A stretch of 64,000 nt of DNA, taken from assembly GCF_006345805.1 (NCBI RefSeq), contig NC_043008.1, positions 49,910,001 through 49,974,000 on the forward strand, in the 5' to 3' direction. Shown here one piece after another: positions 1 to 64,000 of this stretch. The notes under the pieces were generated by a model. The model saw only the letters and a list, made by a program, of their open reading frames with translations, was not told the origin of the DNA and ran no database searches. The DNA comes from Octopus sinensis (taxonomy: Eukaryota). Within the stretch, counting starts at the first letter, position 1. Each line of letters opens with the position of its first letter. Made by a program: the position numbers and the translations under genes.

Positions 1-189
1 ATGTCCCCCTACATGGCCTTGCTATTTGCTTTTGAGCCAAATTAACTAACTAACTAACTAACTAACTAACTCCATTCAGAGAACCACACACAACAGTTTG
101 ACTTTTTTTTCTGGTTTCAATGGGTTTTCAAGTGATTTTCCAACCACTTCAATCTTTCTGTCTATTTTGAATTTCGCTTCACATTTTCC

Positions 190-415
190 TGTTTTCAGAT
201 TACAACTTTTACCATTTTCAGTCATTGGACTGCAGCCATGCTGGGGTATCGCCTTCAATAGGTTTAGTCGAACAAATCGACTCAAATACCTTTTATTTTT
301 AATTTTTAACCTGAAACTTATTCTCTCGAACGCTTTGCCGAACCGCTAGGTTACGAGAAAGTAAAGAAACCACCACCGGTGGTGGATCCTCAACACAAAC
401 ATTAAGTCACACACG

Positions 416-420
<5 letters not shown>
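190..420 (-). mobile_element. 3' tail half of tRNA/CORE-type SINE (family A), running into a (TA)n tract
   Basis: Matches the tail of the full copies at 21177-21590 and 33893-34282 (cagtcattggactgcagccatgctgg ... ttacgagaa ... acaaacattaagtcacacacg). Confidence 0.75.
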
Positions 421-450
<30 letters not shown>

Positions 451-661
451 TGAAATAGAAAGATGAATAATCTTGTTGCAGATTAATCAAAAGTTTAACC
501 GATACCTTGGTAGCAAAAATCACAGCAGAAGACAGCACGGTTGGAGGTACAACCATATGGTGTTGCAACCGTGCGTTGGTGCGGATAATTGAATTTTAAT
601 ATTATTAGTGAATTGAAGAAATGGAGTTGAACGAAGATTGAACAGAAATCGTTTTATTGCA

Positions 662-741
662 TTCTACACGTGTTTCGAAAGGCACAATTTACCAAATTCC
701 GAATGAATAATGAGACCATATTGTGTCTTTCTCTTCAGGAA
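662..741 (-). ncRNA. Type I hammerhead ribozyme fold, Penelope-like minimal type, intact core
   Basis: Minus strand reads TTC-CTGAAGA-GAAAGACACAA-(33 nt loop)-TTGTGCCTTTC-GAA-ACACGTGT-A-GAA. Canonical CUGANGA and GAAA, 10/11 bp stem II, palindromic helix III, GUA cleavage triplet, 3 bp stem I. AATAAA follows at 658-653. Confidence 0.8.
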
Positions 742-1100
742 GAAATAGGAAATCCGTTGGAATAAACAAAAACAGAACAGAGGCGGAGCAAAACAAATCG
801 AACGAGGCTCCTAAGAGCCCATGGCCAAACTGTTTATCAATGTATGTTGAAAACTGGTGGTGGGTGCGTTGAGGATTTTAACGGGTCAGGCAGCGGTCAT
901 TCCGGTGGGTGAGGGCACGGAGTGCGTAGATGTTCTTTGTGACCGAGACTAAAGTTCTGACTATTTAAAGAATATTAGGGTATTATATGGGGCGAGCCAA
1001 AATCTACTTAGAGACATGTGTGTGTGTACTGTTCTATATATGTGTGCGGCCGCAAGTTGGTAAGAAGCGCTACATTCTGGTCACTGCTGAGAAAGTTGTG

Positions 1101-1130
<30 letters not shown>

Positions 1131-1134
<4 letters not shown>

Positions 1135-1356
1135 CACAACTTTCTCTCACTCTTTCTTCCTGTTTCTGTTGTACCTGTACTTCAAAGGGCCGGCCTTGTC
1201 ACTCTCTGTGTCACGCTGAATATCCCTGAGAACTACGTTAAGGGTACACGTGTCTGTGGAGTGCTCAACCACTTACACGTTAATTTCACGAGCAGGCTGT
1301 TCCGTTGATTCGGATCAACCGGAACCCTCATCATCGTAACCGACGGAGTGCTTCCA
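1131..1356 (+). mobile_element. SINE fragment (family C tail)
   Basis: Reverse complement matches 29805-29960 (gggttccagttgacccgatcaacgg ... gacaaggctggccctttgaaatacaggtacaac). Confidence 0.75.
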
Positions 1357-1358
1357 TA

Positions 1359-1406
<48 letters not shown>

Positions 1407-1410
<4 letters not shown>

Positions 1411-1912
1411 CTCCAAATGTCATCGAAGCCAGAAACCATCTAAAGTCTATATCTCTAGCTTACCACCGTTCTTCATCCCAGTCACTGAAGATCCAACTTA
1501 TAACTGCCAAGAAGAATCTTGATGTTGCTTACTTGAACGCCGAGGTCGACTTTGTAAACGGCAAAATTAGCAACCTATCTAAAGAGTACATTAGTAAAAA
1601 ACACCATCTCGCCTGGAAATCCATCAAAGACCTTTCAGGCAAAAAGTCTGGGTCATCAATTAGAATTAAAGGGGGATCAGCTAAGAAGCGTTTAGAAAAT
1701 TGGTCAATTCATTTTAAAAAACTTCTTAGGAAGAATGCCAAAATCCCTGATAACCCCACTCTTCCAAGTGTGCCTATATCAGATACGCTGGACATCAACA
1801 CCTCCCCTTTTACCATATTTGAACTAACAGCAGCCACTAAACAACTGAAAGCCTCGAAAGCATTTGGTCCCGACAACATCCCAGCTATAATTTGGAAGGA
1901 TGATAGATTTCA
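1407..1912 (+). mobile_element. Non-LTR retrotransposon ORF2 fragment (linker between endonuclease and RT), inserted between (TA)n and (TG)n
   Basis: Open frame ending ...SPFTIFELTAATKQLKASKAFGPDNIPAIIWK. KAxGPDxIP is the usual motif just before LINE RT domain 0/1. Confidence 0.8.
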
Positions 1913-1913
1913 C

Positions 1914-1949
<36 letters not shown>

Positions 1950-2379
1950 TATGACAGCAATGTCATTGCAGTCTGAAACTGCATTGCATGTTCTCCACAA
2001 AGTTTCTTATATTCCTCAATGAGAATTTTAAATTTCCAACGGAGACAACGGACACCAATGGAGACTTGAAAGTTCTGTCATAGTTTTCTTTCATTGGCGT
2101 GAGCGTCACTTGAAGTTTCTGAATGGCGGAGCCGTTTGTACCTGAAGTGACGGCATTTCTAAAACATCTTCAGATACCGAGTATCTGCACTCGAGAGGCC
2201 CGCTAAAGTGATCCAAACTTATACAATTACCGTTGCATTCTAAAAGCTGACATGAAACTTTCTTCTCTGATGTTGTATGCTCCAAAATAAATCACGCAGA
2301 CTGCAGAGTTTTTTTTTCTGAAGTTCTGCAAAAATATCTGAATTCTTTAAAAGTGACATTTATAAGCTGTTTGTTGCTG

Positions 2380-2910
2380 GGGTGGGGCTCTGGTGGATTA
2401 GCAAAGCCTGACAGATTAACTTCTCTACAAGAGCAGCACATTGCTGTCGTCACTTGTTTTTAATTCTTGGCTATGCATTTTTTACAATTTGTTCGGAAGC
2501 ATAACCACGCCCAGGATCATAGTTTTAGGCGTCTTTCTCCACCCGATACTCATGTGTGTTAAAATAAGATCTAACCTCTGCTTTTGCCTGGGCTTTTTAC
2601 CCGACCTGGTGCTGCTGTAGATCTTCAGTGTGTCTGTGCGTAATCTGTCGAGCAGAAATTCTGTTGAACGTAAGCTTGCTGTTCACTAATCATCTCCAGT
2701 TGTCTATCTCTAGTCTGTCTCGTAGTATTCTGTTCACGGCGAGTTTCGCATTTACTGTTAGTTTCAATTCTTCTGCGAGCTGCCTTCCAGTTACAATTTT
2801 TGCAAGTTTCTCATCTTGCCCTCTGGTCAATCTTGCATTTAGCAGGGACATTATTTTTTCCGAGACATTATTGATGAAAATATCCTTAGTAGTAAATCGC
2901 TGCTAAAAGG
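2380..2910 (-). pseudogene. Possible decayed piggyBac-like transposase C-terminus
   Basis: Hand translation gives ...LLNARL...GRQLAEELKL... followed by a Cys-rich stretch CFRTNCKKCIAKN*KQVTTAMCCSC, resembling a piggyBac cysteine-rich domain. Several stops are present. Confidence 0.3.
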
Positions 2911-3092
2911 GAAGACTAGAATTGTTGTGGCAGTAATTTGAAATTGCATCCAAAAAACTTGATTTCCCGCAGTGAGGAAGACCATGAAGCATTACTCACA
3001 GCGTCCCATTCTTCAGAGATGTAGAAGAGTCGAGCAAATAATTAACAAACTGTTCGGAAAAAAAAAAAAAAAGATTCTACTAAAAAGTTCAT

Positions 3093-3517
3093 CGGGGCCG
3101 AATTAGAAAGCATAGGGACCCTAATCACCTAATCACTTAAAAGATGCTGGTGCCCTGATATATAATTCAAAGTATAAACAGTAATAAGCCATAAAATAAA
3201 TTTTATTTTTCAAAATGAAACCAAATTAACCGTAAGATGGAAGATATTGTCTATATTTCCACAATTCCATTTTCGATATATTGGAAAAGTTTTCTCTGCT
3301 TCTTTTTAATTGCAACACTTTGATTAGATCCTTAAAATTTATCTTACATAACACAACTGCTTCTATATTTAGTAGAGATGTGGCATTCTGAATATTATTT
3401 TAGCAAGTTTAACATGGTTCTTTTGTCCCGTGCACCATTTACCATTTCGGTGGTGCCGCCACTTCCCATGATGCCCTAAGCACGTGCCTATTTTGCTTAA
3501 TGGTTAATACAGCTCCG
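3093..3517. mobile_element. Degenerate hAT-like MITE
   Basis: Ends cggggccgaatta... and ...ttaatacagctccg resemble the CAGGGCCGGATTA-type terminal inverted repeats. Confidence 0.35.
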
Positions 3518-4139
3518 AGAGCGATGTAAAATACAGCACGGAATGGAAATAAGAGGGAAAAAAATAATTGATTTATGCTTTTCATACTAACCACAAAAGA
3601 TGGATTTGAACTTGGAATGCAAAGAGACCAAACTAAATCGTTTTCCCACATACTCTTAGAATATTCATTAATAAATTATTCATTTTGTTTAGTTCAAAGA
3701 TTTCTTTTAATCGAAATCGCCCCTGGTTCTTAATTGTAGGATTATCATTACAAAGGCAAAAAGGAAAAGATCGTCTGTGTTGGGGCAGGGCATTCTTTTG
3801 TGCAGTGTGTTTGCTAAATAGCCTTCATTCAATGCTGAAACCTTCATCATTTGCATTACTTAAATGTATGACTGTCACATAATACAGTTTTCCCTTTTTA
3901 GTATAATATACATGTCTACCAAATGCAGATGTCCTTGTTCCCTTTTTCTGTCAGAGGTTGACGTTTGTTACATTGAAAATAGTAACAATTCATTTATTCA
4001 GAATTTGCTTACGCTTTTCTTTTAAAGTTTTGTAAAGCTTCAGACTTGTGCATAATTTTACAAATACATTGGGAGTAGTCCTTATCTCTCTCTCTCTCTC
4101 TCTTTATGTACCCCCACTTTCATATATATATATATACAA

Positions 4140-4172
<33 letters not shown>

Positions 4173-5451
4173 TATGTACGCATTTATGTAATCTATATGT
4201 GTGTGTGTATTTGTGCGTATGTATGATTGTAAGAATATTATGTGTGTGTGTGTTTGTGTGTGTGTTTATGTGTGTGTGTGTGTTGTATGTGTGTTTGTGT
4301 GTGTTGTGTGTGTTGTGTGTGTGTGTACAATATATGTATTTACGTGCGTATGTATTTAAGTATGTATGCATGTATGTATGCGTCAATATATATATGTACG
4401 TGTGTGTATGTGTGTATACGTATGTATGTGTGTGCATGTATGAATGCATGTGTGTGTGTGTGTGGTGTATGTGTGTGCATGTATGAATGCATATGTGTGT
4501 GTGTGTGTGTGTGTGGTGTATGCGTATAAAACCTAATAGGTGGCGCCCCAGTCCAATGACTAAAACCAATAAAAGAAATACACCAAATATTTTGTTGTTT
4601 AACAATTTCAATTCCAACGCGAGTCTAGTCACGTCTTCCTGTCGTTCTCCCCTTCAACTTACGACGGTCGTCCGTTTTATTTGCCATGATTTTCGACAGC
4701 TTCATTGTATTTAAGATTTCGCTATTTAAACAATTTGAAAACAATACAGAAATTTACGACCGACGAAACCCTACGGAGCTTACAAACTTCTTGGCTTTTA
4801 CAAACTGTTTTTTTTTTTTTGTAAATATGCAATAAAAAAACACAACTGCGGATAATTGAAGTAATTCACAATTACACAAATACAGATGAGATGCAAATGA
4901 AAACAGTGAAATTTTCAAAATAATCCCAGAAGAAGCAACCGATTTGGACGGCTTAGTGACGTTTCGGCGCCGCCAATTTGGCGTCGCTGATTCGACGCTG
5001 CCTTATTTGACATCAGTCATTGTTTTTTAACGTTTTTCTCGTTCTCTCTTCCCCTCTCTCCCTCCTGCCCTCTCTTTCTCTCTCTGTTTATATCTATGGG
5101 TATATTTCTCTTTGTGTGTGTGAGGAAATGGAAAGTGTTTAGGTCAGTCGTGTTTAATTAATAAAGTGTAATGTCGCTCTCTTTCTTTTCTCTCTTTTCT
5201 AATTGTATATTTCTGGGCGAACGCGTATGTGTGTCTCTGGCATAAAATGTCTTGTTTCCAAAACAGGTTGAATGTCCAGTCAGCCTTGATAAATCGTTAG
5301 TGTCCGAACAGCTGCGTTCAATCGTTTCATTCTAGGCTTTGACCAGTTTCAATCGCTCCTTACTACTTGACCGGTACAATATCTTTTTTAGACCCAGTGA
5401 GAATGAAAATCAAATTCGAATCGAGAGGAGATTTGAACGTAACTTATTACT

Positions 5452-5686
5452 TATTTCTTTACTACCCACAAGGGGCTAAACACAGAGAGGACAAACAAGG
5501 ACAGACAAACAGATTAAGTCGATTATATCGACCCCAGTGCGTAACTGGTACTTATTTAATCGACCCCGAAAGGATGAAAGGCAAAGTCGACCTCGGCGGA
5601 ATTTGAACTCAGAACGTAACGGCAGACAAAATACGGCTAAGCATTTCGCCCGGCGTGCTAACGTTTCTGCCAGCTCGCCGCCTTAA
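5452..5686 (-). mobile_element. tRNA-derived SINE (family B), full length
   Basis: Minus strand begins taaggcggcgagctggcagaaacg (A-box-like), then gagttcaaattcc (B-box), and ends ccccttgtgggtagtaaagaaataag. Further copies lie near 9415-9612, 10820-10987, 18440-18600, 29300-29480, 29555-29740, 41255-41476, 47800-47950, 48840-49040 and 53625-53840. Confidence 0.85.
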
Positions 5687-5895
5687 CTTATTACTGCAAC
5701 GCATTTGGTCCGTCCCTCTCAGATTCTGTTAATCGTTATCAAATTTCCTAAGATGGTGAGCTGGCAGAATAGTTAGTGCGACGGACAAAACACTCAGCGA
5801 CATTTCTTCCGTAGAAATGCTCATCTGATGCCGAACCGCATCACTTGCGGTCAACATCTCGATAAAGGTCGCTCTTGCCTGCCATTATCCTAGAC

Positions 5896-6002
5896 CAGTG
5901 GTTCCCAAACTTTTCACAGCGGCTTCCAACAGTGGCTCCCAACCTTTATATTTAAATGACTTTTCTCACGGACCCCTTTTAATATGCCTATCCTTATATA
6001 TA

Positions 6003-6052
<50 letters not shown>

Positions 6053-6203
6053 AGGAACCAAGAAGTGGACCGAAACGACGAATCGGAACGAACCTGATGC
6101 GGGGCGCTGTCAGACAATAAGGTGATAAATAAAAATATATGCATACATACAAACATATATGTACGTACCTACATCTACGTGTATATATACATGCATATAT
6201 AAA

Positions 6204-6256
<53 letters not shown>

Positions 6257-6600
6257 CGTTTATATATTATATATATATATAATACGTTTATATATATATA
6301 TATATAATACGTTTATATATATATATATATATAATACGTTTATATATATATATATATAATACGTTTATATATATATATATATATATATACGTTTATATAT
6401 ATATATATATAATACGTTTATATATATATATATATATATCTATATATATATATACGTTTAAATATTTGTTGTGCAAGATTTTATATATATATAATATATA
6501 TATTGTTTTATTTATATTTCCTGAACGCCATACTAATACAATTGTTTGTTGTTTTCCACCTGCCTTCGTCTTTTGTCTATTTTCATAAAGCTTCCCGTTA

Positions 6601-6651
<51 letters not shown>

Positions 6652-6730
6652 TTTGAATTTAGTTCACGGACCCCCAGTACTACATTTGCGGACCACCAGG
6701 GATCGGCGGACCCCAGGTTGCGAACTTCTG
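5896..6730. mobile_element. hAT (Charlie-like) MITE with nested microsatellites
   Basis: TIRs cagtggttcccaaac / ggttgcgaacttctg. 8-bp TSD tcctagac (5888-5895) / tcccagac (6731-6738). Confidence 0.7.
6250..6460. repeat. Minisatellite of (TA)n punctuated by ATACGTTTA
   Basis: About seven recurrences of ataatacgtttata separated by TA runs of variable length. Confidence 0.85.
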
Positions 6731-7031
6731 TCCCAGACATTATCCTAACTAAATTTATTTCCGACTTTGGACTTGCAAATGTTTCCATGGCACTGTATGT
6801 TCGATTCTGATATTTATGAATTTGTTTCTTTATTTATTTATTTATTTATTTATTTATTACTTTTTTTCAGTTCTTGGGTTGAGGTCATGCCTGATGGGGT
6901 GGGCACTGCCTCGAAGGATACTTATTTCATCGGATATTTCGTGCCAAACCGCTATGTTACCGGGCATGTAAACAAACAAACGCCGGTTGTCAAACGCTGA
7001 GACACAAACATAACTGCACCCTACATTCACT

Positions 7032-7064
<33 letters not shown>

Positions 7065-7431
7065 CACATACATATATACATACATACATACATGCACACG
7101 TATGCACGTACCTATAGATACATACACACATACCCGCTCATATCCGAAATACATACACGCACTCATGCAGAAACACTCACAGACACACAGTTTAACTCAC
7201 TCATACATGCAAACTAACGCATACACAAACTCGTACGCACACACTATGCACATAGTCATATTGTCGTAAACACACACATACACACGCACGCGCTTATATT
7301 CGGATGCATACATGTACGTATGTACACAAATGCGCGGAAACACCCATACACGTGTAGACGCGCCCATATACACATATACACTTACACACACATATAGTCG
7401 TACACACACACACATGAACATAGACGCACAT

Positions 7432-7875
7432 GCTCACACACATACACACACACGGCTCACATTCACAGAAATACATACATACCCATATCTGGGTACATGG
7501 ACGTACTCATATCTGGGTACATTGACGTACTCATATACGGGTACATGGAGCCCATATACACATATACACATACACAGACCCATACACACGCATATAGTCG
7601 TACACACACACACACACACACTCACACACGACTCACATTCACAGAAATACATACATACCCATATCTGGGTACATGGACGTACTCATATCTGGGTACATGG
7701 ACGTACTCATATACGGGTACATGGAGCCCATATACACATATACACATACACAGACCCATACACACGCATATAGTCGTAACACACACACACACACACACAC
7801 ACTCACACACGACTCACATTCACACAAATACATACATACCCATATCTGGATACATGGACGTACTCATATACGTAC
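7432..7875. repeat. Tandem repeat of about 180 bp (2.5 units) with internal 24-bp subrepeats
   Basis: Unit cacgactcacattcacagaaatacatacatacc(catatctgggtacatggacgtact)x2catatacgggtacatggagccc... recurs at about 7450, 7627 and 7808. Confidence 0.85.
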
Positions 7876-8635
7876 TCGTGCGGAAACACAAACGTACAAT
7901 CATCCTCACTCCTATGCACATATCCACACACACACACACACATACACGCACATACACACACGTTGCACACGCAGTCGTATAGTTACATAAACACACGCAC
8001 ACACACAAGAAGACACGCAAACACGCAAATACACACACACATGACTCACTGTATTCTCTTAAAAGTGTCCTCTTTGAATAACGAGGAACTTATTGTGTGT
8101 TGTTGTTGTTTAATGCTTCTGTAGTAATTGTTTTTTTGTTGTTGTTGTTGTTGTTGGTGCTGTTGTTGACGTCGTCCTATCTTCACCAAAATGAGGACAA
8201 CGCCTGTTCTAAGGGACTGTTTAATGTTTTTACCAGAACCCAACAAACCCAGAGCCATAATCCACCACCACCACCACCACCACCACCGCCACCACCACCA
8301 CCAGTGCCACAACTACCACCGCCACAACCACCACCACCACCACCACCACCATCACCACCACTACGTCACAGCTTACTTTGAGTTCAGTACTTTATCGGTG
8401 CAAGAAATCTTGGCGTTTGACACTGGGCTTGGTTAGAAGCGGAGAGTATTTGCGGTGTGGGGCAAGGAGTGACACTGTTTTCTTTTAATAATTAGTCAGC
8501 GAAAGAAAGGAGTAGTGCCCCCCGTGACCTTCTCTAAGACCTCCCACTCAGATGAGATCAATGCATTTAATGTCCCTGGATGAACGAATAAAAAAATGAT
8601 GATTCAACACATTTTTCAAATAATATGCACACACA

Positions 8636-8666
<31 letters not shown>

Positions 8667-8849
8667 AAACAAACATTCATATTTTGATGTTGACGAAAGC
8701 AAATCTGAATTTTTCGCTTGTGCGAACGTTCAAAACGCGAAACGCATGGCTGCCATTTTGTTTAACACTAAGCTTCGAAGGAATAAAATCAAAACAAAAC
8801 AGACTCTGACACGTGTATTGAGTTCTTGTTTCCCCTTTCATCAATCCAA

Positions 8850-8887
<38 letters not shown>

Positions 8888-8889
<2 letters not shown>

Positions 8890-9065
8890 CAGTGAATAGG
8901 TCGCGGTCTTAAAGCGACGAAAATATTTTGACAAACTTAAATGTTGAAGTGAATCGAACGGCTTTTGTGTGTTTCTTAAATGGCTTACAAACACCTTCCA
9001 CGCTGCAATGTTTTTCGTTTCTGCACACGATCTCAGATCAAATCACTTGCTATGCGAGTACATCT

Positions 9066-9068
<3 letters not shown>
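8888..9068. repeat. Unclassified interspersed repeat of about 190 bp associated with (TA)n
   Basis: gtcagtgaataggtcgcggtc ... cacttgctatgcgagtacatctcc. Other copies at 28782-28945 (opposite strand), 29008-29198 and 31215-31426. Confidence 0.8.
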
Positions 9069-9115
<47 letters not shown>

Positions 9116-9726
9116 TAATCCAAACATGATAACACAAAGAGAAAACACAACACATTTTTCATCTCTCCGTTAATTCGTTGTTCTCTCTCCATTTTTTCCT
9201 CTCATCCTTTTTGCGTCGAAGAGGATAGGCTGGAAACGTCCTGAGAGTCAGCCTAAAACACCTGCTTGTCGTTCCCTCACTTGACACAACTTGTCTTTTA
9301 AATGCGAGGAAACTGAAGTCAGCATATTTTTTTTTTCGTGTGTGTGATATGTTCACGCATGGTGGGACGTAATATAGGTATACCCTCGTTTTTTTTTTCT
9401 TTCTACTATAGCATAAGGTCTGAAATTTCGTGGGAGGTGGGTAGTCGATTACATGGACCCCAGGGTACAAGTGGTTCTTATTTTAGCGACCAAGAAAGTA
9501 TAAAATACAAAGTCGACTTCGGCCGCATTTGAACTCAGAATGTAAAGTACCAGAAGACATGCTGCTATGTATTTTGTTCGGTGCGGCAACGATTCTGCCA
9601 GCTCACCGCCTTGAGGGTTATCCTAAAACTAGGGCTATGCTAAAACCCATTTCCATTGCTGGATAACTAAACAATATTCTTCTTTCTACCTCGTAATTAA
9701 ATGAACCAATGTTTTTTTTTTTTCAG

Positions 9727-9896
9727 TTATAAAAAGTGATTCGGAAAAGAAGATATTTGGAAGGATTTCAGAGATCAACGGTGTCACGGTTCACCTGGCC
9801 GGTGCTGAGTTTTCCTATATGCGGCTCAAAAAGGGTTTGTGTCCAGGACAATGCATATTCAGCAAAGGAACCACCAATGAAAGTGTAACAGTTGAG
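9727..9896 (+). CDS. ADAMTS-like protein (ADAMTSL4/THSD4 type), internal exon, ADAMTS spacer domain
   Basis: Acceptor (t)13cag| and donor |gtaagt. 170 nt, phase 1 in, phase 0 out. xIKSDSEKKIFGRISEINGVTVHLAGAEFSYMRLKKGLCPGQCIFSKGTTNESVTVE fits the spacer motif AGxxFxY...GPTxExxxxE and joins in frame to the exon at 25744. Confidence 0.85.
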
Positions 9897-10019
9897 GTAA
9901 GTCATCAATATTTTATATCACGACTGCAAGAAACCTATCTGACGCCATATAAAACGCTCTGACTGTAAAACATAAGAATAAATAATGAAAAAGGCGGAAT
10001 TCTATTTCAAGTACGCCAT

Positions 10020-10500
10020 ATAACTCCCTCGTAATTAAAAAAAAAATTGGGGCACTTTTAAGAAAACTTTTGCGTATGTATATCCTACACAAAGGAATTC
10101 ATATGATCATGTAAAAAAAAAAATTGGTGCGTGATTTAAGGGCTGTTATTTTTAGCACATCTCACAACTACCTCATACCATCCCCGCTTGTTCGTCAGTC
10201 TGACATATTGATGTTTTTCAATATCTTCTCCCCATAAACACATTTAATGGTCCATTGCTGCAATTTAAACCAAAAATTCGGACTGGCCGGATTTTATACG
10301 GTGATTTTTTTTTTAAATCGAAAAATTTTAAAAGAAGAATTTATTATTTTTTTTTTTTTTTAAATCTCGAAAAATTAAGAAGAAAATGTTTTTTCTTAGT
10401 CGTATAAATCCCCGTGTGTAGAATACAAATTCTCAAAAAATTTTCTGAATATTCCAAAAAAATTGAGAAGTTATGAGGTTTTATATGGTGTGCTTAAAGC
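10020..10500. mobile_element. Possible MITE with long imperfect inverted repeats
   Basis: aaaacttttgcgtatgtatatcctacacaaaggaattcatatga (about 10064-10107) resembles the reverse complement of tcgtataaatccccgtgtgtagaatacaaattctcaaaaaatttt (about 10400-10444). Confidence 0.35.
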
Positions 10501-11472
10501 AGAGTTCTGGCAAAACAGTTTTTACATTAATATGCGCTGCTACAATTTGGACGAGTCTAATATGTCCATGAACCTTCTATAACAAGAAACAAGGTTATTA
10601 CATTATATATTTACTGCTGCAATCATTCCACTAGATTTTAAAACAAACAAACAAACAAAAAAACCTGTGTTCACAAGTCAATGGGCTGGTCACTATGTGG
10701 TCGCTCTACGTGCTGGAAACCGTAGCTAAAGCTCTCTCAAGCTAAACCGTATCGTCTTAAATGAAGGCTACGTATATTGGTTTCACATTTTGATACAAGG
10801 CCACTAATTTCGAAAGAGGGTCGATTACATTGACCCCCCCCCCAGTGATCAACTGGTACTTATTTTATCGATACCCAAAGGATGAAAGGCAAAGTCGATC
10901 TCGACGAAATTTGAACTCAGAATGTAACGAGGGGCGAAATACCGCTAACCATTTCGCCCGGCGTGCCAGCTCGCCAGTTCGCCACCCTAAAGGTTACATA
11001 TATTAAACAAATTATGTCTTGGCACACAAAAAAGGCGTACTGCCCCTCCCCTTTAACAAAACGAGAGTGGGGATCGAGAGCAAAAATGATAAAGACAGCA
11101 ACAACAATAAATGCAACCATTTTGTTTAACTTTAATGAAAACAAGACAGCAAGGAAGGCGCCTCTACGAGTTCATTCAGTCTCCTAGCAATAGCAACTAA
11201 ATCTTTCCTAAATCGTACTCTTCATGGACGCAGGCATTGCTGTGTGGCCAAGAATTTTGCTTCGCGACCATGAGGTTTCGGGTTCAGTCCCACAATGCAA
11301 AACCTTGAACAAGAAAGTGTTTTCTACTACAACACCTGACCAACCAATGTCCTTTGATTAAATCTGGAAACAGTAATTGTGCAAAAGATCGTCGCGTGTG
11401 TGTTTTGTGCGTGTGTGTGCGCGTGTATGTATATACTGAGAGATAGACTGACAAACAGAGGGTTAGATAAAT

Positions 11473-11510
<38 letters not shown>

Positions 11511-11651
11511 TTATATACAAATATGTATACACACACACGTGTGTGTGTGTATGTAAATATATACAATCACACACAAACGTATGTGTGTGTGTATATTATT
11601 ATATGTGAACTGATTTGCCTAACTTGATTCTCATTTCTATATTCACATATA

Positions 11652-12384
11652 CAGGGTGTCCCAAAAGTCCCTGAATGGTTTCACTTTTTAATAACTTAAT
11701 AACTTAACTTTACAAATAGATGCATGAAATTTTGATGCAATATAAAGGACATAATAGAAATTAATATGCACAAGTCAAATTTTACAAGACCGCTACATCA
11801 CATATTCAAAAATGACATCGCTTAAATGGCAGCCATTTTCGACTTCGTAGGCCCGAGCTCTTTCCAAAACTTTCACCATAACACCCTCAAGAGTTTCAGA
11901 CCCCACTTCTCTGATTTCTCTAATGATGTTCTCCTTCAGTTGCACCAGGGTCTCCGGTTTGTTGACATAAACCCTCTCTTTCAGGTATCCCCACAAGAAA
12001 AAATCCGGGCTCATCAAGTCTTGGGAACGTGAAGGCTATTCAAAGTAGACCCCACATATGATTCCAGAAAAATGAGGCAACTGCTTATACCGCAAGAGAA
12101 ACAATGCAGTTGCTACGGCAATGCTTGGGAGAGAGAAAAATCTCTGGCTACTCTTGAGGGTGTTATGGTACAAGTTTTGGAAAGAGTACGGGCATGCGAA
12201 GCCGAAAATGGCTGCCATTTAAACGACGTCATTTTACATATGTGATGTTGTGGTCTTGTAAAATTTGACTTGTGCATATTAATTTCCATCATGTCCTTTA
12301 TATTGTATCAAAAGTTCATGCATTTATTTGTAGAGTTAAGGAAGTTAAAAATTGAAACCCTTCAGTAACTTTTGGGACACCTTG
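11652..12384. mobile_element. Non-autonomous Tc1/mariner element, fold-back type
   Basis: TIRs cagggtgtcccaaaagt / acttttgggacaccttg with TA on both sides. Transposase C-terminal remnant SPDFFLWGYLKERVYVNKPETL...ENGCHL on the minus strand at 11793-12017. Inverted arms of about 240 bp. Confidence 0.85.
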
Positions 12385-12446
12385 TATACATATGTATGTA
12401 TGTATGTATGTATGTATGTGTGTCCAACTTTCTTGGAATTATATAC

Positions 12447-12612
12447 ATACACACATACGGCGGGTTTCTGTCAGTTTCCGTCTATCAAATCCACTTACAA
12501 GGCTTTGGTCACCCCGAGGCTGTAGTAAAAGACACTTGCCCAAGGTGCCACGCAGTGGGACTGAACCCAGAACCATGTGGTTGGTAAGCAAGCTACTTAC
12601 CACACAGCCATT
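12447..12612 (-). mobile_element. SINE family A head (tRNA-like plus CORE-like)
   Basis: Minus strand tggctgtgtggtaagtagcttgc...gggttcagtccc...ggcaccttgggcaagtgtc. Other heads at 11225-11380 (+) and 14577-14670 (+). Confidence 0.8.
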
Positions 12613-12748
12613 CCTACACACACACACACACATATATATCTGTACCCATATATATATATGTAGATATATATATATGTACATGCATATATTTATATTATTA
12701 TATGATCGAACGCCACGCATCCTTTTCCAAGCAAGTTTTATCTATCTG

Positions 12749-12802
<54 letters not shown>

Positions 12803-12804
12803 AA

Positions 12805-12843
<39 letters not shown>

Positions 12844-12939
12844 CCAAATTCTGTTCTTTTCAACATGTGATCTCTTAAGCACCACCAGCTCAAATATTGT
12901 CTCCTCTGTCTTCCCTCCTTGGGATCTTTCCTTCTCCTT

Positions 12940-12974
12940 GTTTCCGACGAAGAGCTCCGCTCGAAACGTTAAAC
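12940..12974 (+). ncRNA. Minimal hammerhead-like fold, variant core
   Basis: GTTT-CCGACGA-A-GAGC-tcc-GCTC-GAA-ACGT-T-AAAC. Stems I and II pair and helix III is the palindrome ACGT. U4 is C and one extra A precedes stem II. Confidence 0.5.
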
Positions 12975-13549
12975 CCTCCTTCCCTTCTTTCCTGAGCGTC
13001 AATAATACTTTAATTGTTCCACGTCCTCGCGTTGCTGTGTTTTTTTCTCTTTTTTTCTGTGTTTTCTTGTTTGGATTAAGTTTATATATATATATATTAT
13101 ATATATATATATATATATATGGTGGTAAATGATGGCGTATGGAAGTTTATTTTATCAAATTATTCAATTTATTTTAATATAATTGCACTGACATAAAATA
13201 TCCACGCATATTTTACTTGTTATTTCCACTGCAGGGCCTTACCCCCTCCTTCTCCCCCGCCGCTATCAAAGCTTGTCTCTGACTGAAACTGTCAGTTATA
13301 TTACGATAACAATCTATATAGCTCCACCTTAAAGCGGCATGTGACCTTTGGTAAGGTGACGTCAGAAGAGTTCACGTTGCATTGCATGTTAATAAATAGC
13401 ATAAGTATTGAAATACACATAGAAACATGTATGCGCATACACACACACACACGCGCGCATTCGCTCATGCGCACATATACACGCTAATGTAAGTACGCAC
13501 AAACACAACAACCACACACACACACACACACTCACATACAGCACACATC

Positions 13550-13716
13550 AGTATATATATAATATATATATATATATATAGATATATATATATGTAGATA
13601 TATATATATGTATATATATATGTAATATATATATATAATATATATATATATATATCATATATATATATATTATATATATATATGTATATTATATATATAT
13701 ATATATATATATATCA

Positions 13717-13760
<44 letters not shown>

Positions 13761-13786
13761 TATATCTATATATATATATATATATA

Positions 13787-13849
<63 letters not shown>

Positions 13850-14030
13850 TATTTATATGTATATATATATGTAATATATATATATATCATATATATATAT
13901 ATATATATTACATATATATTTATATGTATATATATATATTATATATATATATATATATATATCTATATATATATATATATATACAGATATCTAATATATA
14001 TATATATATATTATATATATAAACGTATAT
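13550..14030. repeat. Long interrupted (TA)n microsatellite
   Basis: Directly visible. Similar long tracts at 37480-37830, 38760-38950 and 39550-40190. Confidence 0.95.
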
Positions 14031-14537
14031 GTGTGCGTATAAATGCATACACAAATACATGTACACATACATGTACACATACATGTACACATACACACAC
14101 ACGCACATACATCATACACATGGAAGGACGCTTAACATAATGGCACATGTTTATGCGCAGCTAACATTACAATATTTCTCATTTCGTTTACTCAGCCTGT
14201 TTAATCTTTCAGTTTATGCTATCTAATTATTGTTTAGGACCGATCTATATCAAACGTCATCTTAGTACATTCTCTCATTAGAGTATTTCTGACACCATAC
14301 GTAGTTTTAAAAAGATTGTTTCCACAACAGTCAGCAGTATGTAGGCTCTTTTTTGTCGAACTCTATCATTTAGCCTCTCACTCACCCTCATAATGCAGAT
14401 ATGCACAATCATGTACACATACACACATAAAAACGTATACAAAATCTATATGCAAATACTGTAGTTAGTAGATTGCAACTACCTACCTATATAATATATC
14501 TATCTATCTATCCATCCATCCATTTAGCTACCCACAG

Positions 14538-14570
<33 letters not shown>

Positions 14571-14804
14571 ATAATGCGCTGGCGTGGCTGTATGGCTGTA
14601 TGGTAAGAAGCTTCCTTTTCAACCGCATGATCCCGGGTTCAGTCCCACAGTGTGACACCTTGGGCAATTCTACCTGTACAACGGAACTTGTACAGGTATA
14701 ATTATACATGGTATTATACAGGTATAATTATACATTTCAAATTGCAGCTTTCCAATAGTATCCGTTTGTCTTTTACGACTGCTGAAGTGCACTAAAGTGT
14801 TATA

Positions 14805-15857
14805 ATGGAGGCCGCTGAATGCAGATCAGTGATCAGGTTCTTATACTTAAAAGGTGGGACACCAAAAGAGACTTTCGACGAGATGAAAGAAATTTATGGT
14901 GACGATGCGCCATCATACGACGTAGTCAAGCATTGGCATCGTCAGTTCAAATACGATCGGACATCGGTGGAAACTACTCCTATTCCTGGACGACCACATT
15001 CCGCCATTGATGACGACACCATCCATAAAGTGGAAACCGCCTTTTTCGAGGATTGCGGCATAACTATTCGGGAACTAACCCAAGAAGTGAAGATAAGTAT
15101 AGGGTCCGTAAAAAAAAGATCATTCATGACCATTTGCACATGCGGAAGTTGTCTGCATGATGGATTCCCCGGATGCTCACACCTTTTCAGAAGCAGGAAC
15201 AAGTCAATTGCTCCCAGCTTCATTCGGCAATGTGCCAAGAAGATGAGAAGGACTTATCCGGCAGACTTATCACATAGGATGAAACATGGCTCCATTACTA
15301 TGATCCTGAGGCAAATGTCCAGTCGAAGCAATGGAAGCATCATAACTCGTCACCTCCAAAGAAAACTCATGTCAAACCCTCAGCAGGCAAGGTGATGCTC
15401 ACAGTCTTTTGGGACCAGTGCAGAGTAGTGATGATGGATTTTTTGGCAAAGGGCACCACAGTTAACGGAGTATATTATGCTTCTCTGCTGTCGAAATTGC
15501 GGGACGCCATCAAAGCAGAGAGGCGTGGCTTGCTGACCAAAGGAGTTCGCCTCCTCCGAGACAACGCCCCAGTTCACAATGCGCATGTTGCCCAGATGAA
15601 AGTACACTCCTGCGGCTGTGAAATCTTTCCTCATCTTCCTTAGTGTCCCAACCTCGCACCATCTGAGTTTCCACCTCTTTCCATCCATGAAGTCTTTTTT
15701 GAAAGGAAAAGACTTTTCAGATGATGAACTTATTTCCGAAGTAAAGTCTTGACTCCAGACGCAACCTACCGACTTCTACGGACGAGGCCTTCACAGCAGC
15801 ATAAGGCGATGGGAGAAGTGTGTCACCGTTGGTGGTGGCTATGTAGAGAAGGTCTAA
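14805..15857 (+). pseudogene. Mariner transposase pseudogene
   Basis: MEAAECRSVIRFL..., GRP, DETW-like, KVMLTVFWD, DNAPVH and PNLAPS motifs across several frames, ending ...GGGYVEKV* at 15857. Probable right TIR remnant near 15905-15928. Frameshifts and stops present. Confidence 0.92.
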
Positions 15858-16539
15858 TAATTATGCCAAGTTTCGTTTATCCCAGTCCTCGGGAAGAGGG
15901 TCAGGGGACATCTTTAATGAACACTCCTTATATCTCACACTCTCTCTGGTGGTCATTCCAATATTTTTAGCAAATAACATGGTTGAAACTATCTAAATGC
16001 TAAACCCTTTCTTCAAGATCTGAGAACTCTTCTATTCTAAATTGATATTCTATATAAAGGGTTCTCAATTTTTTCGTCTGGTGTACCCGTTCGTTCTCTC
16101 CGTCGCTCTTTGTGTAACGCTTGTGAAAAACATATGTTAAAATGTATGGGTGCAGTAGAACAAACAATAGACATATGTTATTTGTTAGTGATTTCATTTA
16201 ATTTAATATTTCATTTCTAATAAGATTGATGAGTTTGGCTCTTTCTAACAAGTAACCCAAGAATAGCCACAGTTTCAGAGAAACACCCACGTATCATTCT
16301 TAGCTGACACTCCTGTTCGAAATTAGTTTTTTGCAATACACATTGGTGGCAAAAAAGAAAAACCGTGTTCGCAAAGGTAAGTGGGTAGGAACAACAAAAG
16401 GCTTTCCACAGATTTGTTGGTTTTTTTTAGCTATACATAAGTAAGACACCACGGGGGAACACCAGAATATTACTAAGGAAAGTGACGAGGGTTAAGAAGA
16501 TCTTTGACCGTGAAGTCATTTATAAATTTCACAAATCTA

Positions 16540-17350
16540 CCTTGCTAGTTTGTTCGGAACTGATCTGATATTGATTCCGAAGGGATTTTGAAAGAGACGA
16601 TAATCCAGTTCACTAATATCGGGAAAATAGAAACCTAATTCCTTGTGTAGATAAATAAAATACTTCTGGGCCAGCATACAGATTTGATGGATGTTCTTTG
16701 CTTCCAGTGCAGTAAATTTTTCACTCATATTCTCAAAAACGTCACAACGACGCGCCTTCAAGTTTTTCGATCAACAACTCAAATTACATCCAGAATTACT
16801 TTAATTTGTTGACACAATCTCTAACGGTAGCTCGGTTGCCTTGAACTCTCTTGTTTACTGCAATGAGTCGTAAGAAAATACTATTCATGTAAACCAGCTA
16901 TGCCTTCCAATTGGTGTCAGAAAAAAATTTGATGGCGCTATCTTTCTGATTTCTTGAAAAGTATTCTTTTGGTTCATATTTCATCTCTGCAGTTCAAGTT
17001 ATTACATTACCTCATGAAATCCATCTCACTTCTAAGTGAAACGAAAGCTCCTTTTCTTCGTCAACTTTATATTTTTGACACGACGAACGCGATATCTCGG
17101 AGGAGGCGGATTAGATCTGACAAATTTCTTCATGCCTACAACAACTCAAAAACGTATCTGTGAGCCGAAGACACCGCCTTTGTACTTAATGCACACCTAC
17201 GAATTATTTGTGTGTTCTTTTTACATCGAGGTTGACATATGACACTCTTGTAAGGAAACCGAATCCAATTAGGAAGTTTTTTGTTTCTTTTTATTAATCC
17301 CACTGAGTCAAGCCTTCGTATTATCCGCACTTCTACTCATTTAGTCATTC
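16540..17350 (-). pseudogene. hAT (Charlie/ZBED5-like) transposase fragment
   Basis: Minus-strand remnants EVRWIS*GNV (compare EVRWLSRG) and LHKELGFYFPD...FQNPF. Confidence 0.7.
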
Positions 17351-18089
17351 TCAACATTCCATGTTAAACATTTCCCTGATACACCATTATGTTTCGAACT
17401 ACAACCCTCTAAAGCACTTTCTTATTAGTCCCAGTGGACTGTTGGATAAGAGAGTTGTTAGCTTTGGTTTATAAATAAAAGCACTAAGTCAAAATACATT
17501 CTGCTATTATGCACACATTCAGGAACAAGATATCTGACGCAATCAAAGACCGGCTGAAACATGATATCGATATAAATATCAAAATCCTTTCCATCTTTAT
17601 AGATGGGGCTAACAGAGCCAAAATATTACAATTTTATTAATAATTATTCATTTCAGATATTGAGACAGTTATAGCTAAGGAATGATATCTATGACGAATG
17701 CAGTCTTCAGGGAGTGGTACCTGACCAAATTTGACAGGCTGTAATAAAAAAAATTAATAAAATTGAGTAATGAGCAAACGAGGGAGGCGTTATATGATTC
17801 TTCGATCTGCCAGATATAGCAGTCGAATTTATTTCAAAATACACCTTGTCAATTTAGAAGAGAAGGACACGTTAGACAATGAAGTCTTTCGAGAATTGTG
17901 TTAGAAGAAAGAAGAAATTGCTAAGGTTGGAGCGACTATGTCTGCTATTGTGCTTAGGGCTAGAGAAAACAACAACCAAATTTTCTTTAAATTACATGCA
18001 ACTGAATTAGAAAACTCAATGCAGTTCAAGGAGCGCGTGTCAGGATGACAGGCTGGAGCGTCAAAGCTGGAACGTCTCTGTCCAAAGGT

Positions 18090-18430
18090 TTGCAGAATCG
18101 TTATCGTGTAAGACAAAATGTGTAACAACATTTCTTCCTGCCCCTTACGTTTTGAGCAGCGTAATGCCCCTTACATCACACCATCAGAAGGCCTTGGTTG
18201 ATCAAGGCTGGCCATGCGTCTGTACGTGTATGAACAGGCTGGAGCAAGACTTTAAAAAAAAATTTTTTTAGGAAGACTAGCAGTTGCCCGTACGCCTGCA
18301 AGTCTTTCTTCTCTGCATCACCGAAATTCGCCGTTTTAGGGCCGATACAGCTTGGTACCAGTGTCGTCACAGGTGTTGCTATCAGAATGCAAAGAACCAC
18401 AACAAATACCGCAAGGCATTTCACCCGATT
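18090..18430 (-). pseudogene. Possible CRE-type LINE restriction-like endonuclease fragment
   Basis: ATPVTTLVPSCI...GDAEKKDLQAYGQL...QPVHTRTDAW loosely follows the pattern ATxVDTLAPS...AExxKxxKYxxL...FxPVAVETxGxW. Confidence 0.35.
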
Positions 18431-18964
18431 TCCTAGCAGTTCCGCCAGCCAGCCGTCCGAGTTTGGTCCCTTTTTTAGCGATCCCCGAAAGAATGAATAT
18501 CAAAGTTGACCTCAGTGGAATTTGAACTCAGATCAGGAAAATTCAAAACATACAACAAAACTCTCCCGATCGTCTAACTGTTCCGCCAGTACACCGCACT
18601 ATATTGGTACTTTTTTATTGACCTTGACAGAATGAATGGCAAAGATAATCTCAGAGGGATTTGAACTCTTTCACACATAGAACAAAACATGATTAGATAA
18701 TAAGGAATTAAATGCAGTGTCTGGCAACAAGATGAAATGGTCAAGGTTGGAATGTCTTTATCTATTGGTTTATTTAATCATGTCTGATCCTGCATGGGAC
18801 AAAACTAGGGCTCAGCAAAGTGTTCAGCATTGACCCCTAGAGGTCAATATGGCTGTGCAAGGCCATGCTGGAGCACCGCCTTTAGTCAAGCAAATCGACC
18901 TAAGGACTTATTCTTTGTAAGCCTAGTACTTATTTTATCGGTTGTCAAGCGATGTTGGGAGACA

Positions 18965-19008
<44 letters not shown>

Positions 19009-19145
19009 CGACGGGCTTCTTTCATTTTCCGTCTATCAAATCGATTCACAAGGCTTTTGTCAGCCCGAGGCTATAGGTGCCACGCAGTGGGACTGAACCC
19101 GGAACCATGTGGTTGTTAAGCAAGCTACTTACCACACAGCCACCG

Positions 19146-19197
<52 letters not shown>

Positions 19198-19509
19198 ATG
19201 CATGTATATACATACATACATACATACATATACATGTGTGCATCGATGTTGATGTATTAGATGTGGTTTTTATAGATGACATTTATACGATGTCATACAT
19301 AAAAAATGGGTGTATAAATAAATATGTATATATATATATATATATATTATGTTTGTATGTATGTATATTTACGCATGTATGTTTACATTTGATGTAAAAT
19401 AGTGACTTTATTGCCCCATGACAGCTTGTTCTAGTTATTTGCCCAGCTAAACAATTCTTTAAGGGTGGTCTCTTCTCATTCTCTTTCCGACTGCCTGTCT
19501 GTCTGTCTC

Positions 19510-19576
19510 TGTGGGTGCATGTCTCTCTCTCCCCCTCTCTCTCTCCTCTCTTTTCCTCTTTCTCTCCTCTCTCTCT

Positions 19577-19610
<34 letters not shown>

Positions 19611-19887
19611 TTGTCTGAGTGTTAGTGTGACTACCTGTGTGTGCGTGTGTGTCTGCGTGTCTGTCTATTTCTTTGTCTCTCTATCTGTTTCTATTGCCCT
19701 CTCTCTCTCTTTTCCTTCCATCCTTCCTTCCTTCCTTCCTTCCTTCTCTCTCTCTCTCTCTCTCTCTAAGCAAATGTATGTGAATGGCTTCTCTCTCATT
19801 CATACTATATCTAACTACTTCTTTCCCCCTTCTCTCCTCACTTCTATGATGATCATCTCTCTTTCCCTCACACATTCTCTCTCTCTA

Positions 19888-19961
<74 letters not shown>

Positions 19962-20130
19962 TCCATCAGGCTTTGTCCCTCTCTCTTTCCTCTCTCTCTC
20001 TCTCGACAGTTCTATAAGGGTGGTCTCTCTTCCCCCTCAACCTTGCTTTCCTTATCTGTCAGTTTGTCTGTCTCCATGCCCCCCCCACCAACCCACCTCA
20101 TCTATTTCGTTCTCTCTCTTCCCTTGTAAT
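19510..20130. repeat. Long polypyrimidine (CT)n-rich tract with nested (TG)n and (TA)n
   Basis: Directly visible. Confidence 0.9.
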
Positions 20131-21176
20131 CTACACAGACGACGTGACTGGCCCAGCTGTGGCTGTTAATTTCCTTAGCTTGGATCTCCATTTACATATC
20201 ACTACAAGATGTCACTCAATACTGCCTTACAATCTCTTTCGAATCTCTCAGATTTTGAGAGAAATGTTCCGATTGTTAAGAAAACAATTTACAATTCAAT
20301 TCATCTCTCACCAGTTGCAGGAAATTACAGAATCTTTTTTGTGATAAAATACATCCAACAGATTGCCGTTCGGGTTTTGATTTGCGATTTTTCGGGGGAT
20401 GGAGAGCGGGGATTAAAGAAAAAATAACTAACAAACAAAATAATGAATTACTCAGTTGTTTTGTCTAGAATTGGATTTATAAATTGTATACGTGTTACCG
20501 ATACAATTGTTATTATTTAGCTCCAGCTCAGCATTGATCGACCAAAACTATGATCTTAACACATTCAGGCTATAAACACGTTTTTCCTTGTATTCAAAGA
20601 ACCCGATGTTACATCATTCTGCGTGTTCGTTTTTGAAGATGATACGCTATGAGTTAAAGGAAATTTCGATGATATTTCTAGTAGGATGAGTGACCATGCA
20701 GAGGCCCGCACATTCATTATTTCGTCACTGGTGCCACTTTAGTGTGCAGTCTATCGCAGTATCGTTGACAAGCAGCAGACATATTAAAACTCTGGACGTC
20801 TTTAGCATCCATTGTCTCCAGAGAATCCTTTCACTTATCTAGGGAAATAGGACGGACACACACGGACACACACACACACACACACACACAGAAACTTTCC
20901 ACGGGTCCAAAACCAGTAGCAATGAATCCACATAAAACTGTAATTGACTTAGCCACCCATGGACAATCCTTGAGGACAACAGATGACGATTTAAAACGTC
21001 TTAATATATTGGAGAGGGGTTAATTAACCGACTGGGATAATTGTCCTAATACAGGTTCGGACATCAAGTTCTTTGACCAACACACACACACACTCAGAAG
21101 CGATCTTCCAATCTAACTAATCTTTGATCTCTTAAAACGTTTGAAAAGAGTTGTTTGTACACGTAACATCAAGGAT

Positions 21177-21590
21177 AACTCTCTTTACTCTTTTACTTGT
21201 TTCAATCATTTGACTGCAGCCATGCTGGAGCACCTCCTTTAGTCGAGCAAATCGACCCCAGGACTTATTCTTTGTAAGCCTAGTACTTATTTTATCAGTC
21301 TCTTTTGTCGATCCGCTAAGTTACGGGAACGTAAACACACCAGCATCGGTTGTCAAGCAATGTTGGGGGAACAAACACAGACACACAAACACACACACAC
21401 ACATATATATACATATACATATATACGACGGGCTTCTTTCAGTTTCCTTCTACCAAATCCACTCACAAGGCTTTGGTCGGCCCGAGGCTATAGTAGAAGA
21501 CACTTGCCCAAGGTGCCACGCAGTGGGACTGAACCCAGAACCATGTGGTTAGTAAGCAAGCTACTTACCACACAGCTACTCCTGCGCCTA
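21177..21590 (-). mobile_element. Full-length SINE family A: tRNA-like head, CORE-like segment, internal microsatellite, tail ending in (aaagagt)n
   Basis: Minus strand taggcgcaggagtagctgtgtggtaag..., B-box gggttcagtccc, ggcaccttgggcaagtgtctt, (TA/TG)n, then tail. It resembles the octopus OR-type CORE-SINEs. Partial copies at 18853-19142, 25290-25540 and 35200-35425. Confidence 0.85.
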
Positions 21591-21805
21591 ATTTTTTTTT
21601 TTTTAACTACGATTAGAAATTAAAAGCATTAATCTTTCAGACCTTCCTGATCTTACCATTTCTTTCTATCATTCTTTATTTCTCGCGAGCTTTGCACTGA
21701 CCATAGACGTCCAACACTTCTAAGTCCTATTCAGACGGAAATCTTTTTTTTTTTCTTCTAATTTTCTTCTGCACTCGCATCCTCGACGTTGTTTGTCGCT
21801 GTCTT

Positions 21806-21866
21806 AAGTCAAAAGTCTCAAGTCAAAAGTCTCAAGTCAAAAGTCTCAAGTCAAAAGTCTCAAGTC
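21806..21866. repeat. 14-bp tandem repeat (aagtcaaaagtctc) x4.4
   Basis: Exact copies directly visible. Confidence 0.95.
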
Positions 21867-22178
21867 TTTGTTAATACATTTTATCTTTTAACTCGTGTTT
21901 TCGCATCAGACTTTTATATATCTCTGTCCTGTGTTTTTTCAATCGTAAGACTTGATTTCATTTTCTTGTCTTGGCGACTTCTTATCCCGGATCATTACGA
22001 CGACGACGACATCGTAATGAATCTGAACAAAAAAGTTGCCGGATGAAGAAGTTATCCTTAACTGCTTCTTGTCCTTCTTGTTAATTGTCGTATATGTCCT
22101 TAATATACGCGTGTGTGTGCGTGCGCGCGCGTTTTTTATATGTAGATATCTTTGTATGAATGAATCTGTATGAGTGCT

Positions 22179-22214
<36 letters not shown>

Positions 22215-22216
<2 letters not shown>

Positions 22217-22406
22217 CCCTGGAGAAGGACATCATGCTCGGAATGGTCAGTGGCAAGAGAGGAAGAGACCGACCAAGAACCCGCTGGCTTGACACCATCA
22301 AGAGTGATAAAGGAATGGACGTGGCCAATCTGAAAGAAGCGGCCCTGGATAGAACTGACTGGAGGACACTGATCCAACGAGTGACCGAGAGTCGACTTCG
22401 ACTGAG

Positions 22407-22410
<4 letters not shown>
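22215..22410 (+). mobile_element. 5'-truncated RTE-type LINE 3' end flanked by (TA)n
   Basis: SLEKDIMLGMVSGKRGRDRPRTRWLDTIKSD...DRTDWRTLIQRVTESRLRL is the typical RTE C-terminus. Confidence 0.88.
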
Positions 22411-22487
<77 letters not shown>

Positions 22488-22491
<4 letters not shown>

Positions 22492-22629
22492 AATGTAATA
22501 TGTGACAATTATTCGGTAGCCATGATAAAATATCTCTCTTAAGAGATGGCGGCGTGGATTTCCACCTCGGCATCCGAAACTCGGAGTTTTATCATGGCTA
22601 CCGAATAATTGTCACATATTACATTTACA
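22488..22629. repeat. Perfect 43-bp inverted repeat with 56-bp spacer
   Basis: 22488-22530 is the exact reverse complement of 22587-22629. Confidence 0.95.
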
Positions 22630-22695
22630 GATAAGTTCCTCTATTTACATAATATCGAGGTCTCTTTCTTTCTTTTGTTGTCTTACCATTTTTAT

Positions 22696-22730
<35 letters not shown>

Positions 22731-22803
22731 TAAATGAAATAAAACATATGCATATATATAAACATATATGTACGTACCTACCTCTACATGTACATATACA
22801 CGC

Positions 22804-22863
<60 letters not shown>

Positions 22864-23419
22864 GTGTCTTTATATTAAGTATGTATATATGCAGATATAT
22901 GTATATATGTATGAATGCACACGCATACAAATACACACATATATATCTATGTATACACACACACACGCATACACACGAATATGTCCCTGGAGTAAGAATT
23001 ATGTTAAAAATTAATTCACTCCTATTTATATAAAATAAATAATAAATTTCTTCAAACAGTGAAATCTTAAAAACTTTCCTGAAATAGAAAGCAAAAAGAA
23101 TTATTTTTGTCTGTTGCCTTTTTTTTTTTTTTTTTTTTTTTTTTGTTAAATTGGTTTTCTGAATCAACAAAAAAGTCAAATTATAAAAACATGAGCAAAA
23201 TAGTCAACGTTTGCTTATTTCTATAAAATACACTGTTTTGTTTTCTCTGCAATTCACTGCTTCTAGGCCATTATTTATTTATTTATTTATTTATTAACCC
23301 ACAATATTCTTTCTGTAATTTTCTTCATTTCAGCAGCAGTTGAGTCTGCGAACCACAGGAATATCTCTATTTGTTTCAGTTTATTTTTCAAATTATTATT
23401 ATCATCATTATTATTATTA

Positions 23420-23499
<80 letters not shown>

Positions 23500-23538
23500 G
23501 TCGTCGTCGTCGTCGTCGTCGTTGTTGTTGTTGTTGTT

Positions 23539-24200
23539 TAGGTGGCGAGCTTAACAACACGCCGGGCGAAATCCGTAGCCGTATTTAGTCTGCCGCTACG
23601 TTCTGAGTTCAAATTCCACCGAGGTCGACTTTGCCTTTCGTCTTTCATCGGGGTCGATCAAATAAGTACTAGTTACGCACTGGGGTCAATATAATCTACT
23701 TAATCCGTTTGTCTGTCCTTGTTCGTCCCCTCTGTGTGTAGCCCCTTGTGGGTAGTAAAGAAATAGAAATCGGTATTTCGTCTACCGTTACGTTCTGAGT
23801 TCAAATTCCGCCGAGATCGACTTTGCCTTTCATCCTTTCGGGGTCGATTAAATAAGTACTAGTTGCGCACTGGGGTCGATATAATAACTTAATCCGTTTG
23901 TCCTTGTTTGTCCTTGTTCGTCCCCTCTGTGGGTAGTAAAGAAATAGGTATTTCGTCTGTCGTTACGTTCTGAGTTCAAATTTCGCCGAGCTGGCAGAAT
24001 CGTTAGCACACCAGGCAAAATGCTCTGCCGTATTTCGTCCGTCGCTACGTTCTGTGTTCAAATTTCACCGAGGTCGACTTTGCCTTTCATCCTTTCGGGG
24101 TCGATGAAATAAGTACTAGTTTTGCTCCGAGGTCGATATAATGGACTTGCCCACTTCCCCCAAATTTCAGGCCTTGTGCCTATAGTAGAAAGGATTATTA
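23539..24200 (+). mobile_element. Head-to-tail concatemer of family B SINE units
   Basis: gttctgagttcaaatt recurs four times. Units start at about 23539, 23771, 23947 and 23985. Confidence 0.85.
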
Positions 24201-24285
24201 TTATTATCATCATCATCATCATTATTATTATTATTATTATTACCCACATCCCCGAAATTGCTGGCCTTGCACCATAATTTGAAAC

Positions 24286-24324
<39 letters not shown>

Positions 24325-25743
24325 GTGGAAATGTATCGCAATTTGAAGAAAGTGATTGGGCGATGCTTTATTCACTCAAAGAAGGTGTCGACAAGAATTA
24401 GCAGGAAGCGGTTTTTGGACAATCAGTTGACAGGAAGTCGCTGAAGATTAAAGTAAGACAGTAAGCATTGAAAGAAGAGAAAAAGAGATGTTTTAACAAG
24501 ATTTCAATGTTGTTTCTGCAGATATATAATGACTCATAGAGTGGATATGTCTACAATAGAATATATTTATTTATGTTTCGAAATTGAAGCCAGTTGCTAT
24601 AAGATGTGTATAAAGAATTCTTGGAGTCCTCAAAAAGATGTCAGATTATCATGAAAGGAAATTTAACTCAAATGGATATTGAGAATTCTTCATTTTATTT
24701 TTATTCCTTTTTATTTCTTTTTTTTCTTTCTTTTATCCTGAATGAAAGAAAATTTGCAGATTTTGCAGAAAATTTCAAGATCAAAAAAGTGACTGATCAA
24801 ATAGTTATGCAAAAGTTTAAGATGGCAGCATTCTTAGAAAGAGGCCCCCAACAATTTGATTTGTTTTATACCAGTCATAGGCGGCCCACGAACTTTCTGA
24901 ATGGTACACTTAACGAAAGGTTACCTTGATTTTTTTTTTATTTTAGTAGCGCAGCTCACCTGGTGAATATCCCTGTCTCATGCGACCCGCTTCAAGAAGG
25001 TCGCCTATGTACGCTTTATGTCACCGTTTGGTTTGGTTTGTGGGTAACTCTTTTGTAAGCTTAAAAACCAACCCTTATGCCTTTTCCTCACTCGCTACCT
25101 CATTTTGCGAACAATGGTCCCCAGACATTCACATTGAACATCGTTTCATATAAACAGATCTCGACTGCCAGGAGAAGTTTGCGTAGATCATGTTATCAGA
25201 TCATCTCTTTATCTCATCAGAAACGTATCAGAAACAGCTGTAAGCCGAAAGTACACAAATAAAGAAATACGTAAAGCTCATTATTCATACCTTTTCCATG
25301 CTGTGTATTTGTGTGAGTGTGAGCGTGTGCGCGTGTCTTTTCGTTTCTTCCCGACCACCGCTCGACAACCAGCGTTGGTTTATTTACGTCCCCGTAATTT
25401 AACGGTTCGGCAAAAGAAACCGTTAGAATAAGTACTATGCTTCAATATAAAACCTGGTGTCGATTCGTTCGACTAAAACTTCCTCAAGGCGGTGCTCCAG
25501 CATGGCTGCAGTCTAATGACTAAAACAAATAAAATCAAAACAATAAAAATATGAAAGATCTATGATGCGTCATCTCGTTTTTAATGGCACAAAATTACGC
25601 CAACAATAAAAATTTAGAAAGCATAACTTCAGGCCTGAGTTAGAAATATTCAGTTTTTGTAAAGTCTTTATAATTTCTTGTATTCCAGAAATATATGTCG
25701 AAGTATTTATTTCATGTTGTTCTTTGTCACCTTATCTTTGCAG

Positions 25744-26787
25744 ATTGTGTACGTCAACAACAATCCTGGCATTACGTTTGAGTTTTACGAACCAAAAGAG
25801 AACACGTCTTCTAGCCATCACAATCAAACGCAACCGGGTGTATATGACACACCACAAAATCAACAGCCGTATCTACACAACGGTGAACTGAGAAGGCGCT
25901 ACCCTCCGTATGGCTCACAACAATACGCTTGGAAAAACACCGGCAGATATCAACATCGGGGCTACGCTCCTCCTAAAAATCGTTTACCTGGACATAACAA
26001 CATTAGTCATGCGACCTACTACAGAAGACCAAAGTTGCCTTACCATCGCCCTTCTCCGTATAATAGCCGACCATACAGACATTATCTACCAGGGGTGCCT
26101 CCTATCGTTCCTCCCAACACCCAGACAAGACTAACATCACGGGAGAACAGAACTAAAACACAGTTATACAACAACTGGAACCGAGGATTACGTCATCCAG
26201 TGATTATCCCTTCGAGAAATCCCGTTGATTACAATAGAGTTAATTATAGACATTATCCCAGGATAATTCCGAACCGAATAAACAACCGACACATCTATAA
26301 TCCCAGGATTAACAAACAACATTTTCCGAGAATCCCGCCAAGACACGACTATAAGAATAAACCTTTACTTCCGGGAAACAGAGATTTGAGTGTGAAACAG
26401 CACCCAAGATTTATTGAACACAGTGAGAAAATTAATTTACAGCACAGCACCGTTCCAGAAAAAAGAACTCATTTGATAGACGAAAATTCTAATACAGTAG
26501 AATTTTATGATTGGAAAATTGCTGGATTTACCGAATGCTCGAGGACATGCGGGGGTGGCATCCAACAAACCCGGATAGTCTGTGTCAAAATCAAAAGTCA
26601 AGTTACAGTGACAGCAGATAATTGTAACAATTCAACTGTGCCGGCGAAGCAAAAAGTCACATGTAACACGGGGCCTTGTCAGCCATCGTGGCAGACTGGC
26701 AACTGGTCTTCGTGCAGCACCAGTTGTGGGCCTGGCACCCAGACGCGAACCATAGAATGTACACAAATACTATCACCATCCACAACG
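25744..26787 (+). CDS. ADAMTS-like protein exon: end of spacer, 240-aa low-complexity insert, TSP1 repeat 1 and part of repeat 2
   Basis: Acceptor ttatctttgcag| and donor acg|gtgagt. 1044 nt, phase 0/0. IVYVNNNPGITFEFY...DWKIAGFTECSRTCGGGIQ...CNTGPC...WQTGNWSSCSTSCGPGTQTR. Confidence 0.95.
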
Positions 26788-27059
26788 GTGAGTAAAACAC
26801 TTTTTCATATACAATTTACACAATGTTTGAATGTTTAACAAATACAAACATAACTTGAAGTAGCATTCTTCCCTTTCATGGGACTGCCACATTAAGTTTA
26901 TCGGGCTGCTACTGCATAAATCTAAGAATGCTATTGCAAGAATGTTTAACAACAAGAGAAGATGAATGGAATTAATTGAAAAGTTAGATGAATGAGAAGC
27001 AGTCGTTCGTTTTGTTTGTTTTTTGTTAAAATCTTATATAAGATTTCTCTCCTTGTTTC

Positions 27060-27093
27060 TTTCTGTGGAAGAGCGTATGCTTGAAACGTTAAA
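27060..27093 (+). ncRNA. Minimal hammerhead-like fold, variant core
   Basis: TTT-CTGTGGA-A-GAGC-gtat-GCTT-GAA-ACGT-T-AAA. Same family as 31014-31051. Confidence 0.45.
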
Positions 27094-27781
27094 ATCGAAA
27101 GAAAAATACTACAGTGTAAGGTCGGAAAATTCTATTCATAATATTCCAGTGAATGTGGTGGCTGTACACGTGTTAATGCAGACAATAAATTTTACAGTTC
27201 AGTGTTTTGACAGTCGTAAATTTGGAGACTGCCGAATGCAAGCGTTTGCCCTTCGTCACGCTTCGCTTCTCACGTCACTAATCTTCTGTCTTTTCACTGT
27301 CCTCTTGTAAGGTAAGTTTTCGTAGAACCACGTGTGTTATGAACTCACATTGCCGAGGTAGAAGAGGCGTCCTTCGGTGGGGAAAGCAAACGCAATCAGA
27401 TACGTTAGAATCTTCTCCAGAACATGTTATGAATGAACTGACACGGTATAGCTTAATCAGAACCTTTCATTCCGTTGGTATTTTCGCAGACCTTATTCAA
27501 TCATCTGATACATCGTTGTTGCTTGTCATTGGTTAGTTTCTTACATGACGTCATCACATAATTGAAAAGATCCGGTTTCTGATTATGAAAATTTCCCCAG
27601 TTGGAAGAACAAAAAAAAATTCTAGTCCTGGTTCAAACTGAGGCAAAGACCTACAATAAATGGCAGAACCGGCTGAGCACCGGGGGAAAAAAATCACAAA
27701 AAACTTTGTGATATTTAACTGGATGCCTTTCAGTTCTAATTTAAAATCTGGTTGCGTTGAGTTTACCTTCCATCTTTTCTA

Positions 27782-27979
27782 CCGTATTTTCCGGCATACA
27801 GGTCGAATTTTCCAGACCAAATTTTGCAGCCAAAAATGGCAGATTGACTAATACACCAAAACGACTTTAGAGGACCAAAAATTCCACCTGAAAAGCAACG
27901 GGATTTGGAAATTTAGCGACGATGTTTGAATGCTTATATTACATGTTTATATTATAAACATGTATGCCAGAAAATACGG
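27782..27979. mobile_element. pogo/Tigger-type MITE
   Basis: TIRs ccgtattttccggcatac / gtatgccagaaaatacgg with TA on both sides. Confidence 0.8.
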
Positions 27980-29799
27980 TATCAAGATAAGATTAGGCAC
28001 CAGTTGCATACCGAAGGTGGCGATTCAATCAATAATTCTCACATATCTACAACGTGCAACCTTGCGCCAGTATTAGAAATTAATATCTTTATTTTCTTAT
28101 AATATTTGCTTTCTTAATAATTTCTGTCTCTACGTATCGATATCAATGGATCTCCACCAATTTCCACGATGACTCTTCAGCTGCTCGATCAACTAAATTG
28201 TCAGCTCATTGAATTAATGTGTAAGTGGCTGAGTATTCCATATGTACCCTTAGCGTAATTCTCAAGTAGAACCATCTTAGTGTGTGACAAGGTTTGAACT
28301 TTTAAATCGCGAGTGCTACCCCTTGACGGGTTTCTATATTGTTTCCATCTACCCTGTTTCACACACAAGGCTTGGGTAGACTTGAGGCTATGGTAAAAGA
28401 CGTTTGTCCAAAATTCCATGAAGTGAGATCGAAAATAAGGCGCGATGATTGTGGAAATAACGTTCTTATCCATTCAACCATTCTGGTCACTAAATATCTC
28501 AGTAGATAGAAGTTACTTTCTCAGAGAGATTTATACAGTAGCAGCACAATAACGTGATGGTGTGTTGCCAACTTAATATGGTAGTCCCATGAAAGGGAAG
28601 AATACTACTGCAATTCCTTGCAGTTTCAGTAAAAAGAAGTTTAATTTAGAAAGAAAAGGGGAAAAGAAAAACGAGACGTTCTGAAATAGTTTTTGGTCTC
28701 CCAACAACAATTAATACATTTAAATCGTCTAAGACTCACCATTCCAAGACTAAAGGAAAATGTGGCTCTAGAGAAACTTTAGCTGAAACGGTTTAAATAA
28801 ACAATTGCAACGTGTAAGGTGTTTATAAGCCATTTAACAAAAACACAAAAACCATCAGATTCACTTCAACATTTAAATTTAATTTGCCAAAATATTTTCG
28901 TCGCTTTGAGACCGCGACCTGTTCACTGACAAAATTCCGTGCTGCATCTGTGTAATCGACTTATCCCATTGCCTAGAATTGCTGGCCTTGTACCAAAATT
29001 AGAAACCATTTTGTCAGTGAACAGGTCGCGGTCAGAAAGCGACGAAAATATTTTGGCAAATTAAATTTAAATGTTGAAGTGAATCTAACGGTTTTTGTGT
29101 GTTTCTTAAATGGCTTTTAAACACCTTCCACGCTGCAATTGTTTTCGTTTCAGCACACGATCTAAGATCAGGTCACTTGCTATGCAAGTACATCTCCGGT
29201 TTAAATAAAGTACTCTTGTAAGTTCAAGCTAAGGTTTAAAACCACACTAATGAGGAAAAGGAACAATTAAGCAGTAATAATTTTTTTACCATAAGCACAA
29301 GACCTGGTGTTTTGTAGGAGGGGGGGGCTAGTCGGTTACATCGAATCCAGGGCTCAGCTGATACTTATTTTATCGACTCCGAAAAGATGAAAGGCAAAGT
29401 CAACCCTCGGTGGAATTTGAACTTACATGGAAGAACTGCAGCTGAGCATCTAGTCTGGCATGTTAACCACCCTGCCAGCTCAGCACCTTCCGTAAAGCAG
29501 AGTATTCAATTGGTTGTGTTGTTAACTAGCTTATTCTATCAGTTAATTAAGAGTCGGACGAAATGCTCAGCGGCACTTTCTTCTGGCTTTCTATTTTTTA
29601 GTTCAAATTTCGCCGTGGTTAATTTTACATTCCCTTCCTTCTGGGCCGATAAAATAAGTACCACTTGAGGACTGGCGTCTGTGTAATCGACTTATACCAT
29701 CGCCTAGAATTGCTGGCATTGTGCCAGAATTAGAAACAATTCTCAGATAGTGGGGGAAAAAAGCACTTCTGAAATTTAAGTATTCACTCCATCAATGAC

Positions 29800-30104
29800 G
29801 ACGATGAGGGTTCCAGTTGACCCGATCAACGGATCAGCGTGCACGTGAAATTAACGTACAAGTGGCTGAGCACTCCACAGACGCGCGTGCCCTTAATACA
29901 GTTCTCAAGGAGATTCAACATGACACAGAACGTGACAAGGCTGGCCCTTTGAAATACAGGTACAACTCATTTTTGCCAGCTGAATGAACTGGAGCAACGT
30001 GAAATAAAGTGTCTTGCTCAAGAGACACAACACGCTGCTGGGAAGCGAACTCGCGACCTTATGATCGTGAGCCGAATACGCCAACCTCTAAGCCAAGCGC
30101 CTTC
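29800..30104 (-). mobile_element. tRNA-derived SINE family C, near full length
   Basis: Minus-strand head gtgaaggcgcttggcttagagg...gagttcgcttccc, then gagcaagacactttatttcacgttgctcc. Related heads at 39131-39320 (+) and 62225-62370 (-). Confidence 0.8.
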
Positions 30105-30421
30105 ACAATTTCGGTATTAATTATCAAAGATTCTTTTGAAATTAGTCAGTAAAGCTAAGTTCTTTGATGGTTTATTTTCGGTGTGATCTGATTTTGATTC
30201 TTAGTTAATGACATTTTAATTACATCGCATAACATTACTGGAAATACGAGGAATATCAAATAACTCTCGCTGCACTCTCGCCTCCTTTGTGCATTTGGCT
30301 AAATATACATTCTCTTTAATTTATTAAGTGGCCGACTAACCTATTGCATACAAATCAGGACAGATATTGTTGAATTCTGTTAAGCCACTAATCTATCAAT
30401 CTCTCCATTGATATGTGTGTG

Positions 30422-30467
<46 letters not shown>

Positions 30468-31013
30468 ACAGGGTGATTCAAAAGTCGCCATACACAGGAA
30501 CATTTTTACCATTTTTTACCCCTCTGCGAAAAGATCTCAGAATTTTAATTGATTTGCTTTTCGCAGGAAGGAAAGTTTCTTGTCGAAGATACGTCTCGCT
30601 TTTATCCTTCGAAACGTAGAGTAGATGAAACCTTAGCGACTGAAGAAGGGGTTTTTTCGTTGTGTTAATTGTCCTGTACTCCATTTTTTGTTGTTTTTAA
30701 AAAAATGTCCAATTCCTTTGGTTTGTGTCTATGTTTTCGTTCCCCTTGTGTTCGACGTCCCTTTGGTGTCCTGTACTCATATATGCGTGTATATGTAGAT
30801 GTAGAGGTAGGTACGTACATATATGTTTATATATATGCATATGTTTTATTTCATTTGTTAATATATATATATATATGACGCTCAAAGGAGCGGAAATCTG
30901 GATTTAACAATTCCACCGCCGCTGCTTGATGCGTTTTGCTTGTTACCGATATACTTATGTTTCGCCATGATAGATCCCTAGCCACTACACATTCTTTATT
31001 TTCTCTCCTTGTT

Positions 31014-31051
31014 TCTTTCTGTGGAAGAGCGTATGCTCGAAACGTTAAAGA
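31014..31051 (+). ncRNA. Minimal hammerhead-like fold, variant core
   Basis: TCTTT-CTGTGGA-A-GAGC-gtat-GCTC-GAA-ACGT-T-AAAGA. 5-bp stem I and 4-bp stem II. A6 is U and there is one extra A. Confidence 0.55.
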
Positions 31052-31135
31052 CTTTTTCACTTCCCAAGCGTTATACTAATACATCTGTTTGTTATCTACA
31101 CCACCTGTCTTCGTCTTTTTTTTGTTGTGAATTCT

Positions 31136-31218
<83 letters not shown>

Positions 31219-31455
31219 ACGGAATACAGCACAGAATTTTGTCAATGAACAGGTCGCGGTTTCAAAGCAACGAAAATATTTTGACAAATTAAATCTAAAT
31301 GCTGAAATGAATCTAACGGTTTTTATGTGTTTTTAAATAGTATATAAACACCTTCCACGTTGCAATTGCTTTTGTTTCAGCACACGATTTCAAATCAAGT
31401 CACTTGCTATGCAAGTACGTCTCCGTTATATATATATATACATATATATATATAT

Positions 31456-31677
31456 AGTAGTAGTAACAGAAAAGAGGAATTTCGGTTGTCCCCACGTGGT
31501 GGATTGTAATGTATATAATAAAAAGAAAAACGGAAAATACGCACACTTACATGGTTATAGTAAATTAAAAATTATACTATAACCATGTAAGTGTGCGTAT
31601 TTTCCGTTTTTCTTTTTATTATATACATTACAATCCACCACGTGGGGACAACCGAAATTCCTCTTTTCTGTTACTAC

Positions 31678-31681
<4 letters not shown>
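31456..31681. repeat. Perfect 107-bp inverted repeat with 12-bp loop, flanked by (TA)n
   Basis: 31456-31562 is the exact reverse complement of 31575-31681. Confidence 0.95.
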
Positions 31682-31760
<79 letters not shown>

Positions 31761-32861
31761 TGTATGCATGTATGTATGTATATATATATATATATAACAT
31801 ATATATATATATATATATATATTTGTATGTATGTATATATATATGTATATAATTAAAATATTATCCCAGTGCAGTGATTTGGCAGAATCGCAAGAGCACT
31901 TTAGTATTTATTGTGTATCTTTATTCTCTTGAATGCTCAGATGGATGTGACGAATCCGTCAGCGTTTAGTTAGTAAGCCTGAGAGTCTTCTTAAGAAAGG
32001 CAATTCGTAAAAACATCGGAAGTAAGGCAAGAAAAAACTACTTTTATATTCTCCCACGAAAACTCCGTGAGATACACAAAGTGCTAGTTAACCGTTCGAC
32101 TAAAACACTAAATTTCATTGTTATTCCTGTAATTATGTTAAATATCCACCAAAGAAAACGAAAACTAGAAATGGTATTTTCTGCAAGTCACGTTCCCTCA
32201 ACAAACTTGACATATTTCAACAAGAAATATTTTCAAACATGCCATTCCTCAGTAAAAGAGAAATTGGTATATAGAACTGTTTTCCGCTGCTAAAGGTAAT
32301 CAAATTTTGAATGGATACACGTGATTTCTGCAGTAAAAGAGTTAAGGATGTCAGTAGAGGGTCATTCGTCAACCTGATGGCACAAAGATGAACGTTTAAT
32401 ACGCCCTACGTTTTGTAAGACGTTAAGGTATTATTTGAGAGATATTTGAGCGCAATTTTTATTCACTCAAACTACAAGACCAAGCTTCCTCCGTCAACCA
32501 AATTTCACTGAAAAGACCTTGGTCGACTCGAGACTACGGTAGAAGACACTTGGCCGATTAATACAAATCCCCAAAACGACGATAAGATAATAACATTATT
32601 AAGCTTGAGAGGTTTCTTAAGAAGGGCAATTTGTGATTTGTTCGTGAAGAAAGTCTGGTAGAGTGATGCATCGTCAGGCGATATCGACTAGCATTATGCA
32701 TGAAAACTTTCGGATATTCTTACATATGATGTCATTAAAATGTGATATCAAGTTTTGAAAGCTTAGTAAAGGATTAGTGACTTTGTTTTCACTTATTAAA
32801 CATTTTATATGAGGTTGAATAATTCTCTCGGTTTATTTTCCCTTGAGAAATAGTTTAAACA

Positions 32862-32906
<45 letters not shown>

Positions 32907-33291
32907 TGTATGTGTGCATGTATGTGTGTTGTTTTTATGATTGTATGTCTGTGCAACAAATTTCTACACCGCCTGCCGGCTATTTACGACACCAGTGATT
33001 TGTTAATCACTTTCTTCTATGTCAATAGAAGCTAAATTTGTCTTTGCATGTGACGCTCAAAGGAGCGGAAATCTGGATTTAACAATTCCACCGCCGCTGC
33101 TTGACGCTTTTTGTTTGTTACCGATATATTTATGCGTTTTTTAGCACTATACGTCCATACCAGAAGCCTTCTCGTGACGAATACTGCAGTCTTGAGAGTT
33201 TGTATAGAATATTCATATTAAGTAAGATATACAAAATGCTATTTGAACTAAAACTGCTTCCATCGATAATGACCAAGATAGATAGATAGAT

Positions 33292-33340
<49 letters not shown>

Positions 33341-33364
33341 ATGGATGGATGGATGGATGGATGG

Positions 33365-33420
<56 letters not shown>

Positions 33421-33892
33421 TGCGTGCGTGCGTGCGTGCATGTATTTAGCGGTTGTGTGTCATCTTCATAATTTTACGCCTGCTTTCCATGTTGGTATTG
33501 ATTGGACGGTTATCACAGTTCATGATCGATATCATCAGCGGTTATTGCCCTCCTAGATGGGTCGCTAGCCATATTTTAATTTTTGCGTGGTTTTTACAAT
33601 TGGATGCAGCTTTCTGATGCCAACCATGTTACAAAATCTACTGGACGTAATTCATCTTGGCACCAACACTAGAAGGGCTCTCATGTCTTCTGTTAGACCA
33701 AAGCGCAACCGCTTTACAGAATGCAGTGGGTTCATTTCATCAGTCCTACTAATGTTCCCTAATTCCTTGTAAACCTAGGTAGTCTCCTCTCTTCTATGTT
33801 GTGATCTAAAGCAGTGATTCTCAACCATTTTTTCCTATAGGCTCCTTTGATTCATGATTTATTTGTGGTGGGCGGGGCGGGAAGGCTCTCTT

Positions 33893-34282
33893 TTATTCTT
33901 TCACTTGTTTCAGTCATTTGACTGTGGCCATGCTGGAGAACCGCCTTTAGTCGAGCAAATCGACCCCGGGACTTATTCTTTATAAGCCTAGTACTTATTC
34001 TATCGGTCTCTTTTTGCCAAACCGCTAAGCTACGAGGACGTAAACACACCAGCATCGGTTGTCAAGCGATGTTGGGGGGACAAACACAGACACACAAACC
34101 TATACGCACACATACATATATACGACGGGCTTCTTTCCGTCTACCAAATTCACTCACAAGGCTTTGGTTGGCCCGAGGCTATAGTAGAAGACAATTACCG
34201 AAGGTTCCACGCAGTGGGACTGAACCCGGAACCATGTGGTTGGTAAGTAAGCTACTTACCACACAGCCACTCTTACGCTTAT
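33893..34282 (-). mobile_element. Full-length SINE family A nested in the MITE
   Basis: Colinear with 21177-21590, with a short internal microsatellite. Confidence 0.85.
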
Positions 34283-34291
34283 AAAAAAGAT

Positions 34292-34408
34292 ACTTACAGC
34301 ACCTAGGTTTCCAATGCGGTCACCCATCTAAGTACTAACTAGGCTCGATGTTGCTTAACTTCGGTGATCGGACGAGAACCGGTGCTTTCAACGTGATATG
34401 TCCGAGCC
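34292..34408 (-). pseudogene. 5S rRNA pseudogene, near full length, followed by T6
   Basis: Minus strand cggacatatcacgttgaaagcaccggttctcgtccgatcaccgaagttaagcaacatcgagcctagttagtacttagatgggtgaccgcattggaaacctaggtgctgtaag is recognisably 5S with several substitutions. TTTTTT follows within a few nt. Confidence 0.88.
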
Positions 34409-35150
34409 ATTTTATGTCTAAAAACTTTTAGTATATTCTTATAATTAAATATTATTAGGAACTGTATAAAAAAATTGTTGAAATATCTTTGTTGCACAAA
34501 CTAGTTTGTTGCACATAAGTTTAAACAAACAAAATCTTATATGAACCCCTAAGGGCCATATGAACCCCTAGGGGCCATATGGACTGTGGTTGAGAAACAC
34601 TGGTCTAAAGAGTGAATAGAAGAGAAGCTGATGACTGGAGAACCAGAGCGAATGGGTGAAAGAAGAGAGAAGCAGAAGTAAAAAAAAAAAGGAGGCCTTG
34701 AGCCAAAATTTGAAGGCAATATTTAATAGACGTGAATGCAATTAAAACAGAAGACGATGACAACATTTGGTGGTAGCAGCCGGGACACCAGAATATTTCT
34801 TTAGACTGAATCATAAGCTGACAATTTTCGTCATCACTGTTGTGATGGCGCCACTGTCGACCTGTAATTCGGCAAGTGTTTTGTTGTTGTTACTGCTACT
34901 GCTACTGTTGCTGTTGTTGTTGTTGTTGTTATGCGAGCGTTTACGCAGGATGTCGTCTGTTTGATTTGAAATGAGCACAACCAATCCTGGTTTGTAGCTT
35001 CTGTGACCCACCTATGAGGTCTTATATCGACGCACAGCGTGTTGAAAAAAGCTGTTGTTGAATAATAAAAAGGAAAAAATAGCCGGATAGGTTATGAAAA
35101 TGGGTGTTTCTACAAATGTACGTGTGTGTCCCTAGCGTGAGTATATATAA

Positions 35151-35201
<51 letters not shown>

Positions 35202-35547
35202 CTTTTATTTATTTCATTCATTATTCTGCGGCCATGCTGGGGCACCGCAATCTAATGACTGCGGTACTCATTCTATCGATTCTTTTGCCAAACGTTAAGT
35301 TACGGACACCGGTTGTCAAATGGAGTTGGTGGACAAACACACACACATACAACGGGCTTCTTTCAGTTTCCCTCTACCAAATCCACTCGCAAGGCTTTGG
35401 TCGGCTTGACACTTGCCCAAATGACATTCGTCCATTGAGCCATTGACCACTTCTGATAGTCTAGACATCATTTTTTCCCATTATCCAGAGATTAGCAATT
35501 ACAGCCTTCTCGTGGAATTCGCTTTTACTGCCGTAATTGGATGGTTT

Positions 35548-35763
35548 TTAGATACAACACGTTTCACTATTCTGCGATCCCTTCCGTCCGGAATAATGCT
35601 TTCCTGAGCAGGTTTTACCTTGCTTTTGGAATGCCAACATGATTTTAGAGACTGCACCGCTCGAAACATTAACTAATTGAGCAGTCTTAGTGATGGAAAC
35701 TCCAGCCAACCGAGTGCCAACAATTTGTCCTCTTTGGAAATTTGATCGGTCACACATTTTCAC
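35548..35763 (-). pseudogene. Tc1-like transposase N-terminal (HTH) fragment
   Basis: SNFQRGQIVGTRLAGVSITKTAQLVNVSSGAVSKI...GKT...SGRK. Confidence 0.8.
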
Positions 35764-36866
35764 TTATTTAGATACTAGCTTAAAAGCCGCACCCCGTGCA
35801 GACTTTTAAAGCTGGCTTCTGCTGTGGGCTAATTGATCCTGCGGCCCCCAAACTAAAGGGAGCTAAATAGCATGACTGTAATACGTTTATGGTGACTGTA
35901 TGTCCCGGTGGTGTTTGATCAGAGAATCGATTCTGTAATGCAACCATTCTATTGTTTCAGTCCCAAGTTGAATCGCAACTGTTGACCAATTTGTCTCAGA
36001 GTTCTAATCCTGACGTAAAATTAATGAAGCCAGTGTCATTTATCTCCCCCTTGATCTCTGACGTCATCTGACAAACGTCAACCAAGATGGCGTGAATCAG
36101 CCAAGTGCTTTTAAATCAGATCCCAATGCTGGATGCTCAAGAACTAAATGAGGGGCAGATATTCAATCCCGGGATCATTCTGATTCCAAAAAGGTGCAAT
36201 ATGTCTATATAGAGCAAATGTAGATCGGGATACAAGAGTCCCGGACGAACAGACAGAATATTGCTTTAATTAATATAGATTGATATCTGCAAAAGAAAAA
36301 TGGAGAAAGAAATTGAAAAACAGAGGGTTGCATCATAAAGTACAAGGCATGCATAATGCTTATAAACACACACATTGAACTTATTATAATGCCAGAAGAA
36401 AAGACAGATAGTCATATCAAATGTGTTGTGTCCATTATTGTATCCAACTCCTGTATATATGTGTGCGTTATCATCTACGTGCGTACGTACGTATATATTA
36501 TGTATATATATGCACGTATATCTATGTGTGCATATGCAGAAATTCTGTCTGCTTGATAGCCATACACCCGGGGGAGAGCTTACTATGAGTTATGTTTGAT
36601 TCTTTTAACCCCTTTTCCTGTGTTTTGAGTGTGTATGTGTGTGTTTGTGTGTGTGTGTGTGTGTGAGTTTGTTTGTATGTGTGTGTGTGTGGGGGGTATT
36701 TTGGCTGGAGGGTGTATGTATACATGTGTTTACTGCATATATGTAGGCTGACATACAATTCAGCGTATATGTGCATAGAGATATAGTATCTAGTAGTTTA
36801 TAGACCCGAATAAATATGTATACATATTCCAGAAGAAAGTAAGTGTTGTAAGCCTGGGTTATATAC

Positions 36867-36897
<31 letters not shown>

Positions 36898-36903
36898 ATA
36901 TTA

Positions 36904-36947
<44 letters not shown>

Positions 36948-37974
36948 TAGAGAGAGAGGCAGTATGAGGAGGTAGGAGGGTTTAAATTTCCACAGCTGTC
37001 TCCAATATGTTTTATCTGACTCCCTGCATCTAGATAAAACCTCGCTCTCCTCTTTGTACAAACTTGAACGCTGTGATTTCCTAATAACCTTTTTGATATG
37101 CATGTACGTACGTACGTACGTATGCATGTATGTATGTATGCATCTGTGTTTGTATGTATGTATGTATGTATGTATGTATGTATGTATGTATGTATGTATG
37201 TATGTATGTATGTATGTGTGGTGTGTATGTGCTTGCTCATCTGAAATATGTGCATATACATCCGTATATGAATGTAAATTTGTTTATGCAATATACATGT
37301 AAATATGTGCGCGTATCAAGATGTGTGTGTGCGTGTGTGTCTATATATGAGTTCATTCATGAATTTAAGAATACGTACATAGACGCACTCACAGACACAC
37401 CTATGTACATACACGCATATATACACATATATGCGTTTATGTGTGCATGCATACAACACACGCTAACAAACATGATTGTACACGTATGTACGTATATATA
37501 TATATTATATATATATATGTATATATACACACATATATATATATACATTACATATATATGTATACATACATATATATACATATACATATATATACATACA
37601 TATATATATACATATATATAAACATATACTTATACATATATATATACATATATATAAACATATACTTATACATATGTATATACATATGTATATACATACA
37701 TATATATATACATATATATACATGCATATATATAAATATACATATATATATACAATATATATATATGCATATATATATAGATATATACATATACATATAT
37801 ATACATTGTGTATATATATATATGCCATAATCAAGTTCCACCCACTCATATGCAAGCACACTCACATGTTTAAACTCGCATACATACATACATACATACA
37901 TACACACACACATTTACGTGTGTGTATGTGCACGCGCATATGTATGTATGTATATAATAATATATATTAGTATG

Positions 37975-38032
<58 letters not shown>

Positions 38033-38104
38033 ATTTGTATGTTTGTGTGTGTTTGTACATATATATAATGACATACATGTGATGTATGTATGCATGTATG
38101 TGCA

Positions 38105-38182
<78 letters not shown>

Positions 38183-38371
38183 GACGTGGTGTATTTTATG
38201 TGTGTATGCTTGTTGTTTTATGATATCCTTGAAACCCCCACTTTTATCTTCTGTGTAGCAACTTAATGTCCTCCCTGACACGTTGGTCTCTTGTTGCAAT
38301 CTTGACAAAGGAAAACCAACATATGGAGCCGAGTTAAAAGTTCCACAAACTATTGTGCACGCAGAAAAGTG

Positions 38372-38455
<84 letters not shown>

Positions 38456-38763
38456 GCTTAAACGTATGAAACCTTATGTATGGATATTTTATAAACCGCC
38501 ATGGGGACTATAATTAAGCTTTCTACAACCTACTCTACAATTGCGTGGGTGCACGCATTTACTCATGAATATATAAATGCACACATTCATTGTACATGTG
38601 TGGGCGTTGGGCGAAACTACGTGGACATTCCAGACTCCGACTGAACAAGCAATTGGCTGCGAATGATACGTATGTCTTATTTTGTCCCGTTTGCCGTTGT
38701 TATGCTATCGTCCTTTTCCGGCTTGTTACGTTTTGACGATTTCGTTTGCTGATTTTTTTACCT

Positions 38764-38851
<88 letters not shown>

Positions 38852-39566
38852 CATAATATATATATATATATATATAATATATATATAATATGTATATATT
38901 GTATATAGTATATATATATATATATATACTGTATATATATGTATATATTATATAATTCTTTTATTTGTTTCAGTCATTTGACTGCGGCCATGCTGGAGCA
39001 CCGCCTTCAGTCGAACATATCGACTCCAGAACTTATTCTTTGTAAGCGTAGTACTTATTCTATCGGTATCTTTTACCGAACCGCTAGTTTTCAGGGACGT
39101 AAACACACAAACATACACACACACACACATATGGATGGTTCAGTAGTTAGAGCATCGGGTTATCAATCATGCGGTAGTGAGATCGATTCCCGGGCTGGAC
39201 TGTGTGTTGTGTTCTTGAGTAAGACACTTTATTTCGCGTTGCTCCAATTCAGCTGTAGAAATGAGTTGCAATATCACTGGGGCCAAGCTGTATTAGCCCC
39301 TTTTTCTTTTCCCTTGTATGTATGTATGTATGTATGTATGTATGTATGTATGTATACACTTGTGTGTATGCGTTTATCCCCCCACCATTGCTTGACAACC
39401 GATGTTGGTGTGTTTACGTCCCCGTAACTAGCGGTCTGGAAAAGTAACCGATAGAATAAGTACTAGGCTTACAAAGAATAAATCTCTAAAGGCGGTGCTC
39501 TAGCATGGCCGCAGTCAAATGACGGAAACAAGTAAAAGAATAAAAAGAAGAATATATATATATATA

Positions 39567-39700
<134 letters not shown>

Positions 39701-39753
39701 ATATATATATTATATATATATATATATATGTATAATATATGTATATATATATG

Positions 39754-39810
<57 letters not shown>

Positions 39811-39823
39811 GTATATATATATG

Positions 39824-39854
<31 letters not shown>

Positions 39855-39912
39855 TATATATATATATATGTATATATGTATATATATGTATATATATATG
39901 TATATATATATG

Positions 39913-39963
<51 letters not shown>

Positions 39964-40610
39964 ATATATATAATATATATGTATATATATATATTATATA
40001 TGATATATATATATATGTATATGTATATATATATATGTATATATATATATGTATATATAATATATATATATGTATATATCTATAATATATATATGTATAT
40101 ATATATGTATATATTATGTATATATATATATTATATATATATATATTATATGTAAGATTATAAAACTTTATATATATAATATATGTTTATGTCCATATGT
40201 AAGTTCTTGCGCGCGCGCATGAGCGTGTGCATGTATGTTATGTTTCTCCTTTTAATTTAGAATAAACAATTAAAGTTATCTCTTCAATTGCGGATGACAA
40301 AGTAATTAGTCTCCGAAACGTCTAGATGTCCTCCGAGGTGAGTTACGGTAAATATTCCACATTACATTTTATCCGGTTTGTTTAAGAGTTCATTATGTTT
40401 TCCCCTTTGTTTAATTTGCATCAATGTACAGTGTATAAGTGTATAAGTGTACACATACAGCCATAAGCACTAACCAATTGCCCCATCAACAATTGGACGT
40501 GTTTGCACGCCTTCAAAACGTACAACGTAATACAAGATCGTTTTGTTGTTATTGTTGTTTGGTGGTGTTGTTAATCGTCTGTTTTTTTTTTATTTTTTAT
40601 ATTTTTTCAG

Positions 40611-41066
40611 CTGAAAGTTTCCGCAGAAAGATGCAACAAGACACCGAGACCAGCGGCTGTACGGCAGTGCCAAAACAACCCGTGTGGAAAATGGCTGGTG
40701 AAGGCGTGGGGCAGATGCAAACCAGAATGCGGCCAAGGAAGCAGAAGAAAGAGATTAGTCAAGTGTGTTAGCCCACATTTAGGAACGTCGATACCAGGAC
40801 GTTTCTGTCCCAAACCCAAACCTCACAGAACAGAATTATGTCAGGCACAGCATTGTCCCCCGAAATGGTACGTTTCCAAGTGGTCCAATAAGTGTTCTAG
40901 TAACTGCGGTTCAGGATTTACCACAAGGCAGGTGATTTGTGTTTCAAATGAAGGCAATTTACTGTCATCTTCACGCTGTGATCGTGAGAAAAAGCCCGAG
41001 TTCAAGACTCCATGCAGCAGCAGTCATCCTTGCGGAGGGATATGGTTCACCGGAGCGTGGAGTGAG
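40611..41066 (+). CDS. ADAMTS-like protein exon: TSP1 repeats 2 (end), 3, 4 and start of 5
   Basis: Acceptor attttttcag| and donor gag|gtaaga. 456 nt, phase 0/0. LKVSAERCNKTPRPAAVRQCQNNPCGKWLVKAWGRCKPECGQG...WYVSKWSNKCSSNCGSG...WFTGAWSE. Confidence 0.95.
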
Positions 41067-41712
41067 GTAAGAAGTTCGTTGCTTTTAATTTCAGTCTGAG
41101 AGAGTTAATATCTTAATAATAAACCATTACCTAACAAAGGAGGAACCTATAGACGGTCGTTTAGCTTGCTAGAAATAACAGGCAAAACCACACCAAATGC
41201 CTTAAAAGAGTAACAGAAGACATAAAGGACTATATGGTCGTAACAGAGTTAACATGGCGCCGAGCTAGCAGAAACGTTAACACGCCGGGCGAAATGCTTA
41301 GCAGTATTTCGTCTGCCGTTACGTTCTGAGTTCAAATTCCGCCAAGGTCGACTTTGCCTTTCATCCTTTTGGGGTCGATAAATTAAGTACCAGTTACGCA
41401 CTGGGGTCGATCTAATCGACTTAATGTCCTTGTTTGTCCCCTCTATGTTTAGCCCCTTGTGGGCAATAAAGAAATAACATGGCTGGAAATGTATTCTATT
41501 CTTCCTCAAGACCGTAGGATGCATGCATTTCTGCATCTTTGCGCGTTGTCAGCAATGAACACCAAGTCATCCTTCATAGACACCAAAAACAGGTTGTTTT
41601 CATATTAAGTCAGCAAATGATAAATTTATTGGGGTGCGCAAAGTTTTGACAAGCTGAAATTGATATAAGAACAACCTGTTTCTAATGGCTATGAAGTATG
41701 ACTAGGTACTTA

Positions 41713-41753
41713 TAGCTGATGACGTGCAACGTTGCAGAAACGCATGTGTCCTA
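41713..41753 (+). ncRNA. Minimal type I hammerhead ribozyme fold, intact CUGAUGA/GAAA core
   Basis: TAG-CTGATGA-CG-TGCAA-cg-TTGCA-GAA-ACGCATGTGT-C-CTA. GUC triplet, 3-bp stem I, near-palindromic helix III, 2-nt insert before stem II. Confidence 0.65.
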
Positions 41754-41942
41754 CTGCTTGATAACACCATTCATAGCGCAATGATGTATTTTTCACAAAC
41801 AGTGATCCCTCGACTATCGTGGGTATTACGTTCCAAAACATCTCACAGGAATAATTAAATTATAAAAATTATAAATACCTATTGGCCGCAGAAACCTGCA
41901 GGAGTCCACGATATAAATTTATATATATTAGCCAGAAAAACC

Positions 41943-42015
41943 TGCGATGTACTGAATGCGCGATGGGTGAACCACGATGTACTGAGGGAGCGATAGATGA
42001 ACCGCGATATGGCGA
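41943..42015. repeat. Imperfect 30-bp tandem repeat x2.5
   Basis: gcgatgtactgaatgcgcgatgggtgaacc / acgatgtactgagggagcgatagatgaacc / gcgatatggcgaggg. Confidence 0.75.
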
Positions 42016-42524
42016 GGGATTACTGTATATGGTCAATACGGAGAATTGTTTCTTTCGGGGCAATTTCTGCAGCACATGTCTTTCCATGTCCGAGTGCATA
42101 CGATATGTTAGATATGCTTGTACACGCCTATAGAGCATTCAACGTTACTTAGTATGTCTCTTAATGTGATTATGTGCGATAAGGAATGCCAGTTGTAACT
42201 GAGACGGAATACAGCAGACCACTAAACACAGGAGGAAGGAACCCTTGTTTGCAACAGTGCAAATTCGTGCGGGGACCTTTTTTGGCTCAGCAATAAGAGC
42301 ACCCAGAGGTTCCGAATGCAATCCCCATTAAAAGTGGTATTATAACAACATAAGGACATATAGGGGTCACTAATTAGATGGGTCCGGAACGGGCCGAAAC
42401 AATTGTTTGGCGGGATATCTTCCTCTGAAGATTTCTCGTGTTCGACCAGTAGCGAATTTTCACTTACTATTGCTTAAATGAATTTATGTTGGTAACGGAA
42501 TATTTCAATGTCTTTTGGTTCTAG

Positions 42525-42704
42525 TGTTCTGCTGATTGTGGTAAGGGACAACGGACCCGAGAGGTCGCTTGTCTCAAGAAGTTCGGCCTCAATTCACTAC
42601 ATGTTGTTTCCGAGGAGAATTGCCAAGACGAGAAGCCTGTTACTCAAGAAAACTGTGTTGTTTCTTCATGTGATACAGACTGGTTTCTCACGGAATGGAG
42701 CGAG
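42525..42704 (+). CDS. ADAMTS-like protein exon: TSP1 repeat 5
   Basis: Acceptor ttttggttctag| and donor gag|gtaaat. 180 nt, phase 0/0. CSADCGKGQRTREVACLKKFGLNSLHVVSEENCQDEKPVTQENCVVSSCDTDWFLTEWSE. Confidence 0.93.
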
Positions 42705-44519
42705 GTAAATATACAATCTTCAAATCTCTTCCCCCATCCCTGGTTCTTTCTCTTAATCTTTAGGCTCTCTCTCTCTCCTTCTCTCTCTCTCTCATACACA
42801 CACACATACACACACACGTACGCATACACACACACACTCGCACTTTGTTTCACTCTTCCTCAAGCTATAATTTTTTATTATGAACAAACTAAAAGTACTC
42901 AATTCCTAAGTAGAGCAAATATCTATTATTATAAATAATTACAGTTGGTCACACTCGGTTACTTCACAGTCTCATACCAGAACGGTAACCGTTGAATTCT
43001 CCAATATTAACGATTTTGGTTCAGCGCGTAGGTTTCGGGGTTAACATTATGTTCACATCCAAGAATATTCTGTGAACTTCTGGGTTTTTTTCTCCTTATC
43101 TCCACTCTTTTGCGTAATCAGGTGCCATTTGCCTGTGTCAGTTGAATAAATAAATCTTATTTTCTTTTAGACATTTCTTTGCTATCTCAGAGTCTTACTG
43201 CTTAAGTGGTTTGCAGTTGAAGTGTATCATACTTTTCAGCAGTACATTGATATTTTTTTCTTCTCTTTCAAATAGGTTGTCTCCTTTTTTTCGTACAAGC
43301 ATGTTCTTAATAAACATAGCTTCTCTGTGACTTACATACATACTCTGTATGAGTATATATGCAATAATGAAAGGTGAACACACACACACACACACATCTG
43401 ACAGATTCCCATACATGAGAAAAAGGCACGTTCTAAAGGAAATTTAGAATAGTTATACATACATTTACGTATTAAAGTCGTATATCCTTGATGGTCAGAA
43501 AGTTACCATTGGCCTCACACCTACCATTTGCACTCAGAAATATAGACAACTCATCAGACATTCTGGCCAGAAGCACATTGCCTTTTTACAGTGAAAAGGC
43601 TGTGTGGGCTTCCAGTCAGTATGTTCTATGTTGTCTGTATTGCCTAAAGAGGTTATGTACTTTCGGCCAGCATGATTGATGAGCCGTCTATATTGCTGAG
43701 AGCAATAGCAGACGCGAAACCAATACCAACTTTCTGACCGGTTATGACCATAATTAAGGATATACTACTCGAATACACTCACACACGTATATGTGTTGTA
43801 TGTGTCTATATATACATATGTACGTATGTATATATGTATAGGTGTATACATATATATATATAAATATATATCTATATATATATATATATATGTGTGTAAG
43901 TATATGTGTAAATATATGTGTATGTGTGTGTTTACGGAAAATAGGACATTGAGAAACGCCCCTGTTTATTTTCTCTTTTTCTTCCTTCCCTTTGGACCAT
44001 CGTTTCAAAAGTCTTTCATGTCATGGAAGTAGTCATACACATCGAAACGCCCCTGTGTTGAAGAGACACAGGCTAGGAGAGAGAAAGAGTTTGGCAAGCT
44101 TCATTGAAACGGATTCTTCTGATTTACTTTTGTACATGGGTGAGAAGGAACATGTCTAATCACTTTTGTATCATAAATTCAGATCCCGTAATAGAAACAG
44201 CTCCGTAATATAAACATTACCAATATCACATAGTTGACGCACGTGAGTTTTTCAAATGTCAGAAAGCTGCAGTTTTTCGTCTAGGAAAAATCTCATTGAA
44301 GACGTGTAGTGTTAAAATACGCACTACACTTTAGAGCTAGGTGAAACGATATCACCCCGATATGTATAACGAGAGCAGCAGATACGTATTTCGCTGTGTT
44401 TGCAGCTTATCAATGCCACTGACTTATTCACTTCCAAAACGAAATCGAAATGTCTACGTGATGGTGTTCAACTGGTAATTTATTTTATCAACTCTGAAAG
44501 GATGAAAGACAATGTCGAA

Positions 44520-44725
44520 CCTGGAGAACTTAAAAGGTAACTAGCTGAGACTGTGGAAGACGAAGATGACAATTATTCCTGTGGTAGCCAATGCATTTGG
44601 CACAACACCGAAACTTCTGCCTCCAAGACTAAAATATATTGGACACTGTGACTGAATGTCAACCAGAAGAAAAATACAATCCTGCAACAATCCTAAGAAA
44701 GATTCTTAATATTTGAGAAGACTTA
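44520..44725 (+). mobile_element. Decayed R4/Dong-type LINE C-terminal fragment
   Basis: Remnants resembling IIPVVxxAxG...ILRKIL. Confidence 0.5.
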
Positions 44726-45565
44726 TTGTCCCCCCCCACACACACACACACACATCAATGCCCAATATAAATAATATGGATATACGGCTTCGAGAATTTA
44801 AAGATACACTCATGGAAAGATATTTGTTGATGTGCATATTATCCACAGTTCATAATAGATGATGGGGTACAATGAGCCAAGACAATTGACGCCCGGATTC
44901 TAAGACAGGTGAAACAAAATAAAATATCCGAATTGAAAATGTTGCTCTATATTGCTCTTCGCAATTACAGAAACAATAAAGCCTGTAATGCTATTTTTCA
45001 AATATACCAATGTTGGGAAATGACACCAGGATGAATTGGGCTTTACAAACACACACCAGACTAAAAGTTAAAGGATGACCAAAATCATTAAAGAAAATGT
45101 CAACACTTATATACAATGACAACAAAGTCAATAGTTAAAAAATGTAGAGGATAAAAGTGTGGGAATATACTTTATATTGTCCGAAAGATCAGAATTCCAT
45201 TTTAAACAAAGACAATATTTTAAGGTAAACAATAATTAAACTTGGGCATCTGAAAACCTGATTTAATAAATTATATATTCAAGATGTGAAGAGAATTATA
45301 CAAAACACAATTGACAGATTACAAGAAAACGAATGACACTATGACACTACACTGAGAGCAAATTAGATTTCCTGCTTGCAAATATCTTTTAGAGAAACAT
45401 AATAGATTCAACATGCATGTAATCACCAATTCAATTTTTTTTTCTTCTTTATAGCAGTGTACAGATGGGAAATCTGGACACCAGTGGATCAATGAGGAAT
45501 TCTATTCACTGGAAAATATTGACCACTTAATTATGTATAATTAATGTGTTAGCAATTGATTTATT

Positions 45566-46125
45566 ATTATTATTGAGTGAGAGAGAACAGTGCATGCCAT
45601 CAAAGTGACACTGTGGTACAACTATACAAAGTCCAGTACACCCATCGTGACTACCCGTCTGATAAGGGTACACCAGGCATATGTGCGGGACAAGGTGATC
45701 TCATATCAAGATAAACAGCACATGACCTTGCAGATGGGCCCAGTGAGAATTTTCTTCAGGTCGAATAGCCCATCCAGTTCAAAAGGTCCCTGAATAAGGG
45801 TTGTTTAAGGATGTTGAATGAAACACCTATGTGTTGAGAGGTGAATTATTCAAACTCCAAAGAATTCCTCTCAACACATGGCTATGATGTTCCCCAACTA
45901 CTTCTGCTCGTGATCAGAGATACCCATATCGTCAGCCACCAAGGGACATGCTCAACATGGTTAATGTCAAGCAACTGACAAGCAAATCTGTGGTATTGAG
46001 CAGAATATTTGCTGTAGTCTATCTTTTATACCAAGACAAAACATGCACCTGATAACACTTCCAATCAGTTAAGATCAGAAGCCATGAGAGCCACTGCCTG
46101 GTACTGCATTAGGGCATTTATTATT
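45566..46125. mobile_element. Non-coding interspersed element of about 560 bp flanked by (TTA/TAA)n
   Basis: Colinear reverse-complement copy at about 63245-63815. Both copies are bounded by TAA repeats. Confidence 0.85.
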
Positions 46126-46357
46126 ATTTTTATTATTATTATTATTATTATAAAACACAAAATGTTTTATTTATTATCACTCCAGTTACTATTAACATTG
46201 AGTTAAGAATTCATAGCATCACTAAGCATAAAACAATGATTAACTTTTAAAAGTGAAACCGGTATAAAAATGGAATGGCGTTTAATAGTGAATATATTAT
46301 GTCAGTGCATTTCCTTCCTTGTATGTATATATATATGTCTATATCTCTGAATTGTAG

Positions 46358-46504
46358 TGCAGTTCAACTTGCGGAGAAGGACAGCAAACCAGACAAGTAA
46401 AATGTTTCAATAAAAATTTAAACCGTCAACCAACTGTACTGAAATGCCACCCAAAACCAAGAAATGTAATCTTCACAGCTGCCGGGTGCCCTCGACCAAA
46501 ATTG
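46358..46504 (+). CDS. ADAMTS-like protein exon: TSP1 repeat 6, with an apparent 1-nt deletion near 46417-46423
   Basis: Acceptor ctgaattgtag| and donor ttg|gtaagt. Frame 0 gives CSSTCGEGQQTRQVKCFNKNL. The rest of the TSP1 pattern (PSTNCTEMPPKTKKCNLHSC) is in the -1 frame, which also supplies the phase 1 required by the last exon. Confidence 0.9.
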
Positions 46505-48059
46505 GTAAGTATTGATTTATAGATTGGTTGGTTGCCTGATTTATGGTTTATGTTGTTGCTTTTCAATGTTTAGTTCAGTATTGTAATGAACCACATATGA
46601 AGATTTGTCATTATTCATCCATCCATCCATCCGTATATACATCTAGACATATAAACTGATATTTCACAAGGTATAAAACAGAGAAACAGTCAGAGTATCA
46701 CACAAGGAGTCTGCACTTGAAACTTGGATGCCGGTACTGTCTGCCGCTGAACAAGAATGGGAAACCATTGCTACTTATAGATGTGTTACGAAGTGAATAA
46801 GGCATGCATTGATCATGCATCGCATTTGCACTGGAGGGGTATCCATGATAAAAACCATGGAACATGAACATACCGAATCACTTGTGTAATTAAACGAACG
46901 ATCGCAATTAAAATTGGAGAATCTTTGCCAATGCTTACATTAAACATTTGGAAAGTTTTTGTGCCAACAAAATATAGCAAATCATCTCAATATAACAATG
47001 ATTTCATTGAAGTGTATTCACAGCTAGAGTCACTGTGTTTTATATTTCCATAAAAAGATGATTGCCACAAGAAATTCATCAAAGATGCTGTGGTATTTGT
47101 TCAACAAATGTTGCCAATCAAAATTTAACTGTAATTTATTATTTCTTAGATAAAGCATTGAAACATGGTTTCATAGTGTTGTCTAATATGGAAAAAAAAA
47201 CAATTTAATTTGCTCTGAGATAATTTTAACTTGAAGAGATGTAGGTGATTTTTTTTAAATTGAAGCAGGCAAATTCTAAAGCTTTACTTACCAAAAGTGG
47301 TATCATTGAGACATAATAATTGGTAATATCAAACTGTGAATAAACTTGATATCTCGTTTATTTGGGATCACATAAACCAATTCATTAGAGAGTATAATTT
47401 ATCACAGTCCTAATTGTACTCTCTCCTTAATGATGGGTAGAATCTTAATCTAAAGTAATTTTACTTAAAAGCCCTATTTCTGATTTGCTTGGATTTATCA
47501 CTCCATTTGGGAATTTTATTTTAAATAAAGTTTTCATGACATTTCAAAAATTGAAATTCAAGATGTCAATTCTTGTCTTGAACACAAATTTTAGTTGTCA
47601 TTGTTTCTAATTTGGTTCAGAGCATTCCATTACCTTTAATATAAAAGTTTTGATTTATTGAAACATTTGAACAAATGTATGATGTGTAATCTTTAATAAT
47701 TAAATATATCTTCTCCATTATTATGTACTAAGTCCTTTGAGTTCTCAGAATAGTTTCATATACAACAAATGCTCTTTAAAGTAATAATTCTTTCTAATAA
47801 AGTCACAAGGCCTGACATTTGAAGGAAGAGGCTAGTACTCAAATGGTACTTATTTCAGCAAATCTCATGTCAGGTGAAGTCGACCTCGGCAGAATTTGAA
47901 CTCAGAACATAAAGATGGACGAAATGCCCCTAAGAATTTTGGCCAGGTCACCACCTTCCCCTTTAAAGTAATTATAAATAGAAATATAAGTTTCCTTTTA
48001 AAATTATGATAAATATTAATATATTGTTTTGACTATGATTTTTTTTTTCGTCCTTTCAG

Positions 48060-48190
48060 ATCACTCTTGTATTGACAGATATGGACATAAAAACTGCCAG
48101 CTTGTGATGAGAGCCCGCTTATGTAACAACCCTGTCTATAAACAGAAGTGCTGTGTCACATGTTCACAACAGAACTCTTCGCTCCACTGA
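48060..48190 (+). CDS. ADAMTS-like protein last exon: PLAC domain and stop
   Basis: Acceptor ttttcgtcctttcag|, phase 1. xHSCIDRYGHKNCQLVMRARLCNNPVYKQKCCVTCSQQNSSLH* has the six-Cys PLAC pattern. Confidence 0.93.
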
Positions 48191-48380
48191 AACCATCAAC
48201 AGCCTCCTCTCTTCAAGGCATACACACACTTATCTAAATTCACAAACGTCACTGTATAACTTTTATCGACACAGACCACAATCAATTTCCTGGGTCTCAG
48301 TTTTATTTTAACCCAATTATAACATGGCAAAAGATGTTAATATTACACACAGACTGTCATAATACACCATGGTTAATGCT

Positions 48381-48386
48381 AATAAA
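48381..48386 (+). promoter_or_regulatory. Candidate polyadenylation signal of the ADAMTS-like gene
   Basis: First AATAAA after the stop. Others occur at 48584 and beyond, so the site used is unknown. Confidence 0.25.
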
Positions 48387-49057
48387 CTCGTTCAAAAGAA
48401 AACAAAAATATTATTTTCTAGGGTACCACAAGCATCACTAATGAATTTAATATTAATTTAGATATATCTCTTCAGCAAACTTCACTTATTCTCATTCTAA
48501 TGAATCAGTCATTAAAAAATGACAACATAACGACTTTGAGGGAATGTGAAATAATTCTATTTTGGAACAGTGGACTCAAAGCAAATAAAGCTATAAATAA
48601 TAAATATTGGGTTTAAAACGCTTTGGATAATAAAAGTTGAAAGCTGTTCATAGGACATGAACTGATATCTCCTATAAACATGACAACCTGTAGACTTGTG
48701 TCCCATGAACAGCCTTTGACTTTTTCTATCCAAAGGGTCTTTAAGTCAATATTTATAAGCTATTATTCATAGATTTAGTTGTTTCAAGACACACAGTTTC
48801 AAAATGAAATAAGTAATAAGCTATAATAATAATAATAATTCTTTTAGATTTTAGCACAAGGCTAGTAATTTTGAGGGGAGGGGGCAAGTCGACTACATCG
48901 ACCCTGGTACTGTATTTTATTGACTCTGAAAGAATGAAAGGCAAAACTACCCTTGGTGGGATTCGAACTGAGGAGAGAAGAAAAAATAAAACCCCAACAG
49001 AAATGCCGCTAAGCATTTTTGTCCAAAGCGCTAATGATTCCGCTAGCTCACCATCTA

Positions 49058-49092
<35 letters not shown>

Positions 49093-50059
49093 TAATAATA
49101 ATGATAATGATAATTGTAATAGTAGTAGTAGAAAGAAAACATAGATGTTAATTTAAAGAGATTTTTATGGAAGAAAGAAATAAAAAGCCATTTTTGGAAC
49201 TAACCAAGAACTGAATAGAAGACAATGATTGCAGACATTCTTGCTATAGCATTTTGGTGACATTCAAAAAAAAAGTTTAGACTATCAAATGTTTAATGTA
49301 AATATATTATTGTGATATTAATAAAGACGCCTGTTCATTTAAACAATGTTGTTGTGATTGTGGTTGTATTTTTAGGTCAACCCTGAATATACAGATTTAT
49401 GGTATGAAGCTAATTGGTTATTTCCAGGTGATAGGGGCCAGTCCATTACCTGATTTAACACTGCTGTCTGACCCTTGGGTAGGGTAGCCTGCAGCAAGAG
49501 TTTGAACCATGTTTCTAGTACTGAGGACAATATGATCTCTGTGTGTTGCTCTCTACTGTAGCAACCTACAAGTTTTAATTTCTTTGTCTCCTTCCTCTCC
49601 CCCTTCAAGAAGCCCTGAAAGGGGCTACGGGCACTGCTGCTCCTCCTCCTCCTTCTTTGAGCAAGACAAACCATAAAAAGGGAAAATGCAGTCTATTCCA
49701 GAAAGGGAACAGAAAAACTTCACAATTAGGAAGGGATGGAGGGGGGAGTGGTGGTAAGAGTAAAGGGGCCAGAAAGGGTTAAGATTTAAGATTCGCACAA
49801 AACTCAACAGTTATGGTTCCAGTGGGGTAGAGGTGGGAGTGGAAGTAAACTCTAGGCAAGGGAGACAATGCAGTTTTTGAGTCGATGAGGTAATGGCCAA
49901 AAAAAGCTATAGGTTTTATAATTCATATTATCTAGTCATTGGGTCGATTGTAGTTTCTAGCTATGTACAACATGCTTATTCCCCTGTGATTATTACATAC
50001 ACCCTTCCTCCCCTTGTTTTTTATAAGTGTATTATAGATGCATCTGTTGTGGAACAGAT

Positions 50060-51950
50060 CCAGTTTCCCCAGATCAAACAGATCAATTTGCACAGCTTTC
50101 TTACAAATTGTTTATCCCCATACCTTTATACCTCTATGGCAATACCATCTTGTCCAGGAGCTTTAAACAATGGAAAGCTTTTTTAATAGCAGTACTTATC
50201 TCTTCCAAAGAAGGATCCCATTAGTCCCTCAGTTATAGGCCTCTGAAGGATTTCATTGATCACTTCAGGATTAGTAGTGGATTCTTGATTTAATACAGAT
50301 TTAAAGGTCAGCCCATCTGTTCAGAATTTCATCTTTGCTATTTAAAAGTTTTAACCCATTGTTAGAAAGAATAGGTCCTATGCCACCCTTTTTTGGACCA
50401 AAAACACCTTTCAGATTGCCATTCAATGGTCTCAAGTTGTGCAAGTTAACACCCTCTTCCAATTCTTGGGCATTTTTTGCCCATCAAAAATTTTCCATCT
50501 CCTACAGTTTTTTTTCTGAGTAGTTTTCTTAAAGGAGATATATAGGGATCTGAGTGATGGTGTGTATTTGTTTCTGATCTCTGCCTTGTGTCTTTTGTGC
50601 ATAATTTCTAAGAGAGGTTTGATTTGAGAATCATTCTCATCAAACCAATTCTAGGATTTGCCAAATCCTAGAACTTCTTCAGCAGATGATTTGATGCTGT
50701 CACAAATATTTTGCCACAAAACATCAGGATCGTAGCTTTCCTCTACATTCTCTCAAGCTTTGAATTTAAATGTATTTCAAAATTTCTTGTTGTTTTTGGA
50801 TTTTTTTTAAAGAAGACACATTTATTCTCAGAGGTATAGTGGATCTCAGTGGCCTTTTTGCATTTGGTTTAACAAACACCTTACTGCAAACCATTCTGTA
50901 ATCCAAGTAATGCTCAGGTGTTTTGTGAGCTCTGGTTAATCTGAAATCACTGCAACCTTTGCTCTTCATGATGGTATAGTCAAGCATGCACCAGTTGCCA
51001 GACCAGTGATGCTTCTAGGTGTTTTTATATTTATCTGTCTGCTGAAATACCGTATTTCTGATTGTTAGACCAAACAGTTAACAAAAGAACAGCACCCAAA
51101 AGGACTGCTTTCATTCATCGTTCCTGTTCCATGCTTTCCTATTACTCTTGACCAAGCTGTGAGTTTGTTTTCTATTCTGTCGTTAAAATCACCCATCAGT
51201 ATGACTGTCATAAAATGGAATTTTACTGACAACTTGGAATAGAAGAAGTTGTGTTTTTGTTCAGATGCTGTAAAGTAGGTGCATATGTACTGATAATGTG
51301 CATAGTTGAGGAATTACGTTTGGGTGTATGGAATGTCATGAGACACTCATCAACAGCTTGAAAGATGGATGGCAACTTGCAAAGTAGAATCAATTTAATT
51401 GCAAAGCCAAAATCACGAATTCTTGGTTCATCTGCCAGCTTTCTGCTGAAAAAATTGTGAAGCCATTTCCAACTTCTAATTCATCAATGTCTGCAAGCCT
51501 GGTTTCACTAAGAACAACAATATCAATATCATAGGAGCTGATTACTTTTGCAATTAGTGCTGTTTTCCATTCCAGACCATCTTTGCTGTCTTGTAAAGTT
51601 CCTACATTTCAACAGCCAAAGATCAGCACATTTCTTTTATTTTTCTTATCTTTATCTCAACTGCAACAAACTGGATGGCTAGACATCTGCAGTCAATGGC
51701 AATCTTATTGAAGGCAACACTTTTTTTAAGGCTCCTTTTGTCATCCCCACCTCCAATATCAAGGAGAAGCAGTGTTACAACTAGACAGGACTGCTTGCCA
51801 CACAAGGGAGGACACAAATCTTGTGGGTACTTTTGGATTCTATGAAGTGATGGCCATCACCCTTTGTGCTGCCTGTGTGTGAGACTCCAGCTAGAAACTT
51901 CCAGCAACACCCTTTGCCTGTTCCCATCACCATTGGACTTCCAACTTGCC
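50060..51950 (-). mobile_element. Decayed RTE-type LINE, 5' part (endonuclease and start of RT)
   Basis: Minus-strand remnants NVGTLQD...TALIAKVISSYDIDIVVLSETRLAD, GPILSNNG and KAPGQDGIAIE. Many stops and frameshifts. Confidence 0.85.
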
Positions 51951-53248
51951 TTCAAACTATCTCCACAATGAATGTTTCATAATGATGATGATGATATTGG
52001 TCAAAATTTGGCAGAAGGACTGGAGCAATTGATTAGATCATCATTTGTCAGAACTTATCTGGTATTTACTTATTCTATCAAAGCTCTGTAAATATAAAAG
52101 AGACAAAGGCGACCTTGGCATGATTTGAACTCAAAATATAAAATGATGCAATTAAATAAAATATTGCACAGCATTTTTTTTTTCATTTTTTCTTTTTTTT
52201 TTTCTGATATTTCATTTACTGAAGAGATCAAAATTCTTTAAAAAAAATCAAAAACAATCCGTTTCCAATAGGAACCAACTGAAATTGTCGATTACCTGAA
52301 GTCTGAAGTGGAACGAAAATTTTGATAATAAATGGAGGTCAAGATGAAAAGAATAAAAAGAGAAATAAAAAAAATGATAGGAAAATTTGTTTGAAATGTT
52401 GTTTTTAAAAACATTCAGTTTGGAAGCATTTGGTGGTGGTGGGAGGGGAGTAACAGAAAAGGAAAAAATACAAAAACAAAAATATGTAAATTGTTTTGTG
52501 TTTGTGTTTTGTTCTTTATTGTCTGAAGGAAGCATCAAGAGTTGTTTAGACTGGCATCAGTGCTGTTAAGAACCACAGAGTATAGCAGCAACGGAGGCGA
52601 ATGTCTAAGATGGACGGTGGTCTATGGTTGGAAGAAAAATGAAGATGATGATGATGATGATGATGACCGGGATGGGGTGGGGTGGAGGGGAGGTTAAAAT
52701 TGTCTGTTTCACTCTCTTTTTTTTTTTTACTTGCTTTACAGTATGAGTTGAGTGTGAGAGCAGGACTGAGTGAGCCATGGTGTGTGAAATATGATGTAAA
52801 ACACATACATACATATACACATATATATATATATGTATATATATATAGTAGAACCTCAGAACCTTGTTGCGGTGGAGTCATGGAAACTGTAATTGTTCTT
52901 TTGTAAGTAATGGTAGTGGGTGGTGGTGGTGGGGTGGTGGTGGTGGTGGTGGAGTTAATGGTGGTGAAGGTATTGATGGTGATGATGGTTATTTGGGCCC
53001 CGAGAGAGGAATTCCTTGCCAGATGCTGTCATCTGAACAAAGCTTTGTTTTTCTTTTCCTTTATCCTTTGGTCTTTTTTTCTCTCTTCCTTTTTTGAAGA
53101 TTTTGTACAAATGTGATTCCAGAGACAGAGAGAGAGAATGCCAAAGCAGACAAACACGTATGCTTACACACACACACGCACACACACACACACATTCCAG
53201 TATTTGTTAACCAGGAAACCAAGACACGTTTCACCACATCCTTTCGTT

Positions 53249-53431
53249 TCAAACCGTCTCCTCTGCAATCTCCCTCTTGACTAGTGTGAATGTCTCTCGA
53301 TGGCCATTTTCGCGCACAACCTCCAACTGGGCTGGGTCATCATTGTCCTCCTCGCTGCTGTCAGCATCATGCCTGCCAGATGCCTTGTATTTAGCTTGTG
53401 CGTCTATTTGGCCCTGGATCGAGTTACGTAA
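53249..53431 (-). CDS. Last coding exon of an unidentified minus-strand gene
   Basis: Acceptor ttgttgtgtttcag|, phase 0. LRNSIQGQIDAQAKYKASGRHDADSSEEDNDDPAQLEVVRENGHRETFTLVKREIAEETV*. It is a GC-richer, non-repetitive island and joins in frame to 59585-59629. Confidence 0.75.
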   Translation of the reverse strand, partial: LRNSIQGQIDAQAKYKASGRHDADSSEEDNDDPAQLEVVRENGHRETFTLVKREIAEETV

Positions 53432-53867
53432 CTGAAACACAACAATAATTCGAAGAGATTAATATCTGCTTATGTCTGTAACAACAGTAAGGGTACAAAG
53501 AGGGGTACATGTGGTACTTAAGTCAACATCACTGCTATAAATACCTTGACTGGCTACAAAATTACAACAGTTGTTGAGCCATAGTAAGTTATAAGACAGT
53601 ACATACTACTATATATTCTTTTCTACTCTAGGCACAAAGCCTGAAATTTTTGGGGAGTTGGGGGTGGGGCAGTTGATTAGATTGACCCCAGTACGCAACT
53701 GGTACTTAATTTATCAACCCCCAAAAGGATGAAAGGCAAAGTCGATCTTGGCCAAATTTGAACTCAGAACGTAAAGACAGATGAAATATTGTTAAGCATT
53801 TTGCCTGGCGTGCTAACATTTCTGCCAACTTGCCGCCTTACACACTATTATATATTGTCAGCAACAT

Positions 53868-54170
53868 TTAATGTCCACTTTCTATGCTGATATGGGTTGG
53901 ACGGCTTGACTGGAACTGGTCAGCTGGAGAGGCTGTGCCAGGTTTCTACGGCTGGATGCCCTTCCTAACACAGACCACTCCGAGGGTGTGATGGATGCTT
54001 TTTACACGCCACCAACACCATTTCCATGACACTGGCAAAATGGCCATGGCTACAATTTCACTTGGCTTGATGAGTCTTCTCAAGCACAGCATATCTCCAA
54101 AGGTCTCAGTCACTAGTCATTGCCTTTGTGAGGCCCAATATTCGAAGATCATGCAAATGGCAAATAGCCA
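53868..54170 (-). mobile_element. RTE-related short element (tail with ggaagggcatccagc, ending in (GAT)n)
   Basis: Shares ctggatgcccttcctaac with 54205-54357 and 56505-56675. Related pieces at 33425-33770 and 55525-55880. Confidence 0.7.
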
Positions 54171-55164
54171 CAATTACGATACATATATATATATATATAT
54201 CTTATTATCATCATTTAATGTCCATGCTCCATGCTAGCATGAGTGGCATGATACTACAAGAGCCGGCCGAGGCTGAAGCCTGCACCAGACTTCTGTGACT
54301 GTTTTGGCAGGATTTTCACAGCTGGATGCCCTTACAAACACCAACCACTCAGCAGACGTATATATATATATATACAGACACACACTAGTGGTCTTGAAGC
54401 CAGAGTGGCAGGAGTTATTGCCCACTTGTAATAAATATTGCGTGTGAGAAGCCCCCTGAATAAACCACCTGGAGGAAATGTCTTCCTGGGGTTAAATGGC
54501 AATATCATTGTCTCTTAGACAACAGCCACACTAAAATGGCCATAGGCAATGTATGTATGTAGGTATGTATGTATGTATTTTGATTGAGTCAGTCTCTTGC
54601 TACTCTGAATTTCACCTGCTGGTGTACAACGTCTTCAAGTTTATTATAACTTTCTTTAATCAAAACTTATCGGAAAACCCTGTGCCTCCACAGGTGTAAT
54701 TCAGAGTAGTAAAAGACTGACTCAACCAAAATACAAACAGTATGGTACCAAGTACTCTTCCTTCCAATAGTAAACACTAAGTGTGCGTATTACTGGACCT
54801 TTCCAAAATCTTTAAACCAGAAATAATGTTTTGCAGAAACATTAAGGTGAAAAAAAAAGGTAGGTTATTAAGTGTGATTTGTGTGACCCCCAAATAAAAC
54901 ATGTTAGAATCAACAGGTATTAACAGAAGACGACAATTTATGATATAAAAAAAACCACCTTGGTATTGGTAATATTTACCTCTTTTAATCCAACGACACC
55001 AACTAGTTTACCAATATTGGTTACAAACGCATGACTGAGACCTAATAGTGAAAATAAAGAATGGACCTGCAAGAAATAAGAGAGAAAAAAACAATATTAA
55101 CCTTAAATTTCGTTTCCTCTTTTACATGAAATACCAGATTAGTTAATACATCCATTAACATATA

Positions 55165-55408
55165 AGGGTTGGCCAAAAGTCACCCAACTGTAAATCAAAA
55201 TTCCATAAATATTTATTATTCAATTTTATTTATTCACTCCAATTATGAATGCTTAATAATCGAATGCTGTGAATTAAAATCACTGTTTTTTTTTTTTTTG
55301 CAACATTTGCCTATTTATTAGCAAAGTCTCATGTGAAATAATCTTTTGTTTTAATCTTGGAATTAAATGGGTTTTGATTTACTGTCAGGTGACTTTTGGC
55401 CAACCCTG
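55165..55408. mobile_element. Tc1/mariner MITE
   Basis: Perfect 20-bp TIRs agggttggccaaaagtcacc / ggtgacttttggccaaccct. TA on the left side. Confidence 0.85.
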
Positions 55409-58400
55409 AATGTATGTATATGTGTGTGTGAGTGTGTGTGCGCATGAATCTCTCCTTGTCTTAACATCACAAGATAGTTATAAACAAAACGTTAGCATTA
55501 TACAATTAAAGTCCCTTGTTTCCAATCATCATCATCACCGTTTAACTTGCTTCAACAGGTCTTTGCAAGCAGAGTTTAGTGTCCAATGAAGGAAAGGTAT
55601 GCATAAGTGGGCTGGTTACACTCCTGGCATAGGCCACAGGTTATGGTCTCACTTGGCTTACCAGGTCTTCTCAAGCACAACATATTTCCAAAGGTCTCGG
55701 TCAATAGTCATTGCCTCGGTTACCACTAGTCACCACCTCATCCCAGGTCTTCCTGGATCTACCTCTTCCACAGGTTCCCTCAACTGCTGGGGTGTGGTAC
55801 TTTTTCACACAGCTATCCTCATCCATTTTCACCACATGATCATACCAGCGCAGTCGTCTCTCTTATGTTCTCAGTTCAAATCTTGTTAAGGCCATCTTTA
55901 TACGACAGTGTACACATTGGTTTCAAATTATGGTACAAGGACAGCAAGGAAGTAAATCAATTACTTCGGTGGAGTTTGAACTCAGTATCTAAAGATAAAT
56001 ATAATGCCACTAAGCATTCTGCCAGTTCACTGTCATGGAACACATATTGACAGTCTGACATGGAATCACTCCATGGCTGATTGAAATACTAGGAACACAG
56101 CAGCTAAACCTTCCTCAAATTATAGCTTAATATTTTGAAAAAGAAGAGGACAAATTAGACAAAAGTAGTCCTCTACATACAATAATACAGAATGGTCATG
56201 GCTGGAACGTCTTTGATCACGAGTTTGTTTAAACAGGTCTGAATTGGAACAAAAACAACCAGAACATTCTGAAACGAAACCAATTCCATGACTGTACCGA
56301 TTCCCATAAGGGTAACATCATTTTAACCCTTAAGCATTTAAACTGGCCACATCCAGTCAAAATATTCTGTCTCCCTGATGTTCCAACAAACCATATCCAA
56401 CATCTCACACCTACTCTACAATGTCATAGTAAAAGTAAATAATCACGTCATTGAAATCGTGAAGCCCCAAGACAATACATGATTAATTACAATCAATCAT
56501 CATCATCATCGTTTAACATCCGCTTTCCATGCTAGCATGGGTTGGACGATTTTCACTGAGGGCTGGCAAACCAGATGGCTGCACCAGACTCCAATCTTGA
56601 TCTGGCAGAGTTTCTACAGCTGGATGCCCTTCCTAACGCCAACCACTCCGAGAGTGTAGTGGATGCTTTTTACATATTATATTTGACAGAGTAATCTGAA
56701 TGCTAAAGGGTTAACAAATCCTGTTAACTGCATTAATTACTGACCTTATGTAAAGATGTCTTCTCTACCAACTGGAAAGGTGCTGGATCAATCTGACACC
56801 CTTCCCAATTTATCTGCTCATTCAGTAGACTTCTTTCTTTGTCTTTATCCTGACAAAAGGAAAGAGAAAAAAATAAATGAAGAAAATGAAAATTTAAAAC
56901 ATGGAATGTCAAGAGTTGTTTTCTATTCTAAATTAAAAGTTTTTAAAACTAATAAATAGGTGTACAAATGAATGGACGACCAGAATTAATATTTAACCCT
57001 ATCACTGCAAAATTAGATTCCATGGCTATTCCACTAATGACATTAAATAACTACCAAAAAAAAACAAAAACAAAAAAAAACAATAGAAGTTACGTTGTCT
57101 CAATAAACTTGATATTATCTCAACAGCATTCAAAACAACATAGCCAAGTTAAGTAGGATGTGCTGATTAATATTCATTACAAAGACTGTTTGTGTCACTA
57201 ACAGCTAAGTTATACACAACCTGCCAGCTTTATGCAACATCACTGACTGTTTAGTCGGTGTTAAATTATATCAGTTTGATGGAATTTCAATCTGGCATTT
57301 GGTGGTAGGGTATCTTCTGCTGATGAGGTACAAACGACACTGAAATTATGTGATACTGATGAAATTTCATCTGCTGGTGTAGTCTGTGTTTTTTTAACAC
57401 TTAATGTCAATACGAGATGATTTCTCGCAATGAGTACCACAGTCTATGGTATTCAATACACATTCCAAGTTGAGGTGGATATGCAAATTAATAATCATGA
57501 CAAAGGTTGCTTCTGTTGCTAATGGCTGATGTCATTCTTCAACAAAAGACAGATTGGATTATAAAACTGCTTTCCGCAGTTAAGGGTAAAGAAAAATCGA
57601 TTGGATGTATCTGATTCCCACAGGAAAAGGGTTAATAACTGAACCCTCAATTTGAGCCAACAGATGTGCAAATGTGAATTAATCAGAATTGTTTACGATA
57701 AATCAACAGATGCACAGATGTGCATAATGAACAGACTTACAAATGCATATTTCCCAACAATTGCACAATGTATGGTAACAAAGACAACCATCAAGGCAAG
57801 GCACATGGATTAGTAGACAGTGTATGAGTTTACAATAATGTGTGTTAGTGTAAGTATCTATGAGTTAGTATATGTACTTTGAGTAAGTATGTATGTATAG
57901 GGGCATGCATAATAATACAATATGTTCATATTGGATTGGACTGGATTGGATTGGATTGGGTTGGATTGGACTGGCTATGTTTGGTCCACTGCAGAACAAT
58001 GGCCTCAGCATGTTCTCTCCACCAACAAATGTCTGATGTGTACACCAGGAATTTAAGCTTGAGATCATACTGGTCTGATGTGCTTACTCTGGTCACACTG
58101 GCTCAACATAGCTGGGTAGCAGGGTGCAGTTTTTTTTATATTCATACTCAGAAGTAGTTAAATTTTTGTATGAAACTATATATTTGAAAAAAAAAATGAA
58201 TAAAAATGACATTTCAGATCATTTTTTACCCCTTTACAATCTGTAAACCTTTAATCTTTAAAGTGGGAAAAATTATCACAAACGTCATTCTTATTCATTT
58301 CTTCAAATATATACTATATGGCACTAAGGATTTTCTATATTTCTACTACATATATATATTTGTGTGCGCGTGTGTGTGTATGTACATATGTAAATATATG

Positions 58401-58639
58401 CACATGTTTATGTGTGTCTATATAAATACATGTATATACATGTATGTGTATACACATGTGTAAGTTCAACTAAACATACATATGTACACGTATGTTACAG
58501 CAAGTACATGTACCTGTGTGTTTGTTTCGCTGTGGTACCTCGAATGAGGTACAATTTCATACAGAATGCTACTTATGTTTGATTGCTGTGGATGTAAGAC
58601 ACACCAAAGACACAGCTGTGACACACGTGTGATACAAGT

Positions 58640-59120
58640 ATAACACATCTAAGACACATCAATTGTTATATTTTAGTTACAAGTGAGACATACATAAACA
58701 TATCTAAGACATATTTAAGACACTTCCCAGTCACATGAAATGCCTACAATATCTAGGACATATGTAAAACACATTTAATATACACTAAAGACACATTTCA
58801 GACATGTCAAAGACACATGATAAGACTCATCTTAAACACGCCATAGACATATCTCAGCCACGTTGAGACATGTGCAAGACATATGTAAGACACATCTCAG
58901 GCATATGCATGACATGGTGTTGTTTAAGACACGAGACACATCTCAGATACACCAGAGACATATCTCAAACATAAATGAGACATTTGTAAGACACATGTAA
59001 GAGACACATCTCAGATATATGTCAGACATAGTAGACACAGGTAAGACACATCTCAGATACATCTAAGACATATCTTAGTTACAAGAAACACTTCTAAAAT
59101 ACATGTAAGAAACATCTAAG
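58640..59120. repeat. Degenerate AGACAC/AGACAT-rich minisatellite
   Basis: Dozens of agacac, agacat and acatct motifs at irregular spacing. Confidence 0.75.
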
Positions 59121-59584
59121 TATGGTCACAGCTAGAAGACTTTTGATCACAGATCTGCTCAATCAGAAATCACCCAGGAGTTAACGACTGTCAACTCTTT
59201 CTGGTTCTCCATGTCATTGCATCGAGGAACCAGAGTGAAGAAGCAGGAGGATCCTCATCATCCCATCCCATCCCTAATACCAAGAATTAATATTGCAATT
59301 GGACAGTAACAAAAGACTAAGGATTAATGGATAACCATGAATATAATGAAGTATGTTGCTCAAGCTTTTGTAAGCTTGGGGAGGTATAGGGGTGGAAAGT
59401 TTAAACACCCCCACCCCTAAACACTTCAGGGAGAGCTGAAAGGAGAGCAGCTCTATTGATGCCTTTCCCAAGGTTTGAAAAGCTTCAGTCAGGAATTGAA
59501 CCTGAATACCCAGAGTTAGATCATTAAGAAGCTAATTACTTTATATGCTATGCCTCTATTCCTTCTAGTCTAAAGACGGCTTAC

Positions 59585-59629
59585 CTTTACGTCTTCTTGG
59601 TGGACAGATTTTCGATTCTGTTTAAAAGG
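59585..59629 (-). CDS. 45-nt internal exon of the unidentified minus-strand gene
   Basis: Acceptor ctcctcttcgcag| after about 300 nt of pyrimidines, donor aag|gtaagc. PFKQNRKSVHQEDVK, phase 0 out. Confidence 0.7.
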
Positions 59630-60110
59630 CTGCGAAGAGGAGGGTGAGAAAGAAGAGGAGGAGAGAGAGAGGCACAGGAGAAAGAAGAGGAGGAGGAGGA
59701 GGAGGAAGAGGAAAAAGAATGAAGATGGAGAATAAAGAAATATAAACAGATAAAGGTGAATAAGAAAAAGAAAAGTGAAAAAAAAATAAGAAAAAGAACA
59801 AAGAAAAAGAAAGAAAAGTCAAACATTCAGGAAAATTGGTAAAAGCGAAAAGAAAAGAAAGCAAGAAGGAAAGAGAGGAAGAGAGGAAGAAAAGAAAAGC
59901 AAAAGTGAGGAGGAAGAAGAAAGAAGGAAAAGAAACAATGATTAGTAAAAAGGTTATAATTAATTAATTAATATTTATTAATAAGTTAAATACACATTTG
60001 TCTTTGTTAATGGTTCCCCAATTAATTTCTTTTAATTACAATTCATCTTTAGAGTAAGAAAAAATAGTTTTTGACACATTTTATGCACACCACTGAAAGA
60101 AGATAATACA

Positions 60111-60485
60111 TTTTAGCCTATACATTATGTCATATATTTTAGCCTATACATTATGTCATATATTTTAGCCTATACATTATGTCATATTTTAGCCTATACA
60201 TTATGTCATATATTTTAGCCTATACATTATGTCATATTTTAGCCTATACATTATGTCATATATTTTAGCCTATACATTATGTCATATATTTTAGCCTATA
60301 CATTATGTCATATATTTTAGCCTATACATTATGTCATATATTTTAGCCTATACATTATGTCATATATTTTAGCCTATACATTATGTCATATATTTTAGCC
60401 TATACATTATGTCATATATTTTAGCCTATACATTCACTCATATTGTTTTAGCCTATACACACTTTCATATATTTTAGTCTATAAT
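60111..60485. repeat. 26-bp minisatellite (ttttagcctatacattatgtcatata), about 13 copies
   Basis: Near-identical units, two shortened to 24 bp, decaying at the right end. Confidence 0.95.
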
Positions 60486-62682
60486 TATAAATACTTTAAA
60501 CTTGAGACAATTATTCAAAACAAGATTCATTTAATAAATTAAGCTATGAAAATTTTAAATTTGTATTTTTCGCATTATATTAAATATGAAATTTTAATAT
60601 CTGTGCCCATGGCAAAGCACAAATACTATGTCACATCTTCAGGGAACCACTGGCTTGCAGCAACATCACTTTTATTTCCCTCCCCCCACTCTCTTATATA
60701 TACACACATCATGTGTATGTGTGTGCATATATTATAAATATACATTAAAACAAAGACTGGAATTTATGGTACTTTAGTTACACATGTTTCATTACAAGAT
60801 GAGGACAGCTTGGATCATAATCCTTTCTATATACAATATATCCATATCCACACACACGCACACACACACACACACATACACACACACACACACACGTTCA
60901 GTTTATTTAACCATTTAAAGCTAAAGATTCACTTACGCGTGTTTCAATGTATGTGTGATACAAAAGCATAGAAGTGCTCAATACACCTCAGAGTTAGTTG
61001 TGTGTAGAGTCTATTACGTGTGTGTGTGTGTGTTGTGTGTGTGTGTGTGTGTGTTATGTAAAGTAAACAGAAATACATATCCGAACCAAGGTTTCAATCA
61101 AATGGTCTTCTAATCAACTAGGTAGAGGCAAAACCGAGGGAATAGTAATTATCATGATGCCAACTGTGACCACCTCTACTATGGTCACCACCAAAACATT
61201 CAGGTGAAGACTAGATCCAAGGGGAGGGGAAGCTTTTATATGGTCACACAACATGCTAAAAATAGCAACTAAATCCCTCAGTCAAATCACATTCTGCCAG
61301 AAGAAGAAGATATTGGACAGTGAGTGAAGTTTGAGGTAAACTATGTTTGAGAAGACGAGATGGTCATGGCTGGAATGCTTTTCATCAAAGTTTGGACTGG
61401 GATGAAACAACAGCCAGAACTATAGAAAACCAATGGGAGAACCATTAAAAGCTCACACACATGCTAGAAATAACAGTTAAGTCCCCCCATATCACCTGTA
61501 ACTGTTCAAGAAAATGACAAGCAAAGGACACTTTGGATAATGCAGTCTGGGATGAACTGTGTCTGAACAGACTGGAGAGTTATGGCTGGAAAGCCTCACA
61601 AGTCTGCTTGATGAGAGCACACCTGAAGCTAAAGAACAACAGGAAAATCCTGAGCAAGGAGGAATATACCTCATCCCTAGACTACTACGCAGCATGTCAT
61701 GCAACTACACTGGATCAGAATGCACACCACTACATCACCTGTGTTATATATAGAGTGACAACAACTACTGTAGCCAAACCATCTGTGCATGCTTCAGTTG
61801 TTATTGCCTCAAGAACTTAAAATCACAATTGAGGGAGCTTCTACATGGTTATTCAAAATGCTAAAAATAACAGTTAAATCTCTATCAAATCACACCAGCT
61901 TAAAAAAACAAAAATATTTGATGATATCGTACTTCTATTCAGTTATTGCTTATCCATAACTGGATGAAAGCCTCCACATGCCATTGCAAACTGATCTGTT
62001 TAGGTTATAGGCCCACCTATCCATGCTTGGCTAGTTGTATTTTGAACAAGGTACTCTCATGATCAGATGATTAATAGCTCTGACCCCTTGTACCCTGGTG
62101 GAATTGGAACTCAGAATGTGAAACACTGGCACCCAACACTAGCCATTCTTCCAATCCACGACAATGGACTGGCACTTTATCTATCAGCCCTGATATTATC
62201 TAAGGGAAAGGTAAAAGATGATACAGCTTGGCACCAGTGATGTCGCAACTCATTTCTACAGCTGAGTGAACTGGAGCAACATGAAATAAAGTGTCTTGCT
62301 CAAGAACACAACACACGGCCCAGTCCAGGAATTGAACTCACAACGCTCTAACCGCTGAGCCATGCAACTTCATGAGAGTTACAGAACAACAACAATACCC
62401 CCCCCCCTATATTTCAATAAGAGACCAGTTTGATAATGACAGAATAACCAGCTTGAGGAATGGACAAATGTTAATATGGTTGGATTTTTGTTGTTTTTCT
62501 GTTGTTTTGTGTTATTTTCAACTTGAGTTTTTACATACCACAAAAAAAAAATTTATATACATACCACTTTGAATAATTTACTCAAGGACTCTGGCATACT
62601 GGTTTTCTGAAATGCAGTGAATAATAATAATAATAATGATAATAATAATAATAACAACAACAACAACAGCAACAGCAACAGC

Positions 62683-62713
<31 letters not shown>

Positions 62714-62728
62714 CCACCACCACCACCA

Positions 62729-62905
62729 GGACTTACAAATATATACAACATACAAAAAATTGCACTACTGGGCACTGCACACATCCTACGCAAAACACTT
62801 TCAATACCATAAGAGATTAACAGCTAACAACAGCACATACCCAAGGCACCCAGAGCTGCGCTCGGTAGTGAAGTGAAAGCAAGATATAAAAATAGAACTA
62901 CTGAA
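62729..62905 (+). mobile_element. 5'-truncated R4/Dong-type LINE end within (AAC/AAT)n
   Basis: GLTNIYNIQKIALLGTAHILRKTLSIP* followed by a short UTR and (AAT)n. Confidence 0.8.
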
Positions 62906-63244
62906 TAATAATAATAATAACAACAACAACAACAACAACAATAATAACAATAATAATAATAATAACAAAAACAATAACATCAACAACAGTGCATCTGGCA
63001 CAATACCCAAAATGCCATCTGAAAGACAGAAAGAAAATGGAACTGAAACTTTCACTGTCAACCTGCAGAAAAGTACCATCTTATATTCTGTAAGAAACTG
63101 GAGAAAAATTCTTGAGATTTGAAGAGACTTTATTGTCGTCAAACTCAAGATAAACTACCTGCTGATTAAATTTGCATGCATTTGAACAACAACAACAATA
63201 ACAATAATAACAACAACAACAACAATAACAATAATGATAATAAT

Positions 63245-63815
63245 AAATGCCCTGATACAGTACCAGGCAGTGGCTCTCATGGCTGCTGATCTTAACTGAT
63301 TGGAAGTGTTATCATGTACATTGTTTTGTCTTGGTATAAAAGATGGGCTACAGCAAATATTCTGCTCAATACCACAGATTTGCTTGTCAGTTGTTTGACC
63401 GTAACCAGTTGAGCATGTCCCTTAGTGGCTGACTATTTGTGCATCTCTGATCATGAGCAAAAGTAGTGGGGGAGCATCATAGCCATGTGTTGAGAGGGAT
63501 TCTTTGGGGTTTGAATAATTCACCTTTGGAAACAGGGGTATTTCATTCAACATCCTTAAACAATCCTTATTTAGGGACCTTTTGAGCAGGATGGGCTACT
63601 TGACCAGAAGAAAATTTTAACTGGGTCCCACCTGCAAGGTCATGCGCTGTTTATCTTGATATGAGATCACCATGTCGCGCACATATGGTTGTGATGTATG
63701 TGCCTGGTGTACCCTTATCAGACGGGTAGTCATGATGGGTATACTGGGCTTCGTATATTTTACCCCAGTGTCACTTTGATGGCATGCACTGCTCTCTCAC
63801 TCACTCAATAATAAT
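63245..63815. mobile_element. Second copy of the TAA-flanked element of about 560 bp
   Basis: Reverse complement of 45566-46125. Confidence 0.85.
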
Positions 63816-63829
63816 AATAATAATAATTA

Positions 63830-63960
63830 TACAGAAGACATCACTTCTGGTATAGCAAGGATTTTAAGGAAAGCCATGAGAATGTAAAGCACAAGGACCC
63901 ATTGTCGACTTCTCGCTGACTGCTCCCTAGTGGAAATGTCTGGACCATTTAGCTTCTAAG
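63830..63960 (+). mobile_element. R4/Dong-type LINE C-terminal fragment after (AAT)n
   Basis: IQKTSLL(fs)IARILRKAMRM*, the same motif as 62729-62905. Confidence 0.65.
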
Positions 63961-64000
63961 TATCTGAGATTTACAAAACTGACAATGACAATCCTTTCTA

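What the first reader, a model, noticed from the sequence alone, without database searches (positions are those of the whole stretch)
46358..46504. Frame break in TSP1 repeat 6 exactly at an in-frame U_UUA_AAC slippery heptamer
Seen: frame 0 reads ...CFNKN-TTA-AAC and then loses the TSP1 pattern. Spliced as is, it stops 15 codons into the last exon and the PLAC domain is lost. A -1 shift at T_TTA_AAC (46417-46423) gives LNPSTNCTEMPPKTKKCNLHSC and the correct phase for PLAC. Known: U_UUA_AAC is the coronavirus -1 frameshift heptamer. A weak by-eye pseudoknot follows 10 nt later (CUG..UGAA/UUCACAG with CACCC/GGGUG), with atypical loop sizes. The most likely explanation is a missing A in TTTAAAAC (Leu-Lys-Pro), either an assembly error or a loss-of-function allele. 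Programmed frameshifting giving PLAC-minus and PLAC-plus forms would be new for this family.
Basis: partly seen in the sequence, partly recalled or inferred. Interest (0 to 1): 0.72.

Follow-up and report, generated by a model that had tools for sequence, protein, structure and literature searches.

The report
One-base deletion, not programmed frameshift
The frame break is one missing G in the Octopus sinensis reference copy of an ordinary matrix-protein gene, most likely a sequencing or assembly error or else a broken allele, and the "slippery" ribosome-shifting motif is a side effect of that missing base.

Summary
In detail: exon 46358-46504 is 147 nt, T_TTA_AAC (46417-46423) is in the zero frame, frame 0 stops 15 codons into the last exon, and a -1 shift restores TSP1 repeat 6 and PLAC.

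The window is Octopus sinensis GCA_006345805.1, CM016870.1:49,910,001-49,974,000. This assembly was built from PacBio reads. The gene is LOC115217908, a THSD4/ADAMTS-like gene, and its RefSeq protein carries exactly the truncated frame-0 tail.

All relatives read this exon in one frame:
- O. vulgaris and O. bimaculoides have CFNKEFKPSTNC.
- Argonauta hians has CFNKDFKPSSNC.
- Three decapodiform cephalopod sequences (one is the cuttlefish Acanthosepion), a limpet and an annelid are also uninterrupted.

The DNA alignment shows AATAAA-AATTTAAACC in the window against AATAAAGAATTTAAACC in O. bimaculoides. The missing base is the G of a Glu codon between 46414 and 46415, not an A inside TTTAAAAC.

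The heptamer is the conserved Phe-Lys-Pro codons (TTT AAA CCN), pushed into slippery register by the deletion just upstream. The downstream RNA folds worse than shuffled sequence, and the by-eye pseudoknot is no better than chance.

Verdict: a simple deletion, with assembly error somewhat more likely than a real allele. Programmed frameshifting is about 2% likely. Interest is low.

The parts
9727..9896 (+). Upstream coding exon (part of the ADAMTS spacer, residues ~89-145 of the Argonauta orthologue). Exons for residues 1-88 lie outside the window or were not detected.
   Evidence: tblastn of P0009 against the window; splice sites read.
25744..26787 (+). Large exon: end of the spacer, a ~300-aa Asn/Pro/Arg/Tyr-rich linker, TSP1 repeat 1 and the start of repeat 2. 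Phase 0 at both ends.
40611..41066 (+). Exon with the end of TSP1 repeat 2, repeats 3 and 4, and the WxxW start of repeat 5.
42525..42704 (+). Exon with the body of TSP1 repeat 5 and the WxxW start of repeat 6. It ends in phase 0.
46358..46504 (+). Exon with the body of TSP1 repeat 6. It is 147 nt here, 148 nt in O. bimaculoides and 163 nt in Argonauta (both 3n+1).
46414..46415 (+). Site of the missing base. Relatives have a G between these two A's (AAA GAA TTT). It corresponds to CM016870.1 49,956,414/49,956,415.
   Evidence: DNA alignment A2; coordinates.
46417..46423 (+). TTTAAAC. It is read T_TTA_AAC in the window's frame 0. In relatives it is the conserved Phe-Lys-Pro codons TTT AAA CC.
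48060..48190 (+). Last exon. The PLAC domain is in the ancestral frame (phase-1 acceptor, stop TGA 48188-48190). Frame 0 reads ITLVLTDMDIKTASL.
48105..48107 (+). Premature TGA reached by the frame-0 reading. This is the stop used by RefSeq model XP_029643486.1.

Best explanation
The frame break is a single-nucleotide deletion in the Octopus sinensis reference assembly. The G of a conserved Glu codon (AAT AAA GAA TTT AAA CCG) is absent, which leaves AATAAAAATTTAAACCG. The gene is an ordinary secreted THSD4/ADAMTS-like gene: spacer, linker, six TSP1 repeats and PLAC.

Most likely the deletion is a consensus error of the PacBio-based assembly in an A/T-rich, low-complexity stretch (A3-G-A2-T3-A3). 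In that case the animal makes the normal PLAC-containing protein and nothing is recoded.

The slippery heptamer is a by-product. The conserved codon-aligned TTT AAA C falls into X_XXY_YYZ register after any one-base deletion upstream. A -1 slip there then necessarily returns to the original frame.

Shown: the deletion relative to the relatives, the register shift, and the lack of downstream structure. Inferred: that the deletion is an assembly error rather than a real allele. The confidence of 0.57 is for the assembly-error reading alone. A plain deletion without recoding, whether error or real allele, has about 0.95.
For: Identity of the window:
- Window 1-49107 is identical to the O. sinensis GCA_006345805.1 locus of XP_029643486.1.
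- That RefSeq protein ends with exactly the frame-0 tail.

Relatives are uninterrupted:
- O. vulgaris (three isoforms) and O. bimaculoides (two models) read CFNKEFKPSTNC...PLAC.
- Argonauta reads CFNKDFKPSSNC.
- Three decapodiform sequences (two Logan transcript clusters and Acanthosepion pharaonis THSD4), Lottia and Owenia are also continuous.

The missing base:
- DNA alignment A2 places one gap in the window opposite a G in both O. bimaculoides and Argonauta.
- Exon length is 147 nt here, against 148 and 163 nt in those two species.
- With the G restored, the spacing between the cysteines equals that of all cephalopod orthologues.

Context:
- O. vulgaris diverged from O. sinensis only about 2.5 My ago (PMC10700109).
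- The assembly is PacBio plus Hi-C (Li et al. 2020, as cited in PMC10318165, and PMC10700109).
- The ancestral frame downstream of the break is intact. All PLAC and TSP1 cysteines are present, and there is one conservative difference from O. vulgaris in 71 residues.
Against: - No reads could be inspected, so an error cannot be told apart from a real allele of the sequenced animal.
- The lost base is a G between two A runs, not a pure homopolymer-length change, which is the commonest long-read error.
- NCBI did not flag the model as a LOW QUALITY PROTEIN with an inserted base. This may mean that the transcript evidence available then did not contradict the genome, or that there was none.
- O. 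vulgaris DNA could not be fetched. Only its protein shows the Glu codon.
Confidence: 0.57

Rival explanations
1. The deletion is real. It is a heterozygous or fixed one-base deletion in O. sinensis that truncates the protein. TSP1 repeat 6 is left with five cysteines, a 43-residue nonsense tail follows, and PLAC is lost. This would be a loss-of-function or hypomorphic allele without any recoding.
For: - The assembly sequence itself.
- The RefSeq model was not corrected by NCBI.
- Marine invertebrates are highly heterozygous and an assembly picks one haplotype (general knowledge).
- The intact downstream frame fits a very recent mutation as well as it fits an error.
Against: - TSP1 repeat 6 and PLAC are conserved from annelid to octopus. 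Loss in one lineage within 2.5 My is therefore a priori rarer than a consensus error in a PacBio-based assembly.
- There is no other sign of decay in the gene. All other exons are in frame and 99% identical to O. vulgaris.
Confidence: 0.38
2. Programmed -1 ribosomal frameshifting at U_UUA_AAC yields a PLAC-minus frame-0 protein and a PLAC-plus shifted protein.
For: - A canonical heptamer sits in the correct register, and a -1 slip restores the TSP1 repeat and PLAC.
- The premature stop lies in the last exon, so nonsense-mediated decay is not expected (inference).
Against: - The register exists only because of a deletion just upstream. In O. bimaculoides the same letters are codon-aligned, in Argonauta they read TTTAAGC, and in decapodiforms CTGAAAC.
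- All relatives use one continuous frame.
- The downstream RNA is less structured than shuffles.
- The by-eye pseudoknot is matched by 15-18% of shuffles and has a 19-nt junction loop.
- No Rfam frameshift element was found.
- The slip product changes the conserved Glu-Phe-Lys to Asn-Leu-Asn.
- The frame-0 tail has no homologue and leaves an odd number of cysteines.
Confidence: 0.02
3. The frame is restored by another route: alternative splice sites, transcriptional slippage or RNA editing.
For: None was found. This reading was considered only because coleoid cephalopods edit RNA heavily (general knowledge).
Against: - No alternative AG or GT gives a 3n+1 exon while keeping CSSTCGEG and PLAC in frame.
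- Skipping the exon also breaks the phase.
- A-to-I editing does not insert bases.
- The A5, T3 and A3 runs are far shorter than known transcriptional slippage tracts (general knowledge).
Confidence: 0.01

Closest known systems
Residual single-base indels in long-read genome assemblies that frameshift gene models
   Same: One base is absent relative to every relative, in an A/T-rich low-complexity context. The assembly is PacBio-based. The annotated protein is truncated and lacks a conserved C-terminal domain.
   Different: This was not verified with reads. The lost base is a G flanked by A runs rather than a homopolymer-length change.
Coronavirus-type -1 programmed frameshift signal (U_UUA_AAC, spacer and pseudoknot)
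   Same: The heptamer letters are identical and in X_XXY_YYZ register. A -1 slip yields a longer, domain-complete product.
   Different: There is no stimulatory structure above chance. The register is not conserved even in a species 2.5 My away. The register was created by an upstream deletion. The frame-0 product is not a recognisable functional protein end.
THSD4 (ADAMTSL6) and the ADAMTS-like proteins
   Same: ADAMTS spacer, six ADAMTS-type TSP1 repeats and a C-terminal PLAC, with no protease domain. Relatives are named THSD4 or THSD4-like by their sources.
   Different: Pfam finds no N-terminal TSP1 or cysteine-rich module before the spacer in the full-length orthologues. There is a cephalopod-specific ~300-aa Asn/Pro/Arg/Tyr-rich linker.
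Cellular -1 frameshift genes of animals (PEG10, PNMA/Ma3 type)
   Same: They would be the only precedent for -1 frameshifting in an animal nuclear gene.
   Different: Those genes derive from retroelements, with gag-pol-like overlapping frames that are conserved across species and followed by a structure (own knowledge). None of this holds here.

Membership tests
-1 programmed ribosomal frameshift site | Slippery heptamer X_XXY_YYZ in the zero-frame register | tested here: met
   T_TTA_AAC at 46417-46423; the offset in the exon is 59, and 59 mod 3 = 2.
-1 programmed ribosomal frameshift site | Stable stimulatory hairpin or pseudoknot about 5-9 nt downstream | tested here: not met
   MFE is -6.3 kcal/mol for 81 nt, against a shuffle mean of -10.4 (z = +1.75; 197 of 200 shuffles fold as well). 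The pseudoknot candidate is at the 15-18% level of shuffles. There are no Rfam matches.
-1 programmed ribosomal frameshift site | Heptamer, its register and the two-frame organisation are conserved in orthologues | tested here: not met
   O. vulgaris, O. bimaculoides, Argonauta, three decapodiform sequences, Lottia and Owenia all have a single frame. The heptamer is out of register or absent.
-1 programmed ribosomal frameshift site | The zero-frame product is a meaningful protein end | tested here: not met
   The frame-0 tail matches only 42 of 55 TSP1 positions, leaves five cysteines and has no homologue among the relatives.
-1 programmed ribosomal frameshift site | Measured frameshifting (reporter assay, ribosome profiling or peptide) | not testable with these tools
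   No expression or read data are available.
ADAMTS-like (THSD4/ADAMTSL) proteins | ADAMTS spacer followed by ADAMTS-type TSP1 repeats, with no metalloprotease domain | tested here: met
   Pfam on the O. vulgaris orthologue P0158 gives ADAMTS_spacer1 at 77-172 and six TSP1_ADAMTS, with no Reprolysin. The O. sinensis product has the same families on record. Six TSP1 stretches were found in the window's translation.
ADAMTS-like (THSD4/ADAMTSL) proteins | C-terminal PLAC domain | tested here: met
   PLAC scores 38.8 bits in the ancestral (-1) frame of exon 48060-48190. It is lost in frame 0.
ADAMTS-like (THSD4/ADAMTSL) proteins | N-terminal TSP1 repeat and cysteine-rich module before the spacer | tested here: not met
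   Pfam finds nothing N-terminal to the spacer in the full-length P0158. The 5' exons are not in the window.
Assembly indel artefact | Base absent relative to close relatives, with the reading frame otherwise intact | tested here: met
Assembly indel artefact | Assembly built from error-prone long reads | tested here: met
   GCA_006345805.1 is the assembly of Li et al. 2020, made with PacBio sequencing and Hi-C.
Assembly indel artefact | Accurate reads of the same individual contradict the assembly at the site | not testable with these tools
   No read data are available. Look-ups of flanking ORFs in read-derived (Logan) contigs found nothing.

The most novel reading that the evidence does not exclude
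The G deletion is real in O. sinensis. Unprogrammed low-level -1 slippage at the newly in-register U_UUA_AAC, just downstream of the deletion, rescues a fraction of full-length PLAC-containing protein. This would be a snapshot of how a cellular frameshift site could be born from a deleterious indel next to a Phe-Lys codon pair.
Probability: 0.02. Interest if true: 0.65.

Novelty: not a real feature. Interest (0 to 1): 0.07.

Why it matters
It matters little for biology. The practical point is annotation quality. RefSeq XP_029643486.1 (O. sinensis LOC115217908) is a truncated, PLAC-less model caused by one missing base. That LOC name has already been passed on to the Argonauta hians annotation.

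The case also shows a general trap. Any one-base deletion upstream of codon-aligned XXX YYY Z codons produces a perfect in-frame slippery heptamer whose -1 slip restores the gene. Such heptamers next to frame breaks are therefore not evidence for programmed frameshifting.

Tried and rejected
- A single-sequence homology search with the 279-aa C-terminus found only a sturgeon protein and missed the 99%-identical octopus proteins. The exhaustive representative search and an alignment query found them.
- A third search with an exon-6 alignment returned nothing.
- Exact look-ups of window ORFs in read-derived contigs, meant to see the site in independent data, all failed: the 386-aa exon ORF and the 46-aa and 41-aa ORFs that flank exon 6. 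No ORF of 30 aa or more spans the site.
- O. vulgaris DNA could not be obtained. P0158 is not on record and the P0234 gene range is too long.
- A scan of metagenome contigs for either version of the site found nothing.
- A search for a second frameshift in the O. sinensis copy found none. The different N-terminus of the RefSeq model is a first-exon choice, not an indel.
- Alternative splicing, exon skipping, RNA editing and transcriptional slippage were rejected on the sequence.
- A literature search on octopus ADAMTS genes gave nothing relevant.

Full report
**1. The observation**

The exon is bounded by AG|TGC at 46358 and TTG|GTAAGT at 46504 and is 147 nt long. All upstream coding exons that I could place are in phase 0. 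These are 25744-26787, 40611-41066 and 42525-42704.

The last exon starts at 48060 after a polypyrimidine tract and CAG. It reads the PLAC domain only if it receives one base from the previous exon (G|AT = Asp).

In frame 0 the codons are AAT(46415) TTA(46418) AAC(46421), so TTTAAAC at 46417-46423 is in X_XXY_YYZ register. Frame 0 continues without a TSP1 pattern, enters the last exon as ITLVLTDMDIKTASL, and stops at TGA 48105-48107. A -1 slip gives ...CFNKNLNPSTNCTEMPPKTKKCNLHSCRVPSTKIDHSC... and PLAC.

Pfam agrees with this reading:
- The shifted product is a full TSP1_ADAMTS match (1-55/55, 51.2 bits) plus PLAC (38.8 bits).
- The frame-0 product matches only positions 1-42 (43.1 bits) and has no PLAC.

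The -1 frame has a TAA at 46411-46413. Any repair by one added base, or by a slip, must therefore fall between 46414 and about 46434.

**2. The RNA side**

The 81 nt left in the exon after the heptamer, and 120 nt of spliced mRNA, fold less stably than dinucleotide shuffles. The z-scores are +1.75 and +1.79, and 197 of 200 shuffles fold at least as well.

However, the first stem has a 3-nt bulge and the junction loop is 19 nt. In a crude stack-energy scan for H-type pseudoknots, 15-18% of shuffles had a candidate at least as good.

Rfam finds no frameshift element, either at gathering thresholds over the window or at E up to 10 over the exon.

In-frame XXXYYYZ heptamers are common in this A/T-rich gene. 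There are four in 609 codons, three of them in this exon.

**3. Where the window comes from, and what the gene is**

A first homology search was nearly empty. An exhaustive search of cluster representatives then found a 798-aa protein of the octopod Argonauta hians and a 766-aa protein from transcript contigs.

An alignment query then found the Octopus cluster:
- O. vulgaris CAI9731401-03
- O. bimaculoides XP_052828021.1 and XP_014791388.1
- O. sinensis XP_029643486.1, "uncharacterized protein LOC115217908"

The O. sinensis locus (GCA_006345805.1, CM016870.1) is identical to the window over all 49,107 shared bases. This places the window at 49,910,001-49,974,000. The O. sinensis RefSeq protein ends ...CFNKNLNRQPTVLKCHPKPRNVIFTAAGCPRPKLITLVLTDMDIKTASL, which is exactly the frame-0 reading.

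The full-length orthologues consist of a signal peptide, an ADAMTS spacer, a long Asn/Pro/Arg/Tyr-rich linker, six ADAMTS-type TSP1 repeats and PLAC. They have no protease domain. Sources name the relatives THSD4 or THSD4-like. The exons for the first ~88 residues are not in the window.

**4. The decisive comparison**

All relatives read TSP1 repeat 6 and PLAC in one frame:

| Species or source | Sequence at the break |
|---|---|
| O. vulgaris, O. bimaculoides | CFNKEFKPSTNCTEMPPKTKKCN... |
| Argonauta hians | CFNKDFKPSSNC |
| Logan decapodiform transcript cluster P0015 | CLDNNLKPSQNC |
| Logan decapodiform transcript cluster P0159 | CLDKELKPSMSC |
| Acanthosepion pharaonis (THSD4, in the P0159 cluster) | CLDKELKPSESC |

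Lottia, Owenia and a sturgeon protein are likewise colinear across the break.

At the DNA level:

| Source | Sequence |
|---|---|
| Window (O. sinensis) | AATAAA-AATTTAAACCG |
| O. bimaculoides | AATAAAGAATTTAAACCA |
| Argonauta | AATAAAGACTTTAAGCCG |

The orthologous exon is 148 nt in O. bimaculoides and 163 nt in Argonauta, both 3n+1, against 147 nt here.

The missing base is therefore the G of a Glu/Asp codon between 46414 and 46415. It is not a fourth A inside TTTAAAAC. The ancestral reading is Asn-Lys-Glu-Phe-Lys-Pro.

The letters TTTAAAC are present in O. bimaculoides too, but there they are codon-aligned (TTT AAA C, exon offset 60, register 0). In Argonauta and the decapodiforms the motif is TTTAAGC and CTGAAAC.

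The in-frame slippery heptamer is thus a mechanical consequence. A one-base deletion upstream of codon-aligned XXX YYY Z always puts those codons into X_XXY_YYZ register, and a -1 slip there always restores the old frame. The slip product would also replace the conserved Glu-Phe-Lys by Asn-Leu-Asn. That Lys is invariant in every cephalopod orthologue.

**5. What it most likely is**

[quoted passage not shown] The O. sinensis assembly was made from PacBio reads and Hi-C (Li et al. 2020, as cited).

Downstream of the break the ancestral frame is fully intact. It differs from O. vulgaris by one conservative residue in 71. No other exon is frameshifted.

This pattern fits a consensus error in a low-complexity stretch (A3-G-A2-T3-A3). 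It also fits a very recent real deletion carried by the assembled haplotype.

I rate the two readings as follows:
- Assembly error: about 0.57.
- Real allele: about 0.38.

Two points count against the error reading. The lost base is not a pure homopolymer-length change, and NCBI did not issue a corrected "low quality" model. I could not inspect reads, and all routes to read-derived contigs for this site failed.

Together, a plain deletion without recoding has a probability of about 0.95. Programmed frameshifting has about 0.02. Other rescue routes (splicing, editing, transcriptional slippage) are excluded by the sequence or by principle.

**6. Comparison with what is known, and verdict**

The site shares with the coronavirus-type signal only the seven letters and their register. 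It fails the tests for a stimulatory structure, for conservation and for a meaningful frame-0 product.

The gene is an ordinary member of the ADAMTS-like/THSD4 group. It has a lineage-specific linker and lacks a recognisable N-terminal TSP1 and cysteine-rich module.

The finding is not a new biological feature. Its practical value is to flag a truncated RefSeq model, and to warn against reading slippery heptamers next to frame breaks as recoding signals. Interest is 0.07.

The most novel reading still open is a real deletion partly rescued by spontaneous slippage at the adjacent heptamer. I give it about 2%.

Noticed in passing
window 46358-48107; RefSeq XP_029643486.1 (P0235): The public RefSeq protein of O. 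sinensis LOC115217908 is the frame-0 truncated product without PLAC and is not flagged as low quality. The Argonauta hians protein GAB1605979.1 has been named after this LOC.
   Followed up: yes
window 34291-34407 (-): A full-length 5S rRNA match (89.8 bits, E = 5.8e-18) lies inside the 14-kb intron. It is single-copy in the window and directly abuts a SINE-like repeat. It could be a dispersed 5S gene or pseudogene, or the head of a 5S-derived SINE.
   Followed up: partly
window 33901-34290, with copies near 216, 6919, 11239, 12445, 14593, 18861, 21195, 25350, 35334, 38965 and 39336: A ~390-bp interspersed repeat is present in at least ten diverged copies (68-86% identity) on both strands across the introns and the upstream region.
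   Followed up: partly
window 14796-15640 (+): A decayed mariner/Mos1-type transposon. The HTH_48 and Transposase_1 (DDE) domains lie in different frames.
   Followed up: partly
window 25744-26787 (+): A ~300-aa Asn/Pro/Arg/Tyr-rich linker lies between the spacer and TSP1 repeat 1. It contains blocks conserved from Octopus and Argonauta to decapodiforms, such as VDYNRVNYRHYPRIIPNRINNR. It has no Pfam match and its function is unknown.
   Followed up: partly
window 1284-1946 (+): A 221-codon open frame that ends in ...FGPDNIPAIIWKDD and looks like a LINE ORF2 fragment. It has no Pfam match at E of 0.001 or better and is interrupted by microsatellites.
   Followed up: partly
tool behaviour: The word-indexed protein search missed 99-100% identical octopus proteins with a single-sequence query and with a short alignment query. 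It found them with a three-sequence full-length alignment. Empty results from that tool should therefore not be read as absence.
   Followed up: no
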